Below, in pieces: positions 1-56,078 of a DNA stretch of 56,078 nt. The notes below the pieces were generated by a model that did not search any database, was not told the DNA's origin, and saw only the letters and a program-made list of their open reading frames with translations. The stretch's first letter is position 1. Each line of letters begins with the position of its first letter. A program made the translations under genes and the position numbers. Origin of the DNA: a virus (taxonomy: Duplodnaviria > Caudoviricetes); the IMG/VR virus record IMGVR_UViG_3300028126_000005, positions 1 to 56,078 of that record, one strand, 5' to 3'.

Positions 1-2207
1 ATATATACTCCTAAATCTCCTTGAGTACCGCTAAATCCATTTGAATTAGTTCTAATTAAATTACCAGTTTCAGCTGATTCAATAATATAGAAGGTTCCGT
101 TCTCAGTTAAAGTACCATCATCAGCTTGAGCTATCGTGAATGCACTTTTAAATGTAGTTGTTTCGAATCCTTGATCATCTTTTACTGATCCAGTATAAGA
201 ATACGTACCTGCCGGTACATTAGCTGTTGGAAAGACTCTTGCTGTTGTACTATTTACCCAAGATGCTGTTACAGGAGCTGTTGATTCCCATGTTAATGTA
301 TCTTGATCTATAGCGTCTCCCTCAGTATCTGAGAAAGTAAACTGATAGATATAGTTAGCTGGTCTAGCACCGTTAGTATTAAGGAATTGAGTTCTAGGAC
401 TAGTAGAAACAGAAGGTCCAACGTTATCTGTAACGTTAACTGTAAATGTTTGTTGAGTAGTAGTACCAAAAGCATTAGATGCTGTTACTGAACCGTTTAA
501 ACTATCTCCTCCTACTGTTGCACTTCCTGATATATTTCTATTGATAGTTAAATATCCGCTACTATTGACTGCAAAATCAGAAGTTGGATTAACTGTCCAA
601 GATACTGATTGGTTAGAAGTAAATCTAGAAGTAGTTCCTGAGAATCCAGTTGAACTATCGTAGATACTATCTCCATTTACTGCTGATTCTATAATATAAA
701 ATGCTTGTACTCCGTTTAATGAAGGAGCAACATCGTCTGCTATAGTTAATTCTATTGCAGCAGAAGCAGATGTTGTATTAAATGCATCTGATACTGAAGC
801 TGAATAGAAATATGAGTTAATCAAGTCAGAGTTAATGAATTGACTTCCTTTTCTTGTTACAACTCCTGTTGAGCTCATAGTAAAAGGATCTTCATCAGGA
901 TCAGCTTGACTTGTTCCTGTATATGTACCGATACTGACAGGAGTACCGTCTAATTTTAATCCAGCTAAGGTAAAATTAGTAAATACTATTGTATCACCTT
1001 CAGGATCTGAAGCTGTTATTTGTTTTGAACTATCTCCGTCGTTTTCATCTTCACTAAACCCTGTTATAGTTTGATTATTTATAGTTGGTATTACGTTATC
1101 TGTTACATTTATAGTAATCGGTAAAGAAGTAGTAGCATCTGTGTCTTGGCCTGCAATAAAATGTTCATCTGATGCAGTTATAGAGAAACTATAAGAAGAA
1201 GTTGTTTCAAAGTCTAAAGATGCTGTTGCTTGAGCAATACTAACATAAGTTCCATACTTAGTTATGGTAAAATGATCTCCTGCTACTGAACTTGAAGTAA
1301 TAGTAATAGCATCACTATTGATATCAGTAAAATAAATCTTTGTTACCTCTCCAGTTGTAGCATTTTCGTTTCTAGCTGTAGTAAATGAAGTAATAATACT
1401 ACCTCCGGTAGATACTTCTCTAAATACTGGTGCAGAGTTTGCTGTTACATCTATATATAAGTTCTGATCTCTAGTTGCTCCGAAAGTATCCGTAGCTCTT
1501 ACAGGAACTAAATGAGCATCTGTTCCATCTCCTCTATCTACTGTATTAAATAACTCTACAGTTGAGCCTGTAGCTAAAGTTACTACTCCATTTGCTGCTA
1601 CACTTACAAATCCATCAGTATAAGATGGTTGAGCTGAGAAAGTTATTGCTTGAGCTTCAGGATCATTACCAGTTAACGTATGAATCGTTGAACCAGATAC
1701 TAAAAACTCTGCTATATTAACATTAGCTGCTGAAGTAAATGAAGGAGGATCGTTTGGATAGAATACTTTCTCTAAAAAGTCAGATATACTACCTGAAGTT
1801 CCTGGATTAAATGAAGAAGTAAAGAATCCTGGTAGATGAGCTTGGGATATAACTCTATTTCCGTTAAATACAGATGAATCTACTCCTCCTCCAAAGCCGC
1901 TCCTTGCAGCTGATTCAGAAATAAAGTTATCTGATATAAATGAAGCAGAATCTGCTTGAACTGCATGAGAAGAAGAAATTTCTGTTATTATTTCATGAGA
2001 AGCTGATACGGCATATGATGCAGTAGCTACAGATATAGTTCCATTCGCTAAAGATGCTGTATAACTATTAAAAATAGTCTCATCTAGCTTTCCAGTACCT
2101 ACATCTTGACCATTTACATTAATCGATCCAGAGATATTAAGAGATCCTGTAAGGATTCCTGATCCGCTTAAATGCGGGCTAATCTGTTTCCATTGTACTA
2201 AAGCCAT
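1..2207 (-). CDS. Cadherin-like repeat virion/adhesion protein, 3' end truncated by the window edge
   Basis: Not in ORF track (no stop in window). ATG at 2207 gives MALVQWKQISPHLSGSGSLTGSLNISGS, and the same frame reads GFSGTQGDLGVY at the edge. Cadherin-like motifs LDFETTSSYSFSITASD, ITASDPEGD, VTDNVxP. Confidence 0.8.
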   Translation of the reverse strand, partial: MALVQWKQISPHLSGSGILTGSLNISGSINVNGQDVGTGKLDETIFNSYTASLANGTISVATASYAVSASHEIITEISSSHAVQADSASFISDNFISESAARSGFGGGVDSSVFNGNRVISQAHLPGFFTSSFNPGTSGSISDFLEKVFYPNDPPSFTSAANVNIAEFLVSGSTIHTLTGNDPEAQAITFSAQPSYTDGFVSVAANGVVTLATGSTVELFNTVDRGDGTDAHLVPVRATDTFGATRDQNLYIDVTANSAPVFREVSTGGSIITSFTTARNENATTGEVTKIYFTDINSDAITITSSSVAGDHFTITKYGTYVSIAQATASLDFETTSSYSFSITASDEHFIAGQDTDATTSLPITINVTDNVIPTINNQTITGFSEDENDGDSSKQITASDPEGDTIVFTNFTLAGLKLDGTPVSIGTYTGTSQADPDEDPFTMSSTGVVTRKGSQFINSDLINSYFYSASVSDAFNTTSASAAIELTIADDVAPSLNGVQAFYIIESAVNGDSIYDSSTGFSGTTSRFTSNQSVSWTVNPTSDFAVNSSGYLTINRNISGSATVGGDSLNGSVTASNAFGTTTQQTFTVNVTDNVGPSVSTSPRTQFLNTNGARPANYIYQFTFSDTEGDAIDQDTLTWESTAPVTASWVNSTTARVFPTANVPAGTYSYTGSVKDDQGFETTTFKSAFTIAQADDGTLTENGTFYIIESAETGNLIRTNSNGFSGTQGDLGVY

Positions 2208-2210
2208 CTA

Positions 2211-3464
2211 CTAATTTAATTTACCTATTAGTGTATATTCATCGCTATCACTCAAACTGAATCCTAATTCTGTTCTATTTAATACAACTACAACACCAGA
2301 ACCACTGTCTGTGATGCTTGTTAATGCTTCTCTTTCTACTATTAGACCGTTAATAAAGAATTGGAAGGTTTCTAAACCAGGTGGATCTTCAAATCCAGCC
2401 GGTACATCAGCAAAACTAAGACTAGTAAAGGTAACACTGCTTGCTGCAGAGTCTACAACTGCAGAAGTATTAGTAGTACTGTATATTTTCTGTAAAGTTA
2501 CGTATAATTTTTGTTCACTTGTCATAGATTCTTGTATATTAATATTTTGCAAGTCTTCTCCTGCTTTATCATAGAATTTACTTGTAGTAGAGTTAGTTCT
2601 TGCTATAGTATACCTATTTCTATCCACTGTTGCTGTATCTTCTACTGTTTCTACTCCAAAACTTACTCTTCCTTTAGAGTAAAATTTACCGCTCCCTTGT
2701 ATTGCAGCATTTATACTATCTGGTACTATATGTCCAAGGAGATTGAGGGTAAAATTAGTTTTTACCGTTCTATCTTCACCTTGATTCATTTCTGTAGCAG
2801 TAGCATAACTATCAATCATTGCTCTAAAGCTAAATTTATTAGGATCTCCCCAATAAGCATCAGAAGCATAGTTAATACTCTCTACTAGTTTATTCATTTG
2901 CTCTACATACTGGGTAAAAATGATGCAAGAGTATGTTATATTAACATAATCTGGTATAACAACGCCTTGATACTCTTTTACCTCGTCTCTACTAGTCAAT
3001 ACACTGAATCTATCATAAATATTCTTTTTTGAGTATCTTTTCTCAAAAATCCCAAAATTTAATGGATTATTTGCATCTAATTTATTACCTAACTGTCTAT
3101 TCTTTTCTAATGAGTCTCTTTTTAACATGATTAGAGGGGTCATTATCTTACCATTTCTATCTCTATAGAATCCATCCTTTTGTACTGCTTTCCATCTTTC
3201 AGGAGAACCGTATATTACGGGTACATTTGTTTTTTTACCGTTTCTTATTACTGAAGGTCTAATAACATTATCGAAATAGTAGAATATAGCTTCATCTATA
3301 TCTCTTAAACCTATACTAAACTGTTTTACATCATCATCTTTAACAGATTTCTGTAATTCCCTACGTTTAGGATTAACTGAGGGTAGACCACCTTGATTTA
3401 ACAGAGGTTCTCTTAATCCTTCCGATATCTGCTTCTGACTTTTAGGTGTAGGTTTATTTGACAT
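2211..3464 (-). CDS. Tail completion/sheath stabiliser-like protein (T4 gp15-like) with C-terminal extension
   Basis: VPVIYGSPERW resembles the gp15 VPLAYGP motif; lies downstream of the neck genes. Confidence 0.6.
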   Translation of the reverse strand: MSNKPTPKSQKQISEGLREPLLNQGGLPSVNPKRRELQKSVKDDDVKQFSIGLRDIDEAIFYYFDNVIRPSVIRNGKKTNVPVIYGSPERWKAVQKDGFYRDRNGKIMTPLIMLKRDSLEKNRQLGNKLDANNPLNFGIFEKRYSKKNIYDRFSVLTSRDEVKEYQGVVIPDYVNITYSCIIFTQYVEQMNKLVESINYASDAYWGDPNKFSFRAMIDSYATATEMNQGEDRTVKTNFTLNLLGHIVPDSINAAIQGSGKFYSKGRVSFGVETVEDTATVDRNRYTIARTNSTTSKFYDKAGEDLQNINIQESMTSEQKLYVTLQKIYSTTNTSAVVDSAASSVTFTSLSFADVPAGFEDPPGLETFQFFINGLIVEREALTSITDSGSGVVVVLNRTELGFSLSDSDEYTLIGKLN

Positions 3465-3964
3465 TATAATTCGTTTGGCATGTTATTAAAATTAATACCT
3501 AAATCTTCTACTCTTGTTAAATGACAGCTTAAAACTAATGATAATGAAGATCCAAAGTTTCTACCGTAGCTAGTTAAGTTATATTGTTTATCTTTACCTA
3601 AGAAAAACTGATTTTCGTTAACTGTATCTACTAAAAAGTAGTCTTCATGCCAAGATAACACATCTCCTACTTCAGGAAATACGTTAGTATCTATTAAATC
3701 TTGTTTTATAAACGCAAAAGTCATTTCTCTTGATAAATTAGGTCCCATTTCATCTACACTTATAACTTTATCTCCTCTAGTTATAAAACAATTATGTTTT
3801 ACAGGGGCGTTATACACTTTTTCAAGTGCTTCTCCGTAGATATTGGATTCAGTACCGTATAAATCTAATTTATAGTATAGTATTTCTTGTTCTACTATAT
3901 CTTTCAATAGTTCTCTATTGATACCTACTAATAAATCAAAATCTCTGTTACTTCCGAATAGCAT
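3464..3964 (-). CDS. Head-closure/neck protein (T4 gp14-like)
   Basis: SNIYGEA and PEVGDVL motifs; synteny with neck genes. Confidence 0.6.
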   Translation of the reverse strand: MLFGSNRDFDLLVGINRELLKDIVEQEILYYKLDLYGTESNIYGEALEKVYNAPVKHNCFITRGDKVISVDEMGPNLSREMTFAFIKQDLIDTNVFPEVGDVLSWHEDYFLVDTVNENQFFLGKDKQYNLTSYGRNFGSSLSLVLSCHLTRVEDLGINFNNMPNEL

Positions 3965-4263
3965 TATTTTTCTTCTATAGTCTCTGCCCCTACTTCTACA
4001 TCAATTATATTAGTATACTTACTTATAGCATTACTTTTAAGTGCTTCAAATGCTTCTGCAGGTTCTTTTTGAGTGATTATTTTTACTTTATATGTAGCGG
4101 TACTACTATCTGAGTCTTCTCCCGCTACTGTAACTGTAGTAACCCCTGGTAATGCCCGTAAAGCATCGTCGTACCCTTGGGATCCTTCTTCTCCGTATGT
4201 GACTTTAAGCATAGCTTCATAAGTCTTGTAGCTTATCTCTAATATAATGTCTACTAACTTCAT
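3964..4263 (-). CDS. Small protein with MKLVDIILE leader, probable head-internal protein
   Basis: 99-aa ORF coupled to both neighbours; leader shared with other ORFs. Confidence 0.6.
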   Translation of the reverse strand: MKLVDIILEISYKTYEAMLKVTYGEEGSQGYDDALRALPGVTTVTVAGEDSDSSTATYKVKIITQKEPAEAFEALKSNAISKYTNIIDVEVGAETIEEK

Positions 4264-5483
4264 TATCCTATGTATATATGCATTGGAACACCATTTAAGG
4301 TGTCACTTATGTATTTTGTTTGTGCAGCTTGCATTTCTAACTGAGTACTTAAAGAAGCTGAGCTTAACATTTCACGTAATGCTGTTATATCTGCTTCTTT
4401 TTCACTTCTTACATCTGCTAATAAGTCTGCTTGGTTTAAAGTAGCTTCTGAACCGGGTACCGGTACTGTTTGGTACTTACCTCTTACATAAGCTAATACT
4501 TCTTTAGATAAAGTAGCAGCATATTTAAAGATCCATTGACGACCTATTGAATTAATCTCTTTATATACAGGGTTTTTTGTAGGAACGTTAGATAAGTCTG
4601 TTATTTCAGCTTGAGTATCCATTGATTCTCCTCCTCCACCTATAAGAGCACCTGTACTAGCCTCAGCATTTATATCTAATCCATCATATACAAAGTTCTT
4701 TTCTGATTTTATCATATATTCGAACTTTAAGTTACCTGCTTTCTTAGGAATAGGGAATAATCTTAATTGATTATTGACTATTTCAAAAGAATATGCAGAT
4801 CTCCTTATAGTATCGTTAAATTCTATAGCTTGTACTTTAAGTATATCGAAAGAAGCAGGCATTAATAAGAAGTTTACTCCAGGACTATAAGATCCAAAGT
4901 CAAAAGCATCCATTAATGATTGTATCCCTGTACCAGTTCCAGCATAAGGGTCAAAATATCTTAATATAGCAGGAGGTGCTTCGTAAAACACTCTTCTTAT
5001 TTCTATATCAGCAGCTCCAGAGCTACCAGTTATATTATTTTGTACTGCCCATGCATTCATATCATAGTTTTGCTTAGAAGCAGTTACAGGTAATGACCCA
5101 GTATAGATAGTAGTAGTACCTCCTACTTCAGCTTCCATACCGTATTGATCAGCTGTTTGTATAGTTCTTCTTAAAGAAGGTTTGAGTAAAGTTTTATTGA
5201 TAGCTTGTCCTCCTGCTGCTCCAGCTATGTTACTAAATTGCTGAGATGCAAGAGCGGAATAGACTTCATTTCCGTAAGTTGTTACTGCTTCTTCAAATGC
5301 TGCAAAGAAAGAATCACATTCTAACTCTACATCCATCATAGGGTAACCTAACTTCTTAGCACAGAACGAAGCTACTTTTGGAGCATCTCTTTGGAACTCA
5401 GTATCGCTATCGTAAAATCCGAATGGTGTGGAGCTGCCAGAGGTAAATGTACAGCTACCGTTGTATATAGTAATATCGGCCAT
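4263..5483 (-). CDS. Neck/head-tail adaptor protein (T4 gp13-like)
   Basis: KLGYPMMDVEL near the N-terminus and WIFKYAATLSKE..RGKY..PxxIG at the C-terminus match gp13-type patterns; follows the capsid gene. Confidence 0.7.
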   Translation of the reverse strand: MADITIYNGSCTFTSGSSTPFGFYDSDTEFQRDAPKVASFCAKKLGYPMMDVELECDSFFAAFEEAVTTYGNEVYSALASQQFSNIAGAAGGQAINKTLLKPSLRRTIQTADQYGMEAEVGGTTTIYTGSLPVTASKQNYDMNAWAVQNNITGSSGAADIEIRRVFYEAPPAILRYFDPYAGTGTGIQSLMDAFDFGSYSPGVNFLLMPASFDILKVQAIEFNDTIRRSAYSFEIVNNQLRLFPIPKKAGNLKFEYMIKSEKNFVYDGLDINAEASTGALIGGGGESMDTQAEITDLSNVPTKNPVYKEINSIGRQWIFKYAATLSKEVLAYVRGKYQTVPVPGSEATLNQADLLADVRSEKEADITALREMLSSASLSTQLEMQAAQTKYISDTLNGVPMHIYIG

Positions 5484-5495
5484 TAGTTACAGTTT

Positions 5496-5508
5496 TATAA
5501 TAAATAGC
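5496..5508 (-). promoter_or_regulatory. Putative late promoter (sense CTATTTATTATA)
   Basis: One of at least 11 TATTTAT copies just upstream of minus-strand starts. Confidence 0.65.
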
Positions 5509-5509
5509 C

Positions 5510-5537
5510 AAAAAAAAAGAGGCCCGAAGGCCTCTCT
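5510..5537 (-). terminator. Rho-independent terminator after the major capsid gene
   Basis: Sense GAGGCC-TTCG-GGCCTC followed by 9 T; C(UUCG)G tetraloop. Confidence 0.92.
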
Positions 5538-5560
5538 TTATTATTACTCTAAAGTAAATA

Positions 5561-7144
5561 TTAGATCTGAGCTAAGTCAGAAATAAATAACTTACCGTAG
5601 AATTCTGGTCTGATCATCTTCTTAGCATATCTTGTCATAAGACCTTTTCTTGGAGTGAAAGTCTCTGGGTCATATACCATTGGAGTCATCATTAATGGAA
5701 CGTATGGAGCATATACTGCACCAGTTTCTAAGAATTGAGATCCTCTATATCCTAATAACATAATGTTTTCAGTCATATATGGGTTCTTGTATATCTTAAA
5801 TCTGTTCGCTAATGAACCAACTCTTTGAACTCCCATGTTGAATTCTTCTGCAGTTCCGTCAGTGTTAGCAGCGTATCCTGGGATACTTTCTAATACTGTA
5901 GCAACTGTTGGAGAACATACTACGAAGTTAGCACCACCTCTTAAAGTCTTCTGGTGAATCTTGTTAGATACTTTTTGGATTTTAGTTCCTAAAGTTTGGA
6001 ACCACTGTCCTTGAGTATTGTAGAAATCAGAAGTTGAAGTAGACCAGTTAGATCCATCCCATACTTTATTGTTTTCAGCTGACCAGTGATCAGTTGTTCT
6101 TGCTCCTAAGATTAACATATCTAAGATCTCTAAGTCGATTTCCATAGAAATGTATTCACTTAATAAAGATGTTAACTCAGCCTCAGCGTCGATGCTGTGG
6201 TAAGCGTTAAGATCTTGAGCAAATTCTGGTGTCCATTGTGCTTTTAATTTTCTAGTCTTAGCAACAATCGCTTCACTAGATAATTTAACATCAATTTCTG
6301 GTATTGTAATAGATGTATCAACTGCAGCAGCAGAATCAGCTTCAAAGTCTCCTCTGTCGTTGTCAACTGGTTGCTTGTGATAGTTTACAGTTACAGTGTG
6401 GTTACCAGCTACAGCTCCGTCAGCTACTACGAATACGATGTTAGATCCTTCGATCTTTGTATACTGTGGTAATACTGATACAGCAGCAGATGCAGATACT
6501 AATCTGAATGCTCTAATTCCTTCTGCGTCATATCCTGAGATAGCAGATAATGGTACGGCTACTTCATCGTAAGATGCAGGAGAAACTCCTACTTCATAAT
6601 TTACAGATGCAGAATCAGCGTTTGTTACAGCTGCAGTTCCGTTACCAGATACTTGGTTGATTGAATATCCGAATTGACCTGCTCCGTAAAGACCGCCAGC
6701 AACATCTGTGTCAGCAGCAATTTTAGAACCAGCAGTAGATACGTTTCCGTACATATTGTCTTGGTCAGCTCTTCCGTTTGTAGCAGTTCCGTATTTAAAG
6801 TCTAAGTAAAATACAAGTCCTGAAGGTAAATTCATTGGTTGTACAGATACAAAGTCTTGAGCTACGATTTGAGCGAATACCTTTCTTACTAAAGGTAAAG
6901 CTACTCCTGCCCATTGTTCACCTTGTCCGGCAGAGAAAGATGCTCCTCCGACGTTTGATGTGTTAGCCTCAGCTACGATTTGTTTAGCTTGGTTTTCAAG
7001 GATCATCGCCATGTTACTTTTGTGACGTACATCTTCTATACCTTCTAACAAACCTGACTGTGACCATTTGTCTGCTAATTTAGCAGAATCAGCTTGTAAA
7101 CTCTTGTATGAGTTTGAGCTTTCTAATAGGTTTTTTACTTCCAT
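5561..7144 (-). CDS. gp23: Major capsid protein (T4 gp23 family)
   Basis: LPLVRKVF, VSVQPMNLPSGLVFY, AKTRKLKAQWTPEFAQDLNAYH, EIDLEI, YAPYVPL, FTPRKGLMTRY. Confidence 0.97.
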   Translation of the reverse strand: MEVKNLLESSNSYKSLQADSAKLADKWSQSGLLEGIEDVRHKSNMAMILENQAKQIVAEANTSNVGGASFSAGQGEQWAGVALPLVRKVFAQIVAQDFVSVQPMNLPSGLVFYLDFKYGTATNGRADQDNMYGNVSTAGSKIAADTDVAGGLYGAGQFGYSINQVSGNGTAAVTNADSASVNYEVGVSPASYDEVAVPLSAISGYDAEGIRAFRLVSASAAVSVLPQYTKIEGSNIVFVVADGAVAGNHTVTVNYHKQPVDNDRGDFEADSAAAVDTSITIPEIDVKLSSEAIVAKTRKLKAQWTPEFAQDLNAYHSIDAEAELTSLLSEYISMEIDLEILDMLILGARTTDHWSAENNKVWDGSNWSTSTSDFYNTQGQWFQTLGTKIQKVSNKIHQKTLRGGANFVVCSPTVATVLESIPGYAANTDGTAEEFNMGVQRVGSLANRFKIYKNPYMTENIMLLGYRGSQFLETGAVYAPYVPLMMTPMVYDPETFTPRKGLMTRYAKKMIRPEFYGKLFISDLAQI

Positions 7145-7168
7145 GTTTGAAATAATTTAAAATTTTAG

Positions 7169-8329
7169 TTAAAATTGTCTTGGTTTAATACCGGCTAATA
7201 CTTGCATTCTATGTAGAGCTCCATTAGCTTCTGTTATTACTCCAGGTTTTGCTGCAGTAGTACCAGTTGCTTTTGATGCCATACCTTTAAGCTTGTTTTC
7301 CGTTACATTCTCTTTCTTGTTAGAAAAATCACTTTCAGAAACAGTTTCGAATACTAGTTTAACTTCTTTTACATTTTCTGCTCTATCAAAAGCAGCAATT
7401 ACATTAACTTTTTGAGATTCAGATAAATTGTTTGCTTTGAAAATCTTGTTAACATAAAGTAGTTTTGAATTTAGAAGATTAACCTCTTGAAGATCTGTCT
7501 TTAAGCTCTCGATAGTATCCATAGCTTCTTTAAGTTCTTCTTTAAGAGTTGCGTTAATGTTTTTCTCTGAGTTTTCAGGTTTTGAGTCTACTTCGTTTGC
7601 AGTAGGTCCTTCAATCACTTCTTCTACAGATTCATCCTTCTTGTCTTCTTTTTTACCTTCTTCTACTTCTTCGTCTTTTTTGTCTTTAGCTTCCTCTACA
7701 GGAGCTTCATCCTCAGAAATAGCTTCAAGTTCAGCTAGAAGTTCATCTAAATCGATTTCTTCTTCTTCGCTTCCGCCGTCTAGTTCAGGTTCTTCTATTG
7801 GAGCTTCGTCTCCCATTCCTTCGATATCACCACCGTCCATATCATCTGCAGGTAATTCTTCACCGTCTCCGGCTCCCATTTCCTGTGCAATAATATCACG
7901 AATCATATCTTTGAATTGATCAACTGAAAGGTCTTTTAGATCCTCATCACCGTCAACAGCGTCTTCCTCACCGTCGGCATCTTCGATGTCGTCAGCAGGT
8001 TCGTCGATTGGAGCTTCGTCTTCAGATTCTTCTGAATCATCCTCAGCTTCTTCAACTTCAGCTTCACCAACTGGTTCAACCTCTGTTAGTTCTTCCTCTA
8101 TTGCTTCGTCTTTTTTGTCGTCTTTAGCTTCATCTACTTCCTCTTCGATTTCGTTTACTGCTACTTCGTCGACGTCTTTGTCTTCCATCTCTTGTAGTTT
8201 AGCAGCTAACATATCTTTTAGATGAGGAGTTAAAGTCTCTTCTAAAGCTTCTTTAGCGTTAGCAATAGCGGCTTCTCTTACAGATTTTGCCTCAGCAATA
8301 GCTTGCTTAAGTAAATCTTTGTTTGCCAT
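7169..8329 (-). CDS. Prohead scaffold/core protein
   Basis: Very acidic, coiled-coil ends, many LxE sites; between protease and capsid genes. Confidence 0.8.
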   Translation of the reverse strand: MANKDLLKQAIAEAKSVREAAIANAKEALEETLTPHLKDMLAAKLQEMEDKDVDEVAVNEIEEEVDEAKDDKKDEAIEEELTEVEPVGEAEVEEAEDDSEESEDEAPIDEPADDIEDADGEEDAVDGDEDLKDLSVDQFKDMIRDIIAQEMGAGDGEELPADDMDGGDIEGMGDEAPIEEPELDGGSEEEEIDLDELLAELEAISEDEAPVEEAKDKKDEEVEEGKKEDKKDESVEEVIEGPTANEVDSKPENSEKNINATLKEELKEAMDTIESLKTDLQEVNLLNSKLLYVNKIFKANNLSESQKVNVIAAFDRAENVKEVKLVFETVSESDFSNKKENVTENKLKGMASKATGTTAAKPGVITEANGALHRMQVLAGIKPRQF

Positions 8330-8349
8330 TTAAAAAATTTTGTGATTTG

Positions 8350-8411
8350 TATAGCTATTAAGAGCTATAATATTATAATAAAGTTGTTCGATACAGTATA
8401 AGTGACTGTAT
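8350..8411 (-). promoter_or_regulatory. Twin stem-loops in the scaffold/capsid leader
   Basis: 7-bp stems 8350-8356/8363-8369 and 8391-8397/8405-8411, with palindrome TATTATAATA at 8371-8380 between them. Confidence 0.45.
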
Positions 8412-8416
8412 ATTCT

Positions 8417-8430
8417 TTATATAAATATAT
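8417..8430 (-). promoter_or_regulatory. Putative late promoter (sense ATATATTTATATAA)
   Basis: TATTTATA motif upstream of the scaffold-capsid genes. Confidence 0.6.
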
Positions 8431-8449
8431 ACTTATTCCGAAAAACTAA

Positions 8450-9028
8450 TTATGCTCTTAAAATATCGTTTATAATAGAATCTAATTTAGAAAACTTAGA
8501 TACTTTCTTTTTGTTCTCATTCAACGATATTGGGTTCATGAATGCCCCGTGAGTAGAAGGATTAGATACAAAATCCCAGCATACTAATTCAAAGTCTGGC
8601 TGTACTTCTAACTGTCCTTCATTGGTCTGTTTTACAGAACCGGTACCTCTAGATGAGATACCGATAGTGTGTCCTGCTTTTATTATTTCTTTTACTATGT
8701 TACCTGCTGGAGTATTTAATAATTCTACTTTACCCATTAGGTCGTTTCCTTTCCAATATAGTTCTTTTACTATATGAGAAGCGTTTTTTAATTCTACTAC
8801 AGGAGATTCTGGATGATCTAGTTCTCCAAAAGCGTTGCCGTTATTTACAAACTCTTTAACGTATCTAGCAGCTTCTCTCTCTAATATCTCTTTAGAGTAG
8901 GTTCTACCGTTTTGATTTTCTGCAACCGCTCTTTGCATAACACCCTCAACTTCAAATACTCCAGGCTTTTCTTTAGACTCTGTAAGTACCGATTTAAACG
9001 GGGTAACATTAAGTAGTAGTTGTGTCAT
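8450..9028 (-). CDS. gp21: Prohead protease (T4 gp21 family)
   Basis: NQNGRTY, GELDHP, SHIV, GISSRGTGS, WDFVSNPS. Confidence 0.95.
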   Translation of the reverse strand: MTQLLLNVTPFKSVLTESKEKPGVFEVEGVMQRAVAENQNGRTYSKEILEREAARYVKEFVNNGNAFGELDHPESPVVELKNASHIVKELYWKGNDLMGKVELLNTPAGNIVKEIIKAGHTIGISSRGTGSVKQTNEGQLEVQPDFELVCWDFVSNPSTHGAFMNPISLNENKKKVSKFSKLDSIINDILRA

Positions 9029-9037
9029 AGTATAATT

Positions 9038-9478
9038 TTATTTGTCTTTGCCCATTGCTTTTTTGATAGCTTTGTCTTTTGCAGCTTTGTAATCATCTCC
9101 GTCAACATCTCCGTCTCCGTCATGATCTTTACCTTTCTTTTCTTCGACAGTTTCGCCTTCGTTAGCAACATCTTCTTCGTTTTTCTTTTTCTTGTGTCCG
9201 TGATGACTTTCAGTCAATACGTCTAGATCTCCTACTGGGATGTTCTTAACTGTTTTAGATCCGTCTTTAAAGAATACATCGTAATGAGATACTGAATGAG
9301 AGCCGTCTTTGTTTTCAACAATAGTGTGCTGCTCTTCTAAGCAGATACCGAAACCATAAGTTTCATGTACTACGTGTGCTGCACAGTCGTGTGCAAACCC
9401 TGGTCCAGCTTCTTCAATACTTTCTTCTTTAGCTTTTTTGCTTTCAGTTAGAAAGTTTCTTAAGTTAAAATTTTTCAT
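9038..9478 (-). CDS. Probable head-internal protein with His/Cys module and DxDxDG motif
   Basis: Leader MKNFNLRNFLTE; HDCAAHVVH; DHDGDGDVDGDDY. Confidence 0.6.
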   Translation of the reverse strand: MKNFNLRNFLTESKKAKEESIEEAGPGFAHDCAAHVVHETYGFGICLEEQHTIVENKDGSHSVSHYDVFFKDGSKTVKNIPVGDLDVLTESHHGHKKKKNEEDVANEGETVEEKKGKDHDGDGDVDGDDYKAAKDKAIKKAMGKDK

Positions 9479-9480
9479 GC

Positions 9481-11205
9481 TTACTTTTTTGTTTTATTGT
9501 TTTTATTTTTATTTTCGTATACTGGTGAGAAAACATTCTTTTTAGGTTCTTCCTCATAAACCGGAGTTTCATTTTTTAAAGCATCTACCTCTGCTTGTGA
9601 TATTGTTCTTATTTTAGGTACATCTAAACCTCTAGTAAAACCAGCTTTTACTACTGGTCTTAAGTCTTTATTGAAAGCGTTTTCTATAGATGGTGCTATA
9701 AATCCTCCTACTTTTAATCCTTCTTCATTTCTTATTTCTCCAATAGAATCATATATCTTTTGAATCTTTCCTCTTGTCTTATCATAAAAAGATTCTATCT
9801 CTGTTACTATATTTTCTAAAGCTATAATAGTTTCTTTCATCCCTTGAAATGATGAATACTCTTCTGCATACTTAGCTAATTGGTTAGTAGCAGCTTCATT
9901 TACATTTCCTTCTTCTAAAATTTTAGTAATGATTGCTTTTATATTTTCTTTAACTAAAGCTACTGTACCTTTCTTTTCTTCTAAATAATCCATTTCGATC
10001 ATTTCTACCCAATCGTCTGAGTTAAATTTTTTACTACCTCTACCTGCTTCGTCAGCGAAAAAGTTTTTAATTCCGTCAAAAGCATCTTCGAAATCTTCAT
10101 CATCTATTTGATCTCCTAATCCTGCTCTAACTGCTGCTTTGAAATCAGGCGGTACTTGCTCTAATTCATTTCTATCTCCTGACCAATTCCATATAACATT
10201 ATTAGGTGAAAGTTCTTGTACGTTTCCTTTCTCTTCTTCGAAATTATAAGTATCTGCAGCATCGCTTCTATTTATAGCTTCATACTCTTTAATGTAGTGT
10301 TCCCATTGACTTTTGTAAGCATAATCAAATACATTAGATTGACCTGTCTGGTCTTGTAACTCTCTTTCGTCTTGTTTATAAGTTTCACTAGACATATAGT
10401 CTTCTAATATGTCGTTATATTTTTTATCGAAAATGATACTAAAGAATTCATATTCGTGTTCATCGACTATATTGCCGTCTCCTTCGTTTGCTTTAGTATA
10501 GTTACTATCTTTATCTTCTTTCTCCTTACCAAATCTATCAATATTCATTACTTCATCTGGTTCTTCTGCTATTACTGCTTTCATTGCTTCTACTTTTTCA
10601 GCAGAGCTAGCAGCTTCTTCTCTCTCCATTTCTCTAAGCTTATCTGCAGCAGCTTGTAATGTAGCTACTTCTACTCCTAACTTTTCAGCTAAATCGCTCA
10701 TTTTTCCTTCTTTAAGTAGTTTAGCAAGCTCTTCTTTATTTTCTTTTAAGTTAGATTTCTTTAAACCGTTAAATACATCTACCTTACCTTCTCCTCTTTT
10801 AACTTCTACTTCCTTATCGTGTTTGTCAACTTTAGATGATTCTCCTGAGACTAACATAATATAATGAAGGGGGTCTTTCTTAAGGTTCTTCATTACTATA
10901 CCTTTGCAGTGGCTAACATCATCCGGGTTAGAAGCATCTTTACCTCTAGCTTGAATCTCATATCTAACACCTCTATCTATAGAGTCAGGAGATATATTTA
11001 ACTCAGCTCTAGAATCATATGAATCAATCGCTGTCTTTTCATGAATTAATCCTCTATTCTTAAGAATTTGTACTGAGGTGTCATATCCGTTGAATTGGCT
11101 AATGACTGATGGATATGCCATACGCATATCTCTTAAGAAGTTTGCTTTAGACAGTTGACCTTCGTTAACTGCTCTATATTTTTCTGTTGCTGTTACCTTT
11201 CTCAT
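9481..11205 (-). CDS. Large acidic modular probable head-internal protein
   Basis: 574 aa in the head cluster with repeated [LVI]xE sites. Confidence 0.6.
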   Translation of the reverse strand: MRKVTATEKYRAVNEGQLSKANFLRDMRMAYPSVISQFNGYDTSVQILKNRGLIHEKTAIDSYDSRAELNISPDSIDRGVRYEIQARGKDASNPDDVSHCKGIVMKNLKKDPLHYIMLVSGESSKVDKHDKEVEVKRGEGKVDVFNGLKKSNLKENKEELAKLLKEGKMSDLAEKLGVEVATLQAAADKLREMEREEAASSAEKVEAMKAVIAEEPDEVMNIDRFGKEKEDKDSNYTKANEGDGNIVDEHEYEFFSIIFDKKYNDILEDYMSSETYKQDERELQDQTGQSNVFDYAYKSQWEHYIKEYEAINRSDAADTYNFEEEKGNVQELSPNNVIWNWSGDRNELEQVPPDFKAAVRAGLGDQIDDEDFEDAFDGIKNFFADEAGRGSKKFNSDDWVEMIEMDYLEEKKGTVALVKENIKAIITKILEEGNVNEAATNQLAKYAEEYSSFQGMKETIIALENIVTEIESFYDKTRGKIQKIYDSIGEIRNEEGLKVGGFIAPSIENAFNKDLRPVVKAGFTRGLDVPKIRTISQAEVDALKNETPVYEEEPKKNVFSPVYENKNKNNKTKK

Positions 11206-11441
11206 AAGTAATCAAATCCTTTAGTATGTGATGGCCTTTTAGGACGTTCTTGTCTTTTCCAGCCTAGTTTTTTTAATAATTTTGTTGCTCTATTACCTTT
11301 GCTAGATTTACCGAAAGCATTAGGAGTTGCATATTGAGCTCCTTGTCCTGGTGTAAACGTAGCAGATCCTCCTGTCACATTTGCTTCGTCTAATTCTAAC
11401 ATTACCTCTCGAACTAGTTTTCTTAGTTCTGATCGTTTCAT
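11202..11441 (-). CDS. Small probable head-internal protein
   Basis: Leader MKRSELRKLVREVMLELDE followed by a YATPNAF module and basic tail. Confidence 0.65.
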   Translation of the reverse strand: MKRSELRKLVREVMLELDEANVTGGSATFTPGQGAQYATPNAFGKSSKGNRATKLLKKLGWKRQERPKRPSHTKGFDYL

Positions 11442-12292
11442 AAACTTTTAAGTTCCTGAACTAAATCGTAATATTGCATTAGATTAACTAAATGACTATC
11501 ATTAATCTTTTCTTTATTTGAAACTGGTTTAATAAATTTCTGAATTTCATTAAGTTTAATCTTAACTACTTTATCAGAAACTTTACTAGCCATTTTTGCT
11601 ACTTCTTCTTTTATCTTAGCAAGTTCTTCATTAACAATAGTGCGTAAACGTGTACCTGAATTAACTGCTGTAATAAATTCTTTAAGTATATTTTTTTGTT
11701 GAGGTAAAAGATCTATATATTTCGAGTTAAATTTTTCTAGTAGAATTTTAAATGTAAGTAATCTTAAATCTTTATCATACTTAGAAAAATCTTCTATAAT
11801 CGTGTCTTTTACGTCTTTTTTATTTTGAGAAGCAGAAGTTAGATGCTCTAATATAGTAGTCTTATTATTTACTAATATTTGAGGATCTATTAATTTTGTA
11901 TTATTTTGTGCTTCTAGTAAACAGTATAATGCTGCAAAAGGTTTATAATTACTAACCTGTATGCTAAAAAAATCTTCTATATTATAATTTTCTTTTATTT
12001 CTGAAATGAGAGCGTATTTCTGTTTATTAAGTCTTTTTTGATTAATAGTTCTTGATATCTCTGTAATAGTAGAAACTATAGCTTCTGCTTTAGATTGAGA
12101 TACATTAACGTTTTTAGAAATAAACTCGTATAATTTAAACTCTTTAGCAAGAGATGTCTTACCTGAATAGTGCTTTTTAATAATATTAACTGCTGCTGAG
12201 TCCTTATTATTTAAAGTATCTGAAGCTACTTGTTTTACTAGTAGTTCAAATATAAGGCCAGTATTTCGAAATTTCGAGTGTTTTATTTTCAT
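11438..12292 (-). CDS. Helical hypothetical protein of the head-assembly cluster
   Basis: 284-aa ORF directly downstream of portal, with its own TATTTAT motif. Confidence 0.65.
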   Translation of the reverse strand: MKIKHSKFRNTGLIFELLVKQVASDTLNNKDSAAVNIIKKHYSGKTSLAKEFKLYEFISKNVNVSQSKAEAIVSTITEISRTINQKRLNKQKYALISEIKENYNIEDFFSIQVSNYKPFAALYCLLEAQNNTKLIDPQILVNNKTTILEHLTSASQNKKDVKDTIIEDFSKYDKDLRLLTFKILLEKFNSKYIDLLPQQKNILKEFITAVNSGTRLRTIVNEELAKIKEEVAKMASKVSDKVVKIKLNEIQKFIKPVSNKEKINDSHLVNLMQYYDLVQELKSL

Positions 12293-12305
12293 TATACACG
12301 TTTAC

Positions 12306-12318
12306 TATTATAAATATG
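12306..12318 (-). promoter_or_regulatory. Putative late promoter (sense CATATTTATAATA)
   Basis: TATTTATA motif in a 28-nt intergenic gap. Confidence 0.6.
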
Positions 12319-12320
12319 GA

Positions 12321-14222
12321 CTATTTCCCTAAATCTTTTATATTGTCTTCATCTAGTAGTCCTGCCTCGTTTATAGTTTGTTTTTTGAAAACTATATCTT
12401 TCAACGCTTCTTTATTTTTATGGTAAACAGCATTTGTTGTTAGATTTTCAGAAACATTTTCATTATCCGAAGGATATCCACCTTTCATACCATGTTGACC
12501 TAAAGGATCACGTCCTCCTAAGCCATCGTTAGTCCCGTAGACTGAAGCTTTTTCAACTGGTCTTCCACCTTCAGGACCTGGCTGGCCCCATTCTGGTTCA
12601 GATTCAGTTTCAGAGTATCCTGTAGGTAAAGCTTGAGGCTCACCGCCTTTTGGTGTAGCAGTAGATCTTCTACCGTACATAGATGCTAGATCATGCGGTG
12701 TACCGTAAGTCATACCAGATTTAGCTGGATCGTTACCTTCTGCTTCTATTTGAGCTAATCTAAATACTCTCTTAATATCTTCTCTAACTAGGTCTCTCAT
12801 TTCCATATACTTATCTTCTGACATATCAAATATGTTTTCATATATGTAATCTGATGAGAATAACTTAGTATCTTTCATTTGTGAAGCTAAATCTATCTTT
12901 TCTTTAAGTAGTGCTATCTTCTCTTGTTCGAATATGATAGATGGAGTTGTAAGTTTAACTTCGAAATTAGTTAATGATTCTCCTGTAAAACCTTGTGTGT
13001 ATAAATGTACTAGAGCTATCTTAGTTAACTCTGATTCCATTATTTTTTGTAATCTTTCAACCGTTCTTGCAAATCTAATATCTTCTGCAGCTAATGTTGC
13101 TTTGCCTTGTAAGTCGCCTTCGTAACCAAAGTACGCTTTAGGAATTTTAAGAGCTGCAAACATTTTAGATTGTAGATACTGTACGTCGTTTGTTCCGTCG
13201 TAATCTAATCCTTTAGTAGTTTCAATCTTTGTAGAAGTATCTCCTCCTCTAACTGGTAGGTAGAAATCTTCCATCATATTCTGCATATTGAAACGTAAAT
13301 TATACTGTCCATCCTCTCCTATATAAGGAGTCTTTTTCATAGTATTAATAGTCTTTTGCATGAATTGCTCTACTTCATTAGGAGGTATAGAACCTACATT
13401 TATATAGAACATTCTCTTTTCTGGAGCTCTCATTATTCTATGAATTAACATAGCATCCTCCATTAGAGTAACTTGTTTAAATATTTTTCTAGCTGGTTCT
13501 AAATAAGAGCGTCCATAAGGTAGGTAGTTAGTATCAGATATTAATCTAAAATGAGCTATTTCATAATTATCAAATCTTACTTGACTTGACTTACCGTCTC
13601 TTTTAGGTAAGAAGTTAGGGTTTTGAGATGCAGCAATTCCTTCTGGATCTAATACAAATTCTACTTTAGATAGATTTTCAGGATCTAATCCTTCTTCTCT
13701 AACCATATGATAAACTGTATATGGAAGTACATTATAAACTCCAAATTTCTCTGCAACTTCTAACTTTAAGAAGAAGTCTCCATACTTACACATATTACGT
13801 GTCCAGGACCATAAATTAAATTCTATATTAAGAACATCGTAAAATAAGTTATAAAGTACCTTTTGTATATTTTCATCAGAAGATTTTATTGCTAAAATTT
13901 CACCATTATCATTTTTTAGTGTAGCTTCATCTGCTAAAATATCTAATGCTGAGGCTATAATTGGATCTGTATCCATAGCTTCATAATCAGAATATAATTG
14001 TATTCTTAACGTTTGATAGTTAAGATTAGGATTAAAGATATTTTTATTATTATGAATATATAATCTACTAAATCTATCAACTAAGGAATTAGTTTGAAAT
14101 TTACCAGTAGTTTGTATTTGATTTACATCAGCAATTTTTAATTGATCTCCTCCTATATTACGTATAACTACGTCATTAGAAAAGAGTCTTTGTAATCTGC
14201 CAAATAAGGATTTGTCTGCCAT
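12321..14222 (-). CDS. gp20: Portal protein (T4 gp20 family)
   Basis: GRSYLEPARK..LMEDAMLIHRIMRAPEKRMFYINVG, EDFYLPVRGG, EDIRFAR. Confidence 0.96.
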   Translation of the reverse strand: MADKSLFGRLQRLFSNDVVIRNIGGDQLKIADVNQIQTTGKFQTNSLVDRFSRLYIHNNKNIFNPNLNYQTLRIQLYSDYEAMDTDPIIASALDILADEATLKNDNGEILAIKSSDENIQKVLYNLFYDVLNIEFNLWSWTRNMCKYGDFFLKLEVAEKFGVYNVLPYTVYHMVREEGLDPENLSKVEFVLDPEGIAASQNPNFLPKRDGKSSQVRFDNYEIAHFRLISDTNYLPYGRSYLEPARKIFKQVTLMEDAMLIHRIMRAPEKRMFYINVGSIPPNEVEQFMQKTINTMKKTPYIGEDGQYNLRFNMQNMMEDFYLPVRGGDTSTKIETTKGLDYDGTNDVQYLQSKMFAALKIPKAYFGYEGDLQGKATLAAEDIRFARTVERLQKIMESELTKIALVHLYTQGFTGESLTNFEVKLTTPSIIFEQEKIALLKEKIDLASQMKDTKLFSSDYIYENIFDMSEDKYMEMRDLVREDIKRVFRLAQIEAEGNDPAKSGMTYGTPHDLASMYGRRSTATPKGGEPQALPTGYSETESEPEWGQPGPEGGRPVEKASVYGTNDGLGGRDPLGQHGMKGGYPSDNENVSENLTTNAVYHKNKEALKDIVFKKQTINEAGLLDEDNIKDLGK

Positions 14223-14235
14223 TATGGTACAGTTT

Positions 14236-14250
14236 TATATATAAATAGTT
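14236..14250 (-). promoter_or_regulatory. Putative late promoter (sense AACTATTTATATATA)
   Basis: TATTTATA motif; leader TATAAAACTGTA shared with the neck-gene copy. Confidence 0.65.
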
Positions 14251-15825
14251 CTATTTTAACAGCCAGCGAATATCTTCTTGTCCAAAGGCTGTCTTAGTAA
14301 GATAAGGATTTTCTCTCTGATTTCCAACATTTTTCATAATAGCTTTGTTTTGAGAGTTTAAATTAGTAAAAGAAGAAAGTTGAGCCCTAGCTAAATCCAT
14401 TCCTTGCTGTCTTAATCTAAGTGCTGTATCTCTTACATACAGTGCAGTTGCACATGCAATAAGTAAATCATCGTTATATCTATCTTGAGCTTGTGCTTTT
14501 CCATTCTTCCATACAAATACTCTCATTTCAGATAATAATCTTTTAGATTGTATAGTAACAGACTTCTCTCTTATATACTCTATCATTTTAGCAATAACTA
14601 AAGGTCTAGTTCTAGCTGACATAGTAAATCCGGGTACAAGTTTATCTCTTTCAAACTTAGACATATAAGACTCTACTGATTCCATATTAGCTGTAGAACT
14701 ATAATAGATGTTTCTATACTCTCTTTCGAGTAGTTGTTCTATGGTAGCCCATCCAATATTAGCGTTTTCTACTACTAATAATGCTTCGTTATATTCAGAA
14801 GCTATTCCAACTAAAAAATTACCGAAGTCTTTAGGAGATAGTTTACCTTTATATTCAGCAACTTGTGTACATGTCTCTATATCGAATATATGAAATGCTG
14901 AGTAGTCAGTTGCATCTCCTCTAGCGACATCTGCTACAACCATATAAGACTTAGAGTAGTCTACACCTTCCCAAACCCATAAGTTACCATCTATTCCTCT
15001 TCTCTCTAATGGATCTTTTAGGTATGTTTGTTCGTAATAAGACATGTCATCTGGTTCGAAAACAGTATCTCCAGATGCTAAGAAATCACAATCACATTCC
15101 TGACCGGCCATTCTAGGTCCTAAATCAGAGTTCTGTTGTTCTCTCCACGATTGATCTCTTTCTGGATGAACAGTCCATGGTAGTCTTATAGGTAAGAAGC
15201 TATTCTCGCTTGACTCTGCTTTCTCCCATGTTAAGTGAAACCAGTTACCAATACCATTAGGAGTAGATAGTGCCATACATTGTCCACCTGTAGCAAGTGT
15301 TTGCTGTGCAGCAGTAAAGGTCTCCTCAATGTTATCTATAAAGGCAGCCTCATCTATCAGTAAGAGTGATACCGCTTCAGAACGTGCAGCATCTGCATTC
15401 GATGATTTAGCTGTTATTTTTGAGCCATTTTTCAATCTTAGAGATAATTTGTTTTTCTCCTTAGCAGGTAACTTTAACCATCTTGGTAACTCATCATACA
15501 TAAACATAGTCTTAGATACTAAGTTACGTGCAGTTGCTTGTGTTGTTGCTAATGCTAAAACGTTTTTATCTTTATGAAATAACATTAGCCATAAGCTATA
15601 TGCTGCAGCTAGAGTTGAAATACCTAACTGTCTAGATTTTAAAGTTATAATATATTGATGATCTTTAAATAGATTAAGAACTTTTCCCTGAAAAGGGTAT
15701 AGGTTAAAAAGGATACGTCCTCTAGTTGGATGCTGTATGTAGCAGTACTTCTTCATGAAGTACGCCGGATCTTTAGCGCACTTTAAATATTCCTGTGCTA
15801 TTATCTTTTTTATGTTCTGTGCCAT
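14251..15825 (-). CDS. gp17: Terminase large subunit (T4 gp17 family)
   Basis: YPFQ, KSRQLGIST (Walker A variant), LLLIDEAAF (Walker B), STPNG, ADVARG, DDLL nuclease motifs. Confidence 0.96.
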   Translation of the reverse strand: MAQNIKKIIAQEYLKCAKDPAYFMKKYCYIQHPTRGRILFNLYPFQGKVLNLFKDHQYIITLKSRQLGISTLAAAYSLWLMLFHKDKNVLALATTQATARNLVSKTMFMYDELPRWLKLPAKEKNKLSLRLKNGSKITAKSSNADAARSEAVSLLLIDEAAFIDNIEETFTAAQQTLATGGQCMALSTPNGIGNWFHLTWEKAESSENSFLPIRLPWTVHPERDQSWREQQNSDLGPRMAGQECDCDFLASGDTVFEPDDMSYYEQTYLKDPLERRGIDGNLWVWEGVDYSKSYMVVADVARGDATDYSAFHIFDIETCTQVAEYKGKLSPKDFGNFLVGIASEYNEALLVVENANIGWATIEQLLEREYRNIYYSSTANMESVESYMSKFERDKLVPGFTMSARTRPLVIAKMIEYIREKSVTIQSKRLLSEMRVFVWKNGKAQAQDRYNDDLLIACATALYVRDTALRLRQQGMDLARAQLSSFTNLNSQNKAIMKNVGNQRENPYLTKTAFGQEDIRWLLK

Positions 15826-15830
15826 AACTT

Positions 15831-16952
15831 TTATTCTTCATCTCCTTTTACTGAACTAGTATCTGGGTCTTGTTCATCTATTTCGCCGACTCCTTTTTTA
15901 AATACATTAGGAGCTAGAGCATTGAATCTGATTGGTGAACAAAATGAAGTTGGTTTTGTTTTTATAAATGCTAACCCTTGTTCTAAATTAACTGATAAGT
16001 ATTTACCAAAAGGGGATATTTTAGGATTAGAGTTTATAAAAATGATATGCTGTACGCCTTCTCTTTTCCAATAGCTTTCAAAGTATACCTGTCTCATAAC
16101 TACTGCAAGATCACCTAAGTTACTTGAAGTAATTAAATTAACTGAGTCTTGATATATTCCTCTAAGGTCGTCTCTAAGGGTATTTGCTATAGTATCATTA
16201 GGTATACCTGCTTTTGCAAGACCTGCTGCTATAGCTTCTGGAGCATTATATACGTTGGTTTTACCAAACTTATCATTCGGTACTCCTGAACGTTCGGCAA
16301 GCTCTTGAATTTTAATTCCTCCTGTAAATGCATGATCTCTTTTTCCTAATCTAGCTGCTGTTCCTTTAACCTCTAAATATCCATTCCAATCTAAATCTCC
16401 AGCTTCTCCTTTCATCATTTTTACATCTTTACATAAAGTAGCTAATGCTAATTCTGCTTTACCTACTCCTCTTCCTTCTTCTTGACCACCAAGATTAATT
16501 AAAGAAACGACAGAATTTTTAGAGACTATACCGTCTAATTTATCAACTAAATTACCAGATACACCTAGAGCTCCAAATCCTGGTAGCTTATCTAGGTTTT
16601 CTAAGAATTTATCTAAATCATTATTTTTAGATAATATATTAAAAATTGTATCAGGAGCGTTAAAATCACTTATCGTACCGTCATCTATTTGTTTAGATGC
16701 GATATATTCATTAAAAGGTCCTCTATGAGTTCTATGATTAACATATCTATTTAGGTACTCTATAGCCTCAGAATCATCTGCAATTTTTCCTAAATTTTGT
16801 TTAAGTAATTCTAATGGAGAAGGTTCTTTATCTTCAGTAAGCTCTAAAATAAGCCTATCTAATATAGCTTTATCTTCCGGATTATTCATGTCCGGTACAC
16901 CTGTTTTAGTCCTCCAGGCCCATTCAGTATATAATTTATCTGTAATGTTCAT
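15831..16952 (-). CDS. Hypothetical protein with PD-(D/E)XK nuclease-like motif
   Basis: GKAE...GDLDWNGYLEVKG fits the E...D...ExK pattern. Confidence 0.5.
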   Translation of the reverse strand: MNITDKLYTEWAWRTKTGVPDMNNPEDKAILDRLILELTEDKEPSPLELLKQNLGKIADDSEAIEYLNRYVNHRTHRGPFNEYIASKQIDDGTISDFNAPDTIFNILSKNNDLDKFLENLDKLPGFGALGVSGNLVDKLDGIVSKNSVVSLINLGGQEEGRGVGKAELALATLCKDVKMMKGEAGDLDWNGYLEVKGTAARLGKRDHAFTGGIKIQELAERSGVPNDKFGKTNVYNAPEAIAAGLAKAGIPNDTIANTLRDDLRGIYQDSVNLITSSNLGDLAVVMRQVYFESYWKREGVQHIIFINSNPKISPFGKYLSVNLEQGLAFIKTKPTSFCSPIRFNALAPNVFKKGVGEIDEQDPDTSSVKGDEE

Positions 16953-18037
16953 TATGCTTCTGGTTCTTCTCCAGGATCTTCAAAGTCTATTGGTTCGTCG
17001 GTTAAGTCAGCTCCACCTTCTTCTCCTCCTGCATCATCAGGTTCTCCTAAATCTTCTTCTCCTCCTCCAGCTGCATCATCTCCAGGAAAGTCGCCTCCGC
17101 CACCTCCACCGCCTCCGGTGTCAGTATCTGCCGGTTCTCCTTCTCCTGCTCCAGACATTGGTGCTTCTCTGTATAGTAAAGCTAATTTATCTAATGCTTG
17201 TTGGTAATCTGCTATGTTAGAAAGAGTATACCTTTTACCCATTATTTGAGCTTCGAAAGATTTACCTGTCCATTTTAAAATATAGTCCTGTCCGTTTTTA
17301 AGGTTTACTCTGAAAGATGAAGGTCTTGGAGATATCCAATCTATACTCTCTACGAATTCTTTAAAGTCTTCTGTTTGTAGTTTAATAAGAGCAGCTTTTA
17401 CTGTAGGAAATTTGCCAAGTATTTTATCTGTAGCATCTTCTAATACTGTATCTTCTGGAGCTTCTGTATCTGGTTCTTCTTCTGGTTGTGGTTCATCTTC
17501 TACTTCATCAAGTAAACTCTCATTAACATATTTAACTTCTTCTTTTATTAGTTTACCGTGTTCAGTAAACATAGTTGTAAGTTCAGAAAGCTGGCGTCTC
17601 ATTTTCATAAGCTCATATTGATCAGGTCTTTCTGTCCTTAAGTATCGCTGTAATTTTCTAAAATTAGTTTTTATAAGTTCAAATAATTCTCTTGCATTTT
17701 TATCGGTTCTAACATCTTTATTATTCATTAAAGATCTTATATCATTAATAATACCAGAAAAGTTTTTATATAAACCTTCAAAAGAAGGTAAACTAATTAC
17801 TTTATGACCTATATTACCAGTAGTATCGTCAACATCACTAGTTTTAAAATAAGTTTTCATATCAGAAGATAAGAAATCTTTATCAGGCCATCTAGAAATA
17901 CCATATCTTTTTTCTATACTTTTTCTTAAAGCAGGCGGTATTTCATCTAATCCTTTAGTAGTTCTTTCATCTCGTTCGACTTCTAAAAGAGAAGAGTAAG
18001 TCTCTAAAATAATTTTTTCTAATTTAGCTTTATTCAT
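16952..18037 (-). CDS. Modular probable head-internal protein with acidic Gly-rich tail
   Basis: Leader MNKAKLEKIILE; ATG at 18037 overlaps the upstream stop and is preferred to 18046. Confidence 0.6.
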   Translation of the reverse strand: MNKAKLEKIILETYSSLLEVERDERTTKGLDEIPPALRKSIEKRYGISRWPDKDFLSSDMKTYFKTSDVDDTTGNIGHKVISLPSFEGLYKNFSGIINDIRSLMNNKDVRTDKNARELFELIKTNFRKLQRYLRTERPDQYELMKMRRQLSELTTMFTEHGKLIKEEVKYVNESLLDEVEDEPQPEEEPDTEAPEDTVLEDATDKILGKFPTVKAALIKLQTEDFKEFVESIDWISPRPSSFRVNLKNGQDYILKWTGKSFEAQIMGKRYTLSNIADYQQALDKLALLYREAPMSGAGEGEPADTDTGGGGGGGGDFPGDDAAGGGEEDLGEPDDAGGEEGGADLTDEPIDFEDPGEEPEA

Positions 18038-20786
18038 TAGATTCATATCTATCTCTAGGTTGTTGAAGTTTCATATCTCTTACATCATCTTTTATTGATG
18101 CTAGAGCTCTTATAAAATTATTAAAATCATCTGCAGGTACTACTATGTACTTTCCTCCTATATTAATCTGAAGCATTAATCCTCTATCTCCACCTGAAAA
18201 TCTAGTTATTTGAATACCGTTTCTATCGTATAAGTCAGTAGCTTCATTAACTGATTCTTCCATATAATCTTCTAGATTCTTATCTACTGGTAATTGAAAT
18301 TTATCAGCTAATGCTAATACTATTTCTGCAGCTGCGTCTCTTTCTGATATATCATCGTTGTTAGACATATTTTCTATAGCCTTTAATACATCATCGAAAT
18401 CTCCTCTTCCTTCGCTTAACTCTTGATCTTTACCAATTCCAGATACTTTATCATCTTCTTTATCTAAAAGCTCTTTATGTTTTTGATTAATTAACTTTAC
18501 TTTTTGAATAAATGCTTTTCTTTTAGGATCGTCTTGAGGTAATTTATTCATAGCAGGAGCTTGTTGTTTAATAAGTCTCTTTGCTTTAATAATTTTATCT
18601 ATTTCTGAATTTTCTTCCATATTTTCTAACTGTAAACCATCTATGTTATCATAGCTAACTTCGTGCTCTTCTCCATCTTGATCTACTGCAAATACTGAAT
18701 CATCATTCCACATTGCAGCATTATCGTCATTACCGTTTTTTGGGTTATAAATAATTAAATACTTATCATCATGAGTTCTAATCATAGCATCGTCTGCTTG
18801 TCCTAAATAGGCTAGTAATTTATGTTTAGTCCATGGACCACTACTGTACTCTGAAACGTCTTTGTTTTCTAAAGCTAATTGGTCTATAGCAGGTTGTTTT
18901 TCTTCTGAATCTAAATAATGAAATGCTGCAGACATATAATCTCTAGCTAAGATAAGTTTCTTTTGCCACCAATTAGGAAAATCTACTTCTCCATCGTGTT
19001 TATCATATCTATTTAACTTTTTAACTAGTTTTGCTGCATATTGTGCAGTTTCAAATGCTGATGATTTAAGCATGTTAGGTTCATTATCTTGATGTCCTAT
19101 GTCTTTATCTTCTTCCATATAGTCTTTTTCTAATTCTCTATTTGATTGGTAGTCTGTTTCTTCTTGATCTTCTGCGGCAATTAATAAATTACCTAATTCC
19201 TTATCGTTATTCATTTTAGGATTCTTAAGAGTTACTGCATTTGGATGAGTATCTCCTCTACCTATATGAAGTTCGTAATCATCTTCTGAGTAGTTAGACT
19301 TAAGGTGGTCTACTACTGCTTGTATCATATCTAAATTATATCCGAAAGTAAATACATCGTCTCTATCGTTATAACCATCATTAACTTTACCAACAGCAGT
19401 ATCGTAGTCCATTTCTTTTCTACCTTTAGCTTTTGCTATAGCAGCGTCAATCTTATTAAGCATATCTCCATACTTATCTGCTATTGGACCTCCTTCTGGT
19501 TCAGCTTCCTGTTCCATATCTCTAAGTACCTCAGATCTTTTAGTTTGAAGTTTAGATAGTATTGCTAATTTTTTAGGAGGTATTGCTATTTGTTTTTCTT
19601 TATTTTTACCTATTTTAGACTTAAGTGCTCTCAGTTTCATTAAAACTGGGTCATTTAGGTTAGCTTCGTCTAAATCGTGACTTTTATCTACAATAGAAAT
19701 ATCGTTAGCTAGTAAGTCCATAGATAAGTCGTATATAAACTCTGCTGGATCTGAGTCAGGGTTATAGCGATCGTGATCAGTAGTTGCTGGTGTAAAATTA
19801 AAATATACAATTACATTACCATCTCCATCATCATCAACTATATCAGTATTTACATATTCTCTGTCTATATTTTGATCTATTATCTGTATAGCTTTCTTAT
19901 AGTCGTTTTTAGATACTTTAATATAAGTTGTTTGATGTGGTGCTTCTTTTAAATGTTTTTTTACTTTATCATAAGAAGCTCCTTTGTCTACCATTCTTAA
20001 AGCTTTAGCTGCTCCTTTCTTTTTATCATCAGGAATATCATTATCTGAAGCTACCATATCATCGTACTCGTCTTCTTTTAAGCCTTTTTCTTTAGCAATT
20101 AAATTTTGTATTGCTATAATTTTATCTTTATCGGGGTGATTAGCTAATCTTTCAGCTTCTTTAGCATCTGCGAATTCTTGATCAGTCATTTCTGATATCT
20201 TTTTAAAGTATTTAGACATTTCGTTTTTTATTAATTCAGTATTTAATAAAGGTTCTCCAGAAGGTTTAATACCTACATCTGATAGTTTTACGTCTTTATT
20301 ATCTGCTAAATAATATAAAACGTTATTTATAATTTGAAATCTATAAGATACTTCAGAATCATTTTTGTATATAATATGAACTGTAAAAGCTTCAGGAGAT
20401 GAATCTCCAGATAAAGCAGAAGCATATACATCTTTTACTTTAGCTCTTGATACTTCATCACCAGACTGCTGTATTACTTGAACTACTGCTTTACCAGCTT
20501 CTTTTGCAATTAATGATACTTCTTTCTTTGATAGTTTTTCTACTTCTTCTTCTTCTTTTGTAAGTTTGACTCTAGCACCGTCTTTTGCAAGTTCTTTTGC
20601 TTTTCTTTCATCATCAGTAAAAATTACTCCATCTTCAGCTTCATTAAGTTTTTTTTGTAATGATTCCTTAAGTATTTCTAGTTTAGCTATAGTTTTTGTA
20701 TCTTTTCCTTTAGAAGTACTATCTTTTAATTTATTAAGGGTATACTCACATTTAGAAAGTCTATCTTTTATTTCCTGATAAGTCAT
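18030..20786 (-). CDS. 918-aa modular probable head-internal polyprotein
   Basis: Short unrelated modules separated by [LIVM]xE sites; TATTTAT motif upstream. Confidence 0.6.
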   Translation of the reverse strand: MTYQEIKDRLSKCEYTLNKLKDSTSKGKDTKTIAKLEILKESLQKKLNEAEDGVIFTDDERKAKELAKDGARVKLTKEEEEVEKLSKKEVSLIAKEAGKAVVQVIQQSGDEVSRAKVKDVYASALSGDSSPEAFTVHIIYKNDSEVSYRFQIINNVLYYLADNKDVKLSDVGIKPSGEPLLNTELIKNEMSKYFKKISEMTDQEFADAKEAERLANHPDKDKIIAIQNLIAKEKGLKEDEYDDMVASDNDIPDDKKKGAAKALRMVDKGASYDKVKKHLKEAPHQTTYIKVSKNDYKKAIQIIDQNIDREYVNTDIVDDDGDGNVIVYFNFTPATTDHDRYNPDSDPAEFIYDLSMDLLANDISIVDKSHDLDEANLNDPVLMKLRALKSKIGKNKEKQIAIPPKKLAILSKLQTKRSEVLRDMEQEAEPEGGPIADKYGDMLNKIDAAIAKAKGRKEMDYDTAVGKVNDGYNDRDDVFTFGYNLDMIQAVVDHLKSNYSEDDYELHIGRGDTHPNAVTLKNPKMNNDKELGNLLIAAEDQEETDYQSNRELEKDYMEEDKDIGHQDNEPNMLKSSAFETAQYAAKLVKKLNRYDKHDGEVDFPNWWQKKLILARDYMSAAFHYLDSEEKQPAIDQLALENKDVSEYSSGPWTKHKLLAYLGQADDAMIRTHDDKYLIIYNPKNGNDDNAAMWNDDSVFAVDQDGEEHEVSYDNIDGLQLENMEENSEIDKIIKAKRLIKQQAPAMNKLPQDDPKRKAFIQKVKLINQKHKELLDKEDDKVSGIGKDQELSEGRGDFDDVLKAIENMSNNDDISERDAAAEIVLALADKFQLPVDKNLEDYMEESVNEATDLYDRNGIQITRFSGGDRGLMLQINIGGKYIVVPADDFNNFIRALASIKDDVRDMKLQQPRDRYESNE

Positions 20787-20806
20787 ATTAGTTTTATTAT
20801 ATACGT

Positions 20807-20821
20807 ATATAAATAAATAGA
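20807..20821 (-). promoter_or_regulatory. Putative late promoter (sense TCTATTTATTTATAT)
   Basis: TATTTAT motif in the intergenic gap. Confidence 0.6.
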
Positions 20822-20830
20822 TTCTTATTA

Positions 20831-21055
20831 CTATTTCTTCTTTCCGCCTTTCATGTTAGCACACCAGTGGTACATTTTACCTTTTTCACCGCCGGACTTT
20901 TTAGCCTTAGCTCTCAATGAAGAAACTGATCCTTTACATGATGCTCCAGACTTTTTAACACGGCCAGGCTTTGACTTGCCTTTCTTTTTACCGTCTTTAA
21001 AGTTTTCGGCTGCAAGTATCTCTCCTATAAGCTGTGCTAAAGTAGATCTAGTCAT
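20831..21055 (-). CDS. Small Lys/Gly-rich basic protein
   Basis: Amphipathic leader ending ILAAE, then a basic module with 2 Cys. Confidence 0.65.
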   Translation of the reverse strand: MTRSTLAQLIGEILAAENFKDGKKKGKSKPGRVKKSGASCKGSVSSLRAKAKKSGGEKGKMYHWCANMKGGKKK

Positions 21056-21473
21056 TTCTTTCTCCCCACTCTAGTGAAACTTTATCATCGCTAATCGGTC
21101 CGCCTTTTGCCCATGTTCTACAGCTTCTAGCTGAGTGACATTTAAAGTGGTGCATCCAACAGTACCCTAATCTACCATCTTGATCTGAAGTAACTCCAGG
21201 CATACATTCATCCATTCTAGGTGAAATATCAAATGCTACACAATTACTACAGTTAGAGGCTTTAGCTGCTTCTAAAGACGTATTCCAATATTTAGCTATA
21301 TCTTTCCAGTAGCTACCAGGTTCATCTACATTTAATGGTCCATACTGAATATGTTCTGCTTTTATAGAAGCATCTCTATTCTTAGTATTTAATTCTAAAT
21401 CACCAGTAGCAGCAGGACAAGAATCTTTTTCTTCTTGTAGCTTAAAGTTTAGAATGTCTTTGAATCTTATCAT
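21048..21473 (-). CDS. Cys/His-rich putative metal-binding protein
   Basis: Leader MIRFKDIL..LQE; CSNC...GYCWMHHFKCHSARSCRTW. Confidence 0.7.
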   Translation of the reverse strand: MIRFKDILNFKLQEEKDSCPAATGDLELNTKNRDASIKAEHIQYGPLNVDEPGSYWKDIAKYWNTSLEAAKASNCSNCVAFDISPRMDECMPGVTSDQDGRLGYCWMHHFKCHSARSCRTWAKGGPISDDKVSLEWGERND

Positions 21474-21474
21474 G

Positions 21475-22071
21475 TTATTTCTTTTTCCAGATTTCTCCTC
21501 TTCTACATCTTACAACTGCTCCAGAAGCATAAGCTGATGGCCAGGTGTCATATTTCTGTTTTGCTAATCTAGTACATCTATCATCTTCTTGAAGTACATC
21601 TTCTTTTTGTTGCATTTCTGCTATCGTACCGACTACTAGGTTTCTAATATCTTCTTTAGTTACTTTTTTATACCCTGATCCATAAGGTGCTGCTTTACCG
21701 TCTTCAGGATTAGCAGTTTCTTTTTTACTCTTTTCTTTTTCTTTAGCTTTCTTAGCATGAGCTATTCTTTGCTGTATCATTACTGGGTGAGATTGTGCTT
21801 CTTTTTTTACTGTTGCTTTTTTAGTATTTTTCACGACTGTCTTTCCTTTACTACCTGCTTTCTTTTTCTTGGCTGCAGTAGCGGCTCTTTGGCCTTTAGT
21901 TAAACTCTGTGCTTTTGCTTTTGGTAAACATCTATCAGGATTTTTTTTATTCTTAGAAGTCCCACATTTACCGGCTATATTTCCAGAAGAAGATATACGT
22001 ACCCACTTTTCTTTCTTAAACCAGTCTCTTAAAGACTCTAATGTAATATTTTTTACTTCCTCGTTAGTCAT
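21475..22071 (-). CDS. Basic modular protein
   Basis: SLRDWFKKEKWV..C..RCLP and DDRC..WPSAYASGAVVRC modules, each following an LE/LQE site. Confidence 0.7.
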   Translation of the reverse strand: MTNEEVKNITLESLRDWFKKEKWVRISSSGNIAGKCGTSKNKKNPDRCLPKAKAQSLTKGQRAATAAKKKKAGSKGKTVVKNTKKATVKKEAQSHPVMIQQRIAHAKKAKEKEKSKKETANPEDGKAAPYGSGYKKVTKEDIRNLVVGTIAEMQQKEDVLQEDDRCTRLAKQKYDTWPSAYASGAVVRCRRGEIWKKK

Positions 22072-22430
22072 TATCCATTAAGTTCAGAATGCATCATAAA
22101 CATTCTAATTACAATAGCTGCTATGATACCAAAAATTATCCATAGAGCTCTAGTGACTCCTTCTTTCCAGTTTTTAAGAGATTCTACCTCTAACATTTTA
22201 GCTTCGAATTCTTTTTGATTAGCTTGAAGTTGCTGTCTATGCTCTGTGTTTTTATTAGTATTTACTATAACTCCATTGTCTGGGTTAAGTAAAGTAAATT
22301 TCATTTCTGATATATCTTCTTTTAATTCAGACATATCTGTTTGCATTTGCTTCAATTCTCCGTTAGGCATATGTGTCTTGATATGCTTAATTTCGTTTAA
22401 TACTGATTCTAGGATATCTTTTTGAGTCAC
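22071..22430 (-). CDS. Coiled-coil protein with C-terminal transmembrane helix (possible lysis/membrane protein)
   Basis: GTG start; ALWIIFGIIAAIVIRMFM. Confidence 0.6.
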   Translation of the reverse strand: MTQKDILESVLNEIKHIKTHMPNGELKQMQTDMSELKEDISEMKFTLLNPDNGVIVNTNKNTEHRQQLQANQKEFEAKMLEVESLKNWKEGVTRALWIIFGIIAAIVIRMFMMHSELNG

Positions 22431-22440
22431 GCTATATATT

Positions 22441-22454
22441 TTTAATAAATAGTT
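22441..22454 (-). promoter_or_regulatory. Putative late promoter (sense AACTATTTATTAAA)
   Basis: TATTTAT motif upstream of the 22430 start. Confidence 0.6.
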
Positions 22455-23031
22455 ACACTTTTGACCTTAGGTGCTTAACATAATCTTTTAAACCGGTAAG
22501 TATTTTATCTTTATGAATATTAGACATTCCTCCCCAGTTTTCAACCGTACCATCTTCTGTAACAAAATTATCAGATGTTGATAATGTCTCTAACGCCCAC
22601 GCTTCTATATCGTCAGCAAATGCTTTTATATTAGCAGACATCATTCTCTCTTCATATTTCTCAAATAGACCTGCTTTTACTAATGTAGCTTCCATTTCAA
22701 CCGTACATGGATCAAAACAAAAACCATGAACACGATACATCTTTTTAGCTAGGTGATGTTTCATTGGTCCATTACATTTAGGACACCTTAATGGTACTTG
22801 AGTAAATTTTTTAACGCCATCAAGCTTAGTAATATTTTGTTTGATACCGTTTTTAATAGTCCACTTTTTTCCTTTTTCTTCCCAGACATCTCCTTCTACA
22901 TGGTATTCGTAAGCTTTTTTATATCCAGCTTGAAGTTTAGTTTTAGCTGTAAAATCTTTGTTGACTATATTTCTAACTCTCTGTACGTCAGAATGTTTAA
23001 ATTCTTTCTTTAATAGTGATTCACTACTCAT
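22453..23031 (-). CDS. Hypothetical zinc-finger protein
   Basis: CPKC...CFDPC. Confidence 0.65.
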   Translation of the reverse strand: MSSESLLKKEFKHSDVQRVRNIVNKDFTAKTKLQAGYKKAYEYHVEGDVWEEKGKKWTIKNGIKQNITKLDGVKKFTQVPLRCPKCNGPMKHHLAKKMYRVHGFCFDPCTVEMEATLVKAGLFEKYEERMMSANIKAFADDIEAWALETLSTSDNFVTEDGTVENWGGMSNIHKDKILTGLKDYVKHLRSKV

Positions 23032-23569
23032 ATCCTAATTCTTGTAATTGTTCTATAACATGGTCTACGTTGCCGTCTTTACATCTAATTGCTATACCGC
23101 CTTTAGCAGCCCATTCATTTATGTTTGATTTCTTATCGTCTATTAATATACTGTTTTCGTTTGCATACCTTTGTTTATCTTTAGAATAAGCCATAATAAC
23201 TTTTGGTTTAGGACTCAAGTTATTTTTAGCCCATAGCTGTTTACCTAATCTAGAAGCATTATCTCTAGAAGGAGAAGTTAATAAGTCTGGTTTATACGGA
23301 GAAATAAAATTCCATAGACGTTGTCCCTCAGGCATCCATTTCATTCCTACCCAGAATCTTACTCCAATTTTAACATCTATAAGTTCCCAGAAAGCTGGTA
23401 GTCCATGTTTCTTTTCGTACTCTTGGGGATGCATTCCGCTAAAGTGTTCAAACCTTGATTCGAAGTCTGTTAAAACTCCATCCATATCACAGTATATTTT
23501 ATACGGTGGTTTCTCTTTTTGTTCAGGAAGCGGGTATGCTTCTAATAAATCTACTATACTATTTTTCAT
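23024..23569 (-). CDS. HAD-superfamily 5'(3')-nucleotidase-like phosphatase
   Basis: IYCDMDGVLTDF (motif I), LLTSP, GKQLW, ILIDD. Confidence 0.88.
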   Translation of the reverse strand: MKNSIVDLLEAYPLPEQKEKPPYKIYCDMDGVLTDFESRFEHFSGMHPQEYEKKHGLPAFWELIDVKIGVRFWVGMKWMPEGQRLWNFISPYKPDLLTSPSRDNASRLGKQLWAKNNLSPKPKVIMAYSKDKQRYANENSILIDDKKSNINEWAAKGGIAIRCKDGNVDHVIEQLQELGYE

Positions 23570-23574
23570 AACCT

Positions 23575-24819
23575 TTATTTATTTTTAATTTTATCTTCCC
23601 AGTTACGGAAAGTTATGTTACCTCTTAAGTATGCTTCTTTTTCTATCTCTAGTAAAGATTCATCTTTGTTCGTATTATCTGTCTTTATATTATTTATTCT
23701 ACCTTCTAAGTTTTGTATATGGTGTATCATTTCATGAGTATATGATCTACATATATCTTTCATATGTCTGCCTTCTGTATATAAAACTATTTCATTATTA
23801 TTAGGATCGTAGTATGCTGTCCTACCGAAAAAGTTAGCTGCATTTACTGGGTCTTTTTTTACTTTTACTTCTGGTAGTGGTAATATGTTCATTTTTTCAT
23901 CAAGCATATACTCAGTAATAGAAGTAATATAGTCTTTAAGTTCTAACTTATCTTCTTTTTCATATAGTTTTTGACCTACAGCTTTATTATCATAAGGGTG
24001 AGGTTCTTTATAACTAAGTAGAATACGGTCTTCTTGAAAACTAACATGTACCGTAGGAGGAACTAATCTCTTTATATAATCGTATAGAATAGTTATTTTA
24101 TGTCTATCAGCTGATTTTATAGCTCCTTTAGGTGATACAGGTGTACCACTAGAACCTTCTTCTAATTTATCATCTTCTGAAAACCAGTTTTCAAATAAAT
24201 CTTCTAGTTTGCTGTTTAACATTTCTGCCACTATTTTTTGTTTTAAATCAGTTAGTATACTTAGTATTTCTCCTCTAGATAAGTCTTCTGGAAAAAAATC
24301 TATTATTTTATCTAAATTTCCAGATAGAATACTATTTCTAAAGTCTGTTGCTCTTACACCAGAATTAGGAGCAGACTGTAATGCCAATCCTTGAACGTTA
24401 TCAACATTATTAAATGTTGTTACTCTCTTTAGATCAACAAAGTCTTCTTCACCTCTTAACCCAGTTACAGCTACATATTCTTCTTCAGGGTTTTCTCTAG
24501 CATAATCTTTTGCTGCAAACATTGGGTTTTTCTGTCCATCTACTATTTCAACATTACCCAAATGTTTCATATAAATATTCCATATAGCAGTAGCTTCTTC
24601 TTTATCGATACCGTTTCTCTCTCCTCCGCCAATAAAAATAATAACTTTATCTATTTTAGGTTTATTATTAGAATTACCTTTAAATAAGTCAGAAGCTTTA
24701 TCTTTATAGTCATCTTTAGTATATACTGTTCCATTATAAGAACCGTCGAGTAAAGATTTTACTACGTTAAAATGACCTCTATGAGGTGGTTTAAATGCTC
24801 CTGGGTATAATGCTATCAT
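23575..24819 (-). CDS. HxGH nucleotidyltransferase (cytidylyltransferase-like) fused to an HExxH metallopeptidase-like domain
   Basis: N-terminal PGAFKPPHRGH and VRATDFR; C-terminal YTHEMIHHIQ...EKEAY. Confidence 0.82.
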   Translation of the reverse strand: MIALYPGAFKPPHRGHFNVVKSLLDGSYNGTVYTKDDYKDKASDLFKGNSNNKPKIDKVIIFIGGGERNGIDKEEATAIWNIYMKHLGNVEIVDGQKNPMFAAKDYARENPEEEYVAVTGLRGEEDFVDLKRVTTFNNVDNVQGLALQSAPNSGVRATDFRNSILSGNLDKIIDFFPEDLSRGEILSILTDLKQKIVAEMLNSKLEDLFENWFSEDDKLEEGSSGTPVSPKGAIKSADRHKITILYDYIKRLVPPTVHVSFQEDRILLSYKEPHPYDNKAVGQKLYEKEDKLELKDYITSITEYMLDEKMNILPLPEVKVKKDPVNAANFFGRTAYYDPNNNEIVLYTEGRHMKDICRSYTHEMIHHIQNLEGRINNIKTDNTNKDESLLEIEKEAYLRGNITFRNWEDKIKNK

Positions 24820-25754
24820 GCTAAGAATGATTGAACTTTACTATCTATTTCAGCAGGTGTAGAGTGCTGTAGTTTCTTTTGAAAGAGCGGTGAAAATAAC
24901 ATATCAGCAATACTATCTAATACTGCTTCATTATCTTTATCCGATTTTTCTTTTCTATCTCTATACTTTTTTAAAGCATCTCTAAGTTTATCTTCTCCTG
25001 GACCTGCTCCTATCTTCTGATAAGTTTTTAAGAATGCTTGTTTAAGTGCTTTATCCTCTGATCTATTATTCTTATCGTAATCTATATTTGCAACTGCTTT
25101 AGAGAATTCATCTTCTTCTTGTCTTGACATCTCTACTGGTTTAAAAAATGAGGATTTACCAGCTCCTGTTTTATCATTATATTTTTGTAAGTAATCTTTT
25201 ATACCTATAGGACCGTTCTTAGCAGCAGTATTAAATGCTTCTATTTCTTCTGCATATTTATCTCCTCTATCATTTACATGTATAGATAAATTACCGTTTA
25301 GTTTTCTATTTAAATCCCCAATTTTTTGGTAAGCATTTCTCCAGGTAGAAAATACAGCTGAAGAATTTACATTACGTCCTCTTTCGAAATTAGATATATA
25401 AGAAATCATAGGGTGAGTATAAACCATAACCATATAAACTTTATATCCTAAGCTTAATAGCTTATCTAAAGTTTTATCAAACTTTTTACCGGCAGCGGTT
25501 GTATCCCATACAAAACTAGTCTTATTGTCAGCTGCAGCGTTAACGTCTTTCTCGACTTGGCTGCTGGCTGCTCCTAGATTGTTGTGGTACGGGTGGTCCG
25601 GATCCTCTACGTACTTGTCCGGGTTGAACTGTTCTAGACTGTCTAATGATAGTTGATTGAGTAGGTACGTTTTCCCTGCTCCAGCTCCTCCCGCCATTAT
25701 TACCGCTTTCGGGCCTGCCGTAGCCTCTAATATCAGGTCTGATAGTTTTATCAT
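24816..25754 (-). CDS. P-loop kinase (zeta-toxin/AAA_33-like)
   Basis: PKAVIMAGGAGAGKT, NPD, FVWDTT, NFERGR; leader MIKLSDLILE. Confidence 0.8.
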   Translation of the reverse strand: MIKLSDLILEATAGPKAVIMAGGAGAGKTYLLNQLSLDSLEQFNPDKYVEDPDHPYHNNLGAASSQVEKDVNAAADNKTSFVWDTTAAGKKFDKTLDKLLSLGYKVYMVMVYTHPMISYISNFERGRNVNSSAVFSTWRNAYQKIGDLNRKLNGNLSIHVNDRGDKYAEEIEAFNTAAKNGPIGIKDYLQKYNDKTGAGKSSFFKPVEMSRQEEDEFSKAVANIDYDKNNRSEDKALKQAFLKTYQKIGAGPGEDKLRDALKKYRDRKEKSDKDNEAVLDSIADMLFSPLFQKKLQHSTPAEIDSKVQSFLA

Positions 25755-26418
25755 TGTTTAATTGATTTGGATTGTTATACTCTCTTATTCTTATATTTTT
25801 ATTTCCTCTTTTAAGTAAATCAACAGAACGTCTTAACTCTGTTTCATTATTTTCAGGTCTATTATATACTCTTACATTAGTATTATTATTACTATTGTTG
25901 TAACTTCTTACCTTATTATAGTTTCTTTGAACTATATCGTTATCGTTATATTGACTTCCTCTTCTAGTTTTAGCATAAGCTATATGCTCTCTATTCCAAA
26001 TATGGAAATTGCTATAGTAAGGGTCCCAACTATTCCATCCCCAGCTTCTAAATCCATAAGGGTCCCAGCTATTAAAGCCTCTCCATCCATAATTAAAATT
26101 CCAGTCAAACCAGAAGTCGTATCTGTTAACATATATATCCCATGGTGAAAGATTCCTTCTATACTTAAATAAAAAGTTTCTGTTATAAAAAGAATAGTAC
26201 CACCTAAGGTCCTGATTAACAGCAAACTGAGTGTAGTTCCATCTAAATTTGTCATCGTAATTAAACTTTCTATGGAGTGCAAACTCACTATCAATCACAT
26301 CTACCTTTATACCTGTTGAGGTCACAAATGCTTTAGGAGTGTGATTAAGAGTAGCAACTTTAAAATTACCACAGCTAGTTAATAAAAATAGTACAAATAA
26401 AAATGTTATCTTTTTCAT
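25540..26418 (-). CDS. Lipoprotein with W/Y/G-rich core and R/N/S-rich tail
   Basis: Signal peptide MKKITFLFVLFLLTS-C; 215-nt overlap with the downstream kinase gene. Confidence 0.7.
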   Translation of the reverse strand: MKKITFLFVLFLLTSCGNFKVATLNHTPKAFVTSTGIKVDVIDSEFALHRKFNYDDKFRWNYTQFAVNQDLRWYYSFYNRNFLFKYRRNLSPWDIYVNRYDFWFDWNFNYGWRGFNSWDPYGFRSWGWNSWDPYYSNFHIWNREHIAYAKTRRGSQYNDNDIVQRNYNKVRSYNNSNNNTNVRVYNRPENNETELRRSVDLLKRGNKNIRIREYNNPNQLNNDKTIRPDIRGYGRPESGNNGGRSWSRENVPTQSTIIRQSRTVQPGQVRRGSGPPVPQQSRSSQQPSRERR

Positions 26419-26427
26419 ATAAATGGT

Positions 26428-26442
26428 TTATTATAAATAGTT
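26428..26442 (-). promoter_or_regulatory. Putative late promoter (sense AACTATTTATAATAA)
   Basis: TATTTATA motif upstream of the 26418 start. Confidence 0.6.
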
Positions 26443-27223
26443 AAACTTTTATTGTAGTAGGGTAACTATTATAAATCGGTTCAGTATTAGGGTTCTCTAA
26501 CTGATATAGCTCATATATGTTTTGAAATAGTTTAAAGTTTTTCTCTATTTCATCAACCTGAAGTACTTTCCATCCTTTTCCTTGCATTACTCCTTTCTGT
26601 TTACTAGGTCCTCTACATTTAGCTTTGAGCCATATGATCCCGGTTCTTTCTATATCTACGTCTCTACTCTCTTTTAACGCTTTAGCATAAGAAGCTAACT
26701 GTAGATCATATGATTTATGTATACTGTTAGAAGTTTTAAGGTCCAATAGCCATACCTCTCCGTTAATCTTACAGACTATATCTGCAGTACCAGCATACTT
26801 ATACTTGTCAGACCATACAAATTGTTCAGAAGATATAAGTTCAGGTTTATACGTCTTCCAAAACTCTGCAAATTTTAATATCATCTCCCATACTATCTGA
26901 GAGTATTTAGCATTACCGTAATCATCCATCCAGGAGATCTCTTCTCCTTCTACTAATTTTTCAGCAGCTTCATGTACTTGAGTACCTTCTTTACCTGCTC
27001 GTCTCATTATAAGATCAGCGTTATGCCCAACGTCTTTGAGCCATGACTCGAAAAACTTATTTTTGGGCATATATTGGAGTATAGTGGTTACGGACGGGTA
27101 GTATACTCCTTCGCTTCTCTTATAAACTCTCCTATCTAGAAAGTTTATTTGTTTTAACTCTGGATTAAAATCCAGCCTCTTTTTTTCATTCTGCTTGAGA
27201 ATGTTCATTCCTTGTTTGATCAT
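26441..27223 (-). CDS. PD-(D/E)XK exonuclease
   Basis: YPSVTTIL, GTQVH, YAGTAD, LDLKTS, QLASY. Confidence 0.88.
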   Translation of the reverse strand: MIKQGMNILKQNEKKRLDFNPELKQINFLDRRVYKRSEGVYYPSVTTILQYMPKNKFFESWLKDVGHNADLIMRRAGKEGTQVHEAAEKLVEGEEISWMDDYGNAKYSQIVWEMILKFAEFWKTYKPELISSEQFVWSDKYKYAGTADIVCKINGEVWLLDLKTSNSIHKSYDLQLASYAKALKESRDVDIERTGIIWLKAKCRGPSKQKGVMQGKGWKVLQVDEIEKNFKLFQNIYELYQLENPNTEPIYNSYPTTIKV

Positions 27224-28143
27224 AGATCTAATTTGTGCATCATTAAGCTGGTTAAGTCCAACTCTTGTGCTGATTGAACGTGTTCTGTAAATAACTTAAA
27301 ACCCATTTCGGAAGGGTCTTTATCTGGTAAGTTAATTAAGAATACTCTTTTACCTTGATTTAAAAATTTTTCTGCTATTTGTAATGCTCTATCTCTAGCA
27401 TCTATATCTAAAGCTATATAAATATCTTTTGTATTACTTGTTAACAGCTTCTTATATAATGAAGTAGATACGCTCTTTCCCAGTATAGGAACAGCATTTC
27501 TACGTATAGCCATGGCGTCAAATACTCCTTCACATAGTATTACAGGGGTATTCCAGTTGATTAAGCTTTCAAAAAATACTATATCTTTTGAGGCTTCAGG
27601 ATTCTTGTATTTAAAGTAGTTGCCATCGTAAGTTCGTGCAACAAAGAAATTGAGTGTACCGGATTCAGAATAACTTGGGATAATAACTCTTCCTCCATAC
27701 TCTCCAGATGTGCAGTATCCAATCCCATATTTAACAAAATCATTATCGGTAATCCCTCTTTCATATAAATATTTTTTAACTAGGTTAGCTACAACTGAGG
27801 TACTAGAAGCGGAATAAAGGGGTTGATATTCTTTCGGTAGCTCTATTATAGATAGCTGATTATACTCCACTTGTGTACCTTTAGGAAGGTATTTAAGTAT
27901 TTCAGCGGCTTGATCTTTTGGTGTTTTAAGTTGGTATAACAGTGAACGAATAGTTCTACCTTTAGTTTGACATACCCAACATTCCCAAGGATTCTTTCCT
28001 TCTTCGTTAGTAGCCATGTTAATTTCTAACTTTGGCTTACGATGATTACAAAAGGGACAATGAAAAGCATGATTACCTCTAGCTCTCTTGTAGCTTTTGC
28101 CCAATATATTTTCAATTGATCCTAAAAGGAAAGTATAGTCCAT
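27220..28143 (-). CDS. DNA primase-like protein (Zn finger + TOPRIM)
   Basis: CPFC...CWVC, RVIIP, KYKNP, CEGVFDA, ALDID, KDPSE. Confidence 0.88.
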   Translation of the reverse strand: MDYTFLLGSIENILGKSYKRARGNHAFHCPFCNHRKPKLEINMATNEEGKNPWECWVCQTKGRTIRSLLYQLKTPKDQAAEILKYLPKGTQVEYNQLSIIELPKEYQPLYSASSTSVVANLVKKYLYERGITDNDFVKYGIGYCTSGEYGGRVIIPSYSESGTLNFFVARTYDGNYFKYKNPEASKDIVFFESLINWNTPVILCEGVFDAMAIRRNAVPILGKSVSTSLYKKLLTSNTKDIYIALDIDARDRALQIAEKFLNQGKRVFLINLPDKDPSEMGFKLFTEHVQSAQELDLTSLMMHKLDL

Positions 28144-28165
28144 AACCCAGTCCGTATCTTAATTA

Positions 28166-28197
28166 TAAGATAAGAACTTAACTTCGAATAAGCAACT
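28166..28197 (-). promoter_or_regulatory. Host-type (Bacteroidota -33/-7-like) promoter
   Basis: Sense AGTTG-N20-TATCTTA upstream of primase; one of 4 copies with identical spacing. Confidence 0.7.
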
Positions 28198-28388
28198 TAT
28201 TTAGTTAAAAGTTCTTTGATAGCACTCTCTACTACTTGTTCTAATACTTCTTGTTTATCAATATCCAAGTATTCTACAAGTTTATGAGAAATAATATTAG
28301 AAAGGTTAGATATATCTTTTTCAGATAGTCCTAACTCTTCTTTGTGTACTATTCTGTTATTCTCAAGGATTATTTTAAGTAACTTCAT
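28197..28388 (-). CDS. Small protein with MKLLKIILE leader
   Basis: 63-aa ORF with the shared leader. Confidence 0.65.
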   Translation of the reverse strand: MKLLKIILENNRIVHKEELGLSEKDISNLSNIISHKLVEYLDIDKQEVLEQVVESAIKELLTK

Positions 28389-28389
28389 T

Positions 28390-28662
28390 TTATCTGTCTT
28401 TACGTACTATTCTAACTATTTCTCCTCTATCATCATCATCTACATGGAAAACTTCATAGTCGCCTATTTGCTGTCCATGGTACTTATCGCCAAAATCTAA
28501 TAAATCTTGCTGAGTACCTTTTACGTCAATTCTTCTATGCTCACTACCAGGAAATCTTAAATCAAAAGATAGTCGAGGAAATTTTTCTGCAAATTTATTA
28601 GCAAGATTAATTAAAAAGACATCTTCTTTAGCTTCCGATAAAATGATGTTAGATAGTTTCAT
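28390..28662 (-). CDS. Small protein with MKLSNIILSE leader
   Basis: 90-aa ORF with the shared leader. Confidence 0.65.
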   Translation of the reverse strand: MKLSNIILSEAKEDVFLINLANKFAEKFPRLSFDLRFPGSEHRRIDVKGTQQDLLDFGDKYHGQQIGDYEVFHVDDDDRGEIVRIVRKDR

Positions 28663-28849
28663 TTCGTTTTAATAGTTCTTTTATAATAACGTTTTTCTTT
28701 TTAGTCATATTTTTATCTTCTAGCATCTTCTTTAACTCTACTGTAGATGTTCCAGCTGTAGTAGTATGTTCCCATGACCACTTACTAGTCATCTTTCCTC
28801 TGTCATCTCTAACGTATTTTTTAACCGATGGTTTTAACTTTACTGGCAT
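28649..28849 (-). CDS. Small basic hypothetical protein
   Basis: Start moved to ATG 28849 (MPVKLKPS), 2 nt after the stop of the Cys-rich microprotein. Confidence 0.65.
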   Translation of the reverse strand: MPVKLKPSVKKYVRDDRGKMTSKWSWEHTTTAGTSTVELKKMLEDKNMTKKKNVIIKELLKRNETI

Positions 28850-28851
28850 AA

Positions 28852-28917
28852 CTAACAATCGCAGCAATTGCAGTTGCATGACTTATCACAGTTACAGACT
28901 CTACAATTACATTTCAT
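28852..28917 (-). CDS. Metallothionein-like microprotein MKCNCRVCNCDKSCNCNCCDC
   Basis: Hand-translated, below the ORF-track cutoff: 21 aa, 9 Cys in CxC/CC motifs; fills the gap between two genes. Confidence 0.75.
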   Translation of the reverse strand: MKCNCRVCNCDKSCNCNCCDC

Positions 28918-29170
28918 ATATTTTTACTTTTAAATTTCCTGTTCCTTTTAAAAGACGGTGATACGTCTCTTTTGGTATAAATAGTTTGTTTTCCGTTAAT
29001 CTCTTCGGAATTTCGTTATCCATTTGAAACATCCAATCTGTATCATGCATTGCTTGAACTACCCTATCTTTTTTATCTCTATGCCATACTAATTCAAATG
29101 TTGGCGTATCAGAAGAAAATTCTCTAATAAAAAAGTTTTTACTTTTTATATCTTTATAAGGTTTAGTCAT
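28907..29170 (-). CDS. Small cupin-like protein
   Basis: WHRD...W.FQ...FIPKETYHRL two-motif cupin pattern. Confidence 0.7.
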   Translation of the reverse strand: MTKPYKDIKSKNFFIREFSSDTPTFELVWHRDKKDRVVQAMHDTDWMFQMDNEIPKRLTENKLFIPKETYHRLLKGTGNLKVKIYEM

Positions 29171-29979
29171 AATATTGTTCTATCAATATAAGAATTTAAT
29201 TTCACTTTACCGTCTATTTCTTTAAGTAATGTTTTAATCAATTTTTTATTTTTGAACTTAGCCCATCCGTTTAGATGAATGTATTCATTTCCTTTTATTC
29301 GATTAGTAAATTTATAATCTATATTGAATTTATAACATAGAGATGTAAAATAATACTGACAGATAACAGTTGATACTATTAGCCCTTTTGGTATAAGCTG
29401 TTCTATAGGTTCTATATTCTCTAAATAATAGTCTCTCAAGTTATAATATGAATCTAAAAATAAATTCTTTACTGACTCATTATTAAACTGAAGGATTCCG
29501 ACATTAAATAAATAATTAGGTATAAAAGAAAAATTACTAAACTGAGTTTGTATATTATGTTTTCTAAAAATATTAATAATTTTAAATAATGATTCTGTTT
29601 GCCAAGGTGAATCAGGAACGAATAGTTCTTTTTGCTCTAATATAATGTCTGCTGATTCTATAGTTTTTAGTTTTTTACTTAATATTATATCTCCGTCTAT
29701 AGTAACTGCTCCTAGTTCTTCTTGAGAGTGAATATAAATCTTTAAATCATCAGTAATAATTAAATCTAAATCATCTACGTTTACACTTGTGTCATAAAAT
29801 CCTTTTAGATACTCTAATGAATAAGAGCAACCATAAAACTTTACAGTATGTCCTAGATGCTTTGCTCTTTGCATAGAAACTTTATATAGGTCTAATACAT
29901 GATTATTTTTATCTAAAACAGTGTACCTGCCGCCTCCATAGTCTCCTATATTCTTAGAAAAGCTAAATATTAGTTTCAT
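29167..29979 (-). CDS. GT-A glycosyltransferase-like protein (DUF6734-like)
   Basis: K..I...TIDGDIIL (DxD), NVGIL, YIHL; paralogous to the next ORF. Confidence 0.6.
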   Translation of the reverse strand: MKLIFSFSKNIGDYGGGRYTVLDKNNHVLDLYKVSMQRAKHLGHTVKFYGCSYSLEYLKGFYDTSVNVDDLDLIITDDLKIYIHSQEELGAVTIDGDIILSKKLKTIESADIILEQKELFVPDSPWQTESLFKIINIFRKHNIQTQFSNFSFIPNYLFNVGILQFNNESVKNLFLDSYYNLRDYYLENIEPIEQLIPKGLIVSTVICQYYFTSLCYKFNIDYKFTNRIKGNEYIHLNGWAKFKNKKLIKTLLKEIDGKVKLNSYIDRTIL

Positions 29980-30911
29980 ATTAAATCTTGATTAGTTTCT
30001 ATATCAAGAATTTTTTTTAATTTATTCACTATGTTAATTCTAAACTTAGCATCATTTTTCATTCTTCTTTTGTCCATCCATATATGCCAATACTTAAAAC
30101 CTCCGTGAGACATTATAGAGTCTGTAGATAAGTACATTGGAGAGTATCCGCTTTTACTTTTTAAATTAGGATGCTCAGCATAAGAAAGATACGCTTTATC
30201 TTCTAAAGAAGCTACTTTTAAATCTAACTCTCGAGAACAGTAACCTAAAATTCCTTGATCTGATAGTAACCATAACCATTCGGGTATATGTTTATAATCT
30301 TTGAGTACTATCTTTAGATGATTTTCATAGTATAACTTTTGTAGCTTTTTATTATTCATAAAAACAAAAGATGTGTTAGGCATCATCATAAATTCATTAA
30401 AGTTACTTATTGGTACACCATAATCATCTAGCATTTTTTTAGAAGCGTAAAAATGACCTCTTTGGATTTCCCATTGAGTATGTACTAGATCGTAATTAAA
30501 TATCCATTCAGGTAGTTCACTTTGTACTATAAAGTCATTATCTAAAAAAAGGAATGGTTGTTCTTCTTTTCCTATTGCTACTGACTTACCGCTAGTCCAC
30601 CATTTACCTGCATTGTTAGTATTGTTATTATATTCGTTTAATGTATCTGTATCAATTTCATCAAACAAACTAATCATATCATGCTTTAAATAAAAGTCAT
30701 AGCCAGTATCATCAGTATAGAGTTTAATTGGTGCTTTGAGAAACTTCCTTGCATTATGTATTGCAGCCTTTTGAATTAGTAGTTCGTAGTCTACCATACC
30801 ATACTCTTTTGAATCGAGTATAGCTAATTTATCGAAGTTGTATCCTTCGGCATCTTTTTTGTAGAAATATGGTTTAGTCCAATTTACAAAAACTACTTTA
30901 TAGTTCATCAA
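29976..30911 (-). CDS. GT-A glycosyltransferase-like protein (DUF6734-like)
   Basis: LYTD, WWTSGK, PFLFLDNDF (DxD), PNTSF, SDQGIL, YWHIW. Confidence 0.65.
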   Translation of the reverse strand: MMNYKVVFVNWTKPYFYKKDAEGYNFDKLAILDSKEYGMVDYELLIQKAAIHNARKFLKAPIKLYTDDTGYDFYLKHDMISLFDEIDTDTLNEYNNNTNNAGKWWTSGKSVAIGKEEQPFLFLDNDFIVQSELPEWIFNYDLVHTQWEIQRGHFYASKKMLDDYGVPISNFNEFMMMPNTSFVFMNNKKLQKLYYENHLKIVLKDYKHIPEWLWLLSDQGILGYCSRELDLKVASLEDKAYLSYAEHPNLKSKSGYSPMYLSTDSIMSHGGFKYWHIWMDKRRMKNDAKFRINIVNKLKKILDIETNQDLI

Positions 30912-31639
30912 ATAAGTTTTGATTCTGAGTCTTCTATATTGAAGTTTATGACTACTCTGTTTGACTTACCGTAAAAAGGTTTAACTGAATGAACTATATC
31001 AAATGGCCAGATAATAAGCATTCCTTTTTTAGGTCTTATAAAATGTGCAGCACCTCTAATATGAAACGAAAATACTCCGCTGTATGGATGGTCTAATATA
31101 GGTTCCCCATCTGAAATATAATATCCACCAGAAAAGCTTGTGGGTGTTTCTTCTCCTGGTTCCCATCTACAGTGGTTATGAGCATTGTGCCCTCTACCAG
31201 AATGAGGATCGTAATACTGCATCCAGCTTTCTGTTATTTTAGGTGATTGATTATTTTTTATTTCTAAGTACGATAGTAATTTTTTATAACCATTATTAAT
31301 TCTATTGCGTATTATACCTACATCTTTATTTTCTATATCTAAAAAATTATTAGGAGGAGTAAAGAATCTGCTACCTATTGGACTATATTCATTAGGCTCT
31401 ATCCAGTTTTCTTTTCTACTGTAGTTTACTTTATAAGAATCTATCCTCTCTGTATCTATTTGGTTAGGTAGTTCTTGACCCATCTGCTTTTGAGAGTCGT
31501 TTAGTTTTTTCATTCCTAAATCGTAAACTCTATCGTGAAGAGAATCGTCATCAAACACTTCGACCCAGACGGGTATTGGTGCAAGATAATATACATTTTT
31601 ATTATCTTTCGATTGTATAAGTGCTTCCTTAAAATGCAT
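30908..31639 (-). CDS. 2OG-Fe(II) oxygenase-like protein
   Basis: ESW..HNAHNH, FSGGYY, PKKGMLIIWP..IVHSV..RVVINFN. Confidence 0.82.
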   Translation of the reverse strand: MHFKEALIQSKDNKNVYYLAPIPVWVEVFDDDSLHDRVYDLGMKKLNDSQKQMGQELPNQIDTERIDSYKVNYSRKENWIEPNEYSPIGSRFFTPPNNFLDIENKDVGIIRNRINNGYKKLLSYLEIKNNQSPKITESWMQYYDPHSGRGHNAHNHCRWEPGEETPTSFSGGYYISDGEPILDHPYSGVFSFHIRGAAHFIRPKKGMLIIWPFDIVHSVKPFYGKSNRVVINFNIEDSESKLI

Positions 31640-31650
31640 AACTCTCTAGT

Positions 31651-32493
31651 TTATATATCTAGAGTTAAATTTATTGTTAGTTCAGTATCTTTTGGTTTCT
31701 GTAATGCTTGTGGAAGTTTTCCGACTGCTATAAGTTCGTTAGAGCCGTTATATAAACCTACTGTAGTAATGTATGGCTGAAATTCAGAACCTGTAACATT
31801 GTCAGCATATAGACCAGAAGGCCTTATAAACCTACTCCCAGAAGAATCGCTACTGCTTCCAGTATAGTATAGAATACTATTATTTTTTTGTGCTGTAGGG
31901 TTTTGAGTATGGTTAAATTCATAATCTGAAACCTTTAAAGAATAGTTGTAAGTATAGACCGGTACTGTTGATTTAAAACATACAAATGCTGGATCAGCAG
32001 AACCTGATAGGTCCCCGAAAAAGCTTGAGCTATAATGAGCAAAAGATCCAGTTGCAGTAATAATAACCTGCCCGTGAGAATATATTACATTACCAACGTG
32101 AGATGATCCTCTTAATAGGCTTCCTTCTCCATCATCTTTTAATCTATAGCTACTATTTGAAGAAGAGACTATTAAAGAGTTAGGTTGTATTTTAGTACCG
32201 AATAATTTTCTTGGTATAGAAATAACTAGACCACTACCAGATGTAATATCCATAGTTCTAGTTCCAGGTGCAAAAGAGATTTCTTCGTAGTTGTAGTAAC
32301 TACCAGAGTGGTCAACATATCCAGAGCCAGTATCGTAATTTGAATAGTATAGATGTCTTACACTATAGAAGTTTAACCTTTTATTACTACCACTAGATGG
32401 TGCATAAGAACCTGTATAGTAATTACTGTTAAGTTCTGTGCTTTTTCGTAAATCTATTACTTCACCATCGTGATATCCATATTCATGAGCCAT
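31651..32493 (-). CDS. Baseplate/fibre-attachment structural protein, paralogue of 37351-38373
   Basis: EFNHTQNP and YITTVGLYN..ELIAVGKL..K C-terminus; ten [ST]GS motifs. Confidence 0.65.
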   Translation of the reverse strand: MAHEYGYHDGEVIDLRKSTELNSNYYTGSYAPSSGSNKRLNFYSVRHLYYSNYDTGSGYVDHSGSYYNYEEISFAPGTRTMDITSGSGLVISIPRKLFGTKIQPNSLIVSSSNSSYRLKDDGEGSLLRGSSHVGNVIYSHGQVIITATGSFAHYSSSFFGDLSGSADPAFVCFKSTVPVYTYNYSLKVSDYEFNHTQNPTAQKNNSILYYTGSSSDSSGSRFIRPSGLYADNVTGSEFQPYITTVGLYNGSNELIAVGKLPQALQKPKDTELTINLTLDI

Positions 32494-32499
32494 ATTATT

Positions 32500-33285
32500 C
32501 TACCAGTATCCAGAGAAGTTTGAGCCACCTCCTAGTGATTTCCAATATCTTCCGATATTACAAGACCAGTAACCTGCTTTTGTTTTATCTTTTTTAGTAG
32601 AGCACTTATGTCTGGCAGCAAAAGAAGCTCTAGCTCCTCTCTTTTTTAATTTAACTGAAAGACCAGTATCTCCAAAAGAAACTTTTTTAACGTTTCCTTT
32701 TTTACTCTTAACGTAGACATAGAATTTTTTACTTCCACCTCTTTTAGGTTTGTTAAGTGCAACCTTTTTACCTCTGTACTCTGCTTCCGGTATGTAATCT
32801 ACGGATGCTTTTAGCATTTCAAAACCATTGTAATCAAATGATTCGTTTTGTAAAGAAACTGCTTTTCTAAATTTGTCCATGTTTATATTACCCCCAATAG
32901 ACTCTACTAATTCTTTAACTTGTTCAAAGTTAATCATTTGGTCTATCGAAGAAGCTTCATCGATTGTATTTTCATCTTCGATCATCTCGTCGATCATACA
33001 TCCGATTTCAAACAGAGGGTTATACTTTGGTGATACCATCGGTAAATCAAGAGGTACTTTTAATCCATTATACTCTCCGTATTCTCCTATATCAGTAGTT
33101 TCTAATAACTCTTGGTCTTCCTCTGAAAGCTCTATCTCTTCGTTATTATAAGCTTCTCTAGCTTCTTTAAACAGTTGTATAAAGGCATCTGAGTTATAAC
33201 GGTAGACATGCTCATGTAAGGAGAGTTTATTGTCTAAGTGGTACTTAAGTGATGGGTATCCGATTATTTCTTTTAGTTTAATCAT
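32500..33285 (-). CDS. Modular protein with MIKLKEII leader and basic C-terminal domain
   Basis: AEYRGKKV...KKFYVYV...ARASFAARHKC...AGYWSC. Confidence 0.7.
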   Translation of the reverse strand: MIKLKEIIGYPSLKYHLDNKLSLHEHVYRYNSDAFIQLFKEAREAYNNEEIELSEEDQELLETTDIGEYGEYNGLKVPLDLPMVSPKYNPLFEIGCMIDEMIEDENTIDEASSIDQMINFEQVKELVESIGGNINMDKFRKAVSLQNESFDYNGFEMLKASVDYIPEAEYRGKKVALNKPKRGGSKKFYVYVKSKKGNVKKVSFGDTGLSVKLKKRGARASFAARHKCSTKKDKTKAGYWSCNIGRYWKSLGGGSNFSGYW

Positions 33286-33746
33286 AATTCAAAGTCTTTT
33301 CTATAAAATTTACCTAGAATATTATCGTTAATATAATTGTTTCTAGAGTCTAATACTTCATTTATAAATAGGTACTTACACTCAAAATATGTAAGCTGTT
33401 TCTTATTAGATACATACTGCAAGATTTTTTTAGTAAATGCTTCAGGTCCGTCTTGTTTTAAGAGTTCTTTGATTTTAAGATGAGAGCCATGATAATCTTT
33501 CCAGTCTGATTCGGTTATTACTTTTTGCTTTAGCGGAGTTCTACCTTTCATTCCTTTTTTTGCACGCTCTTCTTTTAGTGCTGCTAATGCTCTTTTTCCT
33601 AATCTTTTATTTCTTTCGAAGTATAGTACTTTTTTACCTATATATTTTTGCTTACTTTTAGTATGAGTTACTTCATATATAAAACCATAAGTGCCTTTTG
33701 GCATATCGTCTATACTGTTTATTTTTTGTTTTTTATACAACCACAT
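33282..33746 (-). CDS. GIY-YIG family nuclease
   Basis: GFIYEVTH...KYIGKK, ESDWKDYHGS, YINDNI. Confidence 0.78.
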   Translation of the reverse strand: MWLYKKQKINSIDDMPKGTYGFIYEVTHTKSKQKYIGKKVLYFERNKRLGKRALAALKEERAKKGMKGRTPLKQKVITESDWKDYHGSHLKIKELLKQDGPEAFTKKILQYVSNKKQLTYFECKYLFINEVLDSRNNYINDNILGKFYRKDFEL

Positions 33747-33787
33747 ATTATAATATAAGAATTTTATAACTAATTACCTAATCTATT

Positions 33788-36580
33788 TTAGAATCCGCAG
33801 ATTAATCCGAATGAGAATACTCCGCTACCATTTGTATCTCCACCCTTAACACCGTTGGATATATACTCATTAGTAACTAAAGTAGTTCCATTAGTTTCAT
33901 AAACTGTACAACCTTCAGTTAAAGTATCAGTAGTTAATTTTAGAGTTTCTCCTCCATCATTATTAAAGTCATCACAAGCTCCGCTTTCACTTACTGTAGA
34001 TCGACCTACGGTTACACTATATAAAGTTAATGAATTACCAGTCGGTGTAGGAGTCTGAGTTGGTGTAGGTGTCGGTGATGCTGGAGTTGATCCGTAAGTA
34101 CCGCAATCTCCGTCAGTAGTAAATTCTGAACCATTCCAGTATTTCCATATTTCACCATCAGAATAGTATCCTGCAGCAGCATGATCATCAGCTAGACAAG
34201 TATCAGCGTCATATAAAGTATCTGCTGTTGATAACTCTGTACTGTCAATATAGAATGTACTTGGATCATTTACATAATCATCACATGCTAAACCATATGT
34301 AGCTCCATTTCCTAAACTAACTTCAACGCAAGACGTTTGAGATGGAGTAGGTGTAGGTGTTTGAGTCTTAGTAGGAGTGTTTGTAGGTGTTGGTGTCTGA
34401 GTATTAGTTGGTGTTGGAGTAGGTGTAGTTTCTGTACAACAAGTAATTCCTGTACTTACAACTCCAGCTGCACTATATCCGAAGTAAGTATTTTGAGGAC
34501 CAACTCCACAAGTACCAGAAACGTCTACATAACTAACATATCCTCCACCAGATAGTTTAGTTGTACCAATATAAAGATCATCTCCTATTTCTGGGTAACT
34601 ATTACTTCCTCCATTAGCTACTGACTTAACTAAGGTTAAAGTTTTCTGTTTAGTACCATTTCCAATAGCTTCACAAGCTAACCCTCCAGCTGCATCTCCT
34701 CCTGATGTAGTCGTTATAGGACCGTTAGATGAGAATACATCTATAGAGTACTGAGCTCTCGATGGAGTTGGTGTTGGAGTTGGTGTATTTGTAGGAGTTT
34801 GAGTTTGTGTAGGCGTTACAGTATTAGTTGGTGTATTAGTTGGAGTCTGTGTATTAGTAGGGGTATTAGTAGGAGTATTAGTTGGTGTCTTTGTAGGCGT
34901 TTGTGTATTCGTCGGAGTATTCGTCGGAGTATTCGTCGGAGTATTTGTAGGCGTTACAGTATTAGTAGGAGTGTTTGTTGGAGTATTTGTAGGCGTTACA
35001 GTATTAGTTGGAGTATTAGTTGGAGTATTAGTTGGTGTATTTGTAGGCGTAGGCGTATTCGTTGGAGTATTAGATGGAGTTGAGGTATTAGTAGGTGTTT
35101 GAGTCGGTGTTTGAGTCGGTGTCTTTGTAGGTGTTTGAGTTTGAGTAGGTGTATTTGTAGGAGTACCAGTTGGAGTACCAGTTGGAGTTGGAGTTTGAGT
35201 TGGAGTATTAGTCGGAGTATTAGTTGGAGTACCAGTAGGTGTTGCTGTAGGTGCAGATTCCTCTGTTACTATTATATCAAAGCTACAGTCTAACGTAGGT
35301 GTAGGAGTACCTGTTGGTGTTTGTGTTTGAGTCGGTGTTTGAGTAGGAGTATTAGTTGGTGTACCAGTTGGTGTACCGGTAGGTGTTCCTGTTGGAGTAT
35401 TAGTCGGTGTGCTAGTCGGCGTACTAGTAGGTGTTGAGGTATTAGTCGGTGTTTGAGTCGGTGTTTGAGTCTGAGTATTAGTCGGAGTCTGAGTTGGAGT
35501 ATTAGTTGGAGTATTAGTTGGTGTTGGAGTATTAGTAGCTGTAGGTGCTGGTTCATCATCTACTTCTATTTCAAAACTACAATCTAGAGTCGGTGTTGGA
35601 GTTGGAGTGCTAGTATTAGTCGGTGTAGGTGTATTAGTCGGAGTATTTGTAGGCGTACCAGTCGGAGTACCCGTTGGTGTTCCTGTCGGAGTATTGGTCG
35701 GAGTGCTTGTAGGTGTTCCTGTCGGAGTAGCAGTTTGAGTTGGTGTGCTAGTTGGCGTAGGTGTATTAGTTGCAGTTGGTGTTGGTTCATCATCTACTTC
35801 TATCTCAAAGCTACAGTCTAATGTAGGTGTAGGAGTGTTAGTTGGAGTATTAGTAGGTGTAGGTGTATTAGTAGCTGTTTGCGTAGGAGTTGGTGTGCTC
35901 GTTGGAGTTGGTGCAGGTTCGTCATCTACTTCTATTTCAAAACTACAATCTAGAGTCGGTGTAGGAGTATTAGTTGGTGTTTGAGTTGGTGTAGCAGTAC
36001 TTGTAGAAGTCGGTGTTGGAGTAGGAGTATTTGTTGCTGTTGGAGCAGGTTCGTCGTCCACTTCTATTTCAAAGCTACAATCTAGAGTTGGTGTTGGAGT
36101 ATTAGTTGGAGTTGCAGTACTAGTAGGTGTTGGAGTTGGTGTTCCAGTTGGTGTTGGATCTGGTTCATTGTCTACATCTATTTCAAAGCTACAGTCTAAT
36201 GTTGCAGTTGGTGTAGGGGTATTAGTTGGAGTGTTAGTTGGTGTAGGTGTACCTGTCGGTGTATTACTAGGTGTATTAGTAGGGGTACTAGTAGACGTTG
36301 GAGTATTAGTTGGAGTATTTGTAGGCGTTGGAGTATTGGTTGGAGTTCCTGTTGGAGTATTAGTTGGTGTTTGAGTTGGTGTTTGAGTTGGTGTACTTGT
36401 ACTAGTAGGAGTTGCTGTACTAGTAGGAGTTACTGTTGGAGTATTAGTAGGAGTAGGTGATGGTAATATAACAGGTATATTGTCACCAAACAAGTATACA
36501 TTATTACTTATATCAGCTATCTGTTCTTTTTTAGCTTGCTTATAAACTATGAGTGATGATATGTTGTTACTAAATCCCAT
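33788..36580 (-). CDS. Mucin-like Thr/Pro-repeat fibre/adhesin with three Cys-bounded C-terminal domains
   Basis: 930 aa, mostly (TP/TN/TQ/TG)n, interrupted by six LDCSF[ED]IxV units. Confidence 0.8.
34760..36461 (-). repeat. Coding low-complexity Thr-x repeat with six interspersed ~40-bp [13 protein letters not shown] units
   Basis: Degenerate gttggagtatta-type periodicity; units at approximately 35260, 35550, 35785, 35920, 36050 and 36160. Confidence 0.9.
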
Positions 36581-37347
36581 TAAAATCCTCCTTGACAGTC
36601 ATAAATATAAATTACATCTCCAGGTCCGTCTCCTACTGTATCGTCTACTCTTAGGAATGAATTTACATCAGTTCCTGTAGCTGAGCTACTATCGAATGCA
36701 TAATAGGTATTAGGTGATGGTGTACAAGTATCATTTGTAAATACAGTCATAGTTCCTCCTCCGTCTAAATAAGCTTGAGTTGGAGGCCATGAACCGCTGT
36801 AGTCAGTATATAATACTTGAGCTATAGTTTCCATACAAGCTCCATTAAAGATAGTTTCTAGAGAAGCACTAAATGCTGTAGCATAGCATAGTGAACTATT
36901 ACTAGGAGTTGGTGTTGGTGTTGAAGTACCTGTAGGTGTTTGTGTAGGTGTTACTGTAGGTGTATTAGTTGGTGTTTGAGTTGGAGTTGCACTATTAGAC
37001 GGAGACGGAGGAGTACTTGTAGGCGTACCAGTCGGAGTATTTGTTGGAGTACTAGTCGGTGTACCAGTTGGTGTACCAGTTGGTGTTTGTGTAGGGGTAT
37101 TAGTTGGAGTTTGAGTAGGGGTATTAGTTGGAGTTTGAGTTGGTGTACCTGTCGGTGTAGGTGTTGGTGTAGGAGAAGGTAAAGGAGTAGGTATATTATC
37201 TCCAAATAAATATACAGTAGCGTTAGTACAGAACTTTTTAGACGCTTGGTAGTGTGAAATTACTAGATCTTGTTGTACTAGTTTTTTAAACGCTGAGTAT
37301 GAAGCATTTTCATTAAATCGATTCTCTATATTTTTGAATGAACTCAT
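36580..37347 (-). CDS. Short Thr/Pro-repeat fibre paralogue
   Basis: Shares [18 protein letters not shown] with the 930-aa ORF; one Cys-bounded C-terminal domain. Confidence 0.78.
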
Positions 37348-37350
37348 TCA

Positions 37351-38373
37351 TTAATAATCAAGCTTGATACGTACTAATGCTTCCTTTGTAAAGTCTTTTA
37401 ATAGTGGACGTGATAACTTTGATACTGCAAGTAAATCGTTGTTGTCATTATAAAGGCCTACAGCTGTAATATATGACTGAGGTGAATCAATCATACTGCT
37501 ATGTCTAAGTTCACCTGATCCTGTTATGTTAGATGGGTTAGTTGAGTAATTAAATTCACTGTTTCTTGCTCTTACAAACACGTAGTTAGAAGATACTGTC
37601 TCTTCTGACCTAACGGTAAACTGTCCGTTAGTAGGTGCTTCTAATTTATCATATATAAGAGCCATATTTTCAACAGCAGGTGCACCAGAAGCTGTTACTG
37701 AAGTAAGTGCTACACCGCCGCTACCTACTGGTGCGTCTAATGCTTTACCGTTTAATACTATTAATCCTGTATCAGGAAGAAATAAACCATATGATCCGTG
37801 TGACTTAGAGTTTCCTTTAGCTGCTGTATCTTTAGGTGCTGATGTTTTTGTACCAGCTGAACCGCTTATTATTTGAAATACTCTACCTGCATCTGTAAAA
37901 GTTTGAGTAGTTACTTCTTTACTATTATCAGTAAGGAATAAATCTCCTATTCTTAACGTTAGTGAACCAGGAAGAAGTTTTTCTTTATATCTAGCTCTCT
38001 GTATAGATAGTGCATAGATGTGAGTTACATCTGTACCGTCAAAAGATAATTCTATATCTTCTGAGCCATTAATTAAACTTCTATATTGTTTATATATTAT
38101 ACTACTTGGTGTATTTCCTGCTACTGATGGGTTGAGAGGTCCTGATCCAAGACCAGCTTTGTTTCCGTAAGCAATAGAAAATTGAATTTGAGAAGAATCA
38201 TCAGTTACAATCTTATTGTATACATCGTAGAAATAATTTCCTGTTTCACCGCTTACTTGTGCGGAAGAAGTAAAAAAGTTCTGTAAGGTTACTTCATTAC
38301 CGGTCCATGCAGGACTAGAAATCGAGTCAGCACTTATTACTATATCTTCGTTATCGAATCTTTTGAATGACAT
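37351..38373 (-). CDS. Baseplate/fibre-attachment structural protein
   Basis: EFNYSTNPS and YITAVGLYNDNNDLLAVSKL C-terminus. Confidence 0.65.
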   Translation of the reverse strand: MSFKRFDNEDIVISADSISSPAWTGNEVTLQNFFTSSAQVSGETGNYFYDVYNKIVTDDSSQIQFSIAYGNKAGLGSGPLNPSVAGNTPSSIIYKQYRSLINGSEDIELSFDGTDVTHIYALSIQRARYKEKLLPGSLTLRIGDLFLTDNSKEVTTQTFTDAGRVFQIISGSAGTKTSAPKDTAAKGNSKSHGSYGLFLPDTGLIVLNGKALDAPVGSGGVALTSVTASGAPAVENMALIYDKLEAPTNGQFTVRSEETVSSNYVFVRARNSEFNYSTNPSNITGSGELRHSSMIDSPQSYITAVGLYNDNNDLLAVSKLSRPLLKDFTKEALVRIKLDY

Positions 38374-38379
38374 ATCTTA

Positions 38380-39039
38380 TTAGTTGTTTACTTTAATTAT
38401 AGTTACGGGAATAGTAATTCTAGCTCCTGAATCTCTACCTACTAAGGTAAGTGTTGTTTGTAGCTGAGTTCTACTACCGAATAAGGTATTAACAGTTGTA
38501 GCAGTAAGGTTAATTGAAGTACCTATTACTGTTTTAGAGACATTAGTACCTGCTGTTGTTACTGAGTTAAGTCTTTCAGCTTCTTCTGTGTTTACTCCTA
38601 CACCAGAGAAATTAGATACTACTCTTACATCTGCAATTGTTGCTGTATACCCTGCTGCTTCAAAAGTAGAAGTTGCTCCTAAATAGTTTAGAGTTTGAGG
38701 AGTTATAGCTAAAGAAGCTCCTTGTTTAATTCTTATAGCTGAATATCCTGCTTCTAGTAATGGAAGTTTAGATGTTCCTCTTGGTAGAGTAGCTAACTTA
38801 TACTTCATAATCTGGTTTTCATCTGGAAATGCTTCTAGTATTGGCATTGCTTCGATAGCTTCTCCGTAAAACGAAGAACCAGAAGGGTGTGTTGTGTTAT
38901 AAAGTGTGTAGTCTATCTCATCATCAGATAAAGCAAATTGAGTAATCTTGAAGGATCCATCTCCTCTTGCTAAAAGCTCTCTTCCTTTTTTTGTTAAAAT
39001 TGCGTCGACTGTTACGACTGCGTTGTTTAAGTATCCCAT
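38380..39039 (-). CDS. Baseplate structural protein
   Basis: AILTKKGRELLA...ITQFALSD resembles tail-fibre collar N-termini; synteny. Confidence 0.65.
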   Translation of the reverse strand: MGYLNNAVVTVDAILTKKGRELLARGDGSFKITQFALSDDEIDYTLYNTTHPSGSSFYGEAIEAMPILEAFPDENQIMKYKLATLPRGTSKLPLLEAGYSAIRIKQGASLAITPQTLNYLGATSTFEAAGYTATIADVRVVSNFSGVGVNTEEAERLNSVTTAGTNVSKTVIGTSINLTATTVNTLFGSRTQLQTTLTLVGRDSGARITIPVTIIKVNN

Positions 39040-39050
39040 TTTTAGTCTCT

Positions 39051-39066
39051 TTTATATAAATATATG
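39051..39066 (-). promoter_or_regulatory. Putative late promoter (sense CATATATTTATATAAA)
   Basis: TATTTATA motif upstream of the 39039 start. Confidence 0.6.
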
Positions 39067-39081
39067 TTTATTATGTTTTAT

Positions 39082-40014
39082 TTATGTACATATAGTACCT
39101 TTACTGATAGCGTATCCATCTTGGTTAATATATACAATAGTTCTGTTTGACTCAACAAAAACTTTTCTATCTCTCAAAGGTATTATTTGATTACCGTTTA
39201 AAGTAAATATTCTACTTCCAGATGTAGGATTAACTCCGTAATCTTCTGCTTCAGATGTAATATAGCTCTCTGGAATGCTAAATAGTAAATTCTCTAAATT
39301 TCTATCAGCATCTGACTGACTGCATATAAATTGATTTTCAGAAGAAGAAACATAAATTGCAGCTTTTATTTCTTTAGCATTTATTGCTGAGTTTATTCCA
39401 TAGTCGGTAATAGATGTTTTTGCACCGCTATATCTACTGTTCACTAAACCAATTTGTTCATGATTAGTTCCTTGAAATTCTGCCAGTGCAGCTGTTCCAC
39501 TGTTAATAGCGTCTATATTAGCTATTTCTATTGCATCATTTTTTTTGTCTACTTGAAATATAAAATGCGTAGTTGCGCTTTTTTCTGAGTTGTTTTCTAT
39601 AGCTTGATAAACACTTTTAGAGAAACCTGCATCATTAGGAGATGGGTTAAATCTTGCTACTTTATTAGTAAATAAAATTGCATTATCTGTTAAATCATTA
39701 AAATAGAAAGAAGAAGTTACGCTACTGCTAAATTCAGGAGCTGAGGTTATACTAAAAGGTTCTACTTCGAAATTCCAATACCTTCCTTTATTTTTAGCTG
39801 ATATAGGTATTATAGTTCTTGTAACTCCTAATATGTCTGTAGTTACTGATATCAACTTTGATAATGAGTTTATAAGATCATTTTCACCTTTATCTCTAGT
39901 ACTAATATTGATAGCTTCAACTGTATTCATAGTTGTTGAAGATTCTATAAAAACTAATATATGCGCTCCGTAATCTAGTGGAGATCTCTCGATAAAGTCT
40001 TGTTTAGTTCTCAT
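39082..40014 (-). CDS. Probable baseplate/tail structural protein
   Basis: Ser/Thr-rich 310-aa ORF inside the baseplate cluster. Confidence 0.55.
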   Translation of the reverse strand: MRTKQDFIERSPLDYGAHILVFIESSTTMNTVEAINISTRDKGENDLINSLSKLISVTTDILGVTRTIIPISAKNKGRYWNFEVEPFSITSAPEFSSSVTSSFYFNDLTDNAILFTNKVARFNPSPNDAGFSKSVYQAIENNSEKSATTHFIFQVDKKNDAIEIANIDAINSGTAALAEFQGTNHEQIGLVNSRYSGAKTSITDYGINSAINAKEIKAAIYVSSSENQFICSQSDADRNLENLLFSIPESYITSEAEDYGVNPTSGSRIFTLNGNQIIPLRDRKVFVESNRTIVYINQDGYAISKGTICT

Positions 40015-40031
40015 ATTACTTTTTTACTATA

Positions 40032-43000
40032 TTAAGATCCTTCTGTGATGGTTAAGTTAATAGATATAATACCGAGAGAAGCATCGAAGTCAGAAAGAGT
40101 ATAATTTTTATTTATATTATTATTAGAGCTAAATATATCACCTGTTGGTGTTACATCTAGATGAGCTGGATCATAGTTGCTCCATTCTATAGAACCTACA
40201 GCTATTGCAGTTCCGTTTGGTTCAACTCTAAGTACATTTACTACTACATCGTCGTTACCGCTGACGTTATAAACGTTAAGGTCTACAAATCCTGATCCGG
40301 CACCTGTTAAGTTACCTGTTTGAATAGAAGTATCAAATGGAGATGAAGAAGGAGATGCAGTTATCTTATATTCTATATCTTGATTATTTTCCTGTACGCC
40401 TATGTCTGTGTATACTCTAATTCTAAGTCGGAACGAACCAGCCGTACTAGGAGTAGGTGTTTGAGTTGGAGTAGGTGTAGGTGTATTACTAACCGGTGGT
40501 TGCTCTGTCGGTGTAGGTGTTGGAGTCATAGTAGAAGTAGGTGTAGGTGTTGGAGTAGGAAGAACAGCAGATGAAGATACATAAGCTATATCAACTATAT
40601 TTTCTATTGCATCAACATACTTAAATGAGTTATCGATATTTAATTCTCCGTTTGTAATAGTAAATTCACTACCTGAAAATTCTCCATCATATTTAGCTTG
40701 TTCGTGGCTATGTAGAGAAGAAGCTGCGAATCCTCCTGAGGTCATATAAAACTCTGTATACGAAGATGAGTATTGATTTCTAGCACCAAACGATCCACCT
40801 TCACTACCTGTGGTAGCTTGTATACTTATTGACTGAGAAAATTCATTATGCCTCTCAGTAGTAGGTTCAACTTGTTTAATTTTATTTCTTTCTAATAAGT
40901 GAGGTTTTACGACAAGGCCGGTATTTACATTACTTCTTGCTGGTAAAAAATCTACTACGGTTTTAAATAGTAGGTTATCATAGTATTTTAATAATCTAGA
41001 AAATGCATTAAGATTATAACTATTCAAATTAGTTACGGATATTGGAAGATATTCTTCTGCTTTATCGGTTAAAGCTTTATAGCTACTTGAATAAGCATAT
41101 CCTGGATCTCCTAATATAGAGTCTATATCGAATGAAGCTGCACTCGAAGACGTTATAATTATATCGTTTAGTTCATCAGTGGGAGAAAAACCTACCTGTA
41201 TAGTATTAAGATCTTTTGAGTATTTATCACTGTCTTGGATAATATTAACGTATCTAGATAATGTACTTCCTTCAATACTACCGGTATCACTAATTCTAAT
41301 TTTACCTAATGAAGACGTAGTATATTGTAAAGGACCTAAGTTATAGCTTCCTGACAGGCTTCCACCTAGCTGTAGAACGTTAATACCAGAATGTGAACCA
41401 GACGAATAAAATGAAGGTATACCAAAAGTACTTAATAATGCTCTTACTCCTCTATCTGTTCCTTTACTTTTCAATAAGAGAGGTAAATTGTGATAGACTC
41501 TCTTGTAAATCTGTTTTCTGTAATTTTCTTGAGATGTTACTGTATTCGATCCACTTACAACCTCTATCGGTAATGTTGAAGAATTTCCTTCACTACCGGT
41601 TAAGTATGCCTGACCGGTAAACATTTCAAATAGTTCCTGGGTAGATCTGTTACTATTGTATAGTTTGACTCCGAAATTTTTTAAAGCATCATCAATAAGA
41701 TCTTTAGATATACCAAAGTCAAGTCTGTTATCTGAGTTATATTTATCTGTAACGTTCTTGGCATAGATCCATAAGTTATCGAAATGTTGAGCTACCATAT
41801 GAATAAAGGTAGTATACTTTACGTTGCTAGGATCTTCTCTTAAGAATTCTGGTACTGTGTTTATAAGTTGGTTAGGATTAGTATTATCAAAATCAGAAGC
41901 AGATATAAGTTGGCTGTTATACCATGATCCTGTTGCAGATCCTATTACCGGTATATATGGTTTATCGGTACCTGTTTTTGGCCAACTGTAAGAACTAGAT
42001 TCATAGTATAAGAATCTATCGTAGTGGTCAAAGTTAGATAGTATAGTATTAATAAGACTATCGTAATGCTCTACACTTTCATTAGAGTAGTTACCAGCTG
42101 AGCTTATATTATTGCTTTGAGATTGGTAGCTATTAATTAAGTCTAATTTATATTTAAAGTTTCTTAATCTCTCTTCTGCTGAACTAAAGTTAATAAAAGA
42201 GTTATAGTCGGAATGTTCAATAGATAGAGAAGCTCCTTTTTCTTCAAATAAAGATTTAACTTCGTAATAAGAATTAGTAACTGGGTAGCTAAATGCTTCG
42301 TCTATACTTAAATATTGAGTAGGGCTTGAAGTACCTTTACCCTCCTGTATGTTAAAGTTAGGACCTTTTAAGTACTTAACTTTAGGTTCAGTAAGTACAA
42401 CTTCTGAATCTACTCTATATGCAATTGAATCATTAACTTGAGAGTTAATACTTAGTTGCTGTTTAACTTGTATATCGCTAGGAAGCTGGTTGTAAAGTTT
42501 TACTACAACAGAAGTGTCTTCTTTATAGTCTAATGTATCTATATTAGTACAAAGTAAAAGTCTATTCTTACCTAAGTTAAGATAGAATGTTTCAGCGTCT
42601 GATTCAGTTAGAGAGGTTTTAATTTCTGCTGTACTAGTTTCTACTGATTCTTTATTTGCTCTGGTGGTAATTAATCTTATCTCTTTTCTATCAGGAGATA
42701 TTTCTTCTATAAAAAACTTTAATTTAGAATTATCTTGAGTGTAGTAGTCGTTTAAAAAGTTATAATAAAGGTATACATCGCCTGCTTCATATCCTCCTAG
42801 TTTTACATCATCTTCTGTTCTTAGAGTTAATGTAGATAAGCTATCATTTAAAGTAGACTCACTATCTTGATTTGATCTAAAGTTAGTATAGTTGTTTATA
42901 GACTTTAGTAACCTACCGTCTAAGGTATAGTAATGAAGCTCTATAAAGTTTGAAAACTGATTAAAAGTACTGTTAACTTTAAAGTCCTGTAGTAGCTCGC

Positions 43001-43076
43001 TATCAGCAGAACTAAAGCTATCTATCTGAATTATCTCAGAAGGTTGTACTGGTATAAAGTTATAATTATACTTCAT
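40032..43076 (-). CDS. Large baseplate wedge-like protein with C-terminal TP linker and beta domain
   Basis: HFDNLWIY, YHNLPLLLKSKGT..VRALL..FGIP; follows gp6/gp25-like genes. Confidence 0.65.
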   Translation of the reverse strand: MKYNYNFIPVQPSEIIQIDSFSSADSELLQDFKVNSTFNQFSNFIELHYYTLDGRLLKSINNYTNFRSNQDSESTLNDSLSTLTLRTEDDVKLGGYEAGDVYLYYNFLNDYYTQDNSKLKFFIEEISPDRKEIRLITTRANKESVETSTAEIKTSLTESDAETFYLNLGKNRLLLCTNIDTLDYKEDTSVVVKLYNQLPSDIQVKQQLSINSQVNDSIAYRVDSEVVLTEPKVKYLKGPNFNIQEGKGTSSPTQYLSIDEAFSYPVTNSYYEVKSLFEEKGASLSIEHSDYNSFINFSSAEERLRNFKYKLDLINSYQSQSNNISSAGNYSNESVEHYDSLINTILSNFDHYDRFLYYESSSYSWPKTGTDKPYIPVIGSATGSWYNSQLISASDFDNTNPNQLINTVPEFLREDPSNVKYTTFIHMVAQHFDNLWIYAKNVTDKYNSDNRLDFGISKDLIDDALKNFGVKLYNSNRSTQELFEMFTGQAYLTGSEGNSSTLPIEVVSGSNTVTSQENYRKQIYKRVYHNLPLLLKSKGTDRGVRALLSTFGIPSFYSSGSHSGINVLQLGGSLSGSYNLGPLQYTTSSLGKIRISDTGSIEGSTLSRYVNIIQDSDKYSKDLNTIQVGFSPTDELNDIIITSSSAASFDIDSILGDPGYAYSSSYKALTDKAEEYLPISVTNLNSYNLNAFSRLLKYYDNLLFKTVVDFLPARSNVNTGLVVKPHLLERNKIKQVEPTTERHNEFSQSISIQATTGSEGGSFGARNQYSSSYTEFYMTSGGFAASSLHSHEQAKYDGEFSGSEFTITNGELNIDNSFKYVDAIENIVDIAYVSSSAVLPTPTPTPTSTMTPTPTPTEQPPVSNTPTPTPTQTPTPSTAGSFRLRIRVYTDIGVQENNQDIEYKITASPSSSPFDTSIQTGNLTGAGSGFVDLNVYNVSGNDDVVVNVLRVEPNGTAIAVGSIEWSNYDPAHLDVTPTGDIFSSNNNINKNYTLSDFDASLGIISINLTITEGS

Positions 43077-43088
43077 TAAAATTTTCTA

Positions 43089-43730
43089 TTAACAGTCAGC
43101 TACAGTTTGTACCTGTCCTCCTGCATTTACTGCAATCGATTTAGTTTCTGGTCCTGATCCAAAGTTTCCGCTATAACTTAAATAATTACCGTTAACAGGT
43201 GACCCTGAAATTTTAAGTACATCGTTTACTTCTGGGTAGTTATTGCTTTGTCCATTACCGGAGTCTTTATGTATATCTAAAGTTCTATTATAAGTTCCAT
43301 TACCAACTACACCGCATGCTGTTGATGCGTCTGCATCTCCTCCACTAGTAGTTAAGTTACTACTTACTGAGAAGAAGTTATTATTACTAAAGATAGCTAA
43401 GTTTGTAGGTGTTGGTGTATTAGTAGGTGTTGCTGTAGGTGTTGGGAATACCCAAGTAGCAAATGCTTGTTCGCCATCACATGTTCCGTTTTCTACTTCT
43501 ACGATAGACCTTGTAACGTCGTTATCGTCTATTCTAACATTTATTCCTGCATCCAGAGATGCTTTTGAAATGTTGGTAGGTGAATTAACGTATCCACCAC
43601 TTCCGCTTAGGTATATAGAACCTGAGGACGGATTACCATTTGCTAATGGAGCTTTTACTATCTTATAAGTAGTATCTGATTGGTGTGCGTTTCCAAAATT
43701 AGCTCCGTTGAAATCCTTAAATTGTGCCAT
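43089..43730 (-). CDS. Fibre-associated protein with TP linker and Cys-bounded domain
   Basis: TTSGGDA...AC...GNGT...SNxYPE domain shared with the 930-aa ORF. Confidence 0.65.
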   Translation of the reverse strand: MAQFKDFNGANFGNAHQSDTTYKIVKAPLANGNPSSGSIYLSGSGGYVNSPTNISKASLDAGINVRIDDNDVTRSIVEVENGTCDGEQAFATWVFPTPTATPTNTPTPTNLAIFSNNNFFSVSSNLTTSGGDADASTACGVVGNGTYNRTLDIHKDSGNGQSNNYPEVNDVLKISGSPVNGNYLSYSGNFGSGPETKSIAVNAGGQVQTVADC

Positions 43731-43731
43731 T

Positions 43732-44082
43732 TTATATTGTATTTACGTTTGAAAGTTCTTGTTCTAGTTCTTCTATAGTTTCGTTTGCTTGTAAAATTTG
43801 TTCTCTTAAATTAGTTATTTCGTCAAGAAGAGGCTGTATATCGCTGTTATCTTTTTCAAAAGTTACTAGTTTAGAACTCTCTTCTATTAGAGTAGTATGC
43901 GATGAATCTCCTTCTAAAGGAATATCCATATAAAGTTTATTATATAGTCTAAATAATTCAAAGACTGTGTCAGTTTCTATTTCGTCAACAGGTTGAGTAA
44001 AAGTTGTAAACTCCCTTGAAATTACTTTTTCAAGTTCGTTTTTCTGTATAGCAGTTTTTTGTATACTTATCTTTTTAGCCAT
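43732..44082 (-). CDS. Hypothetical coiled-coil protein of the baseplate cluster
   Basis: ATG 44082 (MAKK) overlaps the upstream stop; the track start is 44091. Confidence 0.6.
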   Translation of the reverse strand: MAKKISIQKTAIQKNELEKVISREFTTFTQPVDEIETDTVFELFRLYNKLYMDIPLEGDSSHTTLIEESSKLVTFEKDNSDIQPLLDEITNLREQILQANETIEELEQELSNVNTI

Positions 44083-45208
44083 TTCTAACAACTTTAAAAC
44101 TTATATTATTATCTACGACTGTATTAGTTCCGTCTAATTCTGTTTTTATTAAAACTCTATAATGTCTTTCTGGTTGAAGACCATCCATATGTACATCAAA
44201 AAAAGGTCCTGTCGCATCGCAACTTATCTTAGTATAAGAGGTATCAAATGGAATAATCATTTCTTCTGTAAATTCATCTCTTATGCCCCAGTATGATGCA
44301 GCTGGTAAAGCATAGTTCGTAGTATAAGAAGAACCGGTAGTAAAAGTTCTAGTAGGGTACTTAGGACGTGCTTTTAGTCTAAACCTCTGTTTTCCTTCAT
44401 CTACATACTTTCCTTTGTTATTAGTTATATTAATAAAGCTTTCGTCTGTATCAAGAAGTGAAAGTGATCCTGTAGAGTATGAACTATCATCCCATTTAAA
44501 TTCAACGTAAGGAGGGTATATAGTATTAGTATCGTTACTATAATACTTAAGACGTGTATAAGAAGAAGTTGAAAATTCTAAACTATCTTGAAGCTTTACT
44601 ATATAGCCGTTATTGTTTATAGATTCACTATAATGAAGCGTAACAGCATTGGTAATATTAATGTCTACATCATGATCGTCTCCTACATTATAAAGTTTAG
44701 AAGACTCTAAATTAACACCTGCAGAACCGGTATACCACGCTCCTCCGCCTCCGTATCCTAAAGATCCTACTGGACCATATGAACCTGTAACTCCTGCTAC
44801 AGTAGCGTAAACTGGGGTAGACCATTTAGTACTATCTGCATCAATATATCCTGTTGGAAAAGACCACGCTACTCCTGAGTTATCAACGGGGACATCTCCG
44901 TACTTACCTACACCAGGTGTGTAGCTATCATATACTGGGTAAGAATATAAAGTGTAAGCTTGAGGAAGTTCGTATGCTGAAGCTAAAGATAAATGTAGTG
45001 AAGCAGTAAAAAGGTTAGCTCCTACTTTATCATTTATAGTTGACTTAATGTCTTCAGTTTTTACTTTTACTATAATTCTAGAAGCCTGCCCTACTCCTGC
45101 TACAGGGTAGCCTCCGATTTCATTTATTTCATCTAAACCAGCGTTACCTGTAATATTTTCAGTGAATATAAAAGTATCGTTTTCGGGAAAAATTCTATAT
45201 ATTGCCAT
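44075..45208 (-). CDS. Beta-rich baseplate-associated structural protein
   Basis: Directly downstream of the gp6-like gene; TGS-rich; TIYPPYVEFKWDDS. Confidence 0.6.
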   Translation of the reverse strand: MAIYRIFPENDTFIFTENITGNAGLDEINEIGGYPVAGVGQASRIIVKVKTEDIKSTINDKVGANLFTASLHLSLASAYELPQAYTLYSYPVYDSYTPGVGKYGDVPVDNSGVAWSFPTGYIDADSTKWSTPVYATVAGVTGSYGPVGSLGYGGGGAWYTGSAGVNLESSKLYNVGDDHDVDINITNAVTLHYSESINNNGYIVKLQDSLEFSTSSYTRLKYYSNDTNTIYPPYVEFKWDDSSYSTGSLSLLDTDESFINITNNKGKYVDEGKQRFRLKARPKYPTRTFTTGSSYTTNYALPAASYWGIRDEFTEEMIIPFDTSYTKISCDATGPFFDVHMDGLQPERHYRVLIKTELDGTNTVVDNNISFKVVRNG

Positions 45209-45209
45209 T

Positions 45210-47015
45210 TTATATAATTGTTACTCGTCCTTTAATGTCTTGGTTAGGGTACTTTATTTCAAAAATACAAGGATCATATGATGGGTACACTGTATTATTT
45301 TTTGTAGCTCCTTCTATATCATAAGCGTAAGCTGAATAAGTTGCACCTGTGCTGTCCTGTTTGTTAGTTATTTTTAAATTTTGTACTGTTTGTACGCCTT
45401 TTACTTTATCTAGCAGGGTATAAATACCTGCAATATTAATAGATTGATTTATACTTCTCTTATCAATATTAAAGAAATCTTTTAATGCTACGTTACATTG
45501 GTTAATAACATCTCTACCAGAATAATTAGGTCTTAAGATTATATCGTACTCAATACCAATGTTAACGATAAAGGCATCTTTTATGTTTACAGAATCAGAT
45601 ACCATGATATGCTCTGATAGATAAGTTTTAAGGTTATTTTTTAACTGAGAAGATGCTGTGATAAGTTTCTTATCTTTATCATAAGCTAGTACATATAACC
45701 CTAAAGCAAAAGGATTATAGTTCTCTACCGTATTAGGATTAATATTACTGCTTAAAATCTGTTCCTGTATTACTAAAGCTTTAGCTACGCTTCCAAATTG
45801 AGGCGGTAGTGAAAGAGCTCTAACAGCATAATCATTTAATGTTACTGTTCTACTCTGTTCGTTAAAAGCTCTTAAAGAATTTTCTCTTAACTCTTCTACA
45901 CTATCTCCGTCTCTTCCACCTTCTGCTGCTTTTGGATTAGTGAATGTTAAAAAAGCACTTGATATTCTAGAAGAATCTCCATTTGCTAGTACATTAAAAG
46001 ATATAGTATTAAGAGTATCAGCAGGTATATTTGAGCTAACTCCTCCTCCTTTTAAGTATCTGACGGTTAGGTTAGAGTCAGGAGCTACTCCGTAAGATTT
46101 AGTATGTAGAAAATTAGAAGGGTCATATGCTTTATTAAACTTATCTCTTACATTACTACTTCTAATAGTAGTAGGGTCGGGAAGTATAATTGAGTCGTCG
46201 CTATCGTTAGTACCTGCTCCAAATTGAATCTGTAGGTTTCCGTTAGAAGTAAATCTACTTACAAACCTTTTAGGTACTTTTTGTATAGCTAAATCACTAG
46301 AAGAAGAACCAGATACAAAAATAGTATCTTGTCCAAGATAATCTACCTCTGTCCATTCGTTACCTTCTGCGTCTACTATATCTAGTATACCTACAATATT
46401 AGAGTCCTGTATGGTTAAAGTTTTAAACTGTTCTACAGAATCTATAGCAAAATTAGTACTTACTATTTCACTTGAAAAAACATCTACGTTTTTAACAAGT
46501 TTATACTCTGACGGATTGCCACTATCTAAACTATGTATAGTTACTTCGGTAGGATCGTAAGAGCTTGAAAATTGAAAATCTACCCTACTGTCAATTAAAA
46601 ATTTAGTTTGAGATGAATCAGTAGATGTAATGATAGAATTTTGAGGTATAATAGCAGCTTGATTCCATTTAGGTAAGTATGGACTAGAAGAATTAGCTTG
46701 AATAATTTGAGTTATCTGTAGCTTGGTTGATGATACTCCCGTAGTCTTAGGTTTGTATCCCATCATGTATGCTAAAGAGTATAAATTTTTAGGGTCTTTA
46801 GCGTGAGTTAAAAAAGTCTCTTGAAGTTGACTGTCTTGGTAGAAGGATAATATATCTCCTACGTAAGATGCCATTTCTATAAACATCATACCTGGTGATG
46901 TAGGAGAGAAGTCATTATAGGTATTAGGGAAGTAATTCTTAGTATACTCTATTAGCTGTGATCTAAAGTCATTAAATCCTCTATTAACGTATTTTATTTC
47001 TCTATCTTGAGCCAT
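45210..47015 (-). CDS. gp6: Baseplate wedge protein (T4 gp6/baseplate J family)
   Basis: YNDFS..SPGMMFIEMASYVGDILSFY, LAYMMGYKP, IQFGAG, GGRDGDSVEELR, RTVTLNDY. Confidence 0.88.
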   Translation of the reverse strand: MAQDREIKYVNRGFNDFRSQLIEYTKNYFPNTYNDFSPTSPGMMFIEMASYVGDILSFYQDSQLQETFLTHAKDPKNLYSLAYMMGYKPKTTGVSSTKLQITQIIQANSSSPYLPKWNQAAIIPQNSIITSTDSSQTKFLIDSRVDFQFSSSYDPTEVTIHSLDSGNPSEYKLVKNVDVFSSEIVSTNFAIDSVEQFKTLTIQDSNIVGILDIVDAEGNEWTEVDYLGQDTIFVSGSSSSDLAIQKVPKRFVSRFTSNGNLQIQFGAGTNDSDDSIILPDPTTIRSSNVRDKFNKAYDPSNFLHTKSYGVAPDSNLTVRYLKGGGVSSNIPADTLNTISFNVLANGDSSRISSAFLTFTNPKAAEGGRDGDSVEELRENSLRAFNEQSRTVTLNDYAVRALSLPPQFGSVAKALVIQEQILSSNINPNTVENYNPFALGLYVLAYDKDKKLITASSQLKNNLKTYLSEHIMVSDSVNIKDAFIVNIGIEYDIILRPNYSGRDVINQCNVALKDFFNIDKRSINQSINIAGIYTLLDKVKGVQTVQNLKITNKQDSTGATYSAYAYDIEGATKNNTVYPSYDPCIFEIKYPNQDIKGRVTII

Positions 47016-47425
47016 TATTGATCTATATTTATTAGGATTTCGTCTTGAATACTAGAGTTTATAATTTTATATTTAAGGTATACTCTAAGTGTATTATTAT
47101 CCGGGTCACCGGATATCTCAAATAATGTTTTTTTAACTCTAGGAAAAAATGTCCCTATTTCTGATATTATACGTGCTTTCAGTTCTATAATAGTATCCTC
47201 AGATACATTATCAAAAAGTAGCAACCTTATATCAGAGCCAAATAAGGGATTAAGGTATCTTTCTCCTTTGTTTGTTAAGAAGTAGTTAATCAGGTTAGCT
47301 TTGATAGCTTCTTTAGTAGTGTAGGTTGTATTAAAGACAGCGTTACCAGAGAATGGTAGGTTAACACCTACACCTACTGATGTTCTTATATCTAACGGAT
47401 CTTTTTGTTCAAACCTTACTATCAT
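47015..47425 (-). CDS. gp25: Baseplate wedge/sheath initiator (T4 gp25 family)
   Basis: IKANLINYFLTNKGERYLNPLFGSDIRLLLFD. Confidence 0.9.
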   Translation of the reverse strand: MIVRFEQKDPLDIRTSVGVGVNLPFSGNAVFNTTYTTKEAIKANLINYFLTNKGERYLNPLFGSDIRLLLFDNVSEDTIIELKARIISEIGTFFPRVKKTLFEISGDPDNNTLRVYLKYKIINSSIQDEILINIDQ

Positions 47426-47428
47426 CTG

Positions 47429-47839
47429 TTATCTTCCTTGTCTATCTTTTTCGTATGATTTATCTAATATAGACTTTGCTTTACTTACAAAATCTAACTT
47501 AGAGATATCTATACCTGGCATTGGTCCAGAGTTTTCTGTTAATCCCATACCCGTTGCTATATTAGAAGCAAAATTTGGTTTCATAGGTCCAGGATTATTT
47601 ATCATGTTATTGTAATCTTGACTAGACATTTCTTGTCTTGTGTTTTCTAGCATAGCATCTAGAGAAGCACTCTTACCAGTTGACCATCTTTTAGGTTGGT
47701 TTTTAGGTACCTCTTTGTAGGTAGCTTGCTGCGGAGTACTAGCTATTTTTACTGCTTCGGAGATTACGTCTTGTAACTCTTCCTTAACAGCAGCTCTTAC
47801 TTCTTCTCGTATGATTTTTCTTAATTGATCGAGTTTCAT
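47429..47839 (-). CDS. Protein with MKLDQLRKIIREEV leader
   Basis: Shared amphipathic leader, LxE sites and its own TATTTAT motif. Confidence 0.65.
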   Translation of the reverse strand: MKLDQLRKIIREEVRAAVKEELQDVISEAVKIASTPQQATYKEVPKNQPKRWSTGKSASLDAMLENTRQEMSSQDYNNMINNPGPMKPNFASNIATGMGLTENSGPMPGIDISKLDFVSKAKSILDKSYEKDRQGR

Positions 47840-47853
47840 ATATATAAATAGTT
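47840..47853 (-). promoter_or_regulatory. Putative late promoter (sense AACTATTTATATAT)
   Basis: TATTTATA motif abutting the 47839 start. Confidence 0.6.
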
Positions 47854-47881
47854 AAGTTATGGAAGTTGTTTATTATTTTTT

Positions 47882-49021
47882 TTACATTACTCTGTTTATC
47901 TGGTATTGGTTTGCACCAAACTCTCTTAATTCGTTTCGTATTTCATCATCATCAAATCCTTTAGCGACTAACTGTCTATACTTTTTCTGCACTTCTGGAT
48001 ATCTTCTGGTTATTCTTTTAGGTTTACTCGGCAGTGGAGTAGGAGTGACTACGGGTAAAGGAGTAGTGGTTGGACTAGTATTTGTCTCGCTACTGCTATC
48101 TTCTTCTATAACATCTAAACCTAGCTCTACTGTAGCTCTTTTCTTAAATATATTTTCTATTGAAGTACTTGCTGATTTTTCTACGGTAACAACGTTATTT
48201 GTTTTTAATTGATTGAGTCTAAATTTTACTTCCTCAACTAATATTTCAGGGCTACTAGCAAATGATTTAGGGCCTGTTAATACAGTTATTCCTCTAAAGT
48301 CTATAGCAACAGCTTGTCTTCTAGCTGAGATAGGAGGTGAGTCCGGATCTTTTAATACTTTTATTGTATATGTTTCTCCGCTCTCAGATATAAAGGTGAT
48401 TCCTTTAACATATATATCATCAGTTTTAGATTGAACATCGTCTATTATTTTTCTTCTTTCTTCATCAGTTAAATCTTGTTTAGAGTAACAGGCATCTATT
48501 AATCCTTGAATTATAGTAACTATAGCTAAAACAGGTGCTATACTATTTTTTGTTGTTATTACAGCAATTTTTATAGTCTCTTTTACTTCTTCTAAATCTT
48601 CTAGTCTTTCTTCTGCTCTTCTAATTCTCTCTTCTAATTTAGTTAAGTTTGTTGTTTTCTTAGCACCAGTAGGGGTACCGGTTGTACCTGTTATAGGACT
48701 AGCGACGAAGTCAGGTCTATAATGAAACTGTATGTCTAAATATATTTGCAATGCTAATATAGCAGCATCTAATAATATGGGAAGTTTTTCTATTCTATCA
48801 ATTACTTTTTGCACTCTACTAAGAACAGTTTCTATAGCATCTAGTTTCTTTGTAAGAGCTTTAAGCTTTGGAGGTGGTGGACAGGTATCAGAAAGTTCAG
48901 ATAAAACGTCATTTACTATAGAAAAAACTCTAGCGATTACAAGTGCTCTAGCCATTCCTAAAACAGTTATAGCATACTCTGCTAGCTTTGATTTTATTTT
49001 CTTCTTAAATGTATGTGGCAT
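47882..49021 (-). CDS. Helical hypothetical protein of the baseplate cluster
   Basis: 379-aa ORF coupled to the spike-like gene. Confidence 0.6.
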   Translation of the reverse strand: MPHTFKKKIKSKLAEYAITVLGMARALVIARVFSIVNDVLSELSDTCPPPPKLKALTKKLDAIETVLSRVQKVIDRIEKLPILLDAAILALQIYLDIQFHYRPDFVASPITGTTGTPTGAKKTTNLTKLEERIRRAEERLEDLEEVKETIKIAVITTKNSIAPVLAIVTIIQGLIDACYSKQDLTDEERRKIIDDVQSKTDDIYVKGITFISESGETYTIKVLKDPDSPPISARRQAVAIDFRGITVLTGPKSFASSPEILVEEVKFRLNQLKTNNVVTVEKSASTSIENIFKKRATVELGLDVIEEDSSSETNTSPTTTPLPVVTPTPLPSKPKRITRRYPEVQKKYRQLVAKGFDDDEIRNELREFGANQYQINRVM

Positions 49022-50151
49022 TACTCTGTATATACTTTACGCGATTTCAATAATGACGCTCCGTTAGGGTTAATCTGTTGGTCTAATTTCTGCATAGCAA
49101 TTACTACTGAAGGACCTATAAGGTTAATATCCGGTATTGGACCTCCGCTGTTCTTGGCTTTAGATAAACCTTTACCTATATCTATCATAGTGTCTAAAAG
49201 AGATTTAAGGAATAATTCTAAAGCTTCTCCTTTTATAACAGGCTGTTGTTCAGTCCTTTTAGCTTGTTCGCCAAGGTAGATCTTTTTAGCATCTAATCCA
49301 ATATAGTCTTCTGAGTCAATAAATGTCTGTTTAGATGATATACCTAGAGAGTTAGTTGCTGTAAATATTATATCCTCTTCTGTAGAATTAAAAAATAGTC
49401 TACCGCTATTAAGTATAATCTGTTTACCTTCGTAAGCATCAGAAAGAATAGGTCTAGTTTTAGCTCCTGCAAATTTTACTTTTGACTGTTTAAGCGGTAT
49501 AGTGTGTTGAGAGGTTAGGTATATAGAAGAGTCATCTTTGTTTATATCTTCTACGTATAATTCAGTTACTTCTAACTCTTCATGTCCGTTAGTAAGGATA
49601 GTAATAGGCTTTTGCTTATTAGAGTTATTAGTTAAAGTATTCATAGGAGACTTAGCTCCTCCAAATCTAATAGAGTTACCTAACCTACCCTGTATAATAG
49701 TGTCCCCGTTAAAAGGGTAAAGCGGTCTAACTTTACTATTTTCTTCATATTCGTATCCAGGAGCATCTTCATCTTGAGGTTCACTTTCTTTTTCTAAAGG
49801 TAAGTAATTTATATCGTTATAAATTCCTAATATAGAAATATAGTAATCATATTGAGACAGCTCTTCTGACTCTCTTGGGCCTTTTACTAGCAGTACTACT
49901 TCATTAATAAGAGGAAGTGTATTATTAAAAGAGTTAATAGGAAAAGCATACGGTAGAGTTTTAGTATCTTCTACGTCGATAGATTGAGTAAGGTTTACAT
50001 ACTTAATTACTCCTATGCCGTCTATAGGTTTAAATTTACCTGATGTTATTTCAGGATGGTTTTTATCTAATATAATATCCTTTACTCTTACCGGTATTAT
50101 ATTATCGGCAGATATACTGTTTATACTAGATAGGGGGTTGTTAAATTGCAT
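49021..50151 (-). CDS. Baseplate central spike/hub-like protein (gp5-like, no lysozyme domain seen)
   Basis: N-terminal OB-like region (PLINEVVL), GDTIIQGRLGNSIRFG, beta-repeat IILNSGRLFFN; position upstream of gp25. Confidence 0.55.
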   Translation of the reverse strand: MQFNNPLSSINSISADNIIPVRVKDIILDKNHPEITSGKFKPIDGIGVIKYVNLTQSIDVEDTKTLPYAFPINSFNNTLPLINEVVLLVKGPRESEELSQYDYYISILGIYNDINYLPLEKESEPQDEDAPGYEYEENSKVRPLYPFNGDTIIQGRLGNSIRFGGAKSPMNTLTNNSNKQKPITILTNGHEELEVTELYVEDINKDDSSIYLTSQHTIPLKQSKVKFAGAKTRPILSDAYEGKQIILNSGRLFFNSTEEDIIFTATNSLGISSKQTFIDSEDYIGLDAKKIYLGEQAKRTEQQPVIKGEALELFLKSLLDTMIDIGKGLSKAKNSGGPIPDINLIGPSVVIAMQKLDQQINPNGASLLKSRKVYTE

Positions 50152-50512
50152 CCTCTCCTTCTTCAGGTTTTTCTACTTCTTCTATTTCGTTTTCAATAGC
50201 TTCTTGTTCATCTAATAAGTCTTGAAGATCAGAAAAGTCAAATTCACCTGATTCACCTTTTGCAGCTGCAGCTTCTATTCGCTGGATTACTGTAGCTAGT
50301 TTAATTAAGTGTTCATCGTTTTTTACTCCTATCTCCATATACTCTTTTATCATAGGTACAATTAGAGTAGCATCGCCAATATTTTCTATAAGTGGTTTAA
50401 GTTCTCCTATTAGCCCTTTTACCTGTCCTTTGGTTTCTTTAGAATTGTCGTATATTTCAGAAAAAAGATCAGATAACGTTTTGCCTTTAAATATTTCTTT
50501 ATCTAAGCTCAT
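50141..50512 (-). CDS. Hypothetical helical protein
   Basis: 123-aa ORF with TATTTAT motif upstream. Confidence 0.65.
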   Translation of the reverse strand: MSLDKEIFKGKTLSDLFSEIYDNSKETKGQVKGLIGELKPLIENIGDATLIVPMIKEYMEIGVKNDEHLIKLATVIQRIEAAAAKGESGEFDFSDLQDLLDEQEAIENEIEEVEKPEEGEDAI

Positions 50513-50520
50513 ATAATAGT

Positions 50521-50535
50521 TTTATTATAAATAGA
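50521..50535 (-). promoter_or_regulatory. Putative late promoter (sense TCTATTTATAATAAA)
   Basis: TATTTATA motif at the head of the baseplate operon. Confidence 0.65.
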
Positions 50536-51240
50536 TTATATGTAACTATTGTTCAAAAGTCCTTGATCGTACATCTTTTGGTATATAGCGTACCATTCTT
50601 TTTTAAGTACGTTTACTACTTTAGTCAGAGTAGGAGTATCGCAATCTGTCATTTCTCTTATATAAATGTAAAGTGCTTTCTTTTTAAATATTTCTATATC
50701 GTTTCTAGTTTTGAATACCACGAGAACAGCATCAGCTATCTTTCTATCAGAAGGTTTTTCGAAAAGCTCGTCTAATCTTTCGTACATATCTGATATCCAG
50801 TTATCTAGAACTAGTATAAGTGTTTTTCTATTTACTGAGTCTATATTACTACCTGGTTCATAAGATTCTTCCATTTCAGAGAACTGTCCTATTCTCTTTA
50901 ACTTCTTATAGTTCTTATTATTGTAGTTAATTAACCACCTTTTAACAATAGTACCGAAATAAGAATATGCTTTAGCTCCATTTGTAGGATCAAACTTCAT
51001 TATCTTGTCTTCTAGTAATACAGCAACGAGTTCGTGCTTTAAATCTTCTATTTTGTCTACATCTGTATAGTAGAACTTAAAAGTATGTATTATATTTTCA
51101 GATAGTTTATAAAAAGGGATGTAGATGTGATCAGTAAAGATTTTGTTTCGATAGTCTTGATCAGTAGACTCATTATATTTTACTATGTATTCTTCAGTTT
51201 CTTTTGTAAAGTAATTAGCTTTCGCTTTTTTTCTTGCCAT
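50536..51240 (-). CDS. Late-transcription sigma factor (T4 gp55-like)
   Basis: NYF..., FYKLSENII, KFDPTNGAKAYSYFGTIVKR resembles the gp55 FDP..NPFAYFTQI motif. Confidence 0.75.
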   Translation of the reverse strand: MARKKAKANYFTKETEEYIVKYNESTDQDYRNKIFTDHIYIPFYKLSENIIHTFKFYYTDVDKIEDLKHELVAVLLEDKIMKFDPTNGAKAYSYFGTIVKRWLINYNNKNYKKLKRIGQFSEMEESYEPGSNIDSVNRKTLILVLDNWISDMYERLDELFEKPSDRKIADAVLVVFKTRNDIEIFKKKALYIYIREMTDCDTPTLTKVVNVLKKEWYAIYQKMYDQGLLNNSYI

Positions 51241-51535
51241 AATTTTCAGGGAGCATATATCGGTTTAGCTCTTTTTGTACGTTTTCCATTTGTTTAAAAA
51301 AATAACCGACCTCATCGTCTGACTGAAATGTACCTTTCTGATCAAGATTCTTTAGGTGCTTTTGACCTTCGCCTACGGCGTTTGATATATTTTGTAAGTA
51401 TTGTACTTGGTCTTGTACAACATCTTCATAGTTTTCTACTTTTCTAAGTAGATTATATACAATATATGATAATATTCCGGAAAAAGCAACTAGACTTCCG
51501 AGAATTACGTAAAATAATGTTGGATTTATTTCCAT
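51215..51535 (-). CDS. Membrane-anchored coiled-coil protein
   Basis: N-terminal hydrophobic helix LFYVILGSLVAFSGILSYIVY. Confidence 0.7.
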   Translation of the reverse strand: MEINPTLFYVILGSLVAFSGILSYIVYNLLRKVENYEDVVQDQVQYLQNISNAVGEGQKHLKNLDQKGTFQSDDEVGYFFKQMENVQKELNRYMLPENYGKKKSES

Positions 51536-51544
51536 TTTATGAAT

Positions 51545-52279
51545 TTATAAGTTTTTTAACATGTTTGACAGGCCGTCTGATGAGTTTACCCGTCTACCTG
51601 TAGTAGATTTAGTTTTGGTAACTTTAGATTGAGTATTTCCTCCGGTATTTAACCACATATCGTACTCAACCTTAGAGGCTAAGAAGTCTGCTGTGTGTAA
51701 TACTGAGATAATAGAAGTTTTTTGTCTAGATGACTGTACGTTACTGAAAAAGTACGCTTCATTAGCTTTATCAAACACTCCATCATGGCATCTAATAGCT
51801 AAAAACTCTTTTTGACTTACTTTTATACCAAATTTCTGTAGGATAAATAAAGACCTGTCGGGGATTAACATAAAATCCAAGTTAGGATTAAAAGTATACA
51901 TCTCTGAAAGCTTATCTTGTCTCCATTTATCAGTCTGAGGTATGTAGTTGGGTACGTCTCCATCTCCAATCTTACCTAAATCGTGGAACAATGCGGCAAA
52001 TACCAGTTCTTCTTCGGTGAAATCAATAGAACCACCCATTTCTTCGTATAACCTAGACTGTTTTACCGCAAATTCCACTACTCTGTTAACATGATCGACA
52101 TATCCTCCTGCAAATGCATTATGATACCAAGTTTTTCCACTAGCAGGTGCCATAACATATGTATCTTCCATATGATTAAGCATTGAAAGTATGCTTTCCT
52201 TACGATCTCCTATATAAGTATCGATAATCTTAAGATGCTTTTGGTAGTTTTTAGATATTTTTTCTGCCGATAATGCCAT
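51545..52279 (-). CDS. HD-domain phosphohydrolase (YhaM/Cbf1-like HD domain)
   Basis: APAS..YHNAFAGGYVDH, ALFHDLGK, AIRCHDG, LHTAD. Confidence 0.88.
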   Translation of the reverse strand: MALSAEKISKNYQKHLKIIDTYIGDRKESILSMLNHMEDTYVMAPASGKTWYHNAFAGGYVDHVNRVVEFAVKQSRLYEEMGGSIDFTEEELVFAALFHDLGKIGDGDVPNYIPQTDKWRQDKLSEMYTFNPNLDFMLIPDRSLFILQKFGIKVSQKEFLAIRCHDGVFDKANEAYFFSNVQSSRQKTSIISVLHTADFLASKVEYDMWLNTGGNTQSKVTKTKSTTGRRVNSSDGLSNMLKNL

Positions 52280-52367
52280 ATTATATTAATTCTTTATTAT
52301 ATTATATTATTACTATTAATTTATACTTATATTAACTTATATATTATATAATATTTTATATATTAAT

Positions 52368-52399
52368 TAAGATAATGTTTTAAAAGCAGAAAAGCAACT
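52368..52399 (-). promoter_or_regulatory. Host-type promoter
   Basis: Sense AGTTG-N20-TATCTTA upstream of the HD/sigma operon. Confidence 0.7.
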
Positions 52400-53027
52400 A
52401 TTTTACAATAAATTTTTCTAAATACTTAGATTTAGTTACTGAACTTGCTCCTGCATCCCAATTTACTCTCATATAAATCGTAATAGTATCACCGATCATC
52501 TGTGGAATAAACGGTCCTAAATAACGTCTAGTAGTAAATTTATTATTTTTTTCTCTAAAATACAACTCTGTACGTTGAGCTATATTAACCTCTATACCTT
52601 TGAACTGAGTAAGAGCTAGATCCGTATAATCAACCGGTAAAGGGATACCTGTAGATGTAACTGGTCCAAACGGAGAGTATATAGCCTGCTGTATTACTAA
52701 CGTATCTCCTATCTTCCATGAAGTATTACTATCGAACTCTGCAGTTACTACCGATGAATTATTATATTGATATTGAGGGTTAGTTTTATCTGCATGAACA
52801 TCTACGTAAAAGTAAGGTAAATACTCACCTGTCCAATCTAACTCTACATGGTAATAACCGTTACTATCTTTATCTCTATGAAACTCTATATAACTACTAC
52901 AATCACCGCTTTCGCAAACAGCAGGTAAAAGGGGTTCGGGTGAGCATGAGAGGGTAAGGTAGAATATAAGGCCTACGGCCGCCGCGCGAAACGCGCGAAG
53001 TTGCCACGAAAATTTTTTACTTATCAT
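52398..53027 (-). CDS. Lipoprotein of unknown function
   Basis: Basic N-terminus, hydrophobic stretch, LTLS-C lipobox. Confidence 0.65.
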   Translation of the reverse strand: MISKKFSWQLRAFRAAAVGLIFYLTLSCSPEPLLPAVCESGDCSSYIEFHRDKDSNGYYHVELDWTGEYLPYFYVDVHADKTNPQYQYNNSSVVTAEFDSNTSWKIGDTLVIQQAIYSPFGPVTSTGIPLPVDYTDLALTQFKGIEVNIAQRTELYFREKNNKFTTRRYLGPFIPQMIGDTITIYMRVNWDAGASSVTKSKYLEKFIVK

Positions 53028-53511
53028 CTTTACCAGTATAACGTTCTCCTAATCTTTCGATTACAGCCTTCGCTTCATCTACAGTCATTCTAAAGAATTC
53101 CCTTTTATTGTTAACTCTAAAGGATTCACAGTATCTATGAACTTCTTGTTCTAACTCGATACCATTGTAACAGCCAAAGGCCCAAGCTACCTCGAAGTCT
53201 TGTGCGACTCCGGTAGAAGCATTTATCTGCTTTACTCTCTTAGACGGAGCATTCTTAGTATAACCTATCTTAACCATACCGGGTATAGTAGGATTGGTAA
53301 GTACATATACATATTGTTTAGACGTATCTGGTGTATATGTGAGTCTATTAGAACGTGCCGTATAGTATGTAACGTCTTCCCATCCATCTTCTGCGGTATA
53401 TCTCTCTGATGTACTGGGAGTAATAGTATAGAATTTAATTGGGGAATCTGTGAAGTCCTCAGTGGCTTTGATTAAGCCTTCAGCTTTTTCTTTAGATATT
53501 CTTTGTATCAT
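53017..53511 (-). CDS. T5orf172/GIY-YIG-like domain protein
   Basis: YVYVLTNP...VKIGYT...R...LEQEVH...REFF. Confidence 0.85.
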   Translation of the reverse strand: MIQRISKEKAEGLIKATEDFTDSPIKFYTITPSTSERYTAEDGWEDVTYYTARSNRLTYTPDTSKQYVYVLTNPTIPGMVKIGYTKNAPSKRVKQINASTGVAQDFEVAWAFGCYNGIELEQEVHRYCESFRVNNKREFFRMTVDEAKAVIERLGERYTGKDDK

Positions 53512-53534
53512 ATATATAACCTTTATTTATACCT

Positions 53535-53566
53535 TAAGATAAGAAAATTATCTCAGACAAACAACT
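53535..53566 (-). promoter_or_regulatory. Host-type promoter
   Basis: Sense AGTTG-N20-TATCTTA upstream of the 53511 start. Confidence 0.7.
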
Positions 53567-54005
53567 TATCCACAGTTATCTCTTGTACTGTTTTTTCATA
53601 TAATACATCTATAGTCTTTTTTATTAACCCACATCTTTCATATTGTTCATATTCTTCAAAAAATATCCTTAGATCATCTAATCTTAAAATGAGATTTGGA
53701 ACATCATATGAATCCCCTATAGTATATACTCTATCTTCTATTGCTTTTAAATCTAATCTTTCAAGATAACCATAAAGTTTATGAAAATACTTATATTTAA
53801 CAGTAGGTCTTACTCTTTTATACTGTGTTGGATTGTTTTTCATATATAACATATCCATAACAGCATAGTTATCTATACCTCTGGTAACCATATTAAGAAG
53901 AACATAAGGATTATTAAGAGTATTTTCAACTCCATGCTCTTTATACACTTCTTCATCTCCTTTTTCAAAGAGAGAAAATAAAGAATGTGGGTCTAACTGT
54001 TGCAT
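53553..54005 (-). CDS. Hypothetical protein with C-terminal UVR-like motif
   Basis: EQYERCGLIK; start placed at ATG 54005, just after a TATTTAT motif (track start 54023). Confidence 0.6.
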   Translation of the reverse strand: MQQLDPHSLFSLFEKGDEEVYKEHGVENTLNNPYVLLNMVTRGIDNYAVMDMLYMKNNPTQYKRVRPTVKYKYFHKLYGYLERLDLKAIEDRVYTIGDSYDVPNLILRLDDLRIFFEEYEQYERCGLIKKTIDVLYEKTVQEITVDKLFV

Positions 54006-54008
54006 ATA

Positions 54009-54020
54009 CCATAAATAGTT
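54009..54020 (-). promoter_or_regulatory. Putative late promoter (sense AACTATTTATGG)
   Basis: TATTTAT motif upstream of ATG 54005. Confidence 0.5.
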
Positions 54021-54052
54021 CATATATTGTAATATAGGTTAGGTTAGTATAG

Positions 54053-54976
54053 ATGAAAAAACTAAGTGCAGTAAAGATTACAAGGTTTTTTAACTATTTG
54101 AAGCAGTTTAACCAAGGAATTCTAGATAAAATTTTAAGATCTACTATTAAGCTCCAACAAGAAGATAAGATTTTCTATGATTCTCCTGCTTTAACTAGAT
54201 ATCAATACATTTATAAGCATATGGAAAAGAAATTTACTAAGAATACCTCTATTATTATACAAGGTCCTGTGTATGATAGTGAGTTTGTTACTAAAAACTA
54301 CCGATACTATACTGATTTAGGGTATCAAGTTGTGGTATCTACTTGGGATAGTGAAGGAAAATGGCAAGAAGCTATGCTACCTGATGATATTTTAGTGTAT
54401 TCTGAAGGAATGGAGTATAGATCTAGGGTAATCGATTTTCGTCATCCACATTTTAGCGCTGAAAAAGGTGAGGATGTATTTGCTTCCTGTACTAATTACT
54501 ATCAAGCTCTAAGCATACTCAATGGTTTTAATCTTATAAAACCCGAAGGTAATGTAATAAAGATTAGAACTGATGAATTTTACTCTGATCTAAAAGAAAT
54601 TGAACAGAAACTAGATCAAATGACGTATCCTCAATTCATCTGCGGTGATACTTTTGCTATACCTGGCGAACAGCCATCGGATCATATTATAGCTACTACT
54701 GGTCAAGCATTATACGATACCTGCAGGTTAATTGTTAATAAGTATAGGAGTACTATTATGCTTACCAAAAGAAATTGCTTTGATCCATACAAAGAAGGGT
54801 ACACTATCGAAGAAGAGATCTTTAATGCATTTATTTTAAGTACTGGTGTTTCAACACATACTTGTGATATAGAGGATATATTCGACCAATACTGTGTTAT
54901 TATAAAGAAAGAAGATTTTGGAGACTATATAATTAAGTGGAATACTCAAAATAAAGTATTTACTAATATTAAGTAG
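54053..54976 (+). CDS. WavE-like glycan-synthesis/glycosyltransferase-like protein
   Basis: SIIIQGP, VVVSTW, NYYQ..S..NG, IKIRTD, SDH; the true start may be the internal Met of MEKKF. Confidence 0.65.
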   Translation: MKKLSAVKITRFFNYLKQFNQGILDKILRSTIKLQQEDKIFYDSPALTRYQYIYKHMEKKFTKNTSIIIQGPVYDSEFVTKNYRYYTDLGYQVVVSTWDSEGKWQEAMLPDDILVYSEGMEYRSRVIDFRHPHFSAEKGEDVFASCTNYYQALSILNGFNLIKPEGNVIKIRTDEFYSDLKEIEQKLDQMTYPQFICGDTFAIPGEQPSDHIIATTGQALYDTCRLIVNKYRSTIMLTKRNCFDPYKEGYTIEEEIFNAFILSTGVSTHTCDIEDIFDQYCVIIKKEDFGDYIIKWNTQNKVFTNIK

Positions 54977-55435
54977 ATGCCCGACTATACTATTCATAGA
55001 GGATTATTTAGTGTTGAGTTCTGTGATAGAGTAGCTGAGACATTTAAAGATAATTCTACATATGCGCCAAGAGGTGATTGGAATGCATATGATGTTAGTA
55101 AAGGTCCCCTATATACGGAAATTCTTGAAAATTTTTCTCCCGTGATTCCCTATAAATTTAATGAAAAGTGGATCAATATAACTGAATACAATAAAGGTGA
55201 TAGTTTAAGAAACCATAGAGACATGGATTCAAGTTTAACCCTAGTTTCGGAAATCAGAAGTGCCAGTAGCGGAGGACGTTTTATCATTAATAAGAATACC
55301 TATATAGAGCTTAATAAAGGAGACGTAATAACGTTTAATGGAAGTAATATAATGCATGGAGTGGAGACGGTATATAGAGGGAGTAGGCTATCATTGAATA
55401 TGTGGACGTATCCTAATACTACTAAGATTATATAA
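54977..55435 (+). CDS. 2OG-Fe(II) oxygenase (prolyl-hydroxylase-like)
   Basis: Y..G...HRD, GGRF, KGDVITF, MHGV...R.SL..W. Confidence 0.85.
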   Translation: MPDYTIHRGLFSVEFCDRVAETFKDNSTYAPRGDWNAYDVSKGPLYTEILENFSPVIPYKFNEKWINITEYNKGDSLRNHRDMDSSLTLVSEIRSASSGGRFIINKNTYIELNKGDVITFNGSNIMHGVETVYRGSRLSLNMWTYPNTTKII

Positions 55436-55582
55436 ATATATAAATATATATTACTATATACTTAAAATCTATAATTTTTATGCGAATAGGTCTGGAAGAA
55501 ACACGCAGACGACCAACCCTTTAGGGAACTATACTGTCACTGTTATATCACCTTTAGGTCAACCTGCCGGAGGAGTTACCGA

Positions 55583-55774
55583 CTAATTCTTGGATGGGAG
55601 TAAGAAGACAACTATAAGGCCTATAATAGAGAGACCTATAACATATATTGGATTGGTAAGAGCTATATGTAGCCCTAGTACTAATGCCTCTATAATAAGA
55701 CCCATTATGGCTACCAGCATTACTATAACGCCTATGGTACCTATTGTATATAATATATCCTTATTAAGCTTCAT
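55583..55774 (-). CDS. Small two-helix membrane protein
   Basis: Two hydrophobic stretches; overlaps the upstream ORF stop. Confidence 0.55.
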   Translation of the reverse strand: MKLNKDILYTIGTIGVIVMLVAIMGLIIEALVLGLHIALTNPIYVIGLSIIGLIVVFLLPSKN

Positions 55775-55961
55775 ATGTAGATATTATATTATCGTACTGA
55801 GCTTTAGTCTTTATCCTATGCTCTTTCTTTAACACCTGAGGATTATAATGCCACTCTATACATTGCAATTGATGTAGGAAGGACATCTTATTGATAACCT
55901 TTGAGGGTATAAACTCTGTCATCTGTACGTTTAAATCGTTAACTATGTCTATTGTATTCAT
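55764..55961 (-). CDS. Small hypothetical protein
   Basis: 65 aa, preceded by a host-type promoter. Confidence 0.6.
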   Translation of the reverse strand: MNTIDIVNDLNVQMTEFIPSKVINKMSFLHQLQCIEWHYNPQVLKKEHRIKTKAQYDNIISTYEA

Positions 55962-55985
55962 ATCTATAACCGTTTTAATTTACCT

Positions 55986-56017
55986 TAATATATGAATAAT
56001 ATCTCGAATAGGCAACT
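55986..56017 (-). promoter_or_regulatory. Host-type promoter
   Basis: Sense AGTTG-N20-TATATTA upstream of the 55961 start. Confidence 0.68.
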
Positions 56018-56078
56018 ATCCTAAGCTTTTTACATTATCCGTAACGGTATCATTTATCTATTAAGAATACGGTAATCA

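Follow-up and report, generated by a model that had tools for sequence, protein, structure and literature searches.

Metallothioneins are recognized operationally, by the criteria of Kagi and of Binz and Kagi, through their low mass, a high content of cysteine arranged in CxC, CC and CxxC motifs, a scarcity of aromatic residues and histidine, and the formation of metal-thiolate clusters. The beta-domain of the vertebrate and crustacean proteins measures about 30 residues and sits within a two-domain protein, while plant metallothioneins run to 45-80 residues. The bacterial representatives, namely SmtA/BmtA, the Pseudomonas metallothionein and MymT, are cytoplasmic, cysteine-rich and metal-sequestering, and all exceed 50 residues; SmtA has, in addition, histidine ligands and a zinc-finger-like fold. 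The SmtA/BmtA family, which we take to be the one modelled in Pfam as Metallothio_Pro, has about 55 residues and both cysteine and histidine ligands. The shortest metallothioneins reported in PMC4755600 are fungal, with 26 aa and seven cysteines. According to PMC7387436, function had been investigated for only two bacterial metallothioneins prior to that study's own work on Pseudomonas. Clusters of the Zn3Cys9 type are known in metallothioneins as well as in CXC and pre-SET domains (PMC3447885). Among viruses, auxiliary genes called 'metallothionein' are mentioned for phages of metal-polluted soils (PMC12917443, citing Huang et al. 2021) and for viruses of fumaroles (PMC13317609). This report describes a 21-codon gene of marine phages and bacteria whose product would resemble these proteins in composition, and assesses its conservation, its distribution and the readings that might account for it.

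The DNA analysed, hereafter the window, is the whole of a 56,078-base IMG/VR virus record with an estimated completeness of 34 %. The microORF and its two neighbours are arranged as follows:

28907..29170, minus strand: small-cupin-fold gene, 87 aa (by AlphaFold2 and Foldseek), the last 11 nt of which overlap the start of the microORF
28852..28917, minus strand: nine-cysteine microprotein ORF of the phage type, 21 codons and a TAG stop, product MKCNCRVCNCDKSCNCNCCDC
28649..28849, minus strand: 66-aa gene whose ATG lies 2 nt past the microORF stop

The microORF begins with an ATG at 28917 and ends with a TAG at 28854-28852, and its product consists of 21 aa with nine cysteines and no aromatic residue, spaced as C3-x-C5-xx-C8-x-C10-xxx-C14-x-C16-x-C18-C19-x-C21. 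A preliminary description of this DNA, made from the letters alone, had given the same frame, composition and cysteine pattern, together with an overlap with the stop of a cupin gene and a 2-nt gap before the next ATG; the ORF list and translation bear out all of these, the upstream protein does model as a cupin, and the 28849 start is also used in relatives. The location of the microORF on the minus strand had been omitted there. Neither a signal sequence nor a leader is present in the peptide. When the family profile was run against the whole record, the microORF was the only copy detected (E 2.2e-7).

The AlphaFold2 model of the 87-aa protein (pLDDT 85.8) has as its top Foldseek matches in the PDB the small cupins 2i45, 2opk and 2ozj together with HppE, at E values of about 1e-4, and the upstream protein accordingly does model as a small cupin; searches of Pfam, PHROGs and NCBIfam with its sequence gave no match, and 259 viral relatives were found. 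The 66-aa protein, likewise without a match in Pfam or PHROGs, has seven viral relatives, and in two loci (L003 and L004) the start of its gene falls 3 nt after the microORF stop. A 76-aa reading of this downstream gene from 28879, which would overlap the microORF, was rejected, as that start is not kept in relatives, where the gene opens 2-3 nt past the stop; 28849 is, by its retention, the true start. Besides the cupin, the candidate metalloproteins of the window are a zinc-ribbon primase and a 2OG-Fe(II) oxygenase. The TATTTATA motif that had been reported about 60 nt upstream of the microORF is indeed present, at 28983..28976 on the minus strand and therefore 59-66 nt 5' of the ATG, yet it occurs 22 times in the window as against 15.5 +/- 4.2 times in shuffled sequence, which is chance level. 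A scan for sigma-70 promoters near the microORF on the minus strand, of a kind that does not include Bacteroidota promoters, found none.

The cysteine content of the frame exceeds what simulated versions of the window reach, in that 200 first-order Markov simulations gave a maximum of five cysteines per 21-codon window in 131 runs, six in 64 and seven in five, as compared with the nine observed. However, a second 21-codon window with nine cysteines arises from an off-frame reading of a long Thr/Pro-type repeat at 34.7-37.2 kb, so that cysteine composition alone is not decisive, and composition by itself was dropped as proof of a gene.

Evidence of another kind comes from relatives, which were gathered in ways that differ in what they impose. 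For an unforced set, sequences were fetched via the 87-aa neighbour and not via the cysteine frame, with the best 80 of 259 stretches kept. The pattern-derived sets force the nine cysteine codons, and the viral pattern also forces Lys2 and Asn/Asp4; moreover, the scan patterns match the exact 21-residue architecture alone, and their counts cover that form. Only 15 distinct neighbour-derived sequences are free of pattern bias. The check proposed in the preliminary description, namely to look next to the cupin gene in related phages for conserved cysteines with synonymous variation, came out in favour of a gene. Among the 78 cupin-bearing loci whose flank reaches 90 nt or more, a small cysteine ORF lies directly behind the cupin in 22 and is absent in 56, and a 23rd carrier (L030) has its microORF at the extreme end of the contig. 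All 22 neighbour-derived ORFs encode nine cysteines and 21 of them have the identical 21-aa spacing; L058 is a 20-aa variant that also has nine. In an alignment of 100 relatives, every sequence is 21 residues long and the nine cysteine columns are invariant. A degenerate DNA scan located the microORF on at least 119 viral contigs, and the viral copies from the scan and the neighbour-derived set comprise, among the matches listed, 85 distinct DNAs and 72 distinct peptides, with the phage consensus M-K-C-[ND]-C-x-x-C-x-C-G-x-S-C-x-C-x-C-C-x-C.

At the codon level, TGT and TGC are mixed at seven of the nine cysteine positions in the unforced set (15 distinct sequences; TGT alone is used for Cys5 and Cys8) and at every one of the nine in the pattern-derived sets, and the cysteine codons of the unforced set contain no nonsynonymous change. 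For the non-cysteine codons, dN/dS is 0.324/1.304 in the unforced set, 0.398/1.006 in the phage set and 0.472/1.149 in the host set, a ratio of about 0.25-0.4, and the start codon, the stop codon and the length are kept across the sets. Because synonymous turnover of the cysteine codons goes together with a low non-cysteine dN/dS, selection acts on the peptide and not on a DNA or RNA repeat. On this codon-level evidence, the microORF is a genuine, conserved gene under purifying selection on the peptide frame.

Within viruses, the genes flanking the 85 distinct versions of the microORF fall into at least five unrelated arrangements, among them:

the window's own arrangement, downstream of a small cupin
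flanked by a 280-444 aa protein and a 163-aa protein
upstream of an FAD/NAD(P) Rossmann flavoprotein of 430-480 aa
downstream of a T4-type prohead protease (PF03420)
flanked by proteins of 100 aa and 79 aa, on contigs whose GC is higher (0.38-0.43)

In the cupin context, the upstream junction is either an 11-nt overlap or a 4-nt overlap of the ATGA type, and the next gene usually begins 2-4 nt past the stop; tight junctions of this sort fit translation within an operon. Where the microORF is missing, the slot behind the cupin holds either a 45-aa basic protein or the next conserved gene. It had also been suggested that the peptide might be a cysteine-rich substrate for the adjacent enzymes, an idea that we reject because the linkage is not conserved: the microORF is found in only 22 of the 78 cupin loci and elsewhere occupies at least five unrelated neighbourhoods. 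Its patchy presence in related loci (22/78), its five or more contexts and its chromosomal homologues in marine Flavobacteriales are together the marks of an accessory gene. In one phage group the microORF is followed by a conserved hairpin with an invariant loop; neither an Rfam family for this hairpin nor an alternative pairing between it and the microORF was seen. A nucleotide-level comparison of the window with 50,697 phage records gave relatives in the genus Immutovirus (Flavobacterium phages) and nowhere else, with 72 % identity confined to the cupin gene. These relatives have no microORF, and Flavobacterium phage immuto (160 kb), checked over its whole length, contains no copy; its equivalent slot is filled by two small membrane-protein ORFs. 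A tblastn search of the same 50,697 records with the 21-aa peptide gave no match, the query having probably been masked by the low-complexity filter, so that this result is uninformative on cultured phages. For two of the other contexts, the search for cultured relatives returned only one uncultured phage record and distant dehydrogenases of Campylobacter and faecal phages.

The family extends to cellular genomes. A looser pattern, constrained only at its ATG, at nine TGY codons and at the end codon, was searched in species-representative cellular genomes and returned 35 stretches, 32 of which are members of the family. One stretch, L221, was left out as a poly-cysteine string in a Clostridiaceae metagenome-assembled genome that stands outside the family, L226 and L231 were left out after failing a stricter expression that demands a true stop codon, and L227, which contains an N and is phage-like, was excluded from the codon statistics. 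The 32 carriers, which are metagenome-assembled or single-amplified genomes, bear the labels Cryomorphaceae, Flavobacteriaceae, Flavobacteriales, Marisimplicoccus, Bacteroidota and uncultured Bacteroidetes; all are uncultured and almost all are marine Flavobacteriales. Their genomes are small, at 1.2-1.4 Mb. Several host copies lie on contigs of 0.2-1.1 Mb among housekeeping neighbours, and in 15-21 of the 32 loci the gene order is the same, with a Na/Ca-exchanger gene on the opposite strand, a 119-aa gene and, about 30 nt on, the microORF, followed by a conserved non-coding stretch of 300-440 nt, a gene for a lipoprotein-like protein of 141 aa and a pirin gene. No Rfam family matches the non-coding stretch. 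Other host neighbours include tRNA genes, glutamine synthetase, FMN reductase, an M20 peptidase and a glyoxalase. These neighbourhoods are chromosomal and not prophage. The family profile detected the gene in 22 of 34 genomes belonging to one genus, and in even samples of the family and of the order it did so in 1 of 151 and 1 of 301, in each case the query genome itself; many of the genomes searched are incomplete. The chromosomal presence of the gene in marine Flavobacteriales had been missed in the preliminary description.

The phage and host copies form two types. Of 30 host peptides, 21 start with M-D and none has Gly11 (0/30), whereas Gly11 is present in 76 of 85 phage peptides and the M-D-type pattern was found in none of the viral contigs; Ser13 is kept in both (74/85 phage, 25/30 host). 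The net charge is +0.36 for the phage type versus -1.31 for the host type. Over the nine unforced variable positions, the nearest neighbour belongs to the same class for 96.5 % of sequences, as against at most 71.7 % in 500 label shuffles. Because the types separate in nearest neighbours, in Gly11 and in the M-D start, the phage version is an old, separately evolving branch and not a series of recent captures.

In the databases, the 21-aa, nine-cysteine peptides are an unannotated family that is absent from Pfam, NCBIfam and PHROGs. None of 101 members has a significant match in Pfam and none matches NCBIfam, PHROGs likewise yielding nothing significant. The nearest approach in Pfam consists of sub-threshold matches of 16 of the 101 members to PF01439 (Metallothio_2), with a best E of 0.52, and the sole match of a PDB sequence-profile search is the wheat Ec-1 metallothionein 2kak, which at E 4.6 is not significant. 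The bacterial metallothionein models of Pfam (at E <= 10) and of NCBIfam match none of the 101; since no model match appears at E <= 10 and histidine occurs in only one of 101 peptides, the family falls outside SmtA/BmtA, and Pfam, NCBIfam and the PDB together reveal no sequence relationship to an established metallothionein family. Six peptide strings had no occurrence in a full-text search of the literature, and the papers searched on phage or Flavobacteriia metallothioneins yielded no description of the 21-aa peptide. Two catalogues of small proteins (PMC12856327 and PMC11364881) do not use 'cysteine' or 'metallothionein' in their main text, though their supplements could list the family. 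The earlier remark that the gene is too short for standard gene callers holds, in that none of ten exact peptides occurs among about 15 billion predicted proteins; the microORF is thereby a clean example of a conserved gene that escapes every standard pipeline.

The preliminary description had proposed a minimal phage metallothionein, a proposal that the sequence properties support in part. Over 101 peptides, cysteine makes up 909 of 2121 residues (42.9 %), Phe and Trp are absent, Tyr and His occur once each, and the remainder is mainly N, K, D, S, T and G; the family thus shares with metallothioneins a low mass, the cysteine content with its CxC and CC motifs, and a near-absence of aromatic residues and histidine, to which the sub-threshold plant matches may be added, whereas a significant match to any known metallothionein family is lacking. 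Because of this composition, of the weak metallothionein echoes and of the fact that nine thiolates are what a Zn3Cys9 cluster needs, we consider it reasonably probable that the peptide is a minimal metallothionein-like metal-thiolate peptide with a putative single cluster.

Comparison with described systems bears on this reading in several ways. Like the metallothionein beta-domain, the peptides have nine cysteines, CxC motifs, small polar spacers and no aromatic residues; they differ in being free-standing at 21 residues, in being bacterial or phage-encoded and in having no detectable sequence homology to that domain. With the plant proteins (PF01439 and Ec-1, 2kak), the profile aligns to C-x-C-G-x-x-C-x-C stretches of Ec-1, yet these non-significant matches are driven by cysteine spacing, and the plant proteins have spacer regions. 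The fungal family-8 copper metallothioneins of Neurospora crassa and Agaricus bisporus are likewise very short, gene-encoded, cysteine-rich and single-cluster (putatively so for the present family), although the 21-aa peptides are shorter and have nine cysteines, a CC doublet and another spacing. The phage auxiliary genes mentioned above are annotation-based calls of known families, in contrast to the 21-aa family, which is invisible to annotation and occurs in phages of open seawater.

As we infer the translation, metal binding, stoichiometry and physiological role of the peptide, a cytoplasmic chain of 21 residues would wrap its nine thiolates around one small metal-thiolate cluster, of a type akin to those that metallothionein beta-domains form (M(II)3Cys9 or Cu(I)-thiolate). 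The host-type gene is a chromosomal, near-core component of a single genus of marine Flavobacteriales with streamlined genomes (about 1-1.4 Mb), and the phage-type gene is an accessory 'moron' scattered over several low-GC marine phage lineages. During infection, the phage-type peptide might buffer, store or supply Zn or Cu, for example to phage metalloproteins, or might act as a shield against Cu, Cd or oxidants. The case for a metal role is weakened because no metal transporter adjoins the gene, nor does any metal regulator or resistance gene stand beside it in the host or phage loci examined. In known nine-cysteine clusters the cysteines are less tightly spaced than here, where all nine are packed within 19 residues, and for that reason a single M3S9 cluster may be strained.

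Several other explanations were weighed against the metallothionein-like reading. That the frame arose by chance, or is a repeat element of TGY-AAY units at the DNA or RNA level, has next to no likelihood: the sequence does resemble a repeat, and nine cysteines per 21 codons are likewise reached by an off-frame repeat region at another place in the window, but synonymous turnover, the complete lack of cysteine loss, variable non-cysteine codons and the retention of length and of both end codons across over 100 distinct phage and cellular sequences are foreign to a repeat, and the codon and neighbour-derived data effectively refute it. A regulatory role is very doubtful. A cysteine-rich leader peptide or uORF that senses Cys-tRNA and regulates the next gene, the peptide itself being functionless, would suit an ORF that is very short, rich in one amino acid and, in many loci, closely abutting the ORF that follows, and one might enlist the hairpin of the one phage group and the conserved non-coding stretch of the hosts on its behalf. 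However, the downstream genes are unrelated, belonging to at least ten families, none of them for cysteine or sulfur metabolism, and the number and spacing of cysteines, the length and Ser13 are maintained, a pattern of invariance that is not known for leader peptides; of the hallmarks of attenuation, one simple hairpin in one subgroup is all that was found. There is just a slim chance, finally, that the gene encodes a ribosomally made precursor whose secreted form is modified or rich in disulfides, such as a RiPP, bacteriocin or toxin. Small size and cysteine richness would agree with such a product, as would the 36-53 aa membrane proteins that directly follow some host copies, yet the 21 residues leave no room for a leader and include no signal, the cysteine count is odd, the neighbourhoods are not conserved, and among the neighbours scanned with Pfam neither an exporter nor a maturase of the radical-SAM, lanthipeptide or any other kind was found.

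The two remaining alternatives accept a working peptide and differ on what it does. A thiol-rich redox buffer, oxidant scavenger or reservoir of cysteine and sulfur, to which metals are not central, seems quite improbable, although 43 % cysteine would serve it and redox-related genes do occur nearby: FMN reductase, glyoxalase and pirin are among the host neighbours, and one phage lineage has a downstream flavoprotein whose N-terminus matches pyridine-nucleotide disulphide oxidoreductases. Bulk thiol chemistry needs no fixed number or spacing of cysteines, and the flavoprotein, whose match spans only about 40 N-terminal residues and which has no sequence relative in the PDB, is linked to the microORF in part of the loci only. 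A structural zinc-cluster mini-domain that, in the role of a small regulator or inhibitor, binds a protein or nucleic-acid partner, with the metal as scaffold only as in the Zn3Cys9 of CXC and pre-SET domains, is unlikely but deserves more credence. Many small phage early proteins work by binding host proteins, and the difference between phage and host types at fixed non-cysteine positions (Gly11) and in charge could mean different partners. A further point in its favour is that Zn3Cys9 clusters do serve as DNA-binding or structural modules in the CXC domain of MSL2 and in pre-SET domains, but the fold of the CXC domain takes about 50 residues (both from PMC3447885). Against it, too, the non-cysteine positions are rather free, with dN/dS at 0.25-0.4 and several residue types at most positions, which leaves little conserved surface, and no conserved neighbour points to a partner.

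For the metallothionein-like reading in its fullest form, we see about an even chance that the peptide is the smallest gene-encoded metallothionein yet seen and represents a new family common to streamlined marine Flavobacteriales and their phages, in which the phage copy would be a new kind of auxiliary gene through which phages in metal-poor seawater control the trace metals (Zn/Cu/Cd) of an infected cell. If metal binding is true, the family would lower the size limit known for gene-encoded metallothioneins and would offer a model of a nine-thiolate cluster that, at 21 residues, can be made by chemical synthesis. It would also add an unannotated trace-metal gene to abundant uncultured marine Flavobacteriales with genomes of 1-1.4 Mb, and marine phages having their own diverged version would link infection to cellular Zn, Cu and Cd quotas and to ocean trace-metal cycling. 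That a 66-nt gene is retained in streamlined genomes argues for its importance.

Public sequence runs also contain this locus. Part of the interval 28300-29300 of the window occurs in 21 runs, 19 of them recorded as RNA, and in all four of the seawater RNA libraries examined, contigs identical to the window span the entire microORF. On the minus strand, three of the four contigs end 14-21 nt 5' of its ATG (28931..28938), the individual ends being:

X2: 28938
X3: 28935
X4: 28931
X1: continues to 29074

The region 29100-29800 is almost without cover in those four runs. These contigs give a weak hint of an abundant RNA with its 5' end just upstream of the microORF, and one no stronger than that, because they are assembled contigs and not reads and all come from RNA libraries, in which DNA may be present; the uncovered stretch (~29100-29800) and the contig ends are no proof of a transcript boundary. 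The 19 RNA runs are metatranscriptomes of seawater, marine or estuary origin, most of them dating from 2018, and may share one campaign.

The nine-cysteine microORF of the window is preceded by a gene for an 87-aa protein that is confidently predicted, by structural modelling, to fold as a minimal cupin barrel, and in which His30, Asp32 and His71 are invariant. No family matching this protein was found in Pfam, PHROG or NCBIfam. It is present in 259 viral stretches. The 3′ part of the gene contains a hairpin that is followed, on the minus strand, by TTTT and that lies just upstream of the point at which three window-identical contigs from seawater RNA libraries end. Features of the window and of viral loci outside it are as follows.

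Window 28907-29170, minus strand: 87-aa protein, minimal cupin barrel in the model (pLDDT 85.8)
Window 28953-28968, minus strand: 5-bp hairpin, AGACG...CGTCT
Window 34700-37200, plus strand: long imperfect repeats with 6/12/24-nt periodicity, unit AGTTGGAGTATT
Viral loci L008, L010, L012 and approximately 15 others: 45-aa basic protein, directly after the cupin gene
Viral locus L099, 714-746, and 17 other distinct versions: hairpin 3′ of the microORF

In loci lacking the Cys ORF, the slot after the cupin gene is often filled by a conserved, very basic protein of 45 aa (MAKGLTLGNY...KKRPGVHAKSKTSKLK...), which in five loci is instead placed after the Cys ORF. In one group of phage contigs, a hairpin begins 12-21 nt past the microORF stop, and a gene for an FAD/NAD(P) flavoprotein of 430-480 aa lies approximately 100 nt beyond it. 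The 5-bp stem carries compensatory changes, with covariation in three of its five pairs and pairing in 100 % of cells; none of 500 shuffles attained the hairpin score. The 9-nt loop, ATTCATAGC, is without variation. Rfam holds no family matching this element, which might serve as a terminator or protein-binding site, or mark the boundary of a cassette.

Features behind the microORF in host loci, almost all from marine Flavobacteriales, and one phage-type copy on a MAG contig are as follows.

Host locus L210, 4039-4330, and equivalents in approximately 20 host loci: conserved non-coding stretch, 300-440 nt
L209, L216 and L229: membrane-type protein, 53 aa
L218, L222 and L232: membrane-type protein, 44 aa
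L214: membrane-type protein, 36 aa
L227, 5935-6000, Flavobacteriaceae MAG contig: phage-type microORF copy (Gly11, Val7)

The non-coding stretch includes AAAGTTATTAACAATTT, a promoter-like TTTG...TTTATAAAA and small hairpins, as well as, in the L210 copy, a terminator-like hairpin. Nothing in Rfam matches it at E <= 0.2. The stretch may represent an unknown small RNA or the long leader of a 141-aa lipoprotein-like gene. In some host genomes, a small hydrophobic, membrane-type protein starts at the microORF stop (spacing of 0 or -1 nt) or, in L214, 4 nt past it; these proteins include two unrelated families, each kept in three genomes.

Two cellular matches stand apart. The L227 copy has same-strand flanking genes, and its codon 2 contains N bases; it probably lies either on a contig of phage origin that was binned with the MAG or in a prophage. 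A 21-codon ORF of a Clostridiaceae MAG (L221, 7231-7296; MDCPCVCCPCICCCCCCCCCC) matches the pattern yet clearly falls outside the nine-Cys family. Read as the reverse complement, the repeats of the window encode, on the minus strand, a putative repeat protein rich in Thr, Pro and Asn; off-frame readings of these repeats give rise to spurious Cys-rich ORFs.
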